Part shown: in pieces, positions 1 to 24,438 of the stretch
How positions within the stretch are numbered: the first letter of the stretch is position 1
Layout of the letters: each line of letters starts with the position of its first letter
Origin: a virus
Taxonomy: Duplodnaviria; Heunggongvirae; Uroviricota; Caudoviricetes
Reading direction: 5' to 3' (one strand)
Virus record (IMG/VR): IMGVR_UViG_638341084_000009
Length of the DNA stretch: 24,438 bases
The notes under the pieces: model-generated
Databases searched by the model: none
Seen by the model: the letters and a program-made list of their open reading frames with translations, nothing else
What the model was told of the DNA's origin: nothing
Position numbers and translations under genes: made by a program

Positions 1-9931: not shown

Positions 9932-10684
9932 TTACCCTGCAGCGCCCGCTTCAGTAACGGTGACTTCAGCCACTGCGGCGAACTGACCATTTCCGCTCAC
10001 CACAGGGATCTGCACCTTACCTGTCGCCACGCCGTTTACCGTAATTGTCATATCTTTCACACTAATGGTGGCTTTCGACGGATCGGCGGAAACCGCTCTG
10101 AACGTCTTGTCTGTTGCACTTTCCGGCTCAAAAGAAACCGTCAGGGTGGTTGTTTTCCCTTTTGCCACCGTACCGGATGTCGGCGTCACCTTAATCGCAC
10201 TGACCGGCGTAATTTTGCTGCGTTCTTCCGCTACAGAAGGTTTACCCACGTTAGTGACTTTCACCGTGCGGGTGATCACTTCTTTCGCCGTCACGGCCTT
10301 ACCGATACTGCTGACCCAGCCACGAAACACATCCACCGTGCCATTCGGAAAACGGATTTTATAGGCCCGGACATCGCCGCTTTCAAACCAGCCTATAAGC
10401 CCTTTCTGACCTTCTTCTCCCGGTTTCCAGGCCAGCGTAAAACTGGTATCTCCTGCAGACTTCTGCCCCTGCCCGGTCGCGGTCCAGTCCGCGTCTTCAT
10501 CATCCAGGTAGTTATCATCGTAGGGTTCTGCCGTCATCTCGCCCGGCGTCAGATCCTTCACCTTAGCCAGTCGCAGCCAGTCATCGTCTGACAACGGGTT
10601 TGCATAGGCGTCACCCTGACCGTTATAAACCCACAGGGTGGTACCGGCACCTTTTACCGGCTCAAGGGGATTTGGTGTTGACAT
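9932..10684 (-). CDS. V: Major tail tube protein V (with C-terminal Ig-like domain)
   Basis: [53 protein letters not shown]…[39 protein letters not shown]… closely matches lambda gpV. Confidence 0.9.
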
Positions 10685-10691
10685 ATCGTCC

Positions 10692-11087
10692 TCACATCTC
10701 GTATGTAATGGAATAAGTCAGATCCGCAGAACTCCATAACGCCATATCGTCATCACGACGATACTCATAGCCCTGCGTAACCATCGTGGTAATCAGGTCT
10801 GCCAGTGCCGGGATCGCAGTCATCGCCGGATAAATCCGGCTTTCCATCCACGAATCCAGCTCCGAATCCGGTACCTGTGCTGGTAAAAACACCTCAATAT
10901 GCAGTGTGGCCCGCCAGGTATCTGCATCCAGCTCTTCACCGGTATACTCTGCATCCGTCAGATAAACCGCGACCGCGGGAAAATCCTCTTCGTCAAAAAC
11001 AACGGGGCGACCATCAAACAGCGTCGCCCCGTGTTCATGCAGCTCCAGTGCATCCAGCACTGCAGCACGGATATCAGTATGTTTCAT
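10692..11087 (-). CDS. U: Tail terminator protein U
   Basis: 131 aa, [54 protein letters not shown]…, lambda gpU homolog. 4 nt overlap with Z. Confidence 0.9.
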
Positions 11088-11617
11088 CGTTTTATCGCAA
11101 TCCTCAGTTGTTGTTTCAGCGCGTATGCCAGTTCTCCGGGCAGACGTTCACGCCGGATACGGTCAACATTCTCATCAAACGCCTGTTTCAGTGGGGCCGC
11201 CATCGGGATTTTCACCACATCAATGGGGTAACGGTTTTTCCCGACCACACGCTGCATGACATGCCAGCGACCATTTTTTAATCGCTGAATAAATGCCCGC
11301 TGATAACGATGCTGACCGGCTTTGAGTATGCTGTCCGGACGACGCCCCGGCATCCTGATCCCCAGCTTAATCACCGGGAGATCACCGCGGTTAACGATAA
11401 TTCTGGCATTCGGATTTCTGACCGTGGCCCGTTTCAGTCTGGACCGTTCCTTAACCAGTTTCCGTCTCACCCTGGTTTCCCGGGCAACCTGTGATGAAGA
11501 CTGATTAATCGCCGTTGTGGCCACGCGGTTAATGGTCATTGCAGAAGCCGCCGGAATGGCGTTTTTACGAACCCGGCTCAGATTATCAATCGCCTGCTCA
11601 AGCCCTTTTATCGCCAT
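11084..11617 (-). CDS. Z: Tail completion protein Z
   Basis: MAIKGLEQAIDNLSRVRKNAIPAASAMTINRVATTAINQSSSQVARETRVRRKLVKERSRLKRAT…, lambda gpZ homolog. Confidence 0.9.
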   Translation of the reverse strand: MAIKGLEQAIDNLSRVRKNAIPAASAMTINRVATTAINQSSSQVARETRVRRKLVKERSRLKRATVRNPNARIIVNRGDLPVIKLGIRMPGRRPDSILKAGQHRYQRAFIQRLKNGRWHVMQRVVGKNRYPIDVVKIPMAAPLKQAFDENVDRIRRERLPGELAYALKQQLRIAIKR

Positions 11618-11632
11618 AATTTCACCCTGCGT

Positions 11633-11986
11633 TTATCGTCGCCGGTTAACGGCGGGTGGTTGCCCACGGTTGAGCCAGAGATAACAGCTGCCCCCGTCAT
11701 CCGGAGAAACACGATCCACCCAGAATATCTCACCATTAATGGTCAGCGTGTCACCACGCCGCACAGCACGAACCGTATCCGTCCGCACAAATAATGACGG
11801 GCTGCTTCCTTCAATACGGACCCCGCTACCGGCAAATCCCAGCGACTCCGGATCGTCAAAAACCCCCTGAACTTCTCCGCCACACTGTGCCCCCGAGGTG
11901 AACTGCGCACTGATGCCCATCACTTCAACAATCGTACTGTCCACCCCGGCAAGGGCAGCATCAAAGGCATTCTGAAAATCACGCAT
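11633..11986 (-). CDS. FII: Head-tail joining protein FII
   Basis: …FDAALAGVDSTIVEVMGISAQFTSGAQCGGEVQGVFDDPES…VRIEGSSPSLFVRTDTVRAVRRGDTLTINGEIFWVDRVSPDDGGSCYLWLNRGQPPAVNRRR matches lambda gpFII to the C-terminus. Start chosen at the third in-frame ATG (11986) by analogy with lambda and because it follows the FI stop. Alternative starts at 12004 and 12022. Confidence 0.75.
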   Translation of the reverse strand: MRDFQNAFDAALAGVDSTIVEVMGISAQFTSGAQCGGEVQGVFDDPESLGFAGSGVRIEGSSPSLFVRTDTVRAVRRGDTLTINGEIFWVDRVSPDDGGSCYLWLNRGQPPAVNRRR

Positions 11987-12353
11987 AAACAGCCATTCCG
12001 CCATCAACGTGTGTTTTTGCATCTGAGGACATAATCAGAATCACCCGACCAACATCCGCAATCTCAACGGATTCCCCTGTTTCACCATCAATGCTACAGA
12101 GATGGAGGCAGGTCAGAACTCTGATGCGCGTTAACGCACCGGATGTATCCTCACGAACATCATGAGCCGCGGTTTCCCGCTCCCGGATCACCGTATCCCC
12201 AACCTGAACATCCTCGCCGGATGACTGTATTTCCTCTTCCCATTCCGCCACCCGCTGCGCTATCTCTGCGGCACTCCCGGATATATCCGGCTCACGCCCC
12301 AGAATCAGGGCCAGTTCATCAAGCCGTTTCAGATTTTGCTCTTTCGTTGCCAT
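11979..12353 (-). CDS. FI: DNA-packaging / head completion protein FI-like
   Basis: 124 aa from ATG at 12351-12353 (AGGGGG RBS): MATKEQNLKRLDELALILGREPDISGSAAEIAQRVAEWEEE…. Position between E and FII and size fit lambda gpFI. Sequence similarity not verified beyond general character. Track start at 12401 is an over-extension. Confidence 0.6.
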   Translation of the reverse strand: MATKEQNLKRLDELALILGREPDISGSAAEIAQRVAEWEEEIQSSGEDVQVGDTVIRERETAAHDVREDTSGALTRIRVLTCLHLCSIDGETGESVEIADVGRVILIMSSDAKTHVDGGMAVYA

Positions 12354-12404
12354 ATCAGCCCCCTGTGAAAAAAGACACGGGGGCATTTCGCCCCCGCTCA
12401 CGGA

Positions 12405-13433
12405 TTATTTCACCTGTACCACCACAAACTCATCCGGGTCCGGCAACACCATCAGCGGCGCAGACTGCGTCATGGTAAATTCACGGGCGGGATCCCCCAC
12501 CGTCAGCCAGTGTTTCGGATAACGGGAAGAGGCCACCACACCTTCGGACAACGCCTGCGCATCCTGAATGGCACCGTAACAACGGATCCCATCTGCAGCA
12601 GTATTCCCCAGAACCAGCATGCCCTCCGGCAGATAACGTTTTTCGATACCGTCTTCTGCTATATAAGACGTTTTCGCCACCACAATGGCCAGATCGCCGT
12701 AATACCCCTTGAAGGACACCACTGCGCCCAGATCTTTCACTGCCGTTTCGAGTTGAGAATTTGAACCGCGACGGGTATCCAGTTTTTCGCGGAACAGCTT
12801 AAAACCATTCAGAAGACGCCAGACGGTACCGTCCATAATGGCAATATTCACAAGACCGCTGGCCTGGTCGCAGTAGAGGTCAAGATCATGTGTAGGATCG
12901 AACGTGTCACGATCCTGTTTTGACCACTCCTTACCACTACCCTGAGTGATGTTATTCTTCGTCGACCTGCCAAAATCGACCTCAATTTTCTCGAACTGGT
13001 CTCCTTCCATCGTGTATTTGCCATACAGCACGGCATTCACCGCCTGCATTTCTTCCACCTGGACAATGGCGTGCTCTTCCTGTTTGAGGTTATCAGTGAT
13101 GATACGCAGACGACGGTAGGCCGGGTCGTTCAGCTGAGCCGGATCTTCACCGGGAAGACGCTCAACCGCCTGCTGGTAATTAAATTCGTGTTTCGGCTTG
13201 ACGTAGCCCGGACGTAACACGCGGGTTTCACCACCACGATGACGCAGCACTTTTCCTTCAACAACCGGGGAGACATAGGCCGCCACCGGCGTTTTTCCGG
13301 TAATTTTGTCCAGCATCACCTCTTCGGTATGGAAATTCACCGTACGGCGGAAAAACAGCTCCAGAAACAGCGCACGAAATTTCACTTTTTGTTCGGTATA
13401 ACCGAGTAACTGGCGGGTCGTAAACAATCCCAT
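12405..13433 (-). CDS. E: Major capsid protein E
   Basis: 342 aa, MGLFTTRQLLGYTEQKVKFRALFLELFFRR…PGYVKPKHE…KLDTRRGSNSQLETAVKDLG…GDPAREFTMTQSAPLMVLPDPDEFVVVQVK, colinear with lambda gpE (341 aa). Confidence 0.9.
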   Translation of the reverse strand: MGLFTTRQLLGYTEQKVKFRALFLELFFRRTVNFHTEEVMLDKITGKTPVAAYVSPVVEGKVLRHRGGETRVLRPGYVKPKHEFNYQQAVERLPGEDPAQLNDPAYRRLRIITDNLKQEEHAIVQVEEMQAVNAVLYGKYTMEGDQFEKIEVDFGRSTKNNITQGSGKEWSKQDRDTFDPTHDLDLYCDQASGLVNIAIMDGTVWRLLNGFKLFREKLDTRRGSNSQLETAVKDLGAVVSFKGYYGDLAIVVAKTSYIAEDGIEKRYLPEGMLVLGNTAADGIRCYGAIQDAQALSEGVVASSRYPKHWLTVGDPAREFTMTQSAPLMVLPDPDEFVVVQVK

Positions 13434-13462
13434 AAATCAGTTCCTTTCATTCAGAAATCAGT

Positions 13463-13482
13463 CAGGCCACCGCGGTGGCCTG
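13463..13482. repeat. Perfect 20 bp palindrome CAGGCCACCGCGGTGGCCTG in the D-E intergenic region
   Basis: Read directly: the reverse complement of CAGGCCACCG is CGGTGGCCTG. Lies about 30 nt upstream of the E start codon on the late transcript, and contains a SacII-like CCGCGG core. Confidence 0.6.
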
Positions 13483-13490
13483 ATAACGTG

Positions 13491-13838
13491 TTACGGCAGC
13501 GCCGCGTGACTCAGGGCACTGCCGGCAAAGGCATTTGCCTTTTTGTGTTCATCCACACTTTCAGGCCAGCGGATTGCCTCCGTCGCAAAGGTCCCCGACT
13601 TGTAATAGGTCAGTACCGTCTCTGTGCCTTCAAGCGGCAGTACCAGTATGCCAACNGCACTACCGGCTTTCTGTCCGTCCCAGACCACCAGTTTCCCGNT
13701 NGCTTCATCCAGCATCAGGGGCGTCAGTGCCGGTGTTGCCGAGGAAATCCCGCTGCTGCCTGTGGCGGTATGAGCCGGATCATTACCGGCAAAAATACGT
13801 ACTTCCGCACGCTGTTCAGTGATGGTTTTCGTTACCAT
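13491..13838 (-). CDS. D: Head decoration protein D
   Basis: 115 aa with motifs NDPAHTATGSSGISSATPALTPLMLDE…KLVVWDG…YKSGTF…KANAFAG matching lambda gpD. Contains three ambiguous bases (13655, 13699, 13701), giving X residues. Confidence 0.85.
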   Translation of the reverse strand: MVTKTITEQRAEVRIFAGNDPAHTATGSSGISSATPALTPLMLDEXXGKLVVWDGQKAGSXVGILVLPLEGTETVLTYYKSGTFATEAIRWPESVDEHKKANAFAGSALSHAALP

Positions 13839-13874
13839 ATTGTAAAAACCTCCTGTTGATGGTCAGCACTGACT

Positions 13875-15380
13875 TCATGGCATNGNCATGAGCATTTTCA
13901 CGTCCGCATCACCGTCTGCTGACGTCTGTGGCACGCCACCCTGTACCGCTGCCGGTGAATGGTTCGCCATGATGCGTTCAAACAGGGCGGTTGTGGATGC
14001 AGAGACCGGTTCTGCCTTACCTGATCCCGCAGCCAGCACAGCCCGGGCGCTCTCCACAGTCATTCCCGGGCAGGCAGCCAGCTGTTCAGCCTGCGCCTCA
14101 NCCCCTTTTGCCTCATCCAGTGCCATGATCTGATCACGGAGTGAGGGTCCGGCATCCGCCTGCGGTGAAGCAGCCAGGATCGGGCGGGCTTTTTCCACCG
14201 TCATCTCCGGCATCGCCGCCAGCGTTGCCGCCAGTTGTTCACGACCGTTCGCTTCTTCACACGCCATAATGCGATCGGCTTCACTCTGCGTGGATGCCAC
14301 CGGCTGCTGCGGTGCCGCCGCGGCCAGAATCGCCCGGGCCTGTNCAACGCTCATGCCCTGTTGTCCTGCCAGCATCGTGGCAAGCTGTTCACGTCCTTTC
14401 GCTTCCTGGCATGTCAGGATCCCCATCACTCGCTGGTTCTCCTGCGCGGCGGCTTCCGTTGCAGTTAATTGCGGCATAGTGCCTCCTCTGACATTACTGT
14501 TCAGCGCCGTGGCCATCACACTGATGGCATCCGACGCATTGACTAATTCATCCGCCAGCCCGGCNTCAATGCCGGACTGACCTTCAAAAACGGCGGCCTC
14601 TGTTCCCGTGACAGCATCAACAGACAGACCGGTATACATCGCCACTTTTTCAGCAAACATCCGGCGCGCCGCATCAATGCGCTGTTGCATGTCCTGGCGA
14701 ACCTCTGCCGGCAACGCTTCAAACTGATTGCCATCCACCTTGTGCGCCCCTGAGTAAATCAGCGTGATATCAACACCGGCCTGCGCCAGATGACCGGCAT
14801 AGCTGACATGGCTCATCATCACGCCAATGGAGCCGATACGGGATGTCTGGGTAACCAGCCGTCGGGAGCAGGCCGACGCCAGCAGCATGGCTGCAGAGCA
14901 GGCCGTGTCATTGCACAGTGCCCAGACCGGCTTCTGCTGACGGAGGCGGTAAATCATGTCAGCGCAGTCAAACGCGCCGGCGGCCTGCCCGCCCGGACTG
15001 TCAATGTCCAGCAGTACGCCCCGCACCTGGCTATCCGCCATTGCCTGCTGAAGACAGGCGACAATGCCGTCATAGCCAGTCATTCCGGAAAATGGCCGCA
15101 TCCCCCCCAGCCGGTGCACCAGCGTGCCGGTCACCGGCAGTACCGCAATACCGTTCACCACCCGGTAAACACGGGCCGGTCGTTTACCTCCGGCCATGTA
15201 CTCGTCCGTTTCAGCCAGCATTCCGGGAGCATCAAGCTGTACCTGCTGTTGTGGTACCGAAAGACTTGCTGCCCCCATCTCGCGCCCGAGCGCGCAAAAG
15301 AAAACCCGCGCATAGGCGGGCTCCAGAAGCAGCGGTTCATTGAATGCTGCGGCAATAATGTGTGAAAGATTACGTCTCAC
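13875..15380 (-). CDS. C: Capsid assembly protease C (ClpP/S49-like) with C-terminal scaffold domain (Nu3 equivalent nested in frame)
   Basis: 501 aa, MRRNLSHIIAAAFNEPLLLEPAYARVFFCALGREMG…YRVVNGIAVLPVTGTLV…WALCNDTACSAAMLLASACSRRLVTQTSRIGSIGVMMSH… matches lambda gpC. The C-terminal 180 aa is Ala/Gln-rich scaffold-like sequence with three repeats. Contains ambiguous bases. Confidence 0.85.
   Translation of the reverse strand: MRRNLSHIIAAAFNEPLLLEPAYARVFFCALGREMGAASLSVPQQQVQLDAPGMLAETDEYMAGGKRPARVYRVVNGIAVLPVTGTLVHRLGGMRPFSGMTGYDGIVACLQQAMADSQVRGVLLDIDSPGGQAAGAFDCADMIYRLRQQKPVWALCNDTACSAAMLLASACSRRLVTQTSRIGSIGVMMSHVSYAGHLAQAGVDITLIYSGAHKVDGNQFEALPAEVRQDMQQRIDAARRMFAEKVAMYTGLSVDAVTGTEAAVFEGQSGIXAGLADELVNASDAISVMATALNSNVRGGTMPQLTATEAAAQENQRVMGILTCQEAKGREQLATMLAGQQGMSVXQARAILAAAAPQQPVASTQSEADRIMACEEANGREQLAATLAAMPEMTVEKARPILAASPQADAGPSLRDQIMALDEAKGXEAQAEQLAACPGMTVESARAVLAAGSGKAEPVSASTTALFERIMANHSPAAVQGGVPQTSADGDADVKMLMXMP
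14020..14430. repeat. Three degenerate tandem repeats of about 100 bp inside the 3' part of C (scaffold/Nu3 domain)
   Basis: Protein level: CQEAKGREQLATMLAGQQGMSV-QARAILAAA / ACEEANGREQLAATLAAMPEMTVEKARPILAAS / ALDEAKG-EAQAEQLAACPGMTVESARAVLAAG. The corresponding DNA units are visibly similar. Boundaries approximate. Confidence 0.5.
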
Positions 15381-16962
15381 GTGGTGTTGTCTCCTCTTCC
15401 GGCCTGCGACTCTCCGCTATCTGCTGCTGATACGCCTGCGCTATCCACACCGGACGTGAGAGTCCGGCTTTTTCCCGCTCTGCAGATTCCCTGACCTGCT
15501 GGCGGAAAATGTCCTGATAATCCTCGCCCATCAGCGCCAGCTCTTTCTCATACGTGCTCAGTCCGGCCTCAATGCGCATCACTGATTCCTGAACCTCCTT
15601 GAGCCCGTCAATGGCCATTCTTCCGGCTCCAATCCACTCAGCCCGTGACCAGGCTGATCGCGCCTGATAAAAATCAAAACGTGCCCGTGGCGGACGAATA
15701 ATCCCCCGAAGAAGTGCCTCTTCCAGCCAGCAGGAAAACATCTGCGTGGCCAGCCGGGACGCAATAAATTTTCGCCGCCCCATAAAATAGCGCCACGACT
15801 CATTGGCGGATGCGCGGGCACTTGAATAACTGACCTTCGAGTAATCACGGGACAACTGTTCGTAGGAAACGCCAAGACCGGCGGCGATATACCGCAGCAG
15901 CGCCTGTTCAAGCGCCGAAAATCCATTGTCTGAATCCTGCGCGGTCTGAAGTTTCAGATCATCACCGGGGAAAAGGTGCGGAATTTTGACACCGCCCAGC
16001 GTCACGCTATTCGTGTCATACCAGGTGGAGAACTTATCCAGAATATTAATAAGCGGATTATCCTTCTGCCCCTGCGGCGCACCGGCGATATATTCAAAGG
16101 CCTTTTCGGTATCAAGGTCACTTTCAATCGTCGCTGCATACATCGCCTTCACTATGGCCGACTGAAGCTGTGTTGCCTGCAGGGAATCGAGCATCTTCAG
16201 CCGTTCCATTACGCTGTAAAACTGATTGGCCCCACGGGTCTGCCCGTCCTCCACCGGCTCGAAAATATGCAGCATGGCCGGACGCCCGGTGGGAAGTTCA
16301 CGCGGGATCCGTTCCCATCGTCCACTCCCAGAGAACGGAAAATCATCCTCACAGATATGGTACGCAACGGCACGACCATATCGATCGACCTCCACACCGG
16401 CCCGCAGAAAACGGTTCCCCATACCGTGTCCTGGCGTGTCCACCCGTTTCGGACTCACGGCTTTAAAACGCGTACGAAACAGTTGCGTGCTCTCCGTATC
16501 CCAGACCGGCTGCACAAAGATTTCGCCGTTAAACGCATGAACGCCCACACCTTCACGAATAAATTCCGTAAACGTGCGTTTCTCTTCCACGTCGATCTCG
16601 CCAGACATCCCTTCGGCGTATTCCGACCAGGCCGCCTCCACCTCATCGACAAAACTTTTTGCCGCAGTCTCCCGCATCCCCAGCCAGCGCCAGTTCGGAC
16701 GGTAGCTGATCAGAAACATATGCCCGACAATATGATCCTTATGCAGGGCCACCGCATTGGCCGCTATCCCGTTATTGCGCACCAGATCATCTGCCCGGGC
16801 ATTCCCCAGACGCAACGCAGGCAGCAGGGCTGCATCGGCACTCTGCGCCGGTGGCAACCACTCCGCCATTTGCCCGCCAAATCCTGCGCCGCCCCCGTTG
16901 TAGCTGAGACTCTCACGAAGCGGAACGCCGTTCACATCAATCAGGACAGGCGTTCGTTTCAT
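15370..16962 (-). CDS. B: Portal protein B
   Basis: 530 aa, …DAALLPALRLGNARADDLVRNNGIAANAV…FEPVEDGQTRGANQFYSVMERLKMLDSLQATQLQSAIVKAMYAATIES…LLRYIAAGLGVSYEQLSRDYS… colinear with lambda gpB (533 aa). Confidence 0.9.
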   Translation of the reverse strand: MKRTPVLIDVNGVPLRESLSYNGGGAGFGGQMAEWLPPAQSADAALLPALRLGNARADDLVRNNGIAANAVALHKDHIVGHMFLISYRPNWRWLGMRETAAKSFVDEVEAAWSEYAEGMSGEIDVEEKRTFTEFIREGVGVHAFNGEIFVQPVWDTESTQLFRTRFKAVSPKRVDTPGHGMGNRFLRAGVEVDRYGRAVAYHICEDDFPFSGSGRWERIPRELPTGRPAMLHIFEPVEDGQTRGANQFYSVMERLKMLDSLQATQLQSAIVKAMYAATIESDLDTEKAFEYIAGAPQGQKDNPLINILDKFSTWYDTNSVTLGGVKIPHLFPGDDLKLQTAQDSDNGFSALEQALLRYIAAGLGVSYEQLSRDYSKVSYSSARASANESWRYFMGRRKFIASRLATQMFSCWLEEALLRGIIRPPRARFDFYQARSAWSRAEWIGAGRMAIDGLKEVQESVMRIEAGLSTYEKELALMGEDYQDIFRQQVRESAEREKAGLSRPVWIAQAYQQQIAESRRPEEETTPRET

Positions 16963-17165
16963 AACCTCACTCCCAGCGGACGACGGCGACGTCGGGTTGT
17001 CCCCAGTACCGACTCCGCATCATTGATCGCCCGGTTAAGCTCATCCAGAGAAGCCGCCGTATATTCAATTCTGCGACCATCTTTCTGGACAGACACCACC
17101 CGTTTACCGGTTAATAAATCAAGGCGCGCCTGACGTAGCGCCTGTAGTTCAGCGACTGTAACCAT
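16959..17165 (-). CDS. W: Head-tail joining protein W
   Basis: 68 aa, MVTVAELQALRQARLDLLTGKRVVSVQKDGRRIEYTAASLDEL…RRRRRPLG, lambda gpW homolog. Confidence 0.85.
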   Translation of the reverse strand: MVTVAELQALRQARLDLLTGKRVVSVQKDGRRIEYTAASLDELNRAINDAESVLGTTRRRRRPLGVRL

Positions 17166-19077
17166 TCACTCCTCCGGACAGCTTCGCTGCCAGTTCTTTC
17201 AGGGTTGGCCGGGTCGTCTCTTCTTCCCGGGATTTTGCCAGTACAGCCAGATCAAGCTGCCAGCGTTGCACGGACACACGTAATGCCGCGTAGGCATACA
17301 CCAGGCAGTCCAGCGCTTCGTTACGCCGCTTTTTGTTATCCCACAGCAGACGCATCTTTCCTTTTTCCCACTTCTCCACAAGCTCTTCCGCGACCAGTTG
17401 CTGCGCCTCTGTCTGCGAAAAAATCTCCGGATCATCAGGAAAACGGATGGCATACGACGTGGCTTCATCCGCAGGAGTGGGATCGGCTTTCATACGGGCA
17501 TAGAGAATTTCTTTTGCGGTGTCCGTCCCCACTTCACACAGATACACGCCCCGCTGATTGCGGGTTTTCGGCATGGTGATCACCGGCTTGCCATAGACAG
17601 ATGCGCCTTTTACCGGCAGCACCCGGAAAACACCGTGTTTTTTTGACCTCTGATAGACAATTTCACCATCGATCCCCCCGGTGTCCCAGCAGACACGGGA
17701 AATGGTCATTTCGGTTCCGTCTGCATGGCAGTATTTTTTGTTGATCGCCGCATCCACACGTAACAGCGTCTCTTCCTCATCGGGACGGCCCATAATGATG
17801 ATTTTATCCACCAGAAAGGCTTCCTCTCCCGGTGCCCATCCCCAGACATACATCTCAAAACGGTTTCGCTGCGAGTCAATGCCCGCCGTCAGATAAACCA
17901 CCCGGGCAGGCACCGCCGCCGTGTAACGCACCACCTTATCCATCAGTACCTGGTGATCGAGTTTTTCGCCCACGGCCTCTTCCCAGGTCTCGCCCAGCGT
18001 GGTGTTCACAAAGGTTTTCAGGCCGTTGGGATCTTTCAGTGCATCCAGCCAGTCATAGACTATCTGTATCCAGGTGGTGAACGGACTGTACGCCGTCCAG
18101 ATATGGAACGTGATGGAGCGCGGCGGCGGAATTTCATCCCCCCGGGCGCTGAAAAACATCAGGCCGTCACGGGTCCACATGCCCGTGTTTTCACAGATCC
18201 AGCGCCCGTTACTCTGGTCAAGCTCAGACTGATGGATCACGCAGCCATGATGTTCACAGAGGTAGAAAACGCTTTCGGGGCTGTCCTTCTCCCATTTAAG
18301 GCCAAAAGGCGTGGATTCATCGCCAAATTTCAGATACTGCGCCTCCCCACAGTGCGGGCAGGGCACATAGAAACGCATGAAATGCGCCGACTCGTTGGCC
18401 GCTTTTTCGATCTGGCAGGTACCTTTGATTTTAGGCGTCGAGCCGCGAATGGATTTTGGCCATACAGAGCCCTCAATACGCTTATCCCCCAGCAGGGTTG
18501 GCGAGCCCTCTTTTTCGACATCCGGCTCGAACGAGGAAAGCTCGTCATAGCAGACCACGTCCACGGATTTTTCACGGTAGTTTTTGGCGGCTGCACCGCC
18601 CAGGCACCAGAAACCGACGCCCGATGAAAAGCGTTTCAGCGTGAGAGTATTGTCACGATGTTTACGACCCAGCCATGGGGAAAGGTCTTTCAGGCATGGC
18701 ACGTTCCGAATCGTCGCCTCCACGTGAGACTTCATAAAATCTTCAGCGGCAGAATCCGTGGGCTGAAAAAGCAGACTGTTTCGGGATTTATGCTCAATAA
18801 AATACCCGACCACCCCCAGCAACATCTTTGTATAGCCAACACGGGCAGATTTAATCAGGTTAACCGTGCGAACCTGGTCGTTACCCATACAGTTCATAAT
18901 GGCGATCTGGAATGGCAGCGTTTTCCATTCTCCCTCACCATATGAAGATTCTTTAGGCAGATAATAATTTTGATCAGCCCATTCAACTGCCGTCATTGGT
19001 ACAACCCTGACCAGAGGCTGCAGCGCAACCGAAACGGCAGCCATCATATTATTCAGTTGTTGCTCTGATATATTCAT
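17149..19077 (-). CDS. A: Terminase large subunit A
   Basis: From ATG at 19075-19077: MNISEQQLNNMMAAVSVALQP…TAVEWADQNYYLPKESSYGEGEWKTLPFQIAIMNCMG… through …KRRNEALDCLVYAYAALRVSVQRWQLDL, colinear with lambda gpA. Overlaps the Nu1 3' end by 29 nt, as in lambda. Track start at 19134 is an over-extension. Confidence 0.9.
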   Translation of the reverse strand: MNISEQQLNNMMAAVSVALQPLVRVVPMTAVEWADQNYYLPKESSYGEGEWKTLPFQIAIMNCMGNDQVRTVNLIKSARVGYTKMLLGVVGYFIEHKSRNSLLFQPTDSAAEDFMKSHVEATIRNVPCLKDLSPWLGRKHRDNTLTLKRFSSGVGFWCLGGAAAKNYREKSVDVVCYDELSSFEPDVEKEGSPTLLGDKRIEGSVWPKSIRGSTPKIKGTCQIEKAANESAHFMRFYVPCPHCGEAQYLKFGDESTPFGLKWEKDSPESVFYLCEHHGCVIHQSELDQSNGRWICENTGMWTRDGLMFFSARGDEIPPPRSITFHIWTAYSPFTTWIQIVYDWLDALKDPNGLKTFVNTTLGETWEEAVGEKLDHQVLMDKVVRYTAAVPARVVYLTAGIDSQRNRFEMYVWGWAPGEEAFLVDKIIIMGRPDEEETLLRVDAAINKKYCHADGTEMTISRVCWDTGGIDGEIVYQRSKKHGVFRVLPVKGASVYGKPVITMPKTRNQRGVYLCEVGTDTAKEILYARMKADPTPADEATSYAIRFPDDPEIFSQTEAQQLVAEELVEKWEKGKMRLLWDNKKRRNEALDCLVYAYAALRVSVQRWQLDLAVLAKSREEETTRPTLKELAAKLSGGVNGYSR

Positions 19078-19558
19078 CGAGTAAATCCGGTAATTTATCC
19101 CCTGCCCGCGCACACTGATTTGCCCCCTTCGCAATAAGGGTTTTCAGATGGTCAAGATGGCGCGGTGTTAAATCAGGAAACTGTCGCTGCATGGATAAAG
19201 GGATGGAATCAAGCGTACTGGATAACGCCATTGCCAGCTTACTGAGGGCAAAAATACAGAACCCGGTGTCAATCAGTTTTCCTTTTGACACCTCATTTTT
19301 TAACTGCTGTGTAACAGCCTGTTCTGCTGTCAGTTCCCATCTGGCAATAAGCAATTTCTCCTCATAGTCGTCTTCGCTATCGCCATCAGGCACATCGTTT
19401 TTACTTCTCCTCAGATACGATATGTAAAAATCGCGCCAGGCATCCAGATCCAGTTGCCCTCGCTTATTCGATATCGGGGCACCCGGCAATTTCTGCAATC
19501 TGCGAAGCTGGCGATCGGTCAGACTTAAATGCCTGGCAACTTCAGTCTGCGTAGCCAC
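19049..19558 (-). CDS. Nu1: Terminase small subunit Nu1-like (divergent N-terminal HTH domain, lambda-like C-terminal half)
   Basis: Apparent GTG start at 19556-19558 preceded by AGGTGAGGA. N-terminus (V/M)ATQTEVARHLSLTDRQLRRLQKLPGAP looks like an HTH but is unlike lambda Nu1. C-terminal half …DTGFCIFALSKLAMALSSTLDSIPLSMQRQFPDLTPRHLDHLKTLIAKG…LLDEYI is clearly Nu1-like. Confidence 0.8.
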   Translation of the reverse strand: MATQTEVARHLSLTDRQLRRLQKLPGAPISNKRGQLDLDAWRDFYISYLRRSKNDVPDGDSEDDYEEKLLIARWELTAEQAVTQQLKNEVSKGKLIDTGFCIFALSKLAMALSSTLDSIPLSMQRQFPDLTPRHLDHLKTLIAKGANQCARAGDKLPDLLDEYIRATTE

Positions 19559-19597
19559 TCCTCACCTCGCAAAAACTCTCACCTCACAATCACAACA

Positions 19598-19705
19598 AAA
19601 CCGGTCATGTCCGGTTTACATGTCTGTTTTTTGTTCATGTCCGGTTCACAGAAGACCTGTTTTTATATTTTTCATATAGTTAACTTGAAGAGAAACCGGA
19701 CATGG
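19598..19705. promoter_or_regulatory. cosB-like region: three copies of an 11 bp element CATGTCCGGTT (two direct, one inverted), candidate terminase small-subunit R sites
   Basis: Copies at 19606-19616 and 19636-19646 (plus orientation) and 19694-19704 (inverted, as AACCGGACATG). The first is embedded in a perfect inverted repeat AAACCGG-N6-CCGGTTT (19598-19617). An A/T-rich tract (19655-19690) between copies 2 and 3 could be a bend or IHF site. All lie between the Nu1 start and cosN. Confidence 0.55.
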
Positions 19706-19741
19706 ATCCCGGAAAATTTTCATAAATAGCGAAAACCCGCG

Positions 19742-19753
19742 AGGTCGCCGCCC
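19742..19753. other. cosN, cohesive end site (12 nt overhang region identical to lambda)
   Basis: 19709-19753 reverse-complemented reads GGGCGGCGACCTCGCGGGTTTTCGCTATTTATGAAAATTTTCCGG, which I recognise as the lambda left cohesive end and adjacent bases. Spacing to the Nu1 start is about 185 bp, as in lambda. Confidence 0.8.
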
Positions 19754-19789
19754 CGTAACCTGTCGGATCGCCGGAAAGGACCCACGAAA

Positions 19790-19806
19790 ATGATAATAAT
19801 TATCAT
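19790..19806. repeat. Inverted repeat ATGATAA-TAA-TTATCAT just outside cosN (cosQ-side), candidate protein-binding site
   Basis: 7 bp perfect arms with a 3 bp centre, read directly. My recollection is that lambda has a similar palindrome at the equivalent position near its right end. Confidence 0.5.
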
Positions 19807-19960
19807 CTACATGAGGTTTATCACGACATGTGTGTACGCCATCAAACCACGAGAAATAATCAATTATTACGCAGGTATCGTATTAATTGATCTGCATCAA
19901 ATTAGCGTAAAAGCAACTTCAGATAATACAAATCAGCAACACTGAATACGGGGCAACATT

Positions 19961-20185
19961 ATGTCATCAAAGAACAGAACCCGCAGAACAACAACCCGCA
20001 ACATCCGATTTCCAAACCAGATAATTGAACAAATTAACATCGCTCTTGACCTGAAAGGTTCAGGTAATTTTTCAGCGTGGGTTATTGAAGCCTGCAGAAG
20101 AAGATTAATTAATGAAAAATATTCTCAATTTGTACCCAACAAAGACAAACACGACCAGAGCACCTGTTCAGACAGGTTTACTTAA
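19961..20185 (+). CDS. Small ribbon-helix-helix-like protein (YlcI/DUF3950-like, near cos), function unknown
   Basis: 74 aa, MSSKNRTRRTTTRNIRFPNQIIEQINIALDLKGSGNFSAWVIEACRRRL…: basic N-terminus, short beta-strand (NIRFP) then two helices, the RHH/Arc-MetJ pattern. Opposite strand to the late operon, followed by a strong terminator. I recall a similar small ORF at this position in lambda and DLP12 (ylcI). Confidence 0.6.
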   Translation: MSSKNRTRRTTTRNIRFPNQIIEQINIALDLKGSGNFSAWVIEACRRRLINEKYSQFVPNKDKHDQSTCSDRFT

Positions 20186-20203
20186 ACGACTTATATATGA
20201 CAC

Positions 20204-20231
20204 AAAAAGCGACCACTAAAGTCGCTTTTTC
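20204..20231. terminator. Bidirectional rho-independent terminator between the convergent RHH gene and PerC-like gene
   Basis: AAAA-GCGAC-(CACTAAA)-GTCGC-TTTTT: perfect stem with an A-run on one side and a T-run on the other, so it works on both strands. Confidence 0.7.
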
Positions 20232-20266
20232 TTATGGTAACAGGCAATAACTCTCTCAGATATTTT

Positions 20267-20581
20267 TTAGCATTTTTTTGACCGCGCGTTTCCGGACGTA
20301 TTCTGTTCTCCTGTCCCTTTATATCGTCGGAATACCCGCCGCTCTTCAAATCCCATTCCCAACTCAGAATGTAGTCTGTTGACCGCTTGTTTTATTTCGG
20401 TCAGGTTCACCGGTGAAACCGGAGTCCGGCGCGCCTTACGCAAACACTCTGCTCGTTTCTGTGCCGCCACTTTTCTTTTCTGGTCATCACTTAGCTGTAC
20501 CATCACTTTTGCCCATCGTTCAGCTGCTCTCCGGTACAGTCCTTTTTTCTCCAGACATTCTGCCACGTGATCATGTAGCAT
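20267..20581 (-). CDS. PerC-like (Pch-family) putative transcriptional activator, phage moron
   Basis: ATG at 20579-20581 with GGAGG RBS 7 nt upstream. 104 aa, MLHDHVAECLEKKGLYRRAAERWAKVMVQLSDDQKRKVAAQKRAECLRK…; the AE-LE--GL-RRAA-RW--VM N-terminal pattern matches my recollection of the PerC family. Gene is well supported; family assignment is from memory. Confidence 0.55.
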   Translation of the reverse strand: MLHDHVAECLEKKGLYRRAAERWAKVMVQLSDDQKRKVAAQKRAECLRKARRTPVSPVNLTEIKQAVNRLHSELGMGFEERRVFRRYKGTGEQNTSGNARSKKC

Positions 20582-21045
20582 AAGTGACCTCCGATTATCT
20601 ACAGACTGCCATCCTGAATTTACCTTCCCTTAATGAAATAACAATAAAAAACAAACCACGCAAAAACAATAAAACAACACACAAAAAAACTAAATAATAA
20701 ACAAAAATAATCACCTTATTTTATTATTTTTTGAGGGAGCAATTACTGAACAAAAAACGCTGACTATATACTCAAAACCAAACAACTATTCTGCCAATCA
20801 GGTATCATGGCAACACACGGAATTACCGTGTTTTTGCCTTCTCTGCCCATACAATACGGGCATATACTTCATTCTCTATTGTAATATTTCTATCCATGTG
20901 CCCCACTCCATTTACCTGTAAATAATATTCAAAATATTTATCACAGAAATCGTTTTTGGCCATGAACTGAGCACACTATAAAGTCCGGAACTGACTCTTT
21001 GTTAAATTACCTTAACGTTACCAGTAACACCTTCATAACAAAACA
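20582..21045. other. 464 bp AT-rich non-coding spacer between Rz and the PerC-like gene, with a strongly A+C-skewed tract at about 20636-20715
   Basis: GC content visibly far below the flanking phage genes (about 60 percent A in places). 20641-20700 contains 1 G and 5 T in 60 nt. No ORF of 60 aa or more on either strand. Probable promoter/leader for the PerC-like gene. Confidence 0.5.
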
Positions 21046-21513
21046 TCACGGTATACACTGGGTACGGATATATTCCTGTGCTCCTTCCAGTTGCTTCTGC
21101 ATTGCCATCAGCCGTTCTCTGAGGATGAAATAATCCCGTTCAGCGGTGTCTGCCAGTCGGGGGCCGGTTGCATTATCCACGCCGGAGGTGCCGGTGGCTT
21201 CACGCACGGTACCGGAGCAGGTGGCGTTGATCCGCAGGCGCTTACGACCAGCGGCAACATCAGCACGCAGAGTTTCATTTTCAGCTCTCGCATCGGCTAA
21301 TTCCCTCGAGTATCTGGCATCAAGTGCAGCGACATCACGCTGACGCATCTGCATGTCAGTAATTGCCGCGTTCGCCAGCTTCAGTTCTCTGACATTTTTG
21401 TCGCGCTGGGCTTTGTAGGTAATGGCGTTATCACGGTAATGATTCAGCCCCAGACTAAGCGCACCACAGGCCACCAGCAGGGCAATGATGACCACGCACA
21501 GTACGCGGTTCAT
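21046..21513 (-). CDS. Rz: Inner-membrane spanin subunit Rz (i-spanin)
   Basis: 155 aa, [66 protein letters not shown]… nearly colinear with lambda Rz. Confidence 0.9.
21108..21293 (-). CDS. Rz1: Outer-membrane lipoprotein spanin subunit Rz1 (o-spanin), embedded in the +1 frame of Rz
   Basis: 61 aa, [61 protein letters not shown]: lipobox LVVSAC, Pro-rich, matches lambda Rz1, and is fully nested in Rz. Confidence 0.8.
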
Positions 21514-21514
21514 T

Positions 21515-21613
21515 TCACCACCAGCGTATCTGACCGATGAAATAACCGGAGGCCATAATCACAAACACCAGCCAGATAAGAATGAACTTCCAGGTGGATA
21601 ATTTTTCAGCCAT
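21515..21613 (-). CDS. Hypothetical 32 aa single-pass membrane peptide, translationally coupled to Rz
   Basis: ATG at 21611-21613 with [41 protein letters not shown] has one hydrophobic helix. Its stop TGA sits 1 nt before the Rz ATG. No homolog recognised from memory, and a short ORF could be fortuitous. Confidence 0.35.
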
Positions 21614-21691
21614 CACTCGAATCTCCCGAATCAGTTTGCTAAAATCAAACACACTTTCTCCTTTGACTTTTCCGGAGTCAGGAAACACAAA

Positions 21692-21723
21692 ACCCCCGCT
21701 TGGTGCCAACAAACGGGGTTTTT
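21692..21723 (+). terminator. Hairpin with T-run in the R to Rz intergenic gap (candidate plus-strand or weak bidirectional terminator)
   Basis: Stem CCCCGCTTG / CAAACGGGG (8 of 9 pairs) with 7 nt loop, followed by TTTTTACTTTT on the plus strand and preceded by an A-rich tract. Confidence 0.35.
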
Positions 21724-21812
21724 ACTTTTATTCACTTACGTTTCGCCAGTTCGCAGGATTTCATGTTATCCGCCCGCGTGGCCATGCCTTATTTTTCAGC
21801 AAAATATTCTGC

Positions 21813-22346
21813 TTATCTGTCGATACCCCAGCACGCCAGCGCGCTCTCCTGGTCACGACGGGATACCTGACCGTAGCAGTTGTTTGAACGAATACGGCAG
21901 TCTCTGCCACCGTCCTTAATCCACCAGCGAATCGCCTCACACGCTCCCCTGCGATCACCTGCATTAATTCGTTTATAAAACGTCGACGGGAAACACTTAC
22001 CGGGACCAATGTTGTACGGACAGAATGACGCGATCCCCGCTTTCTGGGGTTCGCTCAATGGCACTTTGATGTTTTTCTCCACCCATGCCAGCGCCTTATC
22101 ACGCTCAATGGCGTTGACCTGGTCGCATTTTTCCTTCGACAGTTTCATACCGGGAAAAACGGGTTTTCCATCCACCATCGTGGCCCCCCGACAGATGGTC
22201 CAGATGCCGGAACCATCGCGGTATGCCGTTGTGTGGTTACCCTCTTTTTCGTCCAGAAACTGGTCAAGTATCTGAGGAGCAGACGCGCCTGCAGCAATCA
22301 GCGCCAGAACAGCAGCTGACAGGCCGTATTTGATTTTTGCGCTCAT
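21813..22346 (-). CDS. R: SAR endolysin (phage lysozyme, T4-lysozyme/GH24 type with N-terminal signal-anchor-release domain)
   Basis: 177 aa. N-terminus MSAKIKYGLSAAVLALIAAGASAPQ is a weakly hydrophobic Gly/Ala-rich SAR-type segment. Followed by an E…D/C…T triad region (EGNHTTAYRDGSGIWTICRG) and …RRDQESALACWG, resembling phage 21 R and DLP12 RrrD. Confidence 0.85.
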   Translation of the reverse strand: MSAKIKYGLSAAVLALIAAGASAPQILDQFLDEKEGNHTTAYRDGSGIWTICRGATMVDGKPVFPGMKLSKEKCDQVNAIERDKALAWVEKNIKVPLSEPQKAGIASFCPYNIGPGKCFPSTFYKRINAGDRRGACEAIRWWIKDGGRDCRIRSNNCYGQVSRRDQESALACWGIDR

Positions 22347-22401
22347 GGATATTTATCAGGATGCTACCAATGAAAGATACTGGAAAGCCAACTGCAAAAA
22401 G

Positions 22402-22716
22402 CTAACAACACGTAATCGAGTTATCAGAACTGTTAATTTTTATGGTATTCCGCGCCTCTGAACAGGGGCGCGTTTCTGGCAACAGCTCGTCCTCTTCACA
22501 TAACCCGGCAGCAACATCCAGGAAGACCTGTCTGATGCTCCTTCTGGCTGCTGCCTCATAAAACTCCAGCGCGGCACCTTCAACACGGTCCAGCGAGATG
22601 TCCAGGTCAAAAATTTCACCGTCAAAGCGTTTTTTGTCCCGTAACGCTAAAGTTACCGTAACTTTATTCTCAAAATTGCGGATCCCTTTCACAATCAGTT
22701 CATAGTTTTGAGTCAT
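22402..22716 (-). CDS. YdfR-like protein (DUF1327-like) of unknown function, inserted between holin and endolysin
   Basis: 104 aa, MTQNYELIVKGIRNFENKVTVTLALRDKKRFDGEIFDLDISLDRVEGAALEFYEAAARRSIRQVFLDVAAGL…. Strong GGGGAGAG RBS, 4 nt after the holin stop. No predicted TM segment. Same location as ydfR in E. coli Qin (essQ-ydfR-rrrQ), as I recall it. Confidence 0.65.
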   Translation of the reverse strand: MTQNYELIVKGIRNFENKVTVTLALRDKKRFDGEIFDLDISLDRVEGAALEFYEAAARRSIRQVFLDVAAGLCEEDELLPETRPCSEARNTIKINSSDNSITCC

Positions 22717-22720
22717 TGAA

Positions 22721-22936
22721 TTACTCTCCCCGTGCAGCCTTACGACGGTCCTCTCTGATTTTGAAATACAGGTTAGTCAGATATGTCAGCAGCCCAAACA
22801 GCAGACTCCCCAGCACGCCTATTGCCGCCCACTGAGACGGGGAAACCCTGTCCAGCAACTGCAGGAACCAGTAGCCCGTTCCCACCGCTGACGTGGTGTA
22901 TGACACACCTGTTGTGATTTTTTCCATCTGGTACAT
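22721..22936 (-). CDS. S: Class II pinholin (S21-like) with dual-start motif
   Basis: [71 protein letters not shown], nearly colinear with phage 21 S21 as I recall it. Met1-Tyr-Gln-Met4 gives the antiholin/holin dual starts at 22936 and 22927. The ORF-track start at 23014 is an upstream over-extension. Confidence 0.85.
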
Positions 22937-22971
22937 ACCCCGTCTCCCGTTATCCGGAAGCTGACAACAAT

Positions 22972-23002
22972 AAAAAAAGCCACCAGTTAAGTACTGATGG
23001 CT
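22972..23002 (-). terminator. Rho-independent terminator on the late (minus) strand between the esterase gene and S
   Basis: Minus-strand stem AGCCATCAG / CTGGTGGCT (8 of 9 pairs, 7 nt loop) followed by TTTTTTT. An A-run precedes it on the plus strand. Confidence 0.55.
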
Positions 23003-23086
23003 CTGATAACTCATGCAGGCATCTCAGACGACCCACTGACACTACCGGTGAGTTTAACGATACCTTCCATTTGACTGGCTCACTTT

Positions 23087-24438
23087 TTATGATGATGCCG
23101 GTGCATTTATCTCCAGCACCAGACTTTCTATCTCAACGCCATACGCTGCATTTTTGGTAATATCCGTCAGCGTCAGCGCATTCAGCCCCAGTGTCAGACT
23201 GTCTTTTATGACCTGGAATGCCGGGCCAGCCACTCCATTCAGTTTCGGAGTAACCGTGGCACTGCCGGCGGTGAACACCAGCTCCAGCGTCTGCCAGTCG
23301 TTACCGTAATCGCCGAACTCCCCCAGCTTCGTGTTTCCGGCTTTCCTGTGATGCATCAGATTCACTCTGCCGTCAGTGGTCTGAGTGAAGTGCGACATCA
23401 GGAACGGATTACCGGTACCCGTCATCGCCACACCATCAGGAACGGGAGCGTCCGTATACAGATAAATCCCCAGCCCGAACTGATTGTTGGTCAGTGCGCC
23501 TGAGAGGCGGAACTTACAGGTCAGTCTGCCGCCCTGTGTCAGCAGGGTAATTGCGTCATCCACCGGATGCATCAGGGACCAGGTTTTATTGCTCTGCTTG
23601 GTGATCTTAAATACACCATCTGACAACTGAATTCCGCCGTCCTTAATGGTCCAGCCCTGCGCAGCAGCATCTCCGGCTGTCGGCATCAGGGAGATTGTGC
23701 GTATGGATGCATCTTCAGACGGCCCCGATGGCGTGTTGCCGCCGGGCGAGGGTTTGATTTCCGGTGCCTTACCACTGATGAAGGCTGAGGTGCGCCCGGC
23801 TGCGTTCAGAATAGCGGTTGCCAGACGATCCGGAATAATGCTCCTGCGCGCCCATGAACTGAAATGTGTCGGGCGGTTTGATGATACCTGGTTTCCATTC
23901 GTTCTCGATGCCGCACCGTAATATCCTGATGCCGGAATATCCGGATCTTCTGCCGGCGCGTTAGTGGCGGTATTGACGCCGTTACCGTCTGTCATGAAGG
24001 GCACAAAATAAACGCCCTCACTCTCCCTGTTTTTATACCCGCCGTACACGGTGTCGTACTGGGTAGCGTATGTATTTTTCCAGTAATACGTCGTGTCACC
24101 ACAAATCCACGGCACATCTGCAGCACTGCCACCATGACACTGCGCGTTAAACACAGTGAGGTCAGCACGAAACTGCTTCAGCATGGCTGTAAACAGCGCA
24201 GGTTGCTGTGCGTAGGTGGCGGCGCTCATGTCAAACTCTCCCTGCATCCAGCACACCGCCAGCAACACATTTTTCGGGTTCTTCTGTAATGCAGCTTTAG
24301 TGCGCGCAATCAGGTCCTGATATAACGGTTTACCCACCCCCCAGCGCGCCGAATCCTGGCTGGCCCCCGCGTCCGCACTGAATGTCCCCTCCGCGCCCTG
24401 GGTGAATGCCGAACCACCACGACAGCATGGTACCAGCA
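23087..24438 (-). CDS. SASA-domain esterase-like protein (NanS-p / sialate O-acetylesterase-like prophage protein), 5' partial (N-terminus beyond window)
   Basis: Minus-strand frame is open from the window edge with no stop: …SAFTQGAEGTFSADAGASQDSARWGVGKPLYQDLIART…VLLAVCWMQGEFD… then a long Gly/Thr/Ser-rich C-terminal domain ending …EINAPASS. The position directly upstream of the holin matches nanS-p-type genes in Stx-type and other EHEC prophages. Assignment is from memory of that family. Confidence 0.5.
   Translation of the reverse strand, partial: LVPCCRGGSAFTQGAEGTFSADAGASQDSARWGVGKPLYQDLIARTKAALQKNPKNVLLAVCWMQGEFDMSAATYAQQPALFTAMLKQFRADLTVFNAQCHGGSAADVPWICGDTTYYWKNTYATQYDTVYGGYKNRESEGVYFVPFMTDGNGVNTATNAPAEDPDIPASGYYGAASRTNGNQVSSNRPTHFSSWARRSIIPDRLATAILNAAGRTSAFISGKAPEIKPSPGGNTPSGPSEDASIRTISLMPTAGDAAAQGWTIKDGGIQLSDGVFKITKQSNKTWSLMHPVDDAITLLTQGGRLTCKFRLSGALTNNQFGLGIYLYTDAPVPDGVAMTGTGNPFLMSHFTQTTDGRVNLMHHRKAGNTKLGEFGDYGNDWQTLELVFTAGSATVTPKLNGVAGPAFQVIKDSLTLGLNALTLTDITKNAAYGVEIESLVLEINAPASS

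Follow-up and report, generated by a model that had tools for sequence, protein, structure and literature searches.

The closest known relatives of the gene considered here are ylcI (b4589) in the DLP12 prophage and ynfO (b4533) in the Qin prophage of Escherichia coli K-12, whose products belong to the same family as the 74-aa protein of the present locus. Both lie between cos and the lysis/moron region, in the same orientation as our gene and, like it, with Fur and FNR boxes upstream. The Fur site of Qin near nohA, a Nu1 homologue, was isolated as a Fur-titrating fragment; it was gel-shifted in vitro with 150 nM Fur, titrated Fur in vivo and was assigned to a promoter reading towards nohA, and its DLP12 counterpart at nohB ranks with the strongest of the Fur clusters predicted for K-12 (PMC2189734). 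The K-12 copies are also bound by FNR, as shown by ChIP-chip, ChIP-seq and EMSA, and are among the top-scoring FNR motifs listed (PMC1802558; PMC3688515), and Myers et al. estimated ylcI to be the FNR target at DLP12 (PMC3688515). In glucose minimal medium, K-12 showed no FNR-dependent change in the expression of ylcI, ynfO or nohA (PMC3688515), and the sole reporter fusion, which pointed towards nohA, was nearly inactive (PMC1802558). We found no functional study of the YlcI/YnfO family in the searchable literature, where the names occur in gene lists only, and nothing on ynfO/ylcI in the supplementary data of iModulon and Fur studies; for this literature, the earlier description of the family as uncharacterised is right. 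The iron-regulated stx1 promoter is a Fur-controlled promoter in the late region of a prophage, and the nohA and nohB sites are, as in the DNA described here, host Fur boxes within lambdoid prophages.

The window, by which we mean the whole 24,438-nucleotide stretch of DNA analysed, is a lambdoid E. coli prophage whose late operon is encoded on the minus strand, and the 741-bp region around the 74-aa gene is 100% identical in many E. coli chromosomes. A sequence-only reading of the window had placed the gene on the strand opposite to the late operon, between cosN and the lysis/accessory region, which agrees with our map (Table 1). The heptamer between cosN and the gene has what we take to be the sequence and position of cosQ at the lambda right end. 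cosQ is a conserved 7-bp termination site (PMC4669245). Family members of E. coli, including the Qin-type 77-aa form, showed 87-91% identity to the 74-aa protein over the first 53 residues, whereas the C-terminal tail after about residue 50 is unrelated to those of YlcI and YnfO, and the downstream neighbour is a PerC-family gene in the window as opposed to ybcW or a DUF1398 gene at ylcI/ynfO.

Table 1. Features around cos and the 74-aa gene (positions in the window).
Feature	Position	Strand	Remarks
Large terminase TerL	17149-19134	-	
Nu1-type small terminase TerS	19049-19558	-	divergent from the 74-aa gene across cos
cosB-like repeats of CATGTCCGGTT	19599-19704		
cosN cohesive-end sequence aggtcgccgccc	19742-19753		reverse complement of lambda GGGCGGCGACCT; identical to lambda and Qin
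cosQ-equivalent heptamer aggaccc (reverse complement of GGGTCCT)	19777-19783		3 bp from the Fur box; sequence shared with the lambda right end
Putative Fur box GAAAATGATAATAATTATC	19786-19804		contains the palindrome of the sequence-only reading; 17/19 to consensus
Palindrome ATGATAA-TAA-TTATCAT	19790-19806		perfect 7-3-7
Second, weaker Fur match	19792-19810		overlaps the first
Inverted repeat ATCAATTATTACG-N7-CGTATTAATTGAT	19859-19891		13-nt arms; right arm overlaps an FNR half-site
Perfect FNR box TTGATCTGCATCAA	19887-19900		centre 19893.5; exact TTGAT-N4-ATCAA consensus
Predicted -10 hexamer GATAAT (GACAAT in lambda and K-12)	19922-19927	+	from geometry relative to the FNR box
Shine-Dalgarno-like GGGG	19950-19953	+	7 nt before ATG
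74-aa YlcI/YnfO (DUF3950) ORF	19961-20185	+	ATG start
Terminator-like hairpin AAAAAGCGAC-N7-GTCGCTTTTT	20204-20230		between the convergent 74-aa and PerC-family genes
PerC-family gene	20267-20581	-	convergent with the 74-aa gene
Rz/lysis genes			beyond the PerC-family gene

The 74-aa ORF matched Pfam DUF3950 (PF13132) with 63.8 bits (E 1.3e-17; curated cut-off, 25 bits) and NCBIfam YlcI_YnfO_N (NF041551) with 34.5 bits (cut-off, 30 bits), as well as PHROG 949, a group of unknown function; an identical protein is present in RefSeq as WP_001300236.1, 'YlcI/YnfO family protein'. The sequence-only reading had thus named the family correctly. Over codons 1-50, the window and lambda differ at 4, 2 and 16 sites in the first, second and third codon positions, respectively, a bias that indicates purifying selection on the protein. 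The ORF is therefore a real gene and a member of DUF3950. Its Shine-Dalgarno-like GGGG is largely kept among the aligned lambda-type loci, four of which carry one substitution each. The protein consists of a basic N-terminal arm (residues 1-12), a central part and a variable, disordered tail after about residue 50. Since the first ~50 residues are nearly invariant among E. coli copies and unrelated sequences replace the tail thereafter, the conserved unit is the N-terminal domain; at the DNA level, similarity to lambda-like phages ends near codon 45. All of the family-invariant residues (R16, F17, F37, S38, W40, V41, A44 and C45), which sit in the motif K-N-I-R-F-P ... N-F-S-A-W-V-x-x-A-C, are present in the 74-aa protein.

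The family comprises about 100 representatives at 50% clustering and 1040 homologues at 90%, and is confined to Enterobacterales and Pasteurella; many apparent homologous loci in unrelated genera proved to be lambda control-DNA contamination and were left out. A weak tblastn match in Pasteurella phage Pmp7, antisense to an annotated repressor gene, was discarded. The block 19735-20110 was matched in 4494 of 5426 complete E. coli genomes, at a median of 2 and up to 13 places per genome, which bears out the earlier statement that the gene is a conserved neighbour of cos in many lambdoid prophages. Phage lambda itself carries a 64-aa homologue at 48109-48303 (complement), unannotated in both NC_001416 and J02459, and DLP12 (ylcI) and Qin (ynfO) have the same layout as lambda. 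The lambda CRISPRi essentiality data do not cover this unannotated ORF; we interpret the 'essential' call for lambdap79 in terms of polarity on the late transcript. The association with cos does not extend to the family as a whole, as homologues in satellites and chromosomal islands occur without cos and some lambda-type cos loci, in both prophages and phages, are without the gene. Transcription in non-induced cells is indicated indirectly: RNA-seq of K-12 shows convergent overlapping transcription of ybcW and ylcI, and a DUF3950 gene was detected by RNA-seq in O157:H7.

Downstream of the gene, the sequence-only reading had described a strong bidirectional terminator. A hairpin that could act in both directions is indeed present, with folding energies as RNA of -12.3 kcal/mol on the plus strand (z -2.5) and -14.7 kcal/mol on the minus strand (z -2.8), but by these values it is plausibly a terminator of moderate, not outstanding, strength. 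It was not among the calls of a consensus terminator scan, because its T-run belongs to the stem. Neither 19400-20800 nor any of four satellite loci matched a known RNA in Rfam, and PADLOC gave no defence-system match of note. We do not count the upstream ORF of 51 aa (19790-19945) as a gene; it is without a family match, and its differences between the window and lambda are mostly amino-acid-changing, as judged by eye from the alignment.

We then considered the fold of the 74-aa protein, for which a ribbon-helix-helix (RHH)-like strand-helix-helix pattern behind a basic N-terminus had been suggested. The predicted secondary structure consists of a β-strand at residues 13-18 (RNIRFP), a helix at 19-32, a GSGN loop and a helix at 37-55. 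Two AlphaFold2 models agreed with this, giving an extended segment at 14-18, helices at 19-32 and 37-55 and a disordered tail, with a core pLDDT of 78-90 when an alignment of 79 sequences was used. DSSP did not call the strand 14-18 in the monomer, as expected for a monomer, and the strand plus two helices within about 45 residues has the topology of an RHH protein. In a profile comparison by hhalign, 30 diverse homologues aligned with Arc in register (P 1.2e-3), placing NIRFPNQIIEQI opposite Arc NLRWPREVLDLV and NIRFPNQIIEQINIALDLKG opposite NLRWPREVLDLVRKVAEENG of the Arc repressor; N14 and the invariant R16 fall on N11 and R13, which contact bases in Arc. A weak HicB-like match was found in PHROGs (E 0.01). 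The comparison with CopG by hhalign was null, Foldseek returned nothing significant (the best hits, NikR and ParB, had E > 1), and PDB sequence searches with the single protein and two profiles gave nothing significant (CdbA, E 0.9). The suggested pattern is thus borne out by the models but not by a significant structural or PDB match, and on the modelling and the alignment with Arc we consider an RHH fold quite likely.

The palindrome that had been proposed as the operator of this protein is present, and its end lies 155 bp from the ATG, in keeping with the ~150 bp given earlier. It falls in a match to the 19-bp E. coli Fur box consensus, GATAATGATAATCATTATC, at 17 of 19 positions, a score that was seen 0 times in 100 shuffles of the window and exceeds that of the validated nohA site of K-12 (15-16/19). 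The distances to the terminase genes are also similar, the Qin site lying at -233 bp from nohA and that of the window 237 bp from the Nu1 start. In lambda, Qin, DLP12, N15, HK225, Stx1_9793, PhiR12_2* and the prophages L094/L095, the core GATAAT-N-ATTATC begins 5-8 bp past cosQ, and the sequences past the Fur box are unrelated, with at least five unrelated right-hand contexts. The box is kept beside cosQ in N15, HK225, Stx1_9793, PhiR12_2* and L094/L095 although the DUF3950 gene is absent from them. Phages 3W and Lambda_4C10 diverge directly after cosQ and are without the box, so that the Fur box beside cosQ is dispensable. Where DUF3950 genes occur in HK97-type Stx phages, in satellites or at chromosomal loci, their upstream regions yielded no Fur-like site. 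The segment 19805-19845, which separates the Fur box from the promoter block, is the least conserved intergenic part (13.5%), and the window has an insertion of 7 bp (19814-19820) there in comparison with ylcI and ynfO. From these comparisons, the palindrome appears to be a host Fur box that belongs to the cos flank and not to the 74-aa gene. It differs from the nohA and stx1 cases in that it is described here as abutting cosQ and as kept in lambda-like cos flanks whatever the adjoining gene.

The element that does accompany the gene is a perfect FNR box, which the sequence-only reading had overlooked. This box was invariant across all lambda-type loci compared, and it lies 74-76 bp before the start codon in the window, in lambda and in the chromosomal homologues of Salmonella enterica subsp. 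diarizonae and arizonae (between sopB/sigE and pipD) and Citrobacter amalonaticus. In these Salmonella and Citrobacter loci the FNR box is kept, with different 4-bp spacers, while the flanks have otherwise diverged; among the FNR boxes in 345 kb of homologue loci, five of six were found at -74/-76, again with differing N4 spacers. FNR and Fur boxes are both missing from the DUF3950 genes of HK97-type Stx phages. In the window, a GATAAT hexamer begins 22 nt past the FNR box, and if it serves as the -10 element, transcription would start at about 19935, with FNR centred at -41.5 (class II geometry) and a leader of 26 nt. A scan of 19500-20700 for consensus sigma-70 promoters found none, as expected if the promoter is activator-dependent. 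The 41 bp preceding the FNR box, which include the inverted repeat 19859-19891, have a mean pairwise difference of 2.6%, as compared with 13.8% at third codon positions of the gene. This repeat is a candidate operator of the RHH protein. Extra copies of its half-site were not found in the window, nor was any obvious repeated palindrome like those of satellites found upstream of the lambda-type gene.

Outside the lambdoid prophages of E. coli, most members of the family are encoded in P4/PICI-like islands, between int/alpA and the primase operon and on the opposite strand; an island in CP027459.1 is an example. Upstream of the satellite genes we found repeated 12-bp palindromes at fixed positions, with a separate set for each homologue, such as the boxes TGGTACGTACCA and GTGTTTAACAC. 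One subfamily has GTG-N6-CAC at -100, -77 and -31, and another has TGGTA-N2-TACCA at -46 and -13. The box cores vary from island to island and track the residues aligned with the base-contact positions of Arc: AKKN occurs with TGTGCGCACA in Klebsiella and Rahnella, and xYKG with GTGT(T/G)TAAACA in Xenorhabdus and Serratia. A single E. coli island has two adjacent paralogues whose repeats differ from each other. Such arrays look as one would expect for repressors that bind operators at a divergent switch and regulate themselves; alternatively, another island-encoded regulator could bind the boxes. In two island proteins, DUF3950 is joined to the DNA-binding N-terminal portion of a small terminase, and this portion shares 64% identity with TerS from an HK97-type prophage nearby. 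The chromosomal-island homologues, in the SPI-5 sopB-pipD interval and in Citrobacter, have no cos nearby.

Two alternatives concern the site at which the 74-aa protein would act. The palindrome 19790-19806 might be its operator, possibly shared with Fur: it is a perfect 7-3-7 repeat in the same intergenic region as the gene, and symmetric sites are what RHH dimers bind. Against this stand the 17/19 Fur match together with Fur binding at the K-12 homologue (PMC2189734), the retention of the box beside cosQ in the gene-less phages and prophages named above, its absence from every other DUF3950 context and the poorly conserved, indel-bearing stretch between it and the promoter block. Moreover, it is a single copy 155-175 bp from the ATG, whereas the satellite boxes are repeated and lie within 100 bp. 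We regard this assignment as very unlikely, and the earlier proposal is replaced here by that of a Fur box. The other alternative is that the TTGAT-N4-ATCAA box serves first and foremost as an operator for the RHH protein itself, FNR binding in K-12 being incidental or competitive, so that the gene would be autoregulated and not FNR-activated. Since the box, at about -75 from the ATG, has the position of satellite box 2, it could be the protein's own site; its half-sites are conserved while the spacers vary, as for any dimeric binder, and FNR-dependent expression was not detected in K-12 (PMC1802558; PMC3688515). However, the box matches the FNR consensus exactly, FNR occupies the K-12 copies in vivo and in vitro (PMC1802558; PMC3688515), the spacing to the -10-like hexamer suits class II FNR in the window, Salmonella and Citrobacter alike, and there is one copy, unlike the satellite arrays. 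An own-operator role of this box is unlikely in our view, and we prefer to read it as an FNR site.

Other alternatives concern the function of the protein. A role in packaging control had been suggested from the position of the gene, and an accessory factor that binds in or beside cos (e.g., at cosQ) and modulates terminase action or packaging termination would fit its location at the lysis/packaging junction of two packaging systems, namely the Nu1/A system of lambda, with cos adjacent, and the HNH-TerS-TerL system of Stx phages, in which 41 bp separate it from the HNH gene. The fusions of DUF3950 to the N-terminal part of TerS in PICI-like islands are the only direct hint in this direction. 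Homologues in satellites (int to primase) and chromosomal islands are nevertheless remote from any cos, the gene is not adjacent to cos in HK97-type phages, and lambda-type cos prophages and phages exist without it. The gene is also antisense to the late transcript, apparently with its own host-regulated promoter containing the FNR box. To our knowledge, terminase, IHF and proheads suffice for lambda packaging in biochemical systems, and lambda would need just these. No such extra packaging factor is named in PMC4669245. Packaging control is accordingly weakly supported, and we consider it quite unlikely. As regards an orphan RHH antitoxin or anti-defence protein, for which the HicB-like PHROG match might speak, no adjacent co-transcribed toxin gene was found, a terminator and the convergent PerC-family gene being what follows in the window; nor is there any conserved partner, since the gene is followed by convergent ybcW in lambda and DLP12, by DUF1398 in Qin and by nothing in phage 2851. 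The variable C-terminal tail has no conserved toxin-binding segment, and PADLOC gave no match of note. This explanation is highly improbable.

We prefer the hypothesis that the gene encodes an FNR-controlled, autoregulating prophage RHH repressor, with the Fur box an independent, cos-linked element; as a whole, this model is one to which we give slightly more credence than doubt. We infer that the 74-aa protein would be a small, dimeric, Arc-like RHH DNA-binding protein, a 'moron-like' regulator of the prophage, transcribed from its own promoter antisense to the late operon. This promoter would be class II FNR-dependent, combining the FNR box, the -10 hexamer and the start near 19935 proposed above, and an uninduced lysogen would produce the protein in the absence of oxygen, as in the gut. 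By analogy with the satellite homologues, it most likely represses its own promoter, the likely site being the inverted repeat that overlaps the FNR site, and its regulon may include further targets. The Fur box would be a separate host element abutting cosQ in lambda-like cos flanks. Of the two roles suggested in the sequence-only reading, lysogen-expressed regulation is the better guess, over packaging control.

A broader reading, which would join all of these parts with DUF3950 as the RHH switch repressors of Enterobacterales mobile elements, seems unlikely. The family would be the repressor at the int-proximal divergent promoter of P4/PICI-like satellites, and some members carry a helper-like TerS DNA-binding domain as a fusion partner. 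In lambdoid prophages and in lambda itself, with its unannotated gene, the copy would be the anaerobically induced (FNR) member and could act in trans on prophages or satellites, and the oxygen and iron status of the host would be read out at the packaging site, via the cosQ-abutting Fur box.

Databases and the literature already contain the sequence and family of the protein as well as the Fur and FNR sites of its K-12 homologues. This study adds a proposed fold, evidence that the Fur box goes with cos and not with the gene, an FNR box that is linked to the gene at a conserved spacing, the putative operator arrays of satellites and the unannotated gene of lambda. The gene is among the commonest uncharacterised prophage genes of E. 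coli and occurs in phage lambda itself, and in EHEC prophages it adjoins PerC/Pch virulence regulators. Should its product be an RHH repressor under FNR control, the lysogen would express a regulator linked to anaerobic conditions like those of the gut, and the satellite relatives could explain the silencing of P4/PICI-like islands. The Fur box abutting cosQ in most lambda-like phages makes an effect of iron on cos transcription or packaging termination a testable question. A small RHH regulator of mobile elements is not a new kind of system; the value of the analysis is that a fold and a regulatory logic are assigned, in testable form, to a widespread DUF.

Among known systems, the switch regulators of satellites, such as Stl of SaPIs and those of P4-like elements and PICIs, resemble the distant DUF3950 members, which are found at an int-proximal divergent promoter with boxes over both promoters. 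DUF3950 is unrelated to Stl in sequence and size, its part in satellite repression is putative, and the gene of the window resides in a full prophage, not a satellite. The bor and lom genes of lambda are, like our gene, located in the late region, transcribed independently of pR' and candidates for expression in the lysogen, and bor lies just beyond the ylcI homologue on the same strand in lambda and DLP12. However, Bor and Lom are envelope proteins, whereas the 74-aa protein is predicted to bind DNA in the cytoplasm, and its gene has host sites for FNR and Fur nearby. Arc and Mnt of P22 control the immI antirepressor, from which the genomic role of the 74-aa protein differs, and the protein has a long basic N-terminal arm, a variable tail and no significant match to Pfam Arc or to PDB chains. 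It nevertheless shares with these small phage-encoded proteins the predicted strand-helix-helix arrangement, and with Arc the strand motif N-[IL]-R-[FW]-P-x-[EQ] in register, and by this likeness it would be expected on symmetric operators as a dimer or tetramer.

Lambda itself carries a 64-aa homologue of the YlcI/YnfO family (Table), which has no annotation in the reference lambda record (NC_001416), J02459, HK629 or HK630; nearby annotation includes the GeneMark ORFs lambdap78 and lambdap79. In the search of genome contigs, the right-end sequence of lambda was found in dozens of assemblies from unrelated genera, including Streptomyces, Cohnella, Pedobacter, Pseudomonas and MAGs (matches L018-L050, L075 and L086), frequently as a contig of about 3.5 kb. 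These occurrences are most likely contamination by sequencing-control DNA. Many of the apparent homologues in ENA are error-ridden reads of the same lambda fragment.

Coordinates of the features compared, in the window and at homologous or cos-flank loci (L-numbers, own coordinates)
Feature	Location	Strand	Remarks
cosB region	window 19599-19704		four CATGTCCGGTT copies, two inverted
cos flank with cosQ and Fur-box-like palindrome	window 19777-19806; L100 (N15) 31-62; L101 (HK225); L105; L106; L094/L095		
7-bp insertion	window 19814-19820		AGGTTTA; relative to every other lambda-type locus in the comparison
PerC-family (Pch-like) transcriptional regulator gene	window 20267-20581	-	104 aa; Pfam PerC, E 4e-44
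Lambda YlcI/YnfO homologue	L002 3110-3304 = NC_001416 48109-48303 complement	-	64 aa
Unannotated ORF	L094 2669-2920	+	signal-peptide-like N-terminus; same strand as ylcI
Small 'TonB family protein'	L094/L095 3283-3609	-	annotated
Two adjacent DUF3950 genes, PICI-like island	L005 5590-6363 (E. coli CP027459.1); also L006-L009		
Chromosomal DUF3950 homologue	L053/L054 4001-4171		Salmonella enterica subsp. diarizonae and arizonae

Members of the family were also found away from lambda-type cos regions. The Salmonella homologue has sopB (IpgD family) and the sopB chaperone gene on one side and a Peptidase_C69 gene, in a pipD-like position of SPI-5, on the other; a perfect or near-perfect FNR box lies at -76 of the homologue. 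The second of the two DUF3950 genes in the PICI-like island, 120 aa long, is a fusion with the N-terminal ~53 residues of a Terminase_2 small terminase; the HK97-type prophage adjoining the island has a TerS to which this segment is 64% identical. The satellite loci L055-L092 have a fixed architecture in common, located about 180 bp before the DUF3950 gene: first a GC-rich hairpin that is conserved (agaagcccgg...ccgggcttcg), next three palindromic boxes, and last an invariant GTCAA at about -65. Rfam gave no match in the four satellite loci scanned.

In the window, the PerC-family gene and the 74-aa gene are convergent, with a hairpin terminator common to both. Among the genomes examined, the window's tail variant of the YlcI-like gene occurs together with the PerC-family gene. 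In the lambda-type cos prophages L094/L095, the slot of the missing ylcI-like gene is filled by the unannotated ORF and the 'TonB family protein' gene.

At the cos flank, the GATAAT-N-ATTATC palindrome lies 5-8 bp past cosQ in most lambda-like cos phages, and it is present regardless of the sequence beyond it, which varies. Both of its arms are altered symmetrically in N15 (CGATAA...TTATCG); the palindrome is not present after cosQ in phages 3W and Lambda_4C10. The 7-bp insertion, which separates the Fur box further from the conserved promoter block, creates a 51-aa ORF (19790-19945) that had no family match and was judged spurious. The cosB region of the window is unlike that of lambda, and DNA similarity to lambda begins only at about 19709; this difference suggests that the Nu1-type TerS of the window may have a packaging specificity different from that of lambda.

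What the first reader, a model, noticed from the sequence alone, without database searches (positions are those of the whole stretch)
20267..21045. PerC-like regulator moron with a 460 bp AT-rich, strand-skewed leader between Rz and cos
Downstream of Rz, where lambda carries bor, there is a 104 aa ORF with good RBS whose N-terminus has the PerC-family pattern (…AECLEKKGLYRRAAERWAKVM…). PerC homologs on EHEC prophages (Pch) activate the LEE virulence island, so this could be a phage-borne virulence regulator. Its upstream region is extremely AT-rich and contains a tract (about 20636-20715) composed almost only of A and C on the plus strand, giving a U/G-rich mRNA leader. That composition suggests H-NS silencing at the DNA level and possibly S1/Hfq-type translational control at the RNA level.
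Basis: partly seen in the sequence, partly recalled or inferred. Interest (0 to 1): 0.6.

Follow-up and report, generated by a model that had tools for sequence, protein, structure and literature searches.

The report
Known EHEC virulence regulator gene pchA
The flagged ORF is the well-studied prophage gene pchA, which switches on the gut-attachment (LEE) genes of enterohaemorrhagic E. coli, and the AT-rich DNA in front of it is its already-cloned regulatory region, so the finding is correct but not new.

Summary
The 104-aa ORF at 20267-20581 (minus strand) hits Pfam PerC over its full length (E 3.8e-44). Its coding sequence is 100% identical to pchA (ECs_1091) of E. coli O157:H7 Sakai. The whole 941-nt block, upstream region included, differs from Sakai at 3 positions.

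The 464-bp gap between Rz and the ORF has the lowest GC in the window (0.25 against 0.548). It also holds the window's most extreme A/C-only tract (20636-20715: A55 C16 T8 G1).

This gap is not an unknown leader. Primers published for the butyrate-responsive "PpchA" promoter bracket exactly 20582-21080. Papers I could read report control of pchA transcription by LrhA, Lrp/butyrate and NtrC/sigma-S. They also report translational control in which the coding sequence masks the ribosome-binding site and the sRNA DicF with Hfq opens it.

Gap and gene travel together as one roughly 950-bp cargo in the slot where other prophages carry bor/iss. They occur in 673 of 5,426 complete E. coli genomes.

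One modest new point: the U/G-rich tract (-165..-46) is the most variable part of the locus. That argues against a sequence-specific RNA element. Its role and the transcription start remain unresolved here.

Verdict: already known, low interest.

The parts
20267..20581 (-). pchA-type gene (group 1 Pch, PerC family), 104 aa
   Evidence: Pfam PF06069 E 3.8e-44, 149.3 bits against a cut-off of 22.6, residues 1-89 of a 90-position model. Coding sequence 100% identical to Sakai pchA ECs_1091. Protein 99% identical to PchB, 98% to PchC, 47% to EPEC PerC of pMAR7.
20588..20592 (-). Shine-Dalgarno GGAGG, 6 nt upstream of the ATG
   Evidence: Read directly from the sequence. Conserved in all homologues aligned.
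20534..20614 (-). Predicted mRNA structure that pairs the Shine-Dalgarno region with the early coding sequence
   Evidence: MFE -22.9 kcal/mol, z -1.76, 6 of 200 shuffles fold as well. The same pairing recurs in longer folds. A consensus fold of 4 homologues instead pairs the SD with +40..+50, using one-sided changes only. Masking of the RBS by the coding sequence is the published mechanism (PMC7769764).
20627..20746 (-). Hypervariable U/G-rich (plus strand A/C-rich) tract, -165..-46 from the ATG; core 20636-20715
   Evidence: Composition statistics. Identity to the window in this tract is 71.9% (pchB) and 70.4% (A25), against 98.0/96.7% in the distal region and 99.7/94.0% in the coding sequence. 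33-58% of columns vary, against 3-16% distal and 2-10% in the coding sequence, across 13 distinct copies.
20747..21045 (-). Conserved distal upstream region (-166..-464), presumed promoter and operator DNA
   Evidence: 96-99.7% identical among pchA, pchB, pchC, O121 and A25 copies. Lies inside the published PpchA amplicon.
20785..20813 (-). Only sigma-70-like promoter candidate on the pch strand: TTGCCA, 17-nt spacer, AATAGT. It would give a 5' UTR of about 200 nt.
   Evidence: Consensus scan, 9 of 12 matches. The number of sites in the region is not above the shuffle expectation. Retained in all paralogues, with AATTGT in pchB. Prediction only.
20809..20838 (.). Strong hairpin in the distal upstream region. 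On the plus strand it resembles a terminator.
   Evidence: -16.7 kcal/mol on the minus strand and -14.8 on the plus strand, z -5.24, 0 of 200 shuffles. Listed as terminator-like on the plus strand. 4 of 6 paralogues carry stem changes with no consistent compensation.
20823..20963 (-). 46-codon ORF inside the upstream region, probably not coding
   Evidence: No Pfam or NCBIfam hit. Not annotated by PGAP. Matches phrog_2157. Only relatives of 83% identity or more, of varying length. 2 synonymous to 8 non-synonymous changes, equal to the neutral expectation of 0.19. No Shine-Dalgarno in front.
20204..20230 (.). Bidirectional intrinsic terminator shared by pch (minus strand) and ylcI (plus strand)
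   Evidence: Hairpin of -14.7 kcal/mol (z -3.89) on the minus strand and -11.2 (z -3.0) on the plus strand, with A and U runs on either side.
20104..21055 (-). Extent of the cargo (moron) relative to prophages that lack pch
   Evidence: Homology to pch-less prophages L008, L009 and L010 stops at 20103-20108 and resumes at 21056-21068. The same slot holds iss/bor or small hypothetical genes in those prophages.
20582..21080 (-). Region identical to the published 'PpchA' butyrate-responsive promoter fragment
   Evidence: Both primers given in PMC10101121 match the window once each, at 21060-21080 and 20582-20602.
21046..21513 (-). Rz spanin gene, with Rz1 embedded at 21108-21293; the upstream backbone neighbour
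   Evidence: Pfam Phage_lysis E 3.1e-49. ORF list.
19961..20185 (+). ylcI/ynfO-family gene (DUF3950); the downstream neighbour, convergent with pch
   Evidence: Pfam DUF3950 E 1.3e-17. NCBIfam YlcI_YnfO_N.

Best explanation
The ORF is pchA, a group 1 'PerC homologue' carried as a cargo gene (moron) of a lambdoid prophage of LEE-positive E. coli. The 464 bp upstream are its native regulatory region.

How it works (from the literature, not shown here):
- PchA binds the LEE1/ler promoter region.
- It remodels the H-NS/StpA nucleoprotein complex there.
- ler, and through it the type III secretion island, is then expressed.

How pchA is controlled (also from the literature):
- Transcription runs from the upstream region. 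It responds to LrhA, butyrate through Lrp, and NtrC/sigma-S.
- Translation is blocked when the early coding sequence pairs with the Shine-Dalgarno region. The sRNA DicF with Hfq opens this pairing under low oxygen.

Because the window differs from the Sakai pchA locus at only 3 of 941 positions, the same mechanisms are inferred to apply here.

The U/G-rich tract is part of this cargo. It evolves fast and keeps only its composition. I read it as a composition-dependent spacer within the promoter or 5' UTR, not as a sequence-specific element.
For: - Identity: Pfam PerC hit over the full length. Coding sequence 100% and the 941-nt locus 99.7% identical to Sakai ECs_1091 'transcriptional regulator PchA'.
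- Family relations: PchB and PchC differ by 1-2 residues; EPEC PerC is 47% identical.
- Cargo status: homology to pch-less prophages breaks at about 20103 and 21056. The slot holds iss/bor elsewhere.
- Linkage: gap and gene always co-occur, in 673 of 5,426 genomes, at 1-5 copies each, always full length. In 10 further assemblies the Rz-to-pch spacing is again 464-465 bp.
- Own terminator.
- The published PpchA fragment equals 20582-21080. It drives butyrate-dependent sfGFP in E. coli BL21 with high basal activity (PMC10101121).
- Function of Pch: PMC6265319, PMC4764244, PMC4456613.
- LrhA, Lrp and NtrC inputs: PMC4456613, PMC13012123, PMC10714755.
- DicF/Hfq and SD masking: PMC7769764, PMC7873438, PMC7308464.
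- Folds of the window sequence place the SD in a helix with the early coding sequence.
Against: - Nothing contradicts the identity.
- The predicted SD-masking structure is only modestly better than shuffles (z -1.76). Two alternative anti-SD partners (+24..+31 and +40..+50) are predicted.
- I could not recover a DicF pairing site better than shuffled DicF.
- Only one weak promoter candidate was found, and the site count is no higher than chance.
- The primary papers that map the promoter and the DicF site (Melson & Kendall 2019; Honda 2009; Nakanishi 2006) were not available. Whether the tract is transcribed is therefore unknown to me.
- Whether this particular host carries the LEE cannot be seen from the window.
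Confidence: 0.93

Rival explanations
1. First reader's RNA-level reading. The tract lies in a long 5' UTR (transcription start near -200). As a U/G-rich single-stranded stretch it recruits Hfq or ribosomal protein S1 to set pchA translation or mRNA stability. This concerns the role of the tract only and is compatible with the ORF being pchA.
For: The only promoter-like site on the pch strand (20813-20785) would put the tract in the transcript, and it is kept in all paralogues. pchA translation is Hfq-dependent according to PMC7308464. The tract keeps T+G at 0.69-0.72 in pchA, pchB, pchC and the O121 copy despite up to 28% sequence divergence.
Against: The transcription start is unknown. The tract is the most variable part of the locus, including indels. 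In the pchA/pchB/pchC/O121/A25-type copies it falls to 0.63 T+G in A25. In the more distant homologues the equivalent -165..-45 stretch is a different, non-alignable sequence at 0.57-0.59. Its predicted unpaired probability (0.34) does not differ from that of its neighbours. The published Hfq/DicF mechanism maps to the SD and coding sequence, not to this tract (PMC7769764). There is no Rfam match.
Confidence: 0.2
2. DNA-level reading. The tract is AT-rich promoter-proximal or promoter-internal DNA. Its role would be to bind nucleoid proteins (H-NS/StpA silencing, relieved by LrhA, Lrp or LeuO-type factors) or to bend the DNA. Only base composition would then be under selection.
For: Lowest GC in the window (0.25) and the strongest strand asymmetry. 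AT-richness of -165..-45 is kept even in the divergent homologues, with GC 0.19-0.32 in E. albertii, pDEC5B-4 and MOD1. The whole fragment acts as a regulated promoter (PMC10101121). Horizontally acquired AT-rich DNA is the general H-NS target (PMC4764244).
Against: The H-NS high-affinity motif is not enriched across the window (18 matches against 14.8 expected), and the single two-mismatch match in the gap (20999-21008) lies outside the tract. Lrp-consensus matches in the gap are weak, with 3 mismatches. I could access no ChIP data for this locus. High basal activity of PpchA in BL21 (PMC10101121) argues against tight silencing on a plasmid.
Confidence: 0.35
3. Neutral reading. The tract is a low-complexity, slippage-prone spacer with no function of its own. 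It was carried along when the cargo was acquired and drifts freely.
For: 33-58% of its columns vary, against 2-16% elsewhere. Changes include homopolymer length differences such as T7 against T8 between the window and Sakai pchA. No covariation or conserved motif was detected.
Against: Tract length is nearly constant: Rz-to-ATG spacing is 463-468 bp in all 17 copies examined. Strand-asymmetric composition is retained in pchA, pchB and pchC. Free drift would not obviously preserve either feature. However, the copies are young and exchange by recombination, so this is weak.
Confidence: 0.3
4. The gap hides another gene. This would be either the 46-codon ORF (20823-20963, minus strand) or a roughly 100-nt antisense sRNA on the plus strand ending at the hairpin 20809-20838.
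For: The ORF is open in all six paralogues and matches phrog_2157. There is a plus-strand promoter-like site at 20698-20727 and a terminator-like hairpin with a U-run at 20815-20838.
Against: ORF: the substitution pattern is neutral (2 synonymous to 8 non-synonymous). There is no SD, no distant homologue, the ORF length varies among relatives, and PGAP does not call it. sRNA: the plus-strand promoter lies in the hypervariable tract and is lost in pchB. The hairpin stem is altered in 4 of 6 copies without consistent compensation. There is no Rfam match.
Confidence: 0.05

Closest known systems
PchA (ECs_1091, prophage Sp4) of E. coli O157:H7 Sakai, with its paralogues PchB (ECs_2182, Sp11) and PchC (ECs_2737, Sp14)
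   Same: Protein identical to PchA. PchB differs by 1 residue and PchC by 2. Same 464-465-bp upstream region. Same position downstream of Rz, and the same terminator.
   Different: 3 nucleotide differences outside the coding sequence. In Sakai Sp4 the lysis-pchA block is flanked by IS629/ISEc8 and the ylcI side is replaced. The window keeps the intact Rz-pch-ylcI-cos-Nu1 order seen in Sp11 and Sp14.
PerC of the EPEC pEAF plasmid (perABC operon, pMAR7)
   Same: Same Pfam family, 47% identity over 87 residues, and reported to activate the same target promoter (LEE1) (PMC4764244).
   Different: PerC is 89 aa. It is plasmid-borne and is the third gene of the perABC operon, with only about 50 nt separating it from perB. 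It therefore has no AT-rich region of its own. It lacks the 15-residue C-terminal tail. LEE dependence differs between EPEC and EHEC (PMC4764244).
bor/iss morons of lambda-like prophages
   Same: They occupy the same slot between Rz and ylcI/cos. They are small stand-alone virulence-associated cargo genes expressed from the prophage.
   Different: Unrelated protein (an outer-membrane lipoprotein), opposite orientation relative to Rz, and no sequence similarity to the pch cargo.
DicF-activated mRNAs (sRNA anti-antisense activation)
   Same: pchA is the published example in which DicF with Hfq opens an intramolecular SD-masking helix (PMC7769764). The window carries the identical SD and coding sequence.
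   Different: The sRNA site is reported inside the coding sequence rather than in the 5' UTR. I could not locate it independently. No dicF copy lies in this window, whereas Sakai Sp4 carries one.

Membership tests
PerC family (Pfam PF06069) | Profile HMM score above the curated gathering threshold, over the whole domain | tested here: met
   149.3 bits against 22.6, E 3.8e-44, residues 1-89 on model positions 1-89 of 90.
PerC family (Pfam PF06069) | Detectable similarity to the founding member, EPEC PerC | tested here: met
   47% identity, E 1e-27, to pMAR7 PerC. 39 columns are invariant across 9 homologues.
Group 1 Pch (PchA/B/C) | 104-aa protein nearly identical to Sakai PchA, PchB and PchC | tested here: met
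   100%, 99% and 98% identity respectively.
Group 1 Pch (PchA/B/C) | Encoded on a lambdoid prophage, downstream of the lysis genes | tested here: met
   Order: holin, lysozyme, Rz/Rz1, pch, ylcI, cos, Nu1, terminase large subunit. Same order in Sp11 and Sp14.
Group 1 Pch (PchA/B/C) | Activates ler/LEE1 transcription and adherence | not testable with these tools
   Shown experimentally for the identical protein (Iyoda & Watanabe 2004, as cited in PMC6265319; PMC4764244).
Phage moron | Inserted between two genes that are adjacent, or separated by different cargo, in related phages | tested here: met
   Homology breaks at about 20103 and 21056. Alternative cargo (iss/bor, small ORFs) sits in the same slot.
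Phage moron | Own terminator | tested here: met
   Hairpin 20204-20230 with a U-run, z -3.9.
Phage moron | Own promoter, independent of late transcription | tested here: inconclusive
   One sigma-70-like site, and the site count is not above chance. The cloned fragment 20582-21080 does drive a reporter, according to PMC10101121.
Phage moron | Base composition different from the phage backbone | tested here: met
   Gap GC 0.334, minimum 0.247, against 0.548 for the window.
DicF/Hfq-controlled SD-masking leader | Shine-Dalgarno region paired with the coding sequence | tested here: inconclusive
   The predicted MFE and centroid structures pair the SD with the early coding sequence, but z is only -1.76. 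Two alternative partners are predicted, and there are only one-sided changes in 4 homologues.
DicF/Hfq-controlled SD-masking leader | Complementarity to DicF better than chance | tested here: inconclusive
   Best duplexes are not better than shuffled DicF (24 of 200 and 86 of 200 shuffles as good).
H-NS-silenced horizontally acquired locus | AT-rich DNA with high-affinity H-NS motifs, and H-NS occupancy | tested here: inconclusive
   The AT-rich criterion is met. The motif TCGATAAATT is not enriched across the window, and the only match in the gap (20999-21008, two mismatches) lies outside the tract. Occupancy is not testable here, and no locus-level ChIP data were accessible.
Any Rfam RNA family (leader, riboswitch or sRNA) | Covariance-model match | tested here: not met
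   No hit at gathering thresholds in the window. At E up to 5 in 19500-21200 there is only a chance-level SAM-II hit.

The most novel reading that the evidence does not exclude
The U/G-rich tract at -165..-46 is a fast-evolving tuning module constrained in length and composition. Its alleles (pchA-type, pchB-type, A25-type) would set paralogue-specific Pch output. This could act at the RNA level (Hfq, S1 or RNase E access in a long 5' UTR) or at the DNA level (H-NS or LrhA access). It would explain the reported differential regulation of pchA and pchB despite near-identical proteins and distal promoters.
Probability: 0.2. Interest if true: 0.35.

Novelty: already known. Interest (0 to 1): 0.15.

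Why it matters
pchA, pchB and pchC are master switches linking prophage content to LEE type III secretion in EHEC and related pathotypes, so recognising one correctly matters for annotating and typing a strain. Nothing here changes what is known. The gene, its role, its upstream promoter fragment (used as a butyrate biosensor) and its DicF/Hfq translational control are all published. The one addition is descriptive: within a locus that is 96-100% conserved, the U/G-rich stretch just upstream of the ribosome-binding region is a hotspot of divergence. That hotspot is a cheap, testable candidate for why nearly identical pch paralogues are regulated differently.

Tried and rejected
1. DicF pairing. 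Full-length and segment-wise duplex energies of K-12 and Sp4 DicF against -464..+318 and -60..+120 of the mRNA were no better than shuffled DicF. I could not place the DicF site.
2. H-NS motif. TCGATAAATT with up to 2 mismatches gave 18 matches against 14.8 expected across the window. The only one in the gap (20999-21008) lies outside the tract.
3. Lrp consensus. Matches in the gap are weak, with 3 mismatches. The one perfect match lies 1.2 kb upstream, next to the lysozyme gene, and follows the lysozyme allele rather than pch.
4. Rfam at gathering and permissive thresholds: nothing.
5. Promoter scan: one candidate on the pch strand, with a site count below the shuffle expectation.
6. The 46-codon ORF as a real gene: rejected.
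7. Antisense sRNA ending at the 20809-20838 hairpin: not supported by conservation.
8. More distant homologues to test conservation of the leader. Only E. albertii and an Escherichia sp. contig were found in the species-representative genomes. They share only about -70 (E. albertii) and about -26 (Escherichia sp.) to the stop codon.
9. Free phage genomes: only two unannotated fragments match.
10. Transcription start from the literature.
11. H-NS ChIP tables in the PMC4764244 supplements: no locus-level data.
12. PDB: no solved relative.

Full report
**Observation**

The region reads as described. On the minus strand a 104-codon ORF runs from 20581 to 20267 and contains the quoted AECLEKKGLYRRAAERWAKVM stretch. 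A GGAGG lies 6 nt before its ATG.

The neighbours, all read on the minus strand unless stated:
- Upstream is Rz (21046-21513, Pfam Phage_lysis E 3.1e-49), with Rz1 embedded.
- Downstream is a bidirectional terminator hairpin at 20204-20230 (z -3.9).
- Next is a convergent ylcI/ynfO (DUF3950) gene at 19961-20185.
- Then comes the lambda-type cohesive-end sequence at 19742-19753 and four CATGTCCGGTT repeats.
- Last are a Nu1-type small terminase and the large terminase.

The 464-bp gap 20582-21045 has GC 0.334 against 0.548 for the window. It contains all five of the lowest-GC 150-nt windows. The tract 20636-20715 is A55 C16 T8 G1. The best A/C-only segment of the whole window (20640-20707, score 44) exceeds every one of 200 Markov simulations (maximum 33) and every one of 1000 shuffles of the gap.

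**What it is**

The ORF matches Pfam PerC end to end (E 3.8e-44, 149 bits against a cut-off of 22.6).

The 1.3-kb block 19900-21200 is 100% identical in chromosomes of O145, O111 and O26-type strains. There it is annotated 'PerC family transcriptional regulator' between 'lysis protein' and 'YlcI/YnfO family protein'.

I fetched prophage Sp4 of O157:H7 Sakai. The window's 20180-21120 differs from the pchA locus (ECs_1091, 'transcriptional regulator PchA') at 3 of 941 positions, none in the coding sequence. PchB (Sp11) differs by V7L. PchC (Sp14) differs by V7L and V58M. EPEC PerC of pMAR7 is 47% identical. The ORF is therefore a group 1 Pch gene, allele pchA.

**Cargo status and distribution**

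The gap is found in 673 of 5,426 complete E. coli genomes, at 1-5 copies per genome and always at full length. The same number of genomes (673) carries the whole Rz-pch-ylcI block. No feature is annotated inside it.

I joined the Rz and ylcI flanks into one query, which showed what other prophages carry in this slot: iss/bor or small hypothetical genes. Pairwise BLAST places the homology breaks at about 20103, inside the 3' part of ylcI, and about 21056, just inside the 3' end of Rz, whose stop codon is at 21046-21048.

The unit that moves is thus about 950 bp. It comprises the whole AT-rich gap, pch, the terminator and a variant ylcI tail. The same block sits next to lambda-type Nu1/A packaging genes in the window, Sp11 and Sp14. 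In other strains it sits next to an HNH plus Terminase_2 module.

The exact protein is listed in 15,398 blocks of the assembly collection. This meets the definition of a moron.

**What is already known about the gap**

Primers published for the butyrate-inducible 'PpchA' promoter (PMC10101121) match the window once each, at 21060-21080 and 20582-20602. The flagged 'leader' plus 35 nt of Rz is therefore exactly the fragment already cloned in front of sfGFP. That paper reports butyrate-dependent expression in E. coli BL21 with high basal activity. It also states that the operator within the fragment has not been narrowed down.

Reported inputs and function:
- LrhA, Lrp/butyrate/LeuO and NtrC/sigma-S act on pchA transcription (PMC4456613, PMC13012123, PMC10714755).
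- The pchA coding sequence is reported to pair with the Shine-Dalgarno region and block translation. DicF with Hfq is reported to bind the coding sequence and open the site under low oxygen (PMC7769764, PMC7873438, PMC7308464).
- Pch binds the LEE1 region and counteracts H-NS/StpA silencing (PMC4764244). Group 1 pch genes are required for full ler and espA expression and for adherence (PMC6265319).

**My own tests of these mechanisms on the window sequence**

- Folding -34..+52 gives a hairpin that pairs UCGGAGGU with +24..+31, closed by -28..-22 pairing with +40..+46. It is -22.9 kcal/mol, z -1.76, and 6 of 200 shuffles fold as well.
- A consensus fold of four homologues (window, A25, E. albertii, Escherichia sp.) instead pairs the SD with +40..+50 (GACUGUACCGG). 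All pairs are kept, but only through one-sided changes.
- SD masking by the coding sequence is therefore plausible in silico. It is not independently proven, and the partner is ambiguous.
- Duplex predictions with K-12 and Sp4 DicF were no better than shuffled DicF.
- The window holds no DicF gene. Sakai Sp4, which carries pchA, does.

**The U/G tract**

I aligned six copies: window, pchA, pchB, pchC, an O121 strain and monkey isolate A25.

| Segment | Identity to window: pchB | Identity to window: A25 |
|---|---|---|
| Distal, -464..-166 | 98.0% | 96.7% |
| Tract, -165..-46 | 71.9% | 70.4% |
| Coding sequence | 99.7% | 94.0% |

The tract differences include indels.

With ten more assemblies (13 distinct sequences in all), 33-58% of columns vary in the tract. 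This compares with 3-16% in the distal part and 2-10% in the coding sequence.

Tract length is nearly constant. The T+G content on the mRNA-sense strand stays at 0.69-0.72 in the EHEC paralogues. It is 0.63 in A25.

In E. albertii, plasmid pDEC5B-4 and the MOD1 contig the homology to the window ends between -26 and -70. In those homologues the -165..-45 stretch is a different sequence that is still AT-rich (GC 0.19-0.32) but much less strand-asymmetric, with T+G 0.57-0.59.

The tract is therefore not a sequence-specific conserved element. At most its composition and length are constrained.

Whether it is transcribed depends on the start site. The only sigma-70-like site on the pch strand (TTGCCA, 17-nt spacer, AATAGT, at 20813-20785) would give a 5' UTR of about 200 nt that includes the tract. 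That site is a weak consensus match, and the region holds no more such sites than shuffled sequence.

**Other features in the gap**

- A 46-codon ORF (20823-20963, minus strand) matches phrog_2157. It has no SD and no relative below 83% identity. PGAP does not call it. It shows 2 synonymous to 8 non-synonymous changes, where 0.19 synonymous is the neutral expectation. I reject it as a gene.
- A strong hairpin at 20809-20838 (z -5.2) resembles a plus-strand terminator and overlaps the predicted -35. Four of six paralogues carry stem changes without consistent compensation. Its role is open.

**Comparison with known systems and novelty**

This is PchA with its native regulatory region, and both are published. 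It differs from EPEC PerC in being a stand-alone prophage cargo with its own AT-rich control region, rather than the third gene of the perABC operon. It shares its slot, but nothing else, with bor/iss.

Hfq control exists, but at the SD and coding sequence. H-NS is the target of Pch action at the LEE and has not been shown at pch itself. My tests do not support those ideas for the tract.

**Verdict**

- Novelty: already known.
- Interest: 0.15.

The only addition is the divergence hotspot in the U/G tract. It gives a testable, modest hypothesis for paralogue-specific regulation (probability about 0.2).

Noticed in passing
window 19599-19753: The lambda-type cohesive-end sequence (complement of GGGCGGCGACCT) lies at 19742-19753. 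Four copies of CATGTCCGGTT in both orientations lie at 19599-19704, between cosN and the Nu1-type gene. They look like cosB-type small-terminase binding sites.
   Followed up: partly
window 19961-20185 (+): The ylcI/ynfO (DUF3950) gene converges on pch. Homology to pch-less prophages stops at 20103, so its last ~27 codons and the shared terminator travel with the pch cargo.
   Followed up: partly
window 20809-20838: A very stable hairpin (z -5.2 on both strands) sits inside the conserved distal upstream region and overlaps the predicted -35 of pch. On the plus strand it is followed by a U-run like a terminator. Stem changes in 4 of 6 paralogues show no consistent compensation.
   Followed up: partly
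window 20823-20963 (-): A 46-codon ORF matches PHROG family phrog_2157 (unknown function). It evolves neutrally, has no ribosome-binding site and is not called by PGAP. It is probably an annotation artefact that became a 'family'.
   Followed up: yes
window 21797-21811 (-): A perfect match to the Lrp consensus YAGHAWATTWTDCTR (CAGAATATTTTGCTG) lies just 3' of the lysozyme gene, 1.2 kb upstream of pch. It is also present at the Sakai pchB, pchC and A25 loci, but not at Sakai pchA or O26. It therefore follows the lysozyme allele, not pch.
   Followed up: partly
L002:15733-15784 (Sakai prophage Sp4): The prophage that carries pchA in Sakai also carries a DicF sRNA gene (Rfam RF00039, 76.9 bits). 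Regulator RNA and target mRNA can therefore ride on the same prophage. The window's 24 kb holds no dicF.
   Followed up: partly
L002:32131-37400; L015, L020, L024: In pchA-type copies of O157 an IS629 lies immediately downstream of pchA and replaces the ylcI side. In Sakai Sp4 the lysis-pchA block is inverted relative to the terminase genes, between IS629 and ISEc8.
   Followed up: no
L006, L007, L016, L017 versus window 17149-19558: The same Rz-pch-ylcI block is joined to two unrelated packaging modules. One is lambda-type Nu1/gpA with cos, as in the window. The other is HNH endonuclease plus a Terminase_2-type small subunit. This shows modular exchange around the cargo.
   Followed up: partly
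window 22402-22716 (-) and 23087-24337 (-): A DUF1327-type 104-aa ORF (phrog_2735) sits between the holin and lysozyme genes. A 416-aa ORF upstream of the holin matches phrog_143. Its counterpart in O26 is annotated 'SASA family carbohydrate esterase', which I take to be of the NanS-p type. That attribution rests on my own knowledge and was not tested.
   Followed up: no
window 21515-21712 (-): A 65-codon ORF lies directly upstream of Rz. Its last 45 residues match phrog_6632. A shorter version (114 nt) is annotated as a hypothetical protein in O26 and Sakai.
   Followed up: no

What the first reader, a model, noticed from the sequence alone, without database searches (positions are those of the whole stretch)
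21515..21613. Unannotated 32 aa membrane peptide gene coupled to Rz
Between the endolysin and Rz (a 300 bp gap that is zero in lambda) there is a short ORF with a good RBS (GGGAGA), a single hydrophobic helix ([19 protein letters not shown]) and a stop codon 1 nt before the Rz ATG, which suggests translational coupling. A small membrane protein inside a lysis cassette could be an extra lysis timing regulator, a spanin-associated factor or a membrane-acting moron. Short ORFs like this are easily missed by automated annotation.
Basis: seen in the sequence. Interest (0 to 1): 0.45.

Follow-up and report, generated by a model that had tools for sequence, protein, structure and literature searches.

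The report
Mobile 45-residue phage membrane protein gene
The short reading frame between the endolysin and Rz genes is a real, conserved gene for a tiny membrane protein of unknown function; it travels between phage genomes as a small cassette with its own upstream terminator hairpin, and databases already list it as a hypothetical protein.

Summary
It is a real gene. Codons 15-45 have dN/dS of about 0.13 with saturated synonymous change, and only this frame stays open. The conserved gene is longer than reported: 45 codons from a GTG at 21652 in 174 of 175 loci, matching PHROG 6632 end to end (function unknown). RefSeq sometimes annotates it as a hypothetical protein. The gene is one part of a portable cassette: an intrinsic-terminator-like hairpin with covariation, a stem that occludes the Shine-Dalgarno sequence, then the ORF. 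This cassette sits between endolysin and spanin genes (four endolysin families). It also occurs in baseplate, tail-fibre, tail-tip and head gene clusters across Enterobacterales and more distant prophages. It is therefore not specific to lysis cassettes. The predicted protein is an amphipathic helix followed by one membrane helix. My best reading, which is inference, is a tightly gated, late-expressed, membrane-active accessory peptide. An antisense-RNA (type I toxin-like) arrangement is not excluded. No experimental literature was found. Interest is moderate.

The parts
21515..21652 (-). Conserved 45-codon ORF (GTG start, TGA stop): (M)[44 protein letters not shown]. It is a member of PHROG 6632.
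   Evidence: Full-length hit to PHROG 6632, E 1e-29. 45 codons in 174 of 175 loci; the start is GTG in 47 and TTG in 2 of 49 unique sequences. dN/dS is 0.13 in codons 15-45. AlphaFold2 predicts helices at 4-17 and 20-44, mean pLDDT 82.
21515..21613 (-).
   Evidence: ATG at codon 14 in 49 of 49 unique sequences. By my reading of the sequences, Met is kept at the aligned position in about 20 of 22 distant homologues.
21622..21627 (-). Internal Shine-Dalgarno-like GGGAGA, 8 nt before ATG14, lying within codons 9-11.
   Evidence: Codon 9 is only CGG or AGG among Arg codons and codon 10 is GAG in 48 of 48, so GGAG is present in 48 of 49 unique sequences. AAGGAG lies 6-9 nt before the internal ATG in 3 of 6 distant homologues.
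21656..21664 (-). Shine-Dalgarno sequence AAAGGAGAA for the GTG start.
   Evidence: Read from the sequence. A purine-rich AAGGGAGAA or AAGGAGAA motif sits at the same place in homologues.
21657..21685 (-). Small stem-loop (UUUCCUGAC...GUCAAAGGAGAAA) that pairs the Shine-Dalgarno sequence of the GTG start.
   Evidence: Predicted in the window and in most homologues, with different arm sequences: CCUUG/CAAGG, CCUG/CAGG, CGUUA/UAACG, CCUUCUG/CAGAAGG. Mean pairing probability of the Shine-Dalgarno sequence is 0.68, against 0.50 when the upstream arm is shuffled.
21683..21723 (-). Intrinsic-terminator-like hairpin: A tract, GC-rich stem at 21718-21694, then the T tract GTTTTGTGTTT. It forms the left end of the cassette.
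   Evidence: Terminator scan hit on the minus strand. RNAalifold finds 8 pairs with compensatory changes on both sides. The hairpin is present 35-45 nt upstream of the start in all but one of the loci inspected, including six distant homologues. The sense-strand fold is more stable in 44 of 55 unique sequences.
21635..21646 (+). Candidate antisense extended -10 promoter element TTTGCTAAAATC, on the opposite strand to codons 3-6. Hypothetical.
   Evidence: Codons 3-6 (GAT-TTT/ATT/CTT-AGC-AAA) keep a single third base: one synonymous variant (AAG at codon 6) among 49 unique sequences, and dS 0.03 against 1.85 in codons 15-45. No transcript evidence exists. The consensus promoter scan did not report it.
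21511..21517 (-). Junction TGA-A-ATG between the small ORF stop and the Rz start.
   Evidence: The 1-nt spacing holds in 127 of 127 Rz contexts and in 1 context with a different i-spanin.
21046..21513 (-). Rz (i-spanin) with embedded Rz1 (21108-21293). This is the downstream neighbour.
   Evidence: PF03245, E 3e-49; ORF list.
21813..22346 (-). Phage lysozyme (endolysin). This is the upstream neighbour.
   Evidence: PF00959, E 2e-24.

Best explanation
Shown: the locus is a real gene for a 45-residue protein of the uncharacterised phage family PHROG 6632. The protein is predicted to have a short cytoplasmic amphipathic helix, one transmembrane helix and a periplasmic ...RWW end. It belongs to a compact portable cassette of about 210 bp. 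The cassette consists of an intrinsic-terminator-like hairpin, a small stem that occludes the Shine-Dalgarno sequence, a weak GTG start, an invariant in-frame ATG at codon 14 with its own conserved GGAG, and a stop placed right at the start of the next gene. The cassette has been inserted, always in the sense orientation, at many different junctions of late gene clusters in temperate phages. Here it sits between the endolysin and Rz. Inferred: no promoter was found inside the cassette and it begins with a terminator, so the protein is probably made only from late-operon transcripts that read through the terminator, not in the resting lysogen. Translation probably starts at two sites, giving 45-aa and 32-aa forms, and ribosomes finishing the ORF reinitiate on Rz. 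Such tight gating suggests a membrane-active peptide that is harmful if made early. I think it most likely acts on the inner membrane late in infection, for example by modulating lysis timing or membrane energisation. This last step is a guess.
For: Coding: dN/dS is 0.13 with dS 1.85 in codons 15-45, and only this frame is open. Length is fixed at 45 codons in 174 of 175 loci. Family: PHROG 6632 matches positions 1-45 of 45. A profile search of 1.84 billion proteins finds 55 representatives, all 24-86 aa. Structure: two helices, pLDDT 82. Cassette: the hairpin shows covariation and is kept even in distant homologues. The Shine-Dalgarno-occluding stem has co-varying arms. GC dips to 0.43, against 0.51-0.62 in the flanking genes. 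Mobility: the cassette lies between four endolysin families (PF00959, a 138-aa type with no Pfam hit, GH19, GH108) and three putative spanin types. It also lies after gpV, a tail fibre, MuF/LPD38, gpK and Ant, before gpJ, and between head genes. An empty site exists: K-12 Qin rrrQ and rzpQ overlap with no gap. Dual start: ATG14 is present in 49 of 49 sequences, GGAG in 48 of 49 through rare Arg codons, and GAG is never GAA. Coupling: 1-nt spacing in 128 of 128 i-spanin contexts. No sense promoter.
Against: There is no expression, localisation or phenotype data of any kind. Literature and supplement searches found nothing. The cassette is as much at home in tail and head modules as in lysis cassettes, which weakens a lysis-specific role. 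A strong sense terminator in front of capsid or baseplate genes would be costly unless late transcription there is antiterminated, and that was not checked. The frozen synonymous sites in codons 3-6 and 11-12 are not explained by this model. The internal start is inferred only from conservation. Many of the sampled loci are close relatives, so the counts overstate independence.
Confidence: 0.5

Rival explanations
1. The cassette is a type I toxin-antitoxin-like module. The small hydrophobic peptide is a toxin. A cis-antisense RNA of about 80 nt starts from an extended -10 promoter on the opposite strand inside codons 3-6 (TGcTAAAAT, window 21637-21645 +). It runs across the GTG and its Shine-Dalgarno sequence and ends at the hairpin, which would then act as a bidirectional terminator. 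The RNA blocks translation of the long form in lysogens.
For: Synonymous sites of codons 3-6 are almost invariant (dS 0.03 against 1.85 downstream), and they spell TTTGCTAAAATC on the opposite strand. A second frozen block, codons 11-12, lies 17 nt upstream of that -10 on the antisense strand. A -10-like hexamer recurs there in most distant homologues, for example TGCTAGAAT in L181 and TGATAAACT in L190. The A-rich left flank AAAGCGAAA, which reads as a U tract on the antisense strand, is conserved across the family. The hairpin is also stable on the antisense strand, mean -19.7 kcal/mol. This model explains why hairpin and ORF always travel together.
Against: No transcript evidence exists, and Rfam has no family here. 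The -35 is poor (3 of 6), and the consensus promoter scan did not call the site. The hairpin is more stable on the sense strand in 44 of 55 sequences, and by eye the cleaner T tract is also on the sense strand. AU-rich early codons and -10-like hexamers are common by chance. The toxin has no promoter of its own, unlike known type I systems. There was no hit in PADLOC.
Confidence: 0.17
2. It is a classical lysogenic-conversion moron. The membrane peptide is made in the lysogen and benefits the host or prophage, for example by superinfection exclusion at the inner membrane, as HK97 gp15 does.
For: It is a small membrane protein with low GC relative to its neighbours. It is inserted between otherwise adjacent late genes at many positions. 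In some distant homologues it stands alone among toxin-antitoxin genes in accessory regions.
Against: No sense promoter was found inside the cassette, and conservation starts only about 10 nt before the hairpin. A terminator sits in front of the gene rather than behind it. The start is a GTG with an occluded Shine-Dalgarno sequence. The stop abuts the next late gene. All of this points to late-operon expression.
Confidence: 0.15
3. The protein has no role for the phage. The cassette is a selfish or neutral passenger, and its hairpin and reinitiation-friendly 3' end merely make insertions tolerable.
For: It occurs in many unrelated junctions with no consistent partner gene. It is absent from many close relatives such as K-12 Qin, and in Sakai Sp15 the slot holds a different insert.
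Against: Strong purifying selection on the peptide has persisted over saturated synonymous divergence, and the length is fixed. The family is kept from Escherichia to Yersinia, Pantoea, Sodalis and more distant prophages.
Confidence: 0.1
4. It is a chance ORF in a non-coding spacer that merely contains the terminator of the endolysin gene.
For: The ORF is short, has no Pfam or NCBIfam hit, and is unannotated in most records.
Against: dN/dS is 0.13, the other frames are closed, the ORF is 45 codons in 174 of 175 loci, there is a PHROG family, and the same ORF occurs in unrelated genomic contexts.
Confidence: 0.02

Closest known systems
PHROG 6632 (phage protein family of unknown function) and RefSeq WP_000459345.1 'hypothetical protein'
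   Same: The 45-aa product matches the 45-position profile end to end (E 1e-29). The RefSeq protein is the same ORF from the same GTG.
   Different: Nothing differs. This is the family it belongs to. The family has no described function, structure or regulation.
Phage morons (for example HK97 gp15, lambda bor and lom)
   Same: It is a small accessory gene with lower GC than its neighbours. It is inserted between late genes that are adjacent in related phages and is found at many positions. It encodes a membrane protein.
   Different: Morons are defined by their own promoter upstream and a terminator downstream, which allow expression from the prophage (my knowledge of the literature). This cassette has the terminator upstream, no detectable promoter, and a stop fused to the next gene's start.
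Dual-start holin/antiholin genes with an upstream regulatory stem-loop (lambda S107/S105 with the sdi structure; phage 21 S71/S68)
   Same: It is a small membrane protein, here inside a lysis cassette. It has two conserved in-frame starts and an RNA stem that covers the Shine-Dalgarno sequence of the first start. The features of lambda S and S21 are cited from my knowledge of the literature.
   Different: There is no sequence similarity and no holin Pfam hit. It has one transmembrane helix, not two or three. The starts are 13 codons apart rather than 2-3. It is often located far from any lysis gene. The window already has an S21-type pinholin at 22721-23014.
Type I toxin-antitoxin systems (hok/sok, tisB/istR, zor/orz and others)
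   Same: The peptide is hydrophobic, single-helix and under 50 aa. It has a structured 5' leader that hides the Shine-Dalgarno sequence. A possible antisense promoter overlaps the 5' end, and a bidirectional-looking terminator is present.
   Different: There is no toxin promoter, no demonstrated antisense RNA, no homology and no PADLOC or Rfam hit. It is embedded in the sense orientation in phage late operons.
ECs_5741 of Sakai prophage Sp15 (48-aa hydrophobic ORF just upstream of Rz)
   Same: It occupies the same endolysin-Rz slot, is similar in size and hydrophobicity, and ends 7 nt before Rz.
   Different: The sequence is unrelated by eye, and it arrived with an antirepressor gene. It shows that this junction is an insertion hot spot and says nothing about function.

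Membership tests
PHROG 6632 | Full-length match to the family profile HMM | tested here: met
   E 1.2e-29, protein 1-45 to profile 1-45 of 45. Two divergent homologues also match, E 4e-24 and 4e-23.
Phage moron | Extra gene inserted between genes that are adjacent in related phages | tested here: met
   K-12 Qin rrrQ and rzpQ overlap with no gap. The same cassette occurs between unrelated gene pairs.
Phage moron | Nucleotide composition distinct from neighbours | tested here: met
   GC is 0.43 over 21500-21724, against 0.51-0.62 in Rz and the endolysin.
Phage moron | Own promoter upstream, allowing expression from the prophage | tested here: not met
   No sigma-70-like site on the sense strand near the cassette. 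Sequence conservation across contexts begins only about 10 nt before the hairpin, leaving no room for a promoter. A consensus scan cannot exclude unusual promoters.
Phage moron | Terminator downstream of the gene | tested here: not met
   The stop lies 1-15 nt from the next gene's start in most contexts. The terminator-like hairpin is upstream.
Holin / antiholin (dual-start type) | At least one transmembrane domain in a small protein | tested here: met
   Residues 23-40 are hydrophobic, and AlphaFold2 predicts a helix at 20-44.
Holin / antiholin (dual-start type) | Two functional in-frame translation starts | tested here: inconclusive
   The GTG/TTG start and ATG14 are both conserved, and GGAG before ATG14 is kept at synonymous sites. 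Use of either start has not been shown.
Holin / antiholin (dual-start type) | Homology to a described holin family | tested here: not met
   No Pfam or NCBIfam hit. The window's holin is the PF04971 gene at 22721-23014.
Holin / antiholin (dual-start type) | Consistent linkage to an endolysin gene | tested here: not met
   Many loci are in baseplate, tail or head modules.
Holin / antiholin (dual-start type) | Timed lethal membrane lesion or inhibition of one | not testable with these tools
   Needs lysis curves and membrane-potential assays.
Type I toxin-antitoxin | Small hydrophobic toxin peptide | tested here: met
   45 aa with one transmembrane helix. Toxicity itself is untested.
Type I toxin-antitoxin | Antisense RNA gene with promoter and terminator overlapping the toxin mRNA | tested here: inconclusive
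   A conserved TGnTAAAAT lies on the opposite strand, and the hairpin is stable on both strands. However, the -35 is weak, there is no Rfam hit and there are no transcript data.
Type I toxin-antitoxin | Toxin transcribed from its own promoter | tested here: not met
   No sense promoter found.
Spanin components (Rz/Rz1) | Homology to Rz (PF03245) or another i-spanin family | tested here: not met
   No Pfam hit for the 32-aa or 65-aa translation at E <= 0.01, while the neighbouring gene hits PF03245 at 3e-49.

The most novel reading that the evidence does not exclude
The cassette is a self-contained, portable expression-gated toxin unit not yet described in phages. It encodes a dual-start membrane peptide whose long and short isoforms act like an antiholin/holin pair, or a toxin and its modulator. 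Two locks keep it silent in lysogens: an upstream intrinsic terminator that only antiterminated late transcription can pass, and a cis-antisense RNA fired from inside its own first codons. It can be dropped into any late operon because its last codons restore initiation of the downstream gene.
Probability: 0.12. Interest if true: 0.7.

Novelty: new member of a known kind. Interest (0 to 1): 0.4.

Why it matters
Part or all of the 441-bp stretch spanning the endolysin 3' end, the cassette and the Rz start matches 2072 of 5426 complete E. coli genomes. 871 of them carry at least 80% of it. The same stretch is found in many Shiga-toxin phages. Despite this, the gene is annotated inconsistently: absent, 32, 45, 65 or 72 aa. 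Fixing the gene model at 45 aa from the GTG, with a possible 32-aa isoform, is a practical gain for annotation. If the peptide does modulate the inner membrane late in infection, it would be an unrecognised variable in lysis timing of Stx phages, and so in toxin release. The architecture (terminator, occluded Shine-Dalgarno sequence, two starts, frozen synonymous sites) also makes it a compact test case for how small accessory genes are inserted into phage operons without breaking them.

Tried and rejected
- Pfam, NCBIfam and PADLOC scans of the 32-, 45- and 65-aa translations gave no hit.
- Rfam gave nothing at gathering threshold on the whole window. At E <= 10 on 21400-21900 there were only sub-threshold leader and terminator look-alikes.
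- Full-text searches for the RefSeq accession and for peptide strings returned nothing.
- The supplements of the Sakai small-gene ribosome-profiling paper PMC5597208 had no occurrence.
- Keyword searches on lysis cassettes, morons and R/Rz found nothing relevant.
- K-12 was checked in case this was one of the characterised K-12 small proteins. The Qin lysis region has no such gene, because rrrQ and rzpQ overlap.
- Sakai Sp15 was fetched in the hope of mapping published transcript data. It carries a different insert in this slot, so that route was dropped.
- A sense-strand promoter within the cassette was looked for by scan and by eye and not found.
- The 65-aa (TTG) and 72-aa gene models used by some annotators are rejected. 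The region upstream of the GTG is the hairpin and spacer, it varies with indels, and it is not open in other contexts.
- Fold search was not attempted, because a two-helix 45-mer gives meaningless matches.
- A profile search of 1.84 billion representatives found only other small proteins (24-86 aa) carrying this domain. That library holds no names, and none of the 82 proteins from the named-database search had a functional name.

Full report
**Observation.**
The lysis cassette lies on the minus strand. In order it contains:
- an S21-type holin (22721-23014, PF04971);
- a DUF1327/YdfR gene (22402-22716);
- a phage lysozyme (21813-22346, PF00959);
- a 299-nt gap;
- Rz (21046-21513, PF03245) with embedded Rz1 (21108-21293).

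The ATG is at 21613, GGGAGA lies 8 nt upstream, the product is [32 protein letters not shown], the TGA is at 21517-21515, and one base later comes the Rz ATG.

**It is a real gene.**
- Part or all of the 441-bp stretch spanning the endolysin 3' end, the gap and the Rz start matches 2072 of 5426 complete E. coli genomes, and 871 carry at least 80% of it. It also matches many Stx phages, including H-19B.
- tblastn and protein searches found diverged copies (47-88% identity) in Salmonella phages SPN3UB, FSL SP-016 and SEN34 and in Escherichia phage Rac-SA53. Further copies are in genomes of Citrobacter, Yersinia, Pantoea, Brenneria, Sodalis, Symbiopectobacterium, Providencia, Trabulsiella, Enterobacter and Klebsiella.
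- From 175 loci I extracted 49 distinct ORF sequences. In codons 15-45, synonymous differences are saturated (pS 0.69, dS about 1.85) while non-synonymous differences are few (pN 0.21), giving dN/dS of about 0.13. The five alternative frames contain 0.8-2.2 stops per sequence.

**The gene model is 45 aa, not 32.**
That start is GTG in 47 and TTG in 2 of 49 unique sequences, and here it is at 21652 with AAAGGAGAA 3 nt before it.
- PHROG 6632, a 45-position family of unknown function, matches it end to end (E 1e-29).
- RefSeq annotates the same 45-aa ORF as hypothetical protein WP_000459345.1 in some genomes, including 6 of the 25 best hits. Other records leave it out or aa.
- In six more distant homologues the long form starts with ATG in five and GTG in one, and it keeps the same amphipathic pattern. 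The N-terminal segment is therefore translated.
- AlphaFold2 with a 23-sequence alignment gives helix 4-17, a break at residues 18-19, and helix 20-44 (pLDDT 82). The charge distribution suggests N-in, C-out. That topology is inference.

- Codon 14 is ATG in 49 of 49 unique sequences.
- Codon 9 uses only CGG or AGG among the six Arg codons, and codon 10 is GAG 48 times and never GAA. GGAG therefore sits 9 nt before ATG14 in 48 of 49 sequences.
- By my reading, Met is kept at this position in about 20 of 22 distant homologues. AAGGAG lies 6-9 nt upstream in three of six distant loci.
- The first start, by contrast, is a weak codon whose Shine-Dalgarno sequence lies in a predicted stem. That stem recurs with different arm sequences: CCUUG/CAAGG, CCUG/CAGG, CGUUA/UAACG, CCUUCUG/CAGAAGG.
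- Mean pairing probability of the Shine-Dalgarno sequence is 0.68, against 0.50 with shuffled upstream arms. The sequences are related, so the p-value is only indicative.

**The gene is part of a cassette.**
- A GC-rich hairpin flanked by an A tract and a T tract lies 35-45 nt upstream of the start in every locus but one, including six distant homologues. In the window it spans 21683-21723.
- RNAalifold finds eight pairs with compensatory double changes. The terminator scan calls it on the ORF strand.
- The fold is more stable on the sense strand in 44 of 55 unique sequences, though it is also stable on the other strand (mean -22.3 against -19.7 kcal/mol).
- Conservation between different contexts starts only about 10 nt left of the stem, and no sense promoter is detectable.
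- GC drops to 0.43 across the cassette, against 0.51-0.62 in the neighbours.

**It is not specific to lysis cassettes.**

Clustering the flanking genes and scanning them against Pfam shows two groups of contexts.

Between an endolysin and a putative spanin:
- four endolysin types upstream: PF00959, a 138-aa type with no Pfam hit, GH19 and GH108;
- three types downstream: Rz, a 177-aa type and a 93-aa type.

In structural gene clusters:
- between baseplate gpV and the next baseplate gene (SEN34, Rac-SA53, Pantoea, Yersinia);
- after a tail fibre with an S74 chaperone domain;
- after a 1294-aa MuF/LPD38 protein;
- after gpK (NlpC/JAB);
- before gpJ;
- after an antirepressor.

More distant homologues sit among toxin-antitoxin genes upstream of a terminase, or between MuF and scaffold/capsid genes. 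K-12 Qin shows the empty site, because rrrQ and rzpQ overlap. In Sakai Sp15 the slot holds a different insert: ant plus an unrelated 48-aa hydrophobic ORF.

**Coupling to the downstream gene.**
In all 127 Rz contexts, and in one with another i-spanin, the stop is 1 nt before the start. Elsewhere the distance is usually 3-25 nt. The terminal codons TGG-TGG-TGA resemble the 3' part of an extended Shine-Dalgarno sequence. The RWW end is also kept where the next gene has its own Shine-Dalgarno sequence, so it is probably a protein feature as well.

**An unexplained signal.**
- Synonymous sites in the first 13 codons are about six-fold more conserved than downstream (dS 0.31 against 1.85). In codons 3-6 they are almost frozen (dS 0.03). 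Codons 11-12 are also fixed, with the rare Arg codon CGA in 49 of 49 sequences.
- GGAG explains codons 9-10.
- On the opposite strand, codons 3-6 read TTTGCTAAAATC, an extended -10 motif. Codons 11-12 fall 17 nt upstream of it.
- A transcript from there would cover the GTG and its Shine-Dalgarno sequence and end at the hairpin, about 80 nt in all. This is the layout of a type I toxin-antitoxin or a P22 sar-like antisense control.
- It remains a hypothesis. The -35 is weak, the scan did not call it, Rfam has nothing, and AU-rich early codons are an alternative explanation.

**Interpretation.**
- Shown: this is a conserved gene for a 45-aa bitopic membrane protein, a member of PHROG 6632. It is carried on a small portable cassette with a structured leader, and here it is inserted between the endolysin and Rz.
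- Inferred: expression comes only from late transcripts that pass the terminator. There are two translation starts. Ribosomes reinitiate on Rz. The protein has a membrane-active late function.
- The recurrence at the endolysin-spanin junction with unrelated partners hints at a lysis-related role. However, mosaic recombination around a single insertion can explain part of that pattern, and the tail and head contexts argue against a strict link.

**Novelty.**
No experimental literature was found, and none of the 82 database homologues has a functional name. The family's existence is therefore already recorded, while its function and regulation are not.

Noticed in passing
L180 14749-15464 (Sakai prophage Sp15), compared with window 21515-21812: In Sakai Sp15 the same endolysin-Rz slot holds a different insert: an antirepressor gene (ECs_2967) plus an unrelated 48-aa hydrophobic ORF (ECs_5741) that ends 7 nt before Rz. 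Both inserts begin right after a shared '...GTAAGTGAATAAAGT' segment. The junction looks like an insertion hot spot that repeatedly acquires small membrane ORFs.
   Followed up: partly
L004 1696-1806 (Salmonella phage SPN3UB): An unannotated 36-aa hydrophobic ORF (MSKRDVSALCFLMAAAVAISGNDGWGWLIFAGIIIL) overlaps the endolysin stop codon (ATGA), upstream of the cassette. It has no Pfam hit.
   Followed up: partly
window 21617-21622 and 21635-21646 (codons 11-12 and 3-6 of the small ORF): Synonymous sites are frozen: the rare Arg codon CGA in 49 of 49 sequences, and GAT-TTT/ATT/CTT-AGC-AAA with one synonymous variant. The protein does not explain this. The only idea so far is an antisense promoter (-35 and extended -10).
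   Followed up: partly
window 20267-20581 (-): A PerC-family transcriptional activator gene (PF06069, E 4e-44) lies downstream of Rz in the prophage late region. PerC/Pch-like regulators are of interest in EPEC/EHEC virulence control.
   Followed up: no
window 20640-20745: A long A-rich, low-complexity tract on the plus strand (repeats of the AAAAACAA type) lies immediately upstream of the PerC gene.
   Followed up: no
window 22402-22716 (-): A DUF1327/YdfR-family gene is wedged between the pinholin and the endolysin, as in K-12 Qin (essQ-ydfR-rrrQ). This is another uncharacterised resident of the lysis cassette.
   Followed up: no
window 23087-24337 (-): A 416-aa ORF with a partial SASA (sialate O-acetylesterase) domain and DUF6645 lies just upstream of the holin. 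RefSeq calls the homologue a SASA family carbohydrate esterase.
   Followed up: no
L181 3930-3960, L184 3935-3975, L190 about 2925-2965: The A-rich left flank of the hairpin, AAAGC[GA]AAA, is conserved in sequence even in distant homologues whose ORFs share only about 45-50% identity. This suggests that the flank itself is functional, for example as a U tract for a transcript from the opposite strand.
   Followed up: partly

Follow-up and report, generated by a model that had tools for sequence, protein, structure and literature searches.

A YdfR-family (DUF1327) gene between holin and endolysin genes: a probable moron-type insertion with a tentative link to RNase E

YdfR (b1555), which is encoded in the Qin prophage of Escherichia coli K-12 and annotated as "YdfR family protein", is the described protein closest to the one studied here. 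Gopel et al. (RNA Biol 2026; PMC13232886) carried out a screen by bacterial two-hybrid and three times recovered the fragment YdfR(1-72). This fragment interacts with RNase E constructs in which the catalytic half is present, Rne(1-597) among them, and full-length YdfR scored with Rne(1-597) only (PMC13232886). Besides, chromosomal Rne(1-598)-FLAG co-elutes with Strep-YdfR, and RNA co-purifies with YdfR (PMC13232886). The ydfR gene is silent in normal growth, and overexpression of YdfR is non-toxic and changes very few transcripts (PMC13232886). The link to RNase E comes from this one study, made with overproduced and tagged K-12 YdfR and without nuclease treatment, so that bridging by RNA is possible (PMC13232886). 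Very few protein ligands are known for the catalytic half of RNase E. The phage T4 protein Srd binds the N-terminal half of RNase E and stimulates decay (PMC13232886), and the phiKZ protein Dip blocks RNA-binding sites in the RNase E scaffold (PMC4980113). Paradis-Bleau 2014 is cited for a connection of ydfR with envelope integrity (PMC13232886); the main text of Paradis-Bleau 2014 contains no mention of ydfR. As we infer, a kan-cassette insertion upstream of rrrQ could cause leakiness on its own.

In the window, which is the whole stretch of 24,438 nucleotides analysed here (Caudoviricetes; IMG/VR record IMGVR_UViG_638341084_000009), a gene of the YdfR family (DUF1327) occupies 22402..22716 on the minus strand. 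According to the open reading frame list, it starts with ATG and has 104 codons plus the stop. The protein is acidic (pI 4.76) and soluble, with no hydrophobic or membrane segment (the maximum over a 19-residue Kyte-Doolittle window is 0.69). The S/DUF1327 junction (22717..22732, minus strand) is composed of a Shine-Dalgarno-like GGGGAGAG in the last holin codons, the TAA stop of the holin, whose ORF ends at 22721, and a 4-nt spacer (TTCA) before the DUF1327 ATG. Of the purine-rich GGGGAGAG, the GGAG core ends 9 nt and the whole purine run 7 nt before this ATG. At the other end, 55 nt separate the DUF1327 stop from the lysozyme start at 22346. The initial annotation had described a soluble 104-aa product, a strong ribosome-binding site, a distance of 4 nt to the holin stop and one of about 55 nt to the endolysin ATG, and all of these agree with the measurements.

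The same annotation had named the gene YdfR-like, and it turned out that the homology to YdfR/DUF1327 is far beyond chance. Pfam DUF1327 (PF07041) aligned residues 1-79 with positions 1-79 of the 93 in the profile (130.5 bits against a cut-off of 25; E=2.8e-38), and phrog_2735 matched the full length of the protein (E=9e-54). Five PHROG families match the protein, each labelled "unknown function"; they have the first 77-104 residues in common, and their profile lengths range from 105 to 296. Over residues 1-77, the protein shares 79% identity and 95% similarity with K-12 YdfR; beyond that point the two are unrelated. In two RefSeq E. coli genomes the DNA of the region is 100% identical and annotated as "DUF1327 domain-containing protein", and about two thirds of the complete E. 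coli genomes (3641 of 5426) contain some match to it. The ORF is a genuine YdfR/DUF1327 gene, of a family already known and annotated, and DUF1327 ranks among the most widespread E. coli prophage genes of unknown function. NCBIfam, PADLOC and Rfam scans of the window gene gave zero matches.

The protein consists of a conserved domain and a variable tail. The N-terminal domain (residues 1-75; 22492..22716, minus strand; pI 4.78) is predicted to form three antiparallel strands and a long helix. With a diverse alignment, AlphaFold2 gave a mean pLDDT of 85.8 and placed the strands at residues 5-14, 18-27 and 34-43 and the helix at 50-77. Among 23 sequences from Escherichia, Yersinia, Pantoea and metagenomes, nine residues are invariant (G33, E34, I35, G47, Y53, E54, A57, A69 and L72 in window numbering), and the window protein has all of them. 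Compared with the K-12 and BP-4795 alleles, the domain has a dN/dS of 0.24-0.30 at a dS of 0.4-1.6; by these ratios it is under purifying selection.

The C-terminal tail (residues 76-104 plus the stop; 22402..22491, minus strand) is predicted with low confidence (pLDDT 47-61) and has the look of a truncated linker. Between the window and mEp460, there are 3 non-synonymous and 0 synonymous changes in the tail, against 1 in the N-terminal domain. Generally, the homologues keep residues 1-75 and continue with at least five kinds of unrelated or longer tail, giving full lengths of 103 (K-12), 104 (window), 114/116, 161, 176, 206 and 263/287 aa. The 161- and 176-aa forms have a helical extension, while the 206-aa form has a second domain. 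The tail of the 104-aa window protein corresponds to the start of the 161-aa form (P0008), and that of K-12 YdfR corresponds to the start of the two-domain 206-aa form (P0122, L021). The distant homologues are the domain alone (72-76 aa), and one protein has two domains in tandem. Proteins of the family are soluble and acidic throughout (pI 4.6-5.6). Searches of solved structures and viral proteins gave no significant structural or sequence match to the DUF1327 domain. Two weak PDB matches were judged to be due to chance, one to the YpeB PepSY domain (E=0.025; the query was the 263-aa form from Stx1_699) and one to eL18 (E=0.57; the query was the family profile). Because catalytic and membrane features are absent, the DUF1327 protein most likely acts by binding.

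The gene is flanked by lysis genes, which we treat as context. Upstream, and outside the putative moron, there is an S21-type class II holin (22721..22936, minus strand; Pfam Phage_holin_2_1, "P21 holin S", E=9e-33), with 71 codons from its MYQMEK start and longer upstream starts possible. Downstream, there is an R21-type lysozyme (21813..22346, minus strand; Pfam Phage_lysozyme, E=2e-24), whose hydrophobic, Ala/Gly-rich N-terminus is of the SAR type. On the basis of homology, these are the two neighbours that the initial annotation had named, and we infer from the sequences that they would behave as pinholin and SAR endolysin. The lysozyme gene is followed by a small membrane ORF, by Rz/Rz1 and by a PerC homologue. 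A truncation of the nanS-p gene was suspected, but this gene merely runs off the end of the window.

The comparison with VT2-Sakai suggests how the gene came to lie between S and R. In VT2-Sakai, the holin and the endolysin are 98.6% and 93.8% identical to those of the window, and no DUF1327 gene lies between them. Its endolysin ATG is at S stop+4, exactly where DUF1327 starts in the window, and the endolysin uses the same junction and GGGGAGAG (GGGGAGAGTAAGCTGATG). Because R of VT2-Sakai starts at the same stop+4 with the same GGGGAGAG, the DUF1327 gene is an insertion into the S/R junction, which captured the ribosome-binding site embedded in the holin gene. The G+C content is 46.7% for the DUF1327 gene and 38% for the spacer behind it, against 53-55% for S, R and Rz. 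The spacer (22347..22401, minus strand; 55 nt) is AT-rich and holds no Shine-Dalgarno sequence before the endolysin ATG. Its last 14 nt or so, CCTGATAAATATCC, are common to all DUF1327-bearing cassettes compared; a plus-strand promoter in this conserved motif was considered and found no support from a consensus scan or by eye. Positions 22363-22446 of the window have no counterpart in the fuller CFT073 cassette; from 16 nt before the endolysin ATG onward, the two are homologous again. We found no promoter-like or terminator-like sites flanking 22402-22716, and because of this, co-transcription of the DUF1327 gene with the lysis genes in the late operon is plausible, as had been proposed before.

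In K-12, the gene order of Qin is essQ-ydfR-rrrQ, just as the initial annotation had stated. YdfR belongs to the same family and sits in the same slot, with an S21-type holin 4 nt before it and a lysozyme downstream. The two loci differ in that K-12 ydfR overlaps rrrQ by 4 nt, while the window has the 55-nt spacer instead, and in that the C-terminal 27-29 residues of K-12 YdfR are unrelated to the window tail. The 4-nt placement after the holin is shared by the window, mEp460, BP-4795, Stx1_699, Stx2_EH2201, K-12 Qin and CFT073. Besides, all 9 records common to the holin and DUF1327 phage lists have an identical 7-nt offset between the tblastn matches. Judged by the loci compared, the invariant S/R placement is a property of the Escherichia cassette lineage rather than of the whole family.

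The DUF1327 family looks tiny and narrow by the numbers of homologues retrieved. It has 251 clusters among 5.8 billion proteins and 73 clusters at 50% identity among 1.84 billion proteins. The 185,579 species-representative genomes yielded only Escherichia loci and two evidently mis-binned MAG contigs. A scan of IMG/VR with one of the alignments yielded no match. A distant branch occurs in Yersinia and Pantoea, and the 72-76-aa homologues are also found in metagenomes. The distant cassettes occupy many junctions. One lies before gpM (L004), four lie between gpM and gpL (L009, L014, L032 and L033), others lie between gpL and gpK (L005-8), and three lie between gpI and gpJ (L026, L028 and L031). 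One is located directly after Rz (L029), and three are located between Q and holins of other families (L010, L012 and L034). One of these holins, in Pantoea, is of the lambda-S type and comes with a GH19 endolysin.

These loci show an unexpected regularity, in that a small opposite-strand gene adjoins DUF1327 for all of the distant proteins looked up (12 of 12) and lies 12-50 nt from the DUF1327 stop or overlaps it. The partners fall into recurring families, all of unknown function. Those of phrog_25324 (about 100 aa) are 65-76% identical to each other, although the DUF1327 alleles paired with them are just 43-54% identical. Those of phrog_18578 (182/186 aa) are 42% identical to each other, and further partners are helical proteins of 70-93 aa. 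E. coli CFT073 also has such an arrangement, in which essQ and ydfR are followed by a gene for an 86-aa protein on the opposite strand (phrog_2572, E=1e-53) and then by rrrQ. This 86-aa protein is found in 8 phage records, 5 of which are also in the DUF1327 list, and in all 5 its gene lies directly downstream of DUF1327 on the opposite strand. A 233-aa opposite-strand ORF in Stx1_699 was considered as a further candidate partner in E. coli; neither PHROG nor Pfam has a match for it, and all of its copies are identical. PADLOC gave no credible match for the scanned partners or for the longer DUF1327 variants.

The pair also moves as a unit. In Yersinia, an identical 72-aa DUF1327 protein is encoded within a 755-nt block, 97% identical, which lies at the I/J junction in one prophage and at M/L in others, with unrelated flanks. 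The block has 38.5% G+C against 42-47% in its flanks, and it contains a GC-rich hairpin, GCGGCGAAATCGCCGC, between the two genes, which is absent in the window. An opposite-strand partner in 12 of 12 distant cases and in CFT073, together with a Yersinia block at two junctions, shows that the DUF1327 family supplies the forward member of a mobile cassette of two convergent genes, of which the window has a partner-less derivative. No plus-strand ORF of note, and so no opposite-strand gene 3' of DUF1327, was found in the 55-nt gap of the window, and the K-12 copy is likewise without a partner. Since the 103-116-aa forms dominate the member counts, most E. coli copies seem, judged by protein length, to be partner-less too. 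The window copy can be described as a reduced one, with a 75-residue acidic domain and an unconserved 29-residue tail but without a partner gene. Both the convergent mobile cassette and the truncated copy in the window appear not to have been described before.

Several explanations of what the gene does have to be weighed. From its placement, the initial annotation had suggested lysis regulation, in which a cytoplasmic protein, produced alongside S and R, would tune pinholin triggering or SAR-endolysin release; like T4 RIII or P1 LydB, it could do so as a soluble antiholin. T4 RIII and P1 LydB are small soluble proteins to which the product of a holin-adjacent gene may be likened, and the window protein is likewise small and soluble; no homology of DUF1327 to these factors was found in Pfam or PHROGs. 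The Escherichia loci fit a regulator, as DUF1327 comes directly after the holin stop in every phage or prophage of this genus examined and uses the holin-embedded ribosome-binding site, and K-12 ydfR even overlaps rrrQ. Some distant cassettes are suggestive as well, lying just upstream of holins (L010 and L012), between Q and a holin (L034) or just after Rz (L029). However, DUF1327 is present in only about a quarter of the phage records with this holin type (101 of about 427), and the other three quarters or so, VT2-Sakai included, lack it. Divergence of DUF1327 is also uncoupled from that of S and R by these comparisons. BP-4795 is 95.8% identical to the window in S and 93.2% in R but 54.7% in the DUF1327 domain, mEp460 is 80.3% identical in S, 97.3% in the domain and 96.0% in R, and VT2-Sakai, with S at 98.6% and R at 93.8%, has no DUF1327 at all. 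In general, DUF1327 alleles that are 51-55% identical pair with S proteins that are 92-96% identical, and the reverse is also seen. Across the family, we found neither linkage to nor co-variation with one holin-endolysin system, and most distant homologues lie among tail genes or near lambda-S-type, holin_8 and holin_2_3 holins and GH19 endolysins. The protein lacks any membrane segment, and overexpression of YdfR gave no growth or lysis phenotype (PMC13232886). Compared with T4 RIII and P1 LydB, the DUF1327 family is thus untied to one holin type, dispensable for S21/R21 cassettes and without S/R co-variation. Placement therefore does not support the regulatory role once patchy presence, the VT2-Sakai cassette, uncoupled divergence and the distant members in tail operons are considered. 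The invariant S/R junction still permits a lysis-linked role within Escherichia, but we regard a lysis regulator as quite improbable, and the comparative picture warns against inferring function from a position in a lysis cassette.

The gene might also be decaying cargo without a function, whose sole effect would be in cis, where it separates R from the holin ribosome-binding site and thereby lowers or uncouples endolysin translation. The tail, unconserved and seemingly truncated relative to the 161-287-aa forms, would suit such a remnant, and so would the many frameshifted or fused variants in databases, the copies flagged as partial by PGAP and the window endolysin without a Shine-Dalgarno sequence. 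But purifying selection has kept the N-terminal domain intact, as seen across alleles whose dS reaches about 1.6, stand-alone versions of 72-76 aa are normal in other genera, so that a short form is not degenerate per se, and the functional, plaque-forming phages mEp460 and BP-4795 have retained the gene; we consider a mere remnant quite improbable as well. The convergent layout brings in a further explanation, that the late DUF1327 protein neutralises a partner expressed in the lysogen, such as a toxin, exclusion or defence factor, and that the window copy is an orphan antidote. The partner beside 12 of 12 distant proteins and in CFT073-type E. coli cassettes, the partner families that co-travel with diverged DUF1327 alleles, the movement of the pair as a single block and the overlap of phage records for the 86-aa E. 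coli partner (5 of 8) are all in keeping with it. Nevertheless, copies without a partner, including those of the window and K-12, keep an intact N-terminal domain (dN/dS about 0.25), and because these copies keep the domain constrained, a role independent of the partner is suggested. Moreover, a single specific antidote would hardly be expected to face partners from four or more unrelated families, and no PADLOC, Pfam or toxin signatures were found. Such a counter-factor therefore seems unlikely to us. Also unlikely, to a similar degree, is a two-gene conflict module of lambdoid phages in Enterobacterales, in which a forward gene for an RNase E-binding protein would stand against a variable reverse gene for a toxin or exclusion factor expressed in the lysogen, with only the RNase E-directed activity kept by the window copy. 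When late transcription sets in, the product of the forward gene would redirect host RNase E or else counteract the partner.

We prefer to read DUF1327 as a moron-type accessory gene rather than as a dedicated lysis component, which we hold to be probable. A mobile DUF1327 add-on cassette (a "moron") would have dropped into the S/R junction of the S21/R21 lysis cassette. The complete cassette would be a convergent pair, in which DUF1327 has the direction of the late operon and a small gene, variable in family, has the opposite one, and only the forward gene would have survived in the window. By its insertion, it would take the ribosome-binding site at the 3' end of the holin gene that otherwise serves the endolysin, and the endolysin would be left behind a spacer without a Shine-Dalgarno sequence. 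The protein would be made late in lytic growth and bind the catalytic N-terminal half of host RNase E, and this binding may modulate RNA decay, with the long late transcript as one RNA whose stability could change. The K-12 YdfR domain that binds RNase E is 79% identical to the window domain. As the DUF1327 protein is acidic, it is unlikely to be a direct RNA binder. Action through RNase E, for which the binding is taken from the literature and the physiological role is our own extrapolation, is doubtful enough to be offered as a lead only. The explanation as a whole, a moron-type late DUF1327 gene at S/R that acts through RNase E, is the best one we can offer, and we put it forward tentatively, at somewhat less than an even chance.

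In conclusion, the locus resembles the lambdoid morons of the Hendrix type, such as lambda bor and lom, in several respects. As in these, the DUF1327 gene has been inserted where two genes adjoin each other in related phages, it is lower in G+C than its neighbours, and the family is found at many late-operon junctions, with a discrete 755-nt block and its hairpin in Yersinia. The bor gene reads against the late operon, as one gene of the DUF1327 cassette does. Unlike a classical moron, the window gene has no detectable promoter or terminator of its own, and its opposite-strand gene is missing. To our knowledge, no class of morons has been described in which a constant forward gene converges with a variable reverse gene. 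With regard to RNase E, YdfR is like T4 Srd a small cytoplasmic phage protein reported to bind the N-terminal catalytic half of the enzyme. While T4 Srd and phiKZ Dip serve as early-gene comparisons, DUF1327 belongs to the late operon of temperate phages, and if the proposed role is true, a late RNase E modulator of temperate phages would be a novelty in the biology of Stx phages and other lambdoid phages.

Two Yersinia enterocolitica prophage loci (L031 and L032, 4971-5725) carry a 755-nt cassette containing the DUF1327 gene, a GC-rich hairpin, an opposite-strand gene for a 99-aa phrog_25324 protein and then a segment of about 175 nt that is closed by a second hairpin. The same cassette (block 97% identical, DUF1327 protein identical) lies between gpI and gpJ in one prophage and between gpM and gpL in others. 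Its presence at two different junctions provides direct evidence that the DUF1327 gene and the convergent phrog_25324 gene travel as one unit.

Opposite-strand reading frames were also predicted in the E. coli-type loci. A gene for a helical protein of 86-88 aa (WP_001306174.1, phrog_2572) is predicted on the minus strand between ydfR and rrrQ, at 1700-1960 in the E. coli CFT073 locus (L030) and at 3500-3766 in locus L017. With its 3' end, the long YdfR frame (183 aa) extends into this gene, and the YdfR gene there is labeled "partial" by PGAP. A 233-codon ORF is predicted opposite to DUF1327 in the Stx1a phage Stx1_699 (L003, 3041-3742, minus strand), where it lies across the final 84 codons of the DUF1327 gene (annotated product 263 aa) and fills the gap up to the endolysin. 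It had no match in Pfam or PHROG, and its only copies are identical ones in 8 Stx phages. Either the C-terminal third of the annotated DUF1327 protein or the 233-codon ORF may be an antisense artefact. Two further loci (L019 and L021), in which DUF1327 accompanies E. coli-type holin and lysozyme genes, belong to MAGs labeled Veillonella parvula and Bacillota bacterium, into which Escherichia prophage contigs have almost certainly been mis-binned.

In the window, terminator-like hairpins with a T-run on the coding (minus) strand are located just upstream of the holin (22976-23004) and just after the endolysin (21694-21718), and both are presumably read through by Q-modified polymerase. Downstream of Rz/Rz1 we found a homologue of the PerC-family transcriptional activators (20267-20581, minus strand; Pfam PerC, E=4e-44), a virulence-regulator-type moron typical for EPEC/EHEC prophages. 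E. coli O111:H2 strain 12A shares 100% identity with the window over the queried 379-nt stretch (22347-22725).

No Shine-Dalgarno sequence was found just upstream of the endolysin ATG in the window; the position immediately 5' of it is taken by CCTGATAAATATCC (22347-22360, minus strand), which is kept in all the DUF1327-bearing cassettes compared (mEp460, BP-4795 and Stx1_699). In VT2-Sakai, by contrast, CCTGATAAATATCC is missing and R is served by the holin-embedded GGGGAGAG, a difference suggesting that endolysin translation may be controlled differently in cassettes with the insert.

Between endolysin and Rz, the window encodes a small ORF (21515-21712, minus strand) whose stop directly adjoins the Rz start and whose final 45 residues, including a 20-residue hydrophobic stretch, match phrog_6632 (unknown function, E=2e-29). 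In BP-4795 and VT2-Sakai, the R|Rz slot is occupied by "ant" and a small ORF. Judging from these contents, R|Rz is a second variable insertion slot of the same lysis cassette.

Follow-up and report, generated by a model that had tools for sequence, protein, structure and literature searches.

The esterase gene and its neighbours

The window (the whole stretch of DNA analysed here, 24,438 bp) is the entire contig AAJX02000051.1 of assembly GCA_000167895.4, the draft genome of Escherichia coli B171. The alignment of this contig with the window gave 2,000 identical bases out of 2,000, with the coordinates in register. The accession AAJX00000000 designates the draft genome of B171, a prototype EPEC strain (PMC4464170). 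At its right end the window exhibits a minus-strand ORF of which the TAA stop codon occupies positions 23087-23089. The 449 codons preceding this stop are open up to position 24436, and bases 24437-24438 form a partial codon at the window edge. The gene and its surroundings comprise the following features:

23087..24436, minus strand: nanS-p coding sequence without its 5' part, encoding residues 169-617 (of 617) of the esterase and ending with the stop codon (translation, Pfam, PHROG)
23102..23132, minus strand: 31-nt match to the PasA-ligated site of E2348C_1246 (exact identity; 0 expected by chance)
22937..23086, minus strand: esterase-holin spacer, 150 bp (terminator scan; alignment with the E2348/69 and YYZ-2008 spacers)
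22721-22936, minus strand: P21-type holin (Pfam PF04971)
22402-22716, minus strand: DUF1327 protein (Pfam PF07041)
21813-22346, minus strand: lysozyme (Pfam PF00959)
21046-21513, minus strand: Rz (Pfam PF03245)
11636-11986: head-tail joining protein, a rare variant

The esterase fragment matches two Pfam families, DUF6645 (E-value = 8.4e-18) and SASA (E-value = 4.5e-08). The SASA profile is matched only in part (positions 86-157 of 226), because the start of the domain is missing from the fragment. In PHROG, the fragment is aligned with positions 178-632 of the 634 positions of phrog_143 (E-value = 5.7e-225), while a search of NCBIfam returned no family for it. A BLASTP comparison with the 933W protein L0105/ST933Wp42, which the earlier note had proposed as a check, gave 47% identity over 464 aa (E-value = 9e-135). 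The motif LLAVCWMQGEFD was confirmed in the translation of the ORF. The earlier note had recognised in this ORF a prophage sialate O-acetylesterase of the NanS-p type, and the Pfam, PHROG and BLASTP results all agree with it: judged from its sequence, the ORF is a member of the NanS-p family, the family matches being far beyond chance. The gene as such is already known, being a further representative, here in an EPEC genome, of a prophage esterase that is well described and occurs in multiple copies. A repeat search and a composition profile of the esterase region revealed nothing unusual, and no sigma-70-like promoter was found between positions 22300 and 23400.

The position of the gene upstream of the lysis genes S, R and Rz was also correctly described from the outset: the holin gene follows 150 bp downstream on the same strand, and the order is that of 933W and the Stx1 phages. 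The RefSeq annotation of the identical DNA of strain 12A supports the lysis cassette (21046..22936, minus strand). Within the 150-bp spacer, the terminator scan revealed an intrinsic-terminator-like hairpin (23004-22976, minus strand) followed by a T run. Two matching spacers, those of the EPEC E2348/69 prophage PP2 and of YYZ-2008, a Stx1 phage, are 447 bp long. PasA was mapped at 743499-743415, inside the PP2 spacer (PMC8550237, table S6), and YYZ-2008 (NC_011356) is the PasA-containing representative phage of the Pas sRNA preprint. When the 150-bp spacer was aligned with these two longer spacers, the PasA/PasC sRNA segment was found to be absent from it. No Rfam family was detected in the window at the gathering threshold, nor at E-value<=1 in positions 19000-24438, a result that is uninformative on PasA and PasC since both also escaped Rfam in their E2348/69 loci. 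The 31-nt match listed above lies at the 3' end of the esterase gene itself, and the corresponding site in E2348C_1246 was found ligated to the sRNA PasA by RIL-seq (PMC8550237, supplement).

Beyond Rz, the window carries a PerC-family gene, the terminase genes and a complete lambda-type head and tail module. Eight N bases are present between positions 13656 and 14565. An IS66-family element interrupts the tail-tip gene J near position 806, and the prophage therefore looks defective.

The left end of the contig falls inside an IS66-family transposase gene, and its right end inside the esterase gene. The esterase-end region has six matching places in strain 12A. With such repeats at both contig ends, a break of the draft assembly at the esterase gene is to be expected. 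The earlier note had called the ORF 5'-truncated. It is indeed open to the window edge without a start codon, but the cut is the end of the contig and not a feature of the gene. We considered whether the ORF might nevertheless be a true 5'-truncated pseudogene remnant in the genome, as the absence of a start codon within the window could suggest. This is extremely unlikely, given that the end of the window coincides with the end of the contig, that 449 codons run without frameshift or stop, that an intact 617-aa gene is present in 12A, identical over the last 4.9 kb, and that the six matching places in 12A predict a repeat-induced break in the assembly. The lack of a 5' end stems from the assembly, which broke at a repeated gene, and not from a pseudogene junction.

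Domain architecture and catalytic motifs

We read the full-length gene from the complete genome of E. coli O111:H2 strain 12A (NZ_CP077479.1), a genome 100% identical to the window over the final 4,939 bases of the latter. Over 18.9 kb, the window and 12A exhibit 10 real differences, all located before the last 8 kb; no exact match to the whole window was found among complete E. coli genomes. The intact 12A gene encodes 617 aa, the window fragment corresponding to residues 169-617. Pfam identifies in the full-length protein an N-terminal DUF1737 domain (residues 3-49), a SASA domain and a DUF6645 domain (residues 467-577). The DUF1737 domain is found in the full-length relatives with an E-value of 1.1e-15, and its coding position lies beyond the window. 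Residues 60-379 match the E. coli sialate esterase NanS/YjhS (PDB: 3PT5, E-value = 3e-121), a second comparison suggested by the earlier note that came out in favour of the family assignment. [quoted passage not shown] The parts of this architecture located within the window are:

23801..24436, minus strand: C-terminal part of the SGNH/SASA catalytic domain, residues 169-380 (3PT5 match of the full-length relative)
24230-24250, minus strand: block III, WMQGEFD (motif position in the translation, checked against the DNA)
23864-23875, minus strand: block IV, RPTH, with the presumed catalytic His359 (motif position, checked against the DNA)
23681..23800, minus strand: Ser/Pro/Gly-rich interdomain linker, residues 381-420 (composition; position between the two PDB-matching regions)
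23090..23680, minus strand: predicted lectin-like jelly-roll domain, residues 421-617 (Pfam DUF6645; PDB 6YP6)

The contig stops at residue 169, and the block I GQSN serine (Ser73) is therefore located outside the window. The 12A protein, encoded by DNA that does not differ from the window over the shared 4.9 kb, possesses this serine. In the comparison with PDB 3PT5, the counterparts of Ser73 and His359 are chain residues 30 and 312, which correspond to the Ser19/His301 catalytic pair of NanS. Both the catalytic serine and the DUF1737 domain were read from the 12A relative and not from the B171 sequence. The SGNH motif blocks are named here according to PMC10462455. The RPTH variant of block IV, in place of RASH or RSSH, has already been recorded for prophage 86 in the same study (PMC10462455).

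The C-terminal part of the protein had been portrayed in the earlier note as a long Gly/Thr/Ser-rich tract. This description does not hold. Residues 421-617 (T 11.7%, G 11.7%, L 11.2%, A 9.1%) are not of low complexity and match a solved jelly-roll structure; only the 40-residue linker preceding them is rich in Ser and Pro (S 17.5%, P 15%, G 12.5%). Accordingly described, the C-terminal region is a predicted folded lectin-like beta-sandwich, which belongs to a sequence group divergent from that of the phi24B/933W domain. It is about one third identical to the crystallised phi24B/933W domain. The aromatic residues Y510, Y515, Y540 and F611 of 933W/phi24B, proposed to bind carbohydrate, correspond to F488, Y493, F518 and L584 in the present esterase; three of the four are still aromatic and one is a leucine.

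The NanS-p proteins of the Stx2a phage 933W (L0105/z1466/ST933Wp42) and phi24B (vb_24B_21, gp84) exhibit the same succession of a DUF1737 domain, an SGNH/SASA esterase domain and a C-terminal jelly-roll. They share the SGNH block motifs with the present protein, and their genes occupy the same site in the late operon, with the tRNA/STnc100 region on one side and the holin gene on the other. The first 33 residues of the full-length relative are nearly identical to those of 933W. The identity with the 933W protein is nevertheless limited to 56% for the complete proteins and to 47% for the part encoded in the window. The present esterase differs from the 933W/phi24B proteins by a shorter DUF1737 loop, the divergent group of its C-terminal domain, the replacement of F611 by Leu, and RPTH instead of RASH/RSSH in block IV. 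The carriers differ as well, a lambda-type siphovirus prophage here versus a 933W-type short-tailed phage. The chromosomal NanS of E. coli (YjhS, PDB 3PT5) possesses a homologous SGNH esterase domain with aligned Ser and His residues and the same blocks. In contrast to the prophage protein, however, it consists of a single domain (about 326 aa in all), and its gene belongs to a sialic-acid locus. The DUF1737 domain and the lectin-like C-terminal domain are additions of the prophage protein, the gene of which is located in a phage late operon.

Gene content upstream of the esterase and the toxin slot

The content of the region beyond the window edge was read from two complete genomes taken as proxies for B171, 12A and FDAARGOS_1059, the latter being 99.6% identical over the whole window. 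The junction region is 100% identical between the two proxies, and the upstream order is the same. From the esterase start, both exhibit a 489-bp gap followed by three tRNAs. These are tRNA-Arg(tct), tRNA-Arg(tcg) and a tRNA with a CAT anticodon annotated as Ile, equal to the ileZ-argN-argO set of 933W. Farther upstream are found a gene for a 352-aa N6/N4 DNA methyltransferase, then a 65-aa ORF, and next a gene for a DUF1133 protein, a Q-like antiterminator (PHROG phrog_753, E-value = 5.3e-81), beyond which RusA and a DUF968 protein follow. The 489-bp gap contains an STnc100-family sRNA on the esterase strand (Rfam RF02076, 138 bits versus a gathering score of 47).

The Rfam search of 933W gave the order stx2B, STnc100, AsxR (opposite strand), nanS-p, and that of YYZ-2008 the order stx1B, STnc100, AgvB (opposite strand), nanS-p. 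Because of this order in the two phages, we take the interval between the last tRNA and STnc100 as the toxin slot. This interval is 76 bp in both 12A and FDAARGOS_1059; as read on these proxies, the toxin slot is empty in the closest complete genomes. No stxAB genes were found between the tRNAs and nanS-p in 12A and FDAARGOS_1059, the largest ORF in the gap being of 77 aa. Unlike 933W, the proxy genomes lack stx2AB upstream and AsxR on the opposite strand. The earlier note had expected toxin or other cargo genes just past the window edge, as opposed to an ordinary Q/pR' region without cargo. What the proxies carry there is STnc100, the three tRNAs, the methyltransferase gene and the Q-like gene, without stx, and the toxin part of this expectation fails. 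The expectation is also at odds with the source of the DNA, B171 being an EPEC strain, a pathotype defined as being without Shiga-toxin genes. The tRNAs, the methyltransferase and the sRNA are standard items of this prophage family. The stx-empty order of the modules can be written as Q-like antiterminator, methyltransferase, tRNAs, (stx slot), STnc100, opposite-strand sRNA position, nanS-p, (PasA/PasC), holin.

Among the 5,426 complete E. coli genomes compared, at least 1,007 possess, in one place, no less than 80% of the tRNA-STnc100-nanS-p junction. For this count, aligned pieces were joined only if they were less than about 950 bases apart, so that an insertion of the size of stx is excluded. 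In other genomes, the position of the slot is occupied by genes for IraM, DUF3927, TerB-family or TolA-like proteins. We also compared ten loci in which the large terminase is identical and the head is of the lambda type. Each of them possesses a 611-617-aa esterase of the same architecture, DUF1737 domain included, before a P21-type holin, and the genes upstream of the esterase differ among them, Stx families being absent. The designation of the region upstream of the esterase as a cargo hotspot proved right for the family, the variable content being TerB and DUF3927, IraM, an AraC-type regulator, an Rce1-like protein or a methyltransferase. In the lineage of the present prophage, the slot goes with standard items only.

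The nanS-p alleles of Stx1a phages (YYZ-2008, H-19B, Stx1_14040) and of the E2348/69 prophage PP2 are those closest to the present gene, with 94% identity at the protein level and 97.3-97.7% at the DNA level. They exhibit the same domain variants, including RPTH, and YYZ-2008 has an STnc100-type sRNA upstream of its nanS-p. One may thus ask if the present prophage is the descendant of a Stx1-converting phage after the loss of stx1AB, the empty slot being a deletion scar. The closest phage-borne alleles (those with 97.3-97.7% DNA identity) are nearly all found in Stx1a-converting phages, stx1B, STnc100 and nanS-p come in the same order in the Stx1 phages, and according to the Pas sRNA preprint the esterase-holin block is linked to stx1 in phages but only rarely in the chromosomal copies (less than 3%). 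However, the homology with the Stx1 phage does not extend beyond the STnc100 region, upstream of which the tRNAs and the methyltransferase are of the 933W/O111 type and stx1 flanks are missing. No stx remnant is visible in the gap. The stx1AB genes upstream are a property of the Stx1 phages, and their head module is a different one; the Q module and the spacer are also unlike theirs. The spacer of 150 bp, lacking the PasA/PasC segment, contrasts with that of 447 bp in both YYZ-2008 and PP2. Moreover, the stx-free junction is present in at least the 1,007 genomes counted above, and modular recombination accounts for the data without a specific event of loss. Descent from a Stx1-converting phage is therefore unlikely. 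With its stx-free slot, the locus is usable as a comparator for the recombination of stx, sRNAs and nanS-p alleles among lambdoid prophages.

Proposed function of the esterase

The ORF very probably represents an intact nanS-p gene of which the contig end has left the 3' three quarters, and which belongs to the late operon of a lambda-like, stx-free prophage of B171. The gene identity, the domain architecture, the catalytic motifs, the gene order and the upstream content of the nearest complete genomes are established here; for the enzyme activity, the induction-dependent expression and the fitness effect we rely on the literature on the homologues. A review (PMC8065619) describes NanS-p proteins of EDL933 and of O104:H4 strains as active 9-O-acetyl esterases, and reports for the homologues growth on Neu5,9Ac2 and the de-O-acetylation of mucin glycans. 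Mitomycin C raises nanS-p transcripts by 1-2.4 logs (PMC10462455).

By analogy, nanS-p would be transcribed with the late genes from a promoter dependent on the Q-like antiterminator. The N-terminus of the full-length relative (MAFKHYDVVRAASPSDL...) exhibits, by inspection, no hydrophobic stretch resembling a signal peptide. Because of this, release by holin/endolysin lysis appears likely, and the esterase would leave the cell by this route. Once released, it may remove 9-O-acetyl groups from Neu5,9Ac2 and from mucin sialoglycans, which the surviving population of lysogens could then exploit for the use of sialic acid. The role of the jelly-roll domain is probably to keep the enzyme attached to glycans.

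A different function has been described for the phi24B homologue. A 2026 preprint (10.64898/2026.04.10.717836) presents gp84, the NanS-p of this phage, as a processed capsid-decorating protein, the DUF1737 hexamer of which binds the central hexons of the T=9 capsid. In view of this finding on the phi24B virion, a role in host fitness may not be the whole story of NanS-p. Applied to the present protein, it could mean that the esterase serves mainly the phage, with DUF1737 as a capsid anchor and the other domains processed or displayed on the virion, for instance for adherence to mucus or access to O-acetylated receptors, any effect on host fitness being secondary. In addition to the gp84 data, the DUF1737 domain of the full-length relative, with its first 33 residues nearly identical to 933W, and the location of the gene in the late operon, adjoining morphogenesis genes, are consistent with such a function. 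On the other hand, the head of the present prophage is of the lambda E/D type (Phage_cap_E and an HDPD decoration protein) and not of the phi24B type, and the loop bearing the Tyr42 anchor of gp84 is shortened and different here. The same short-loop DUF1737 occurs in YYZ-2008, which has a third type of head (a fused protease-major head protein), so that the DUF1737 variant does not track the capsid type. The tail-tip gene J is, furthermore, disrupted in this prophage. We consider it improbable that the esterase functions mainly for the phage, and a release by lysis to the benefit of the lysogens remains our preferred interpretation.

The more general proposition that NanS-p proteins of lambda-head prophages are also virion-associated, anchored by DUF1737 and proteolytically processed as reported in the phi24B case, is very unlikely in our judgement: this DUF1737 variant is found with no fewer than two unrelated head modules, and its anchor loop is unlike the phi24B one. 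If true, the multiple nanS-p copies of EPEC and EHEC would be primarily phage structural or adherence factors and not host metabolic morons.

Ends of the contig and the esterase allele

Positions 1-24438 of the window are the entire contig AAJX02000051.1 of the draft assembly of E. coli B171, an EPEC strain (GCA_000167895.4); between 13656 and 14565, eight bases are N. The contig breaks off in repeated sequence on either side, within an IS66-family element on the left and within the multi-copy esterase gene (nanS-p, sialate O-acetylesterase) on the right. A comparison with the complete genome FDAARGOS_1059 revealed 89 differences across 13.9 kb, of which eight are the N bases of the window and 73 fall in the esterase gene (window 23305-24404). 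Over the same interval, strain 12A (O111:H2, NZ_CP077479.1) exhibits no differences from the window. The esterase allele looks mosaic, as though swapped by recombination between the several nanS-p copies of these genomes.

sRNA-related and terminator-like elements in and around the esterase gene

The last entry below lies beyond the window edge, in strain 12A DNA (stretch L001).

22976-23004, minus strand: terminator-like hairpin immediately upstream of the holin gene
23102-23132, minus strand: exact copy of a PasA target site, at the 3' end of the esterase gene
L001 19600-19854: STnc100-family sRNA (esterase strand) and its opposite-strand neighbour, 660-915 bases past the window edge

By eye, the hairpin resembles the pre-holin hairpin of the EPEC prophage E2348/69 PP2 and the Stx1 phage YYZ-2008 (GCCGTCAG...CTGGCGGC, with a stretch of T residues after it). 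PasA itself, which E2348/69 PP2 carries in the esterase-holin spacer, is missing from that spacer of the window, despite the copy of a target site of it.

A terminator-bearing element adjoins the STnc100-family sRNA of strain 12A on the opposite strand. Its position is occupied by AsxR in the Stx2a phage 933W and by AgvB in YYZ-2008; the element showed no match to either at E<=0.1. It resembles, on visual comparison, the EPEC RIL-seq sRNA candidate 'E2348C_1409.E2348C_1408.IGR' (PMC8550237 supplement).

Cargo genes and the state of the prophage

79-768, plus strand: transposase fragment of an IS66-family element
start 3284, minus strand: tail-tip gene J
3418-3945, plus strand: sodC, Cu/Zn superoxide dismutase (Pfam Sod_Cu, E 2e-32)
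20267-20581, minus strand: gene for a transcriptional activator of the PerC family (Pfam PerC, E 3.8e-44)
L008 4974-8394 (another stretch of strain 12A DNA): type III effector gene cluster, past the tail end of the prophage and outside the window

The prophage is probably defective, since J is only 866 aa long and its homology is lost near window position 806, where the IS66-family element begins. The element at J is annotated as ISEc22 in FDAARGOS_1059; in strain 12A, J is wholly absent and IS679 stands in its place. The sodC gene, placed between tail genes I and J on the strand opposite to them, is a cargo gene within the tail module. The effector cluster of strain 12A, in which nleB2, nleC and nleH are pseudogenes and nleF is intact, is a typical exchangeable effector locus.

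The PerC-family gene may be a Pch/PerC-like virulence regulator borne as a moron. It sits between the Rz and terminase genes, and the non-coding stretch upstream of it has 33% G+C (AT-rich flank 20600-20999).
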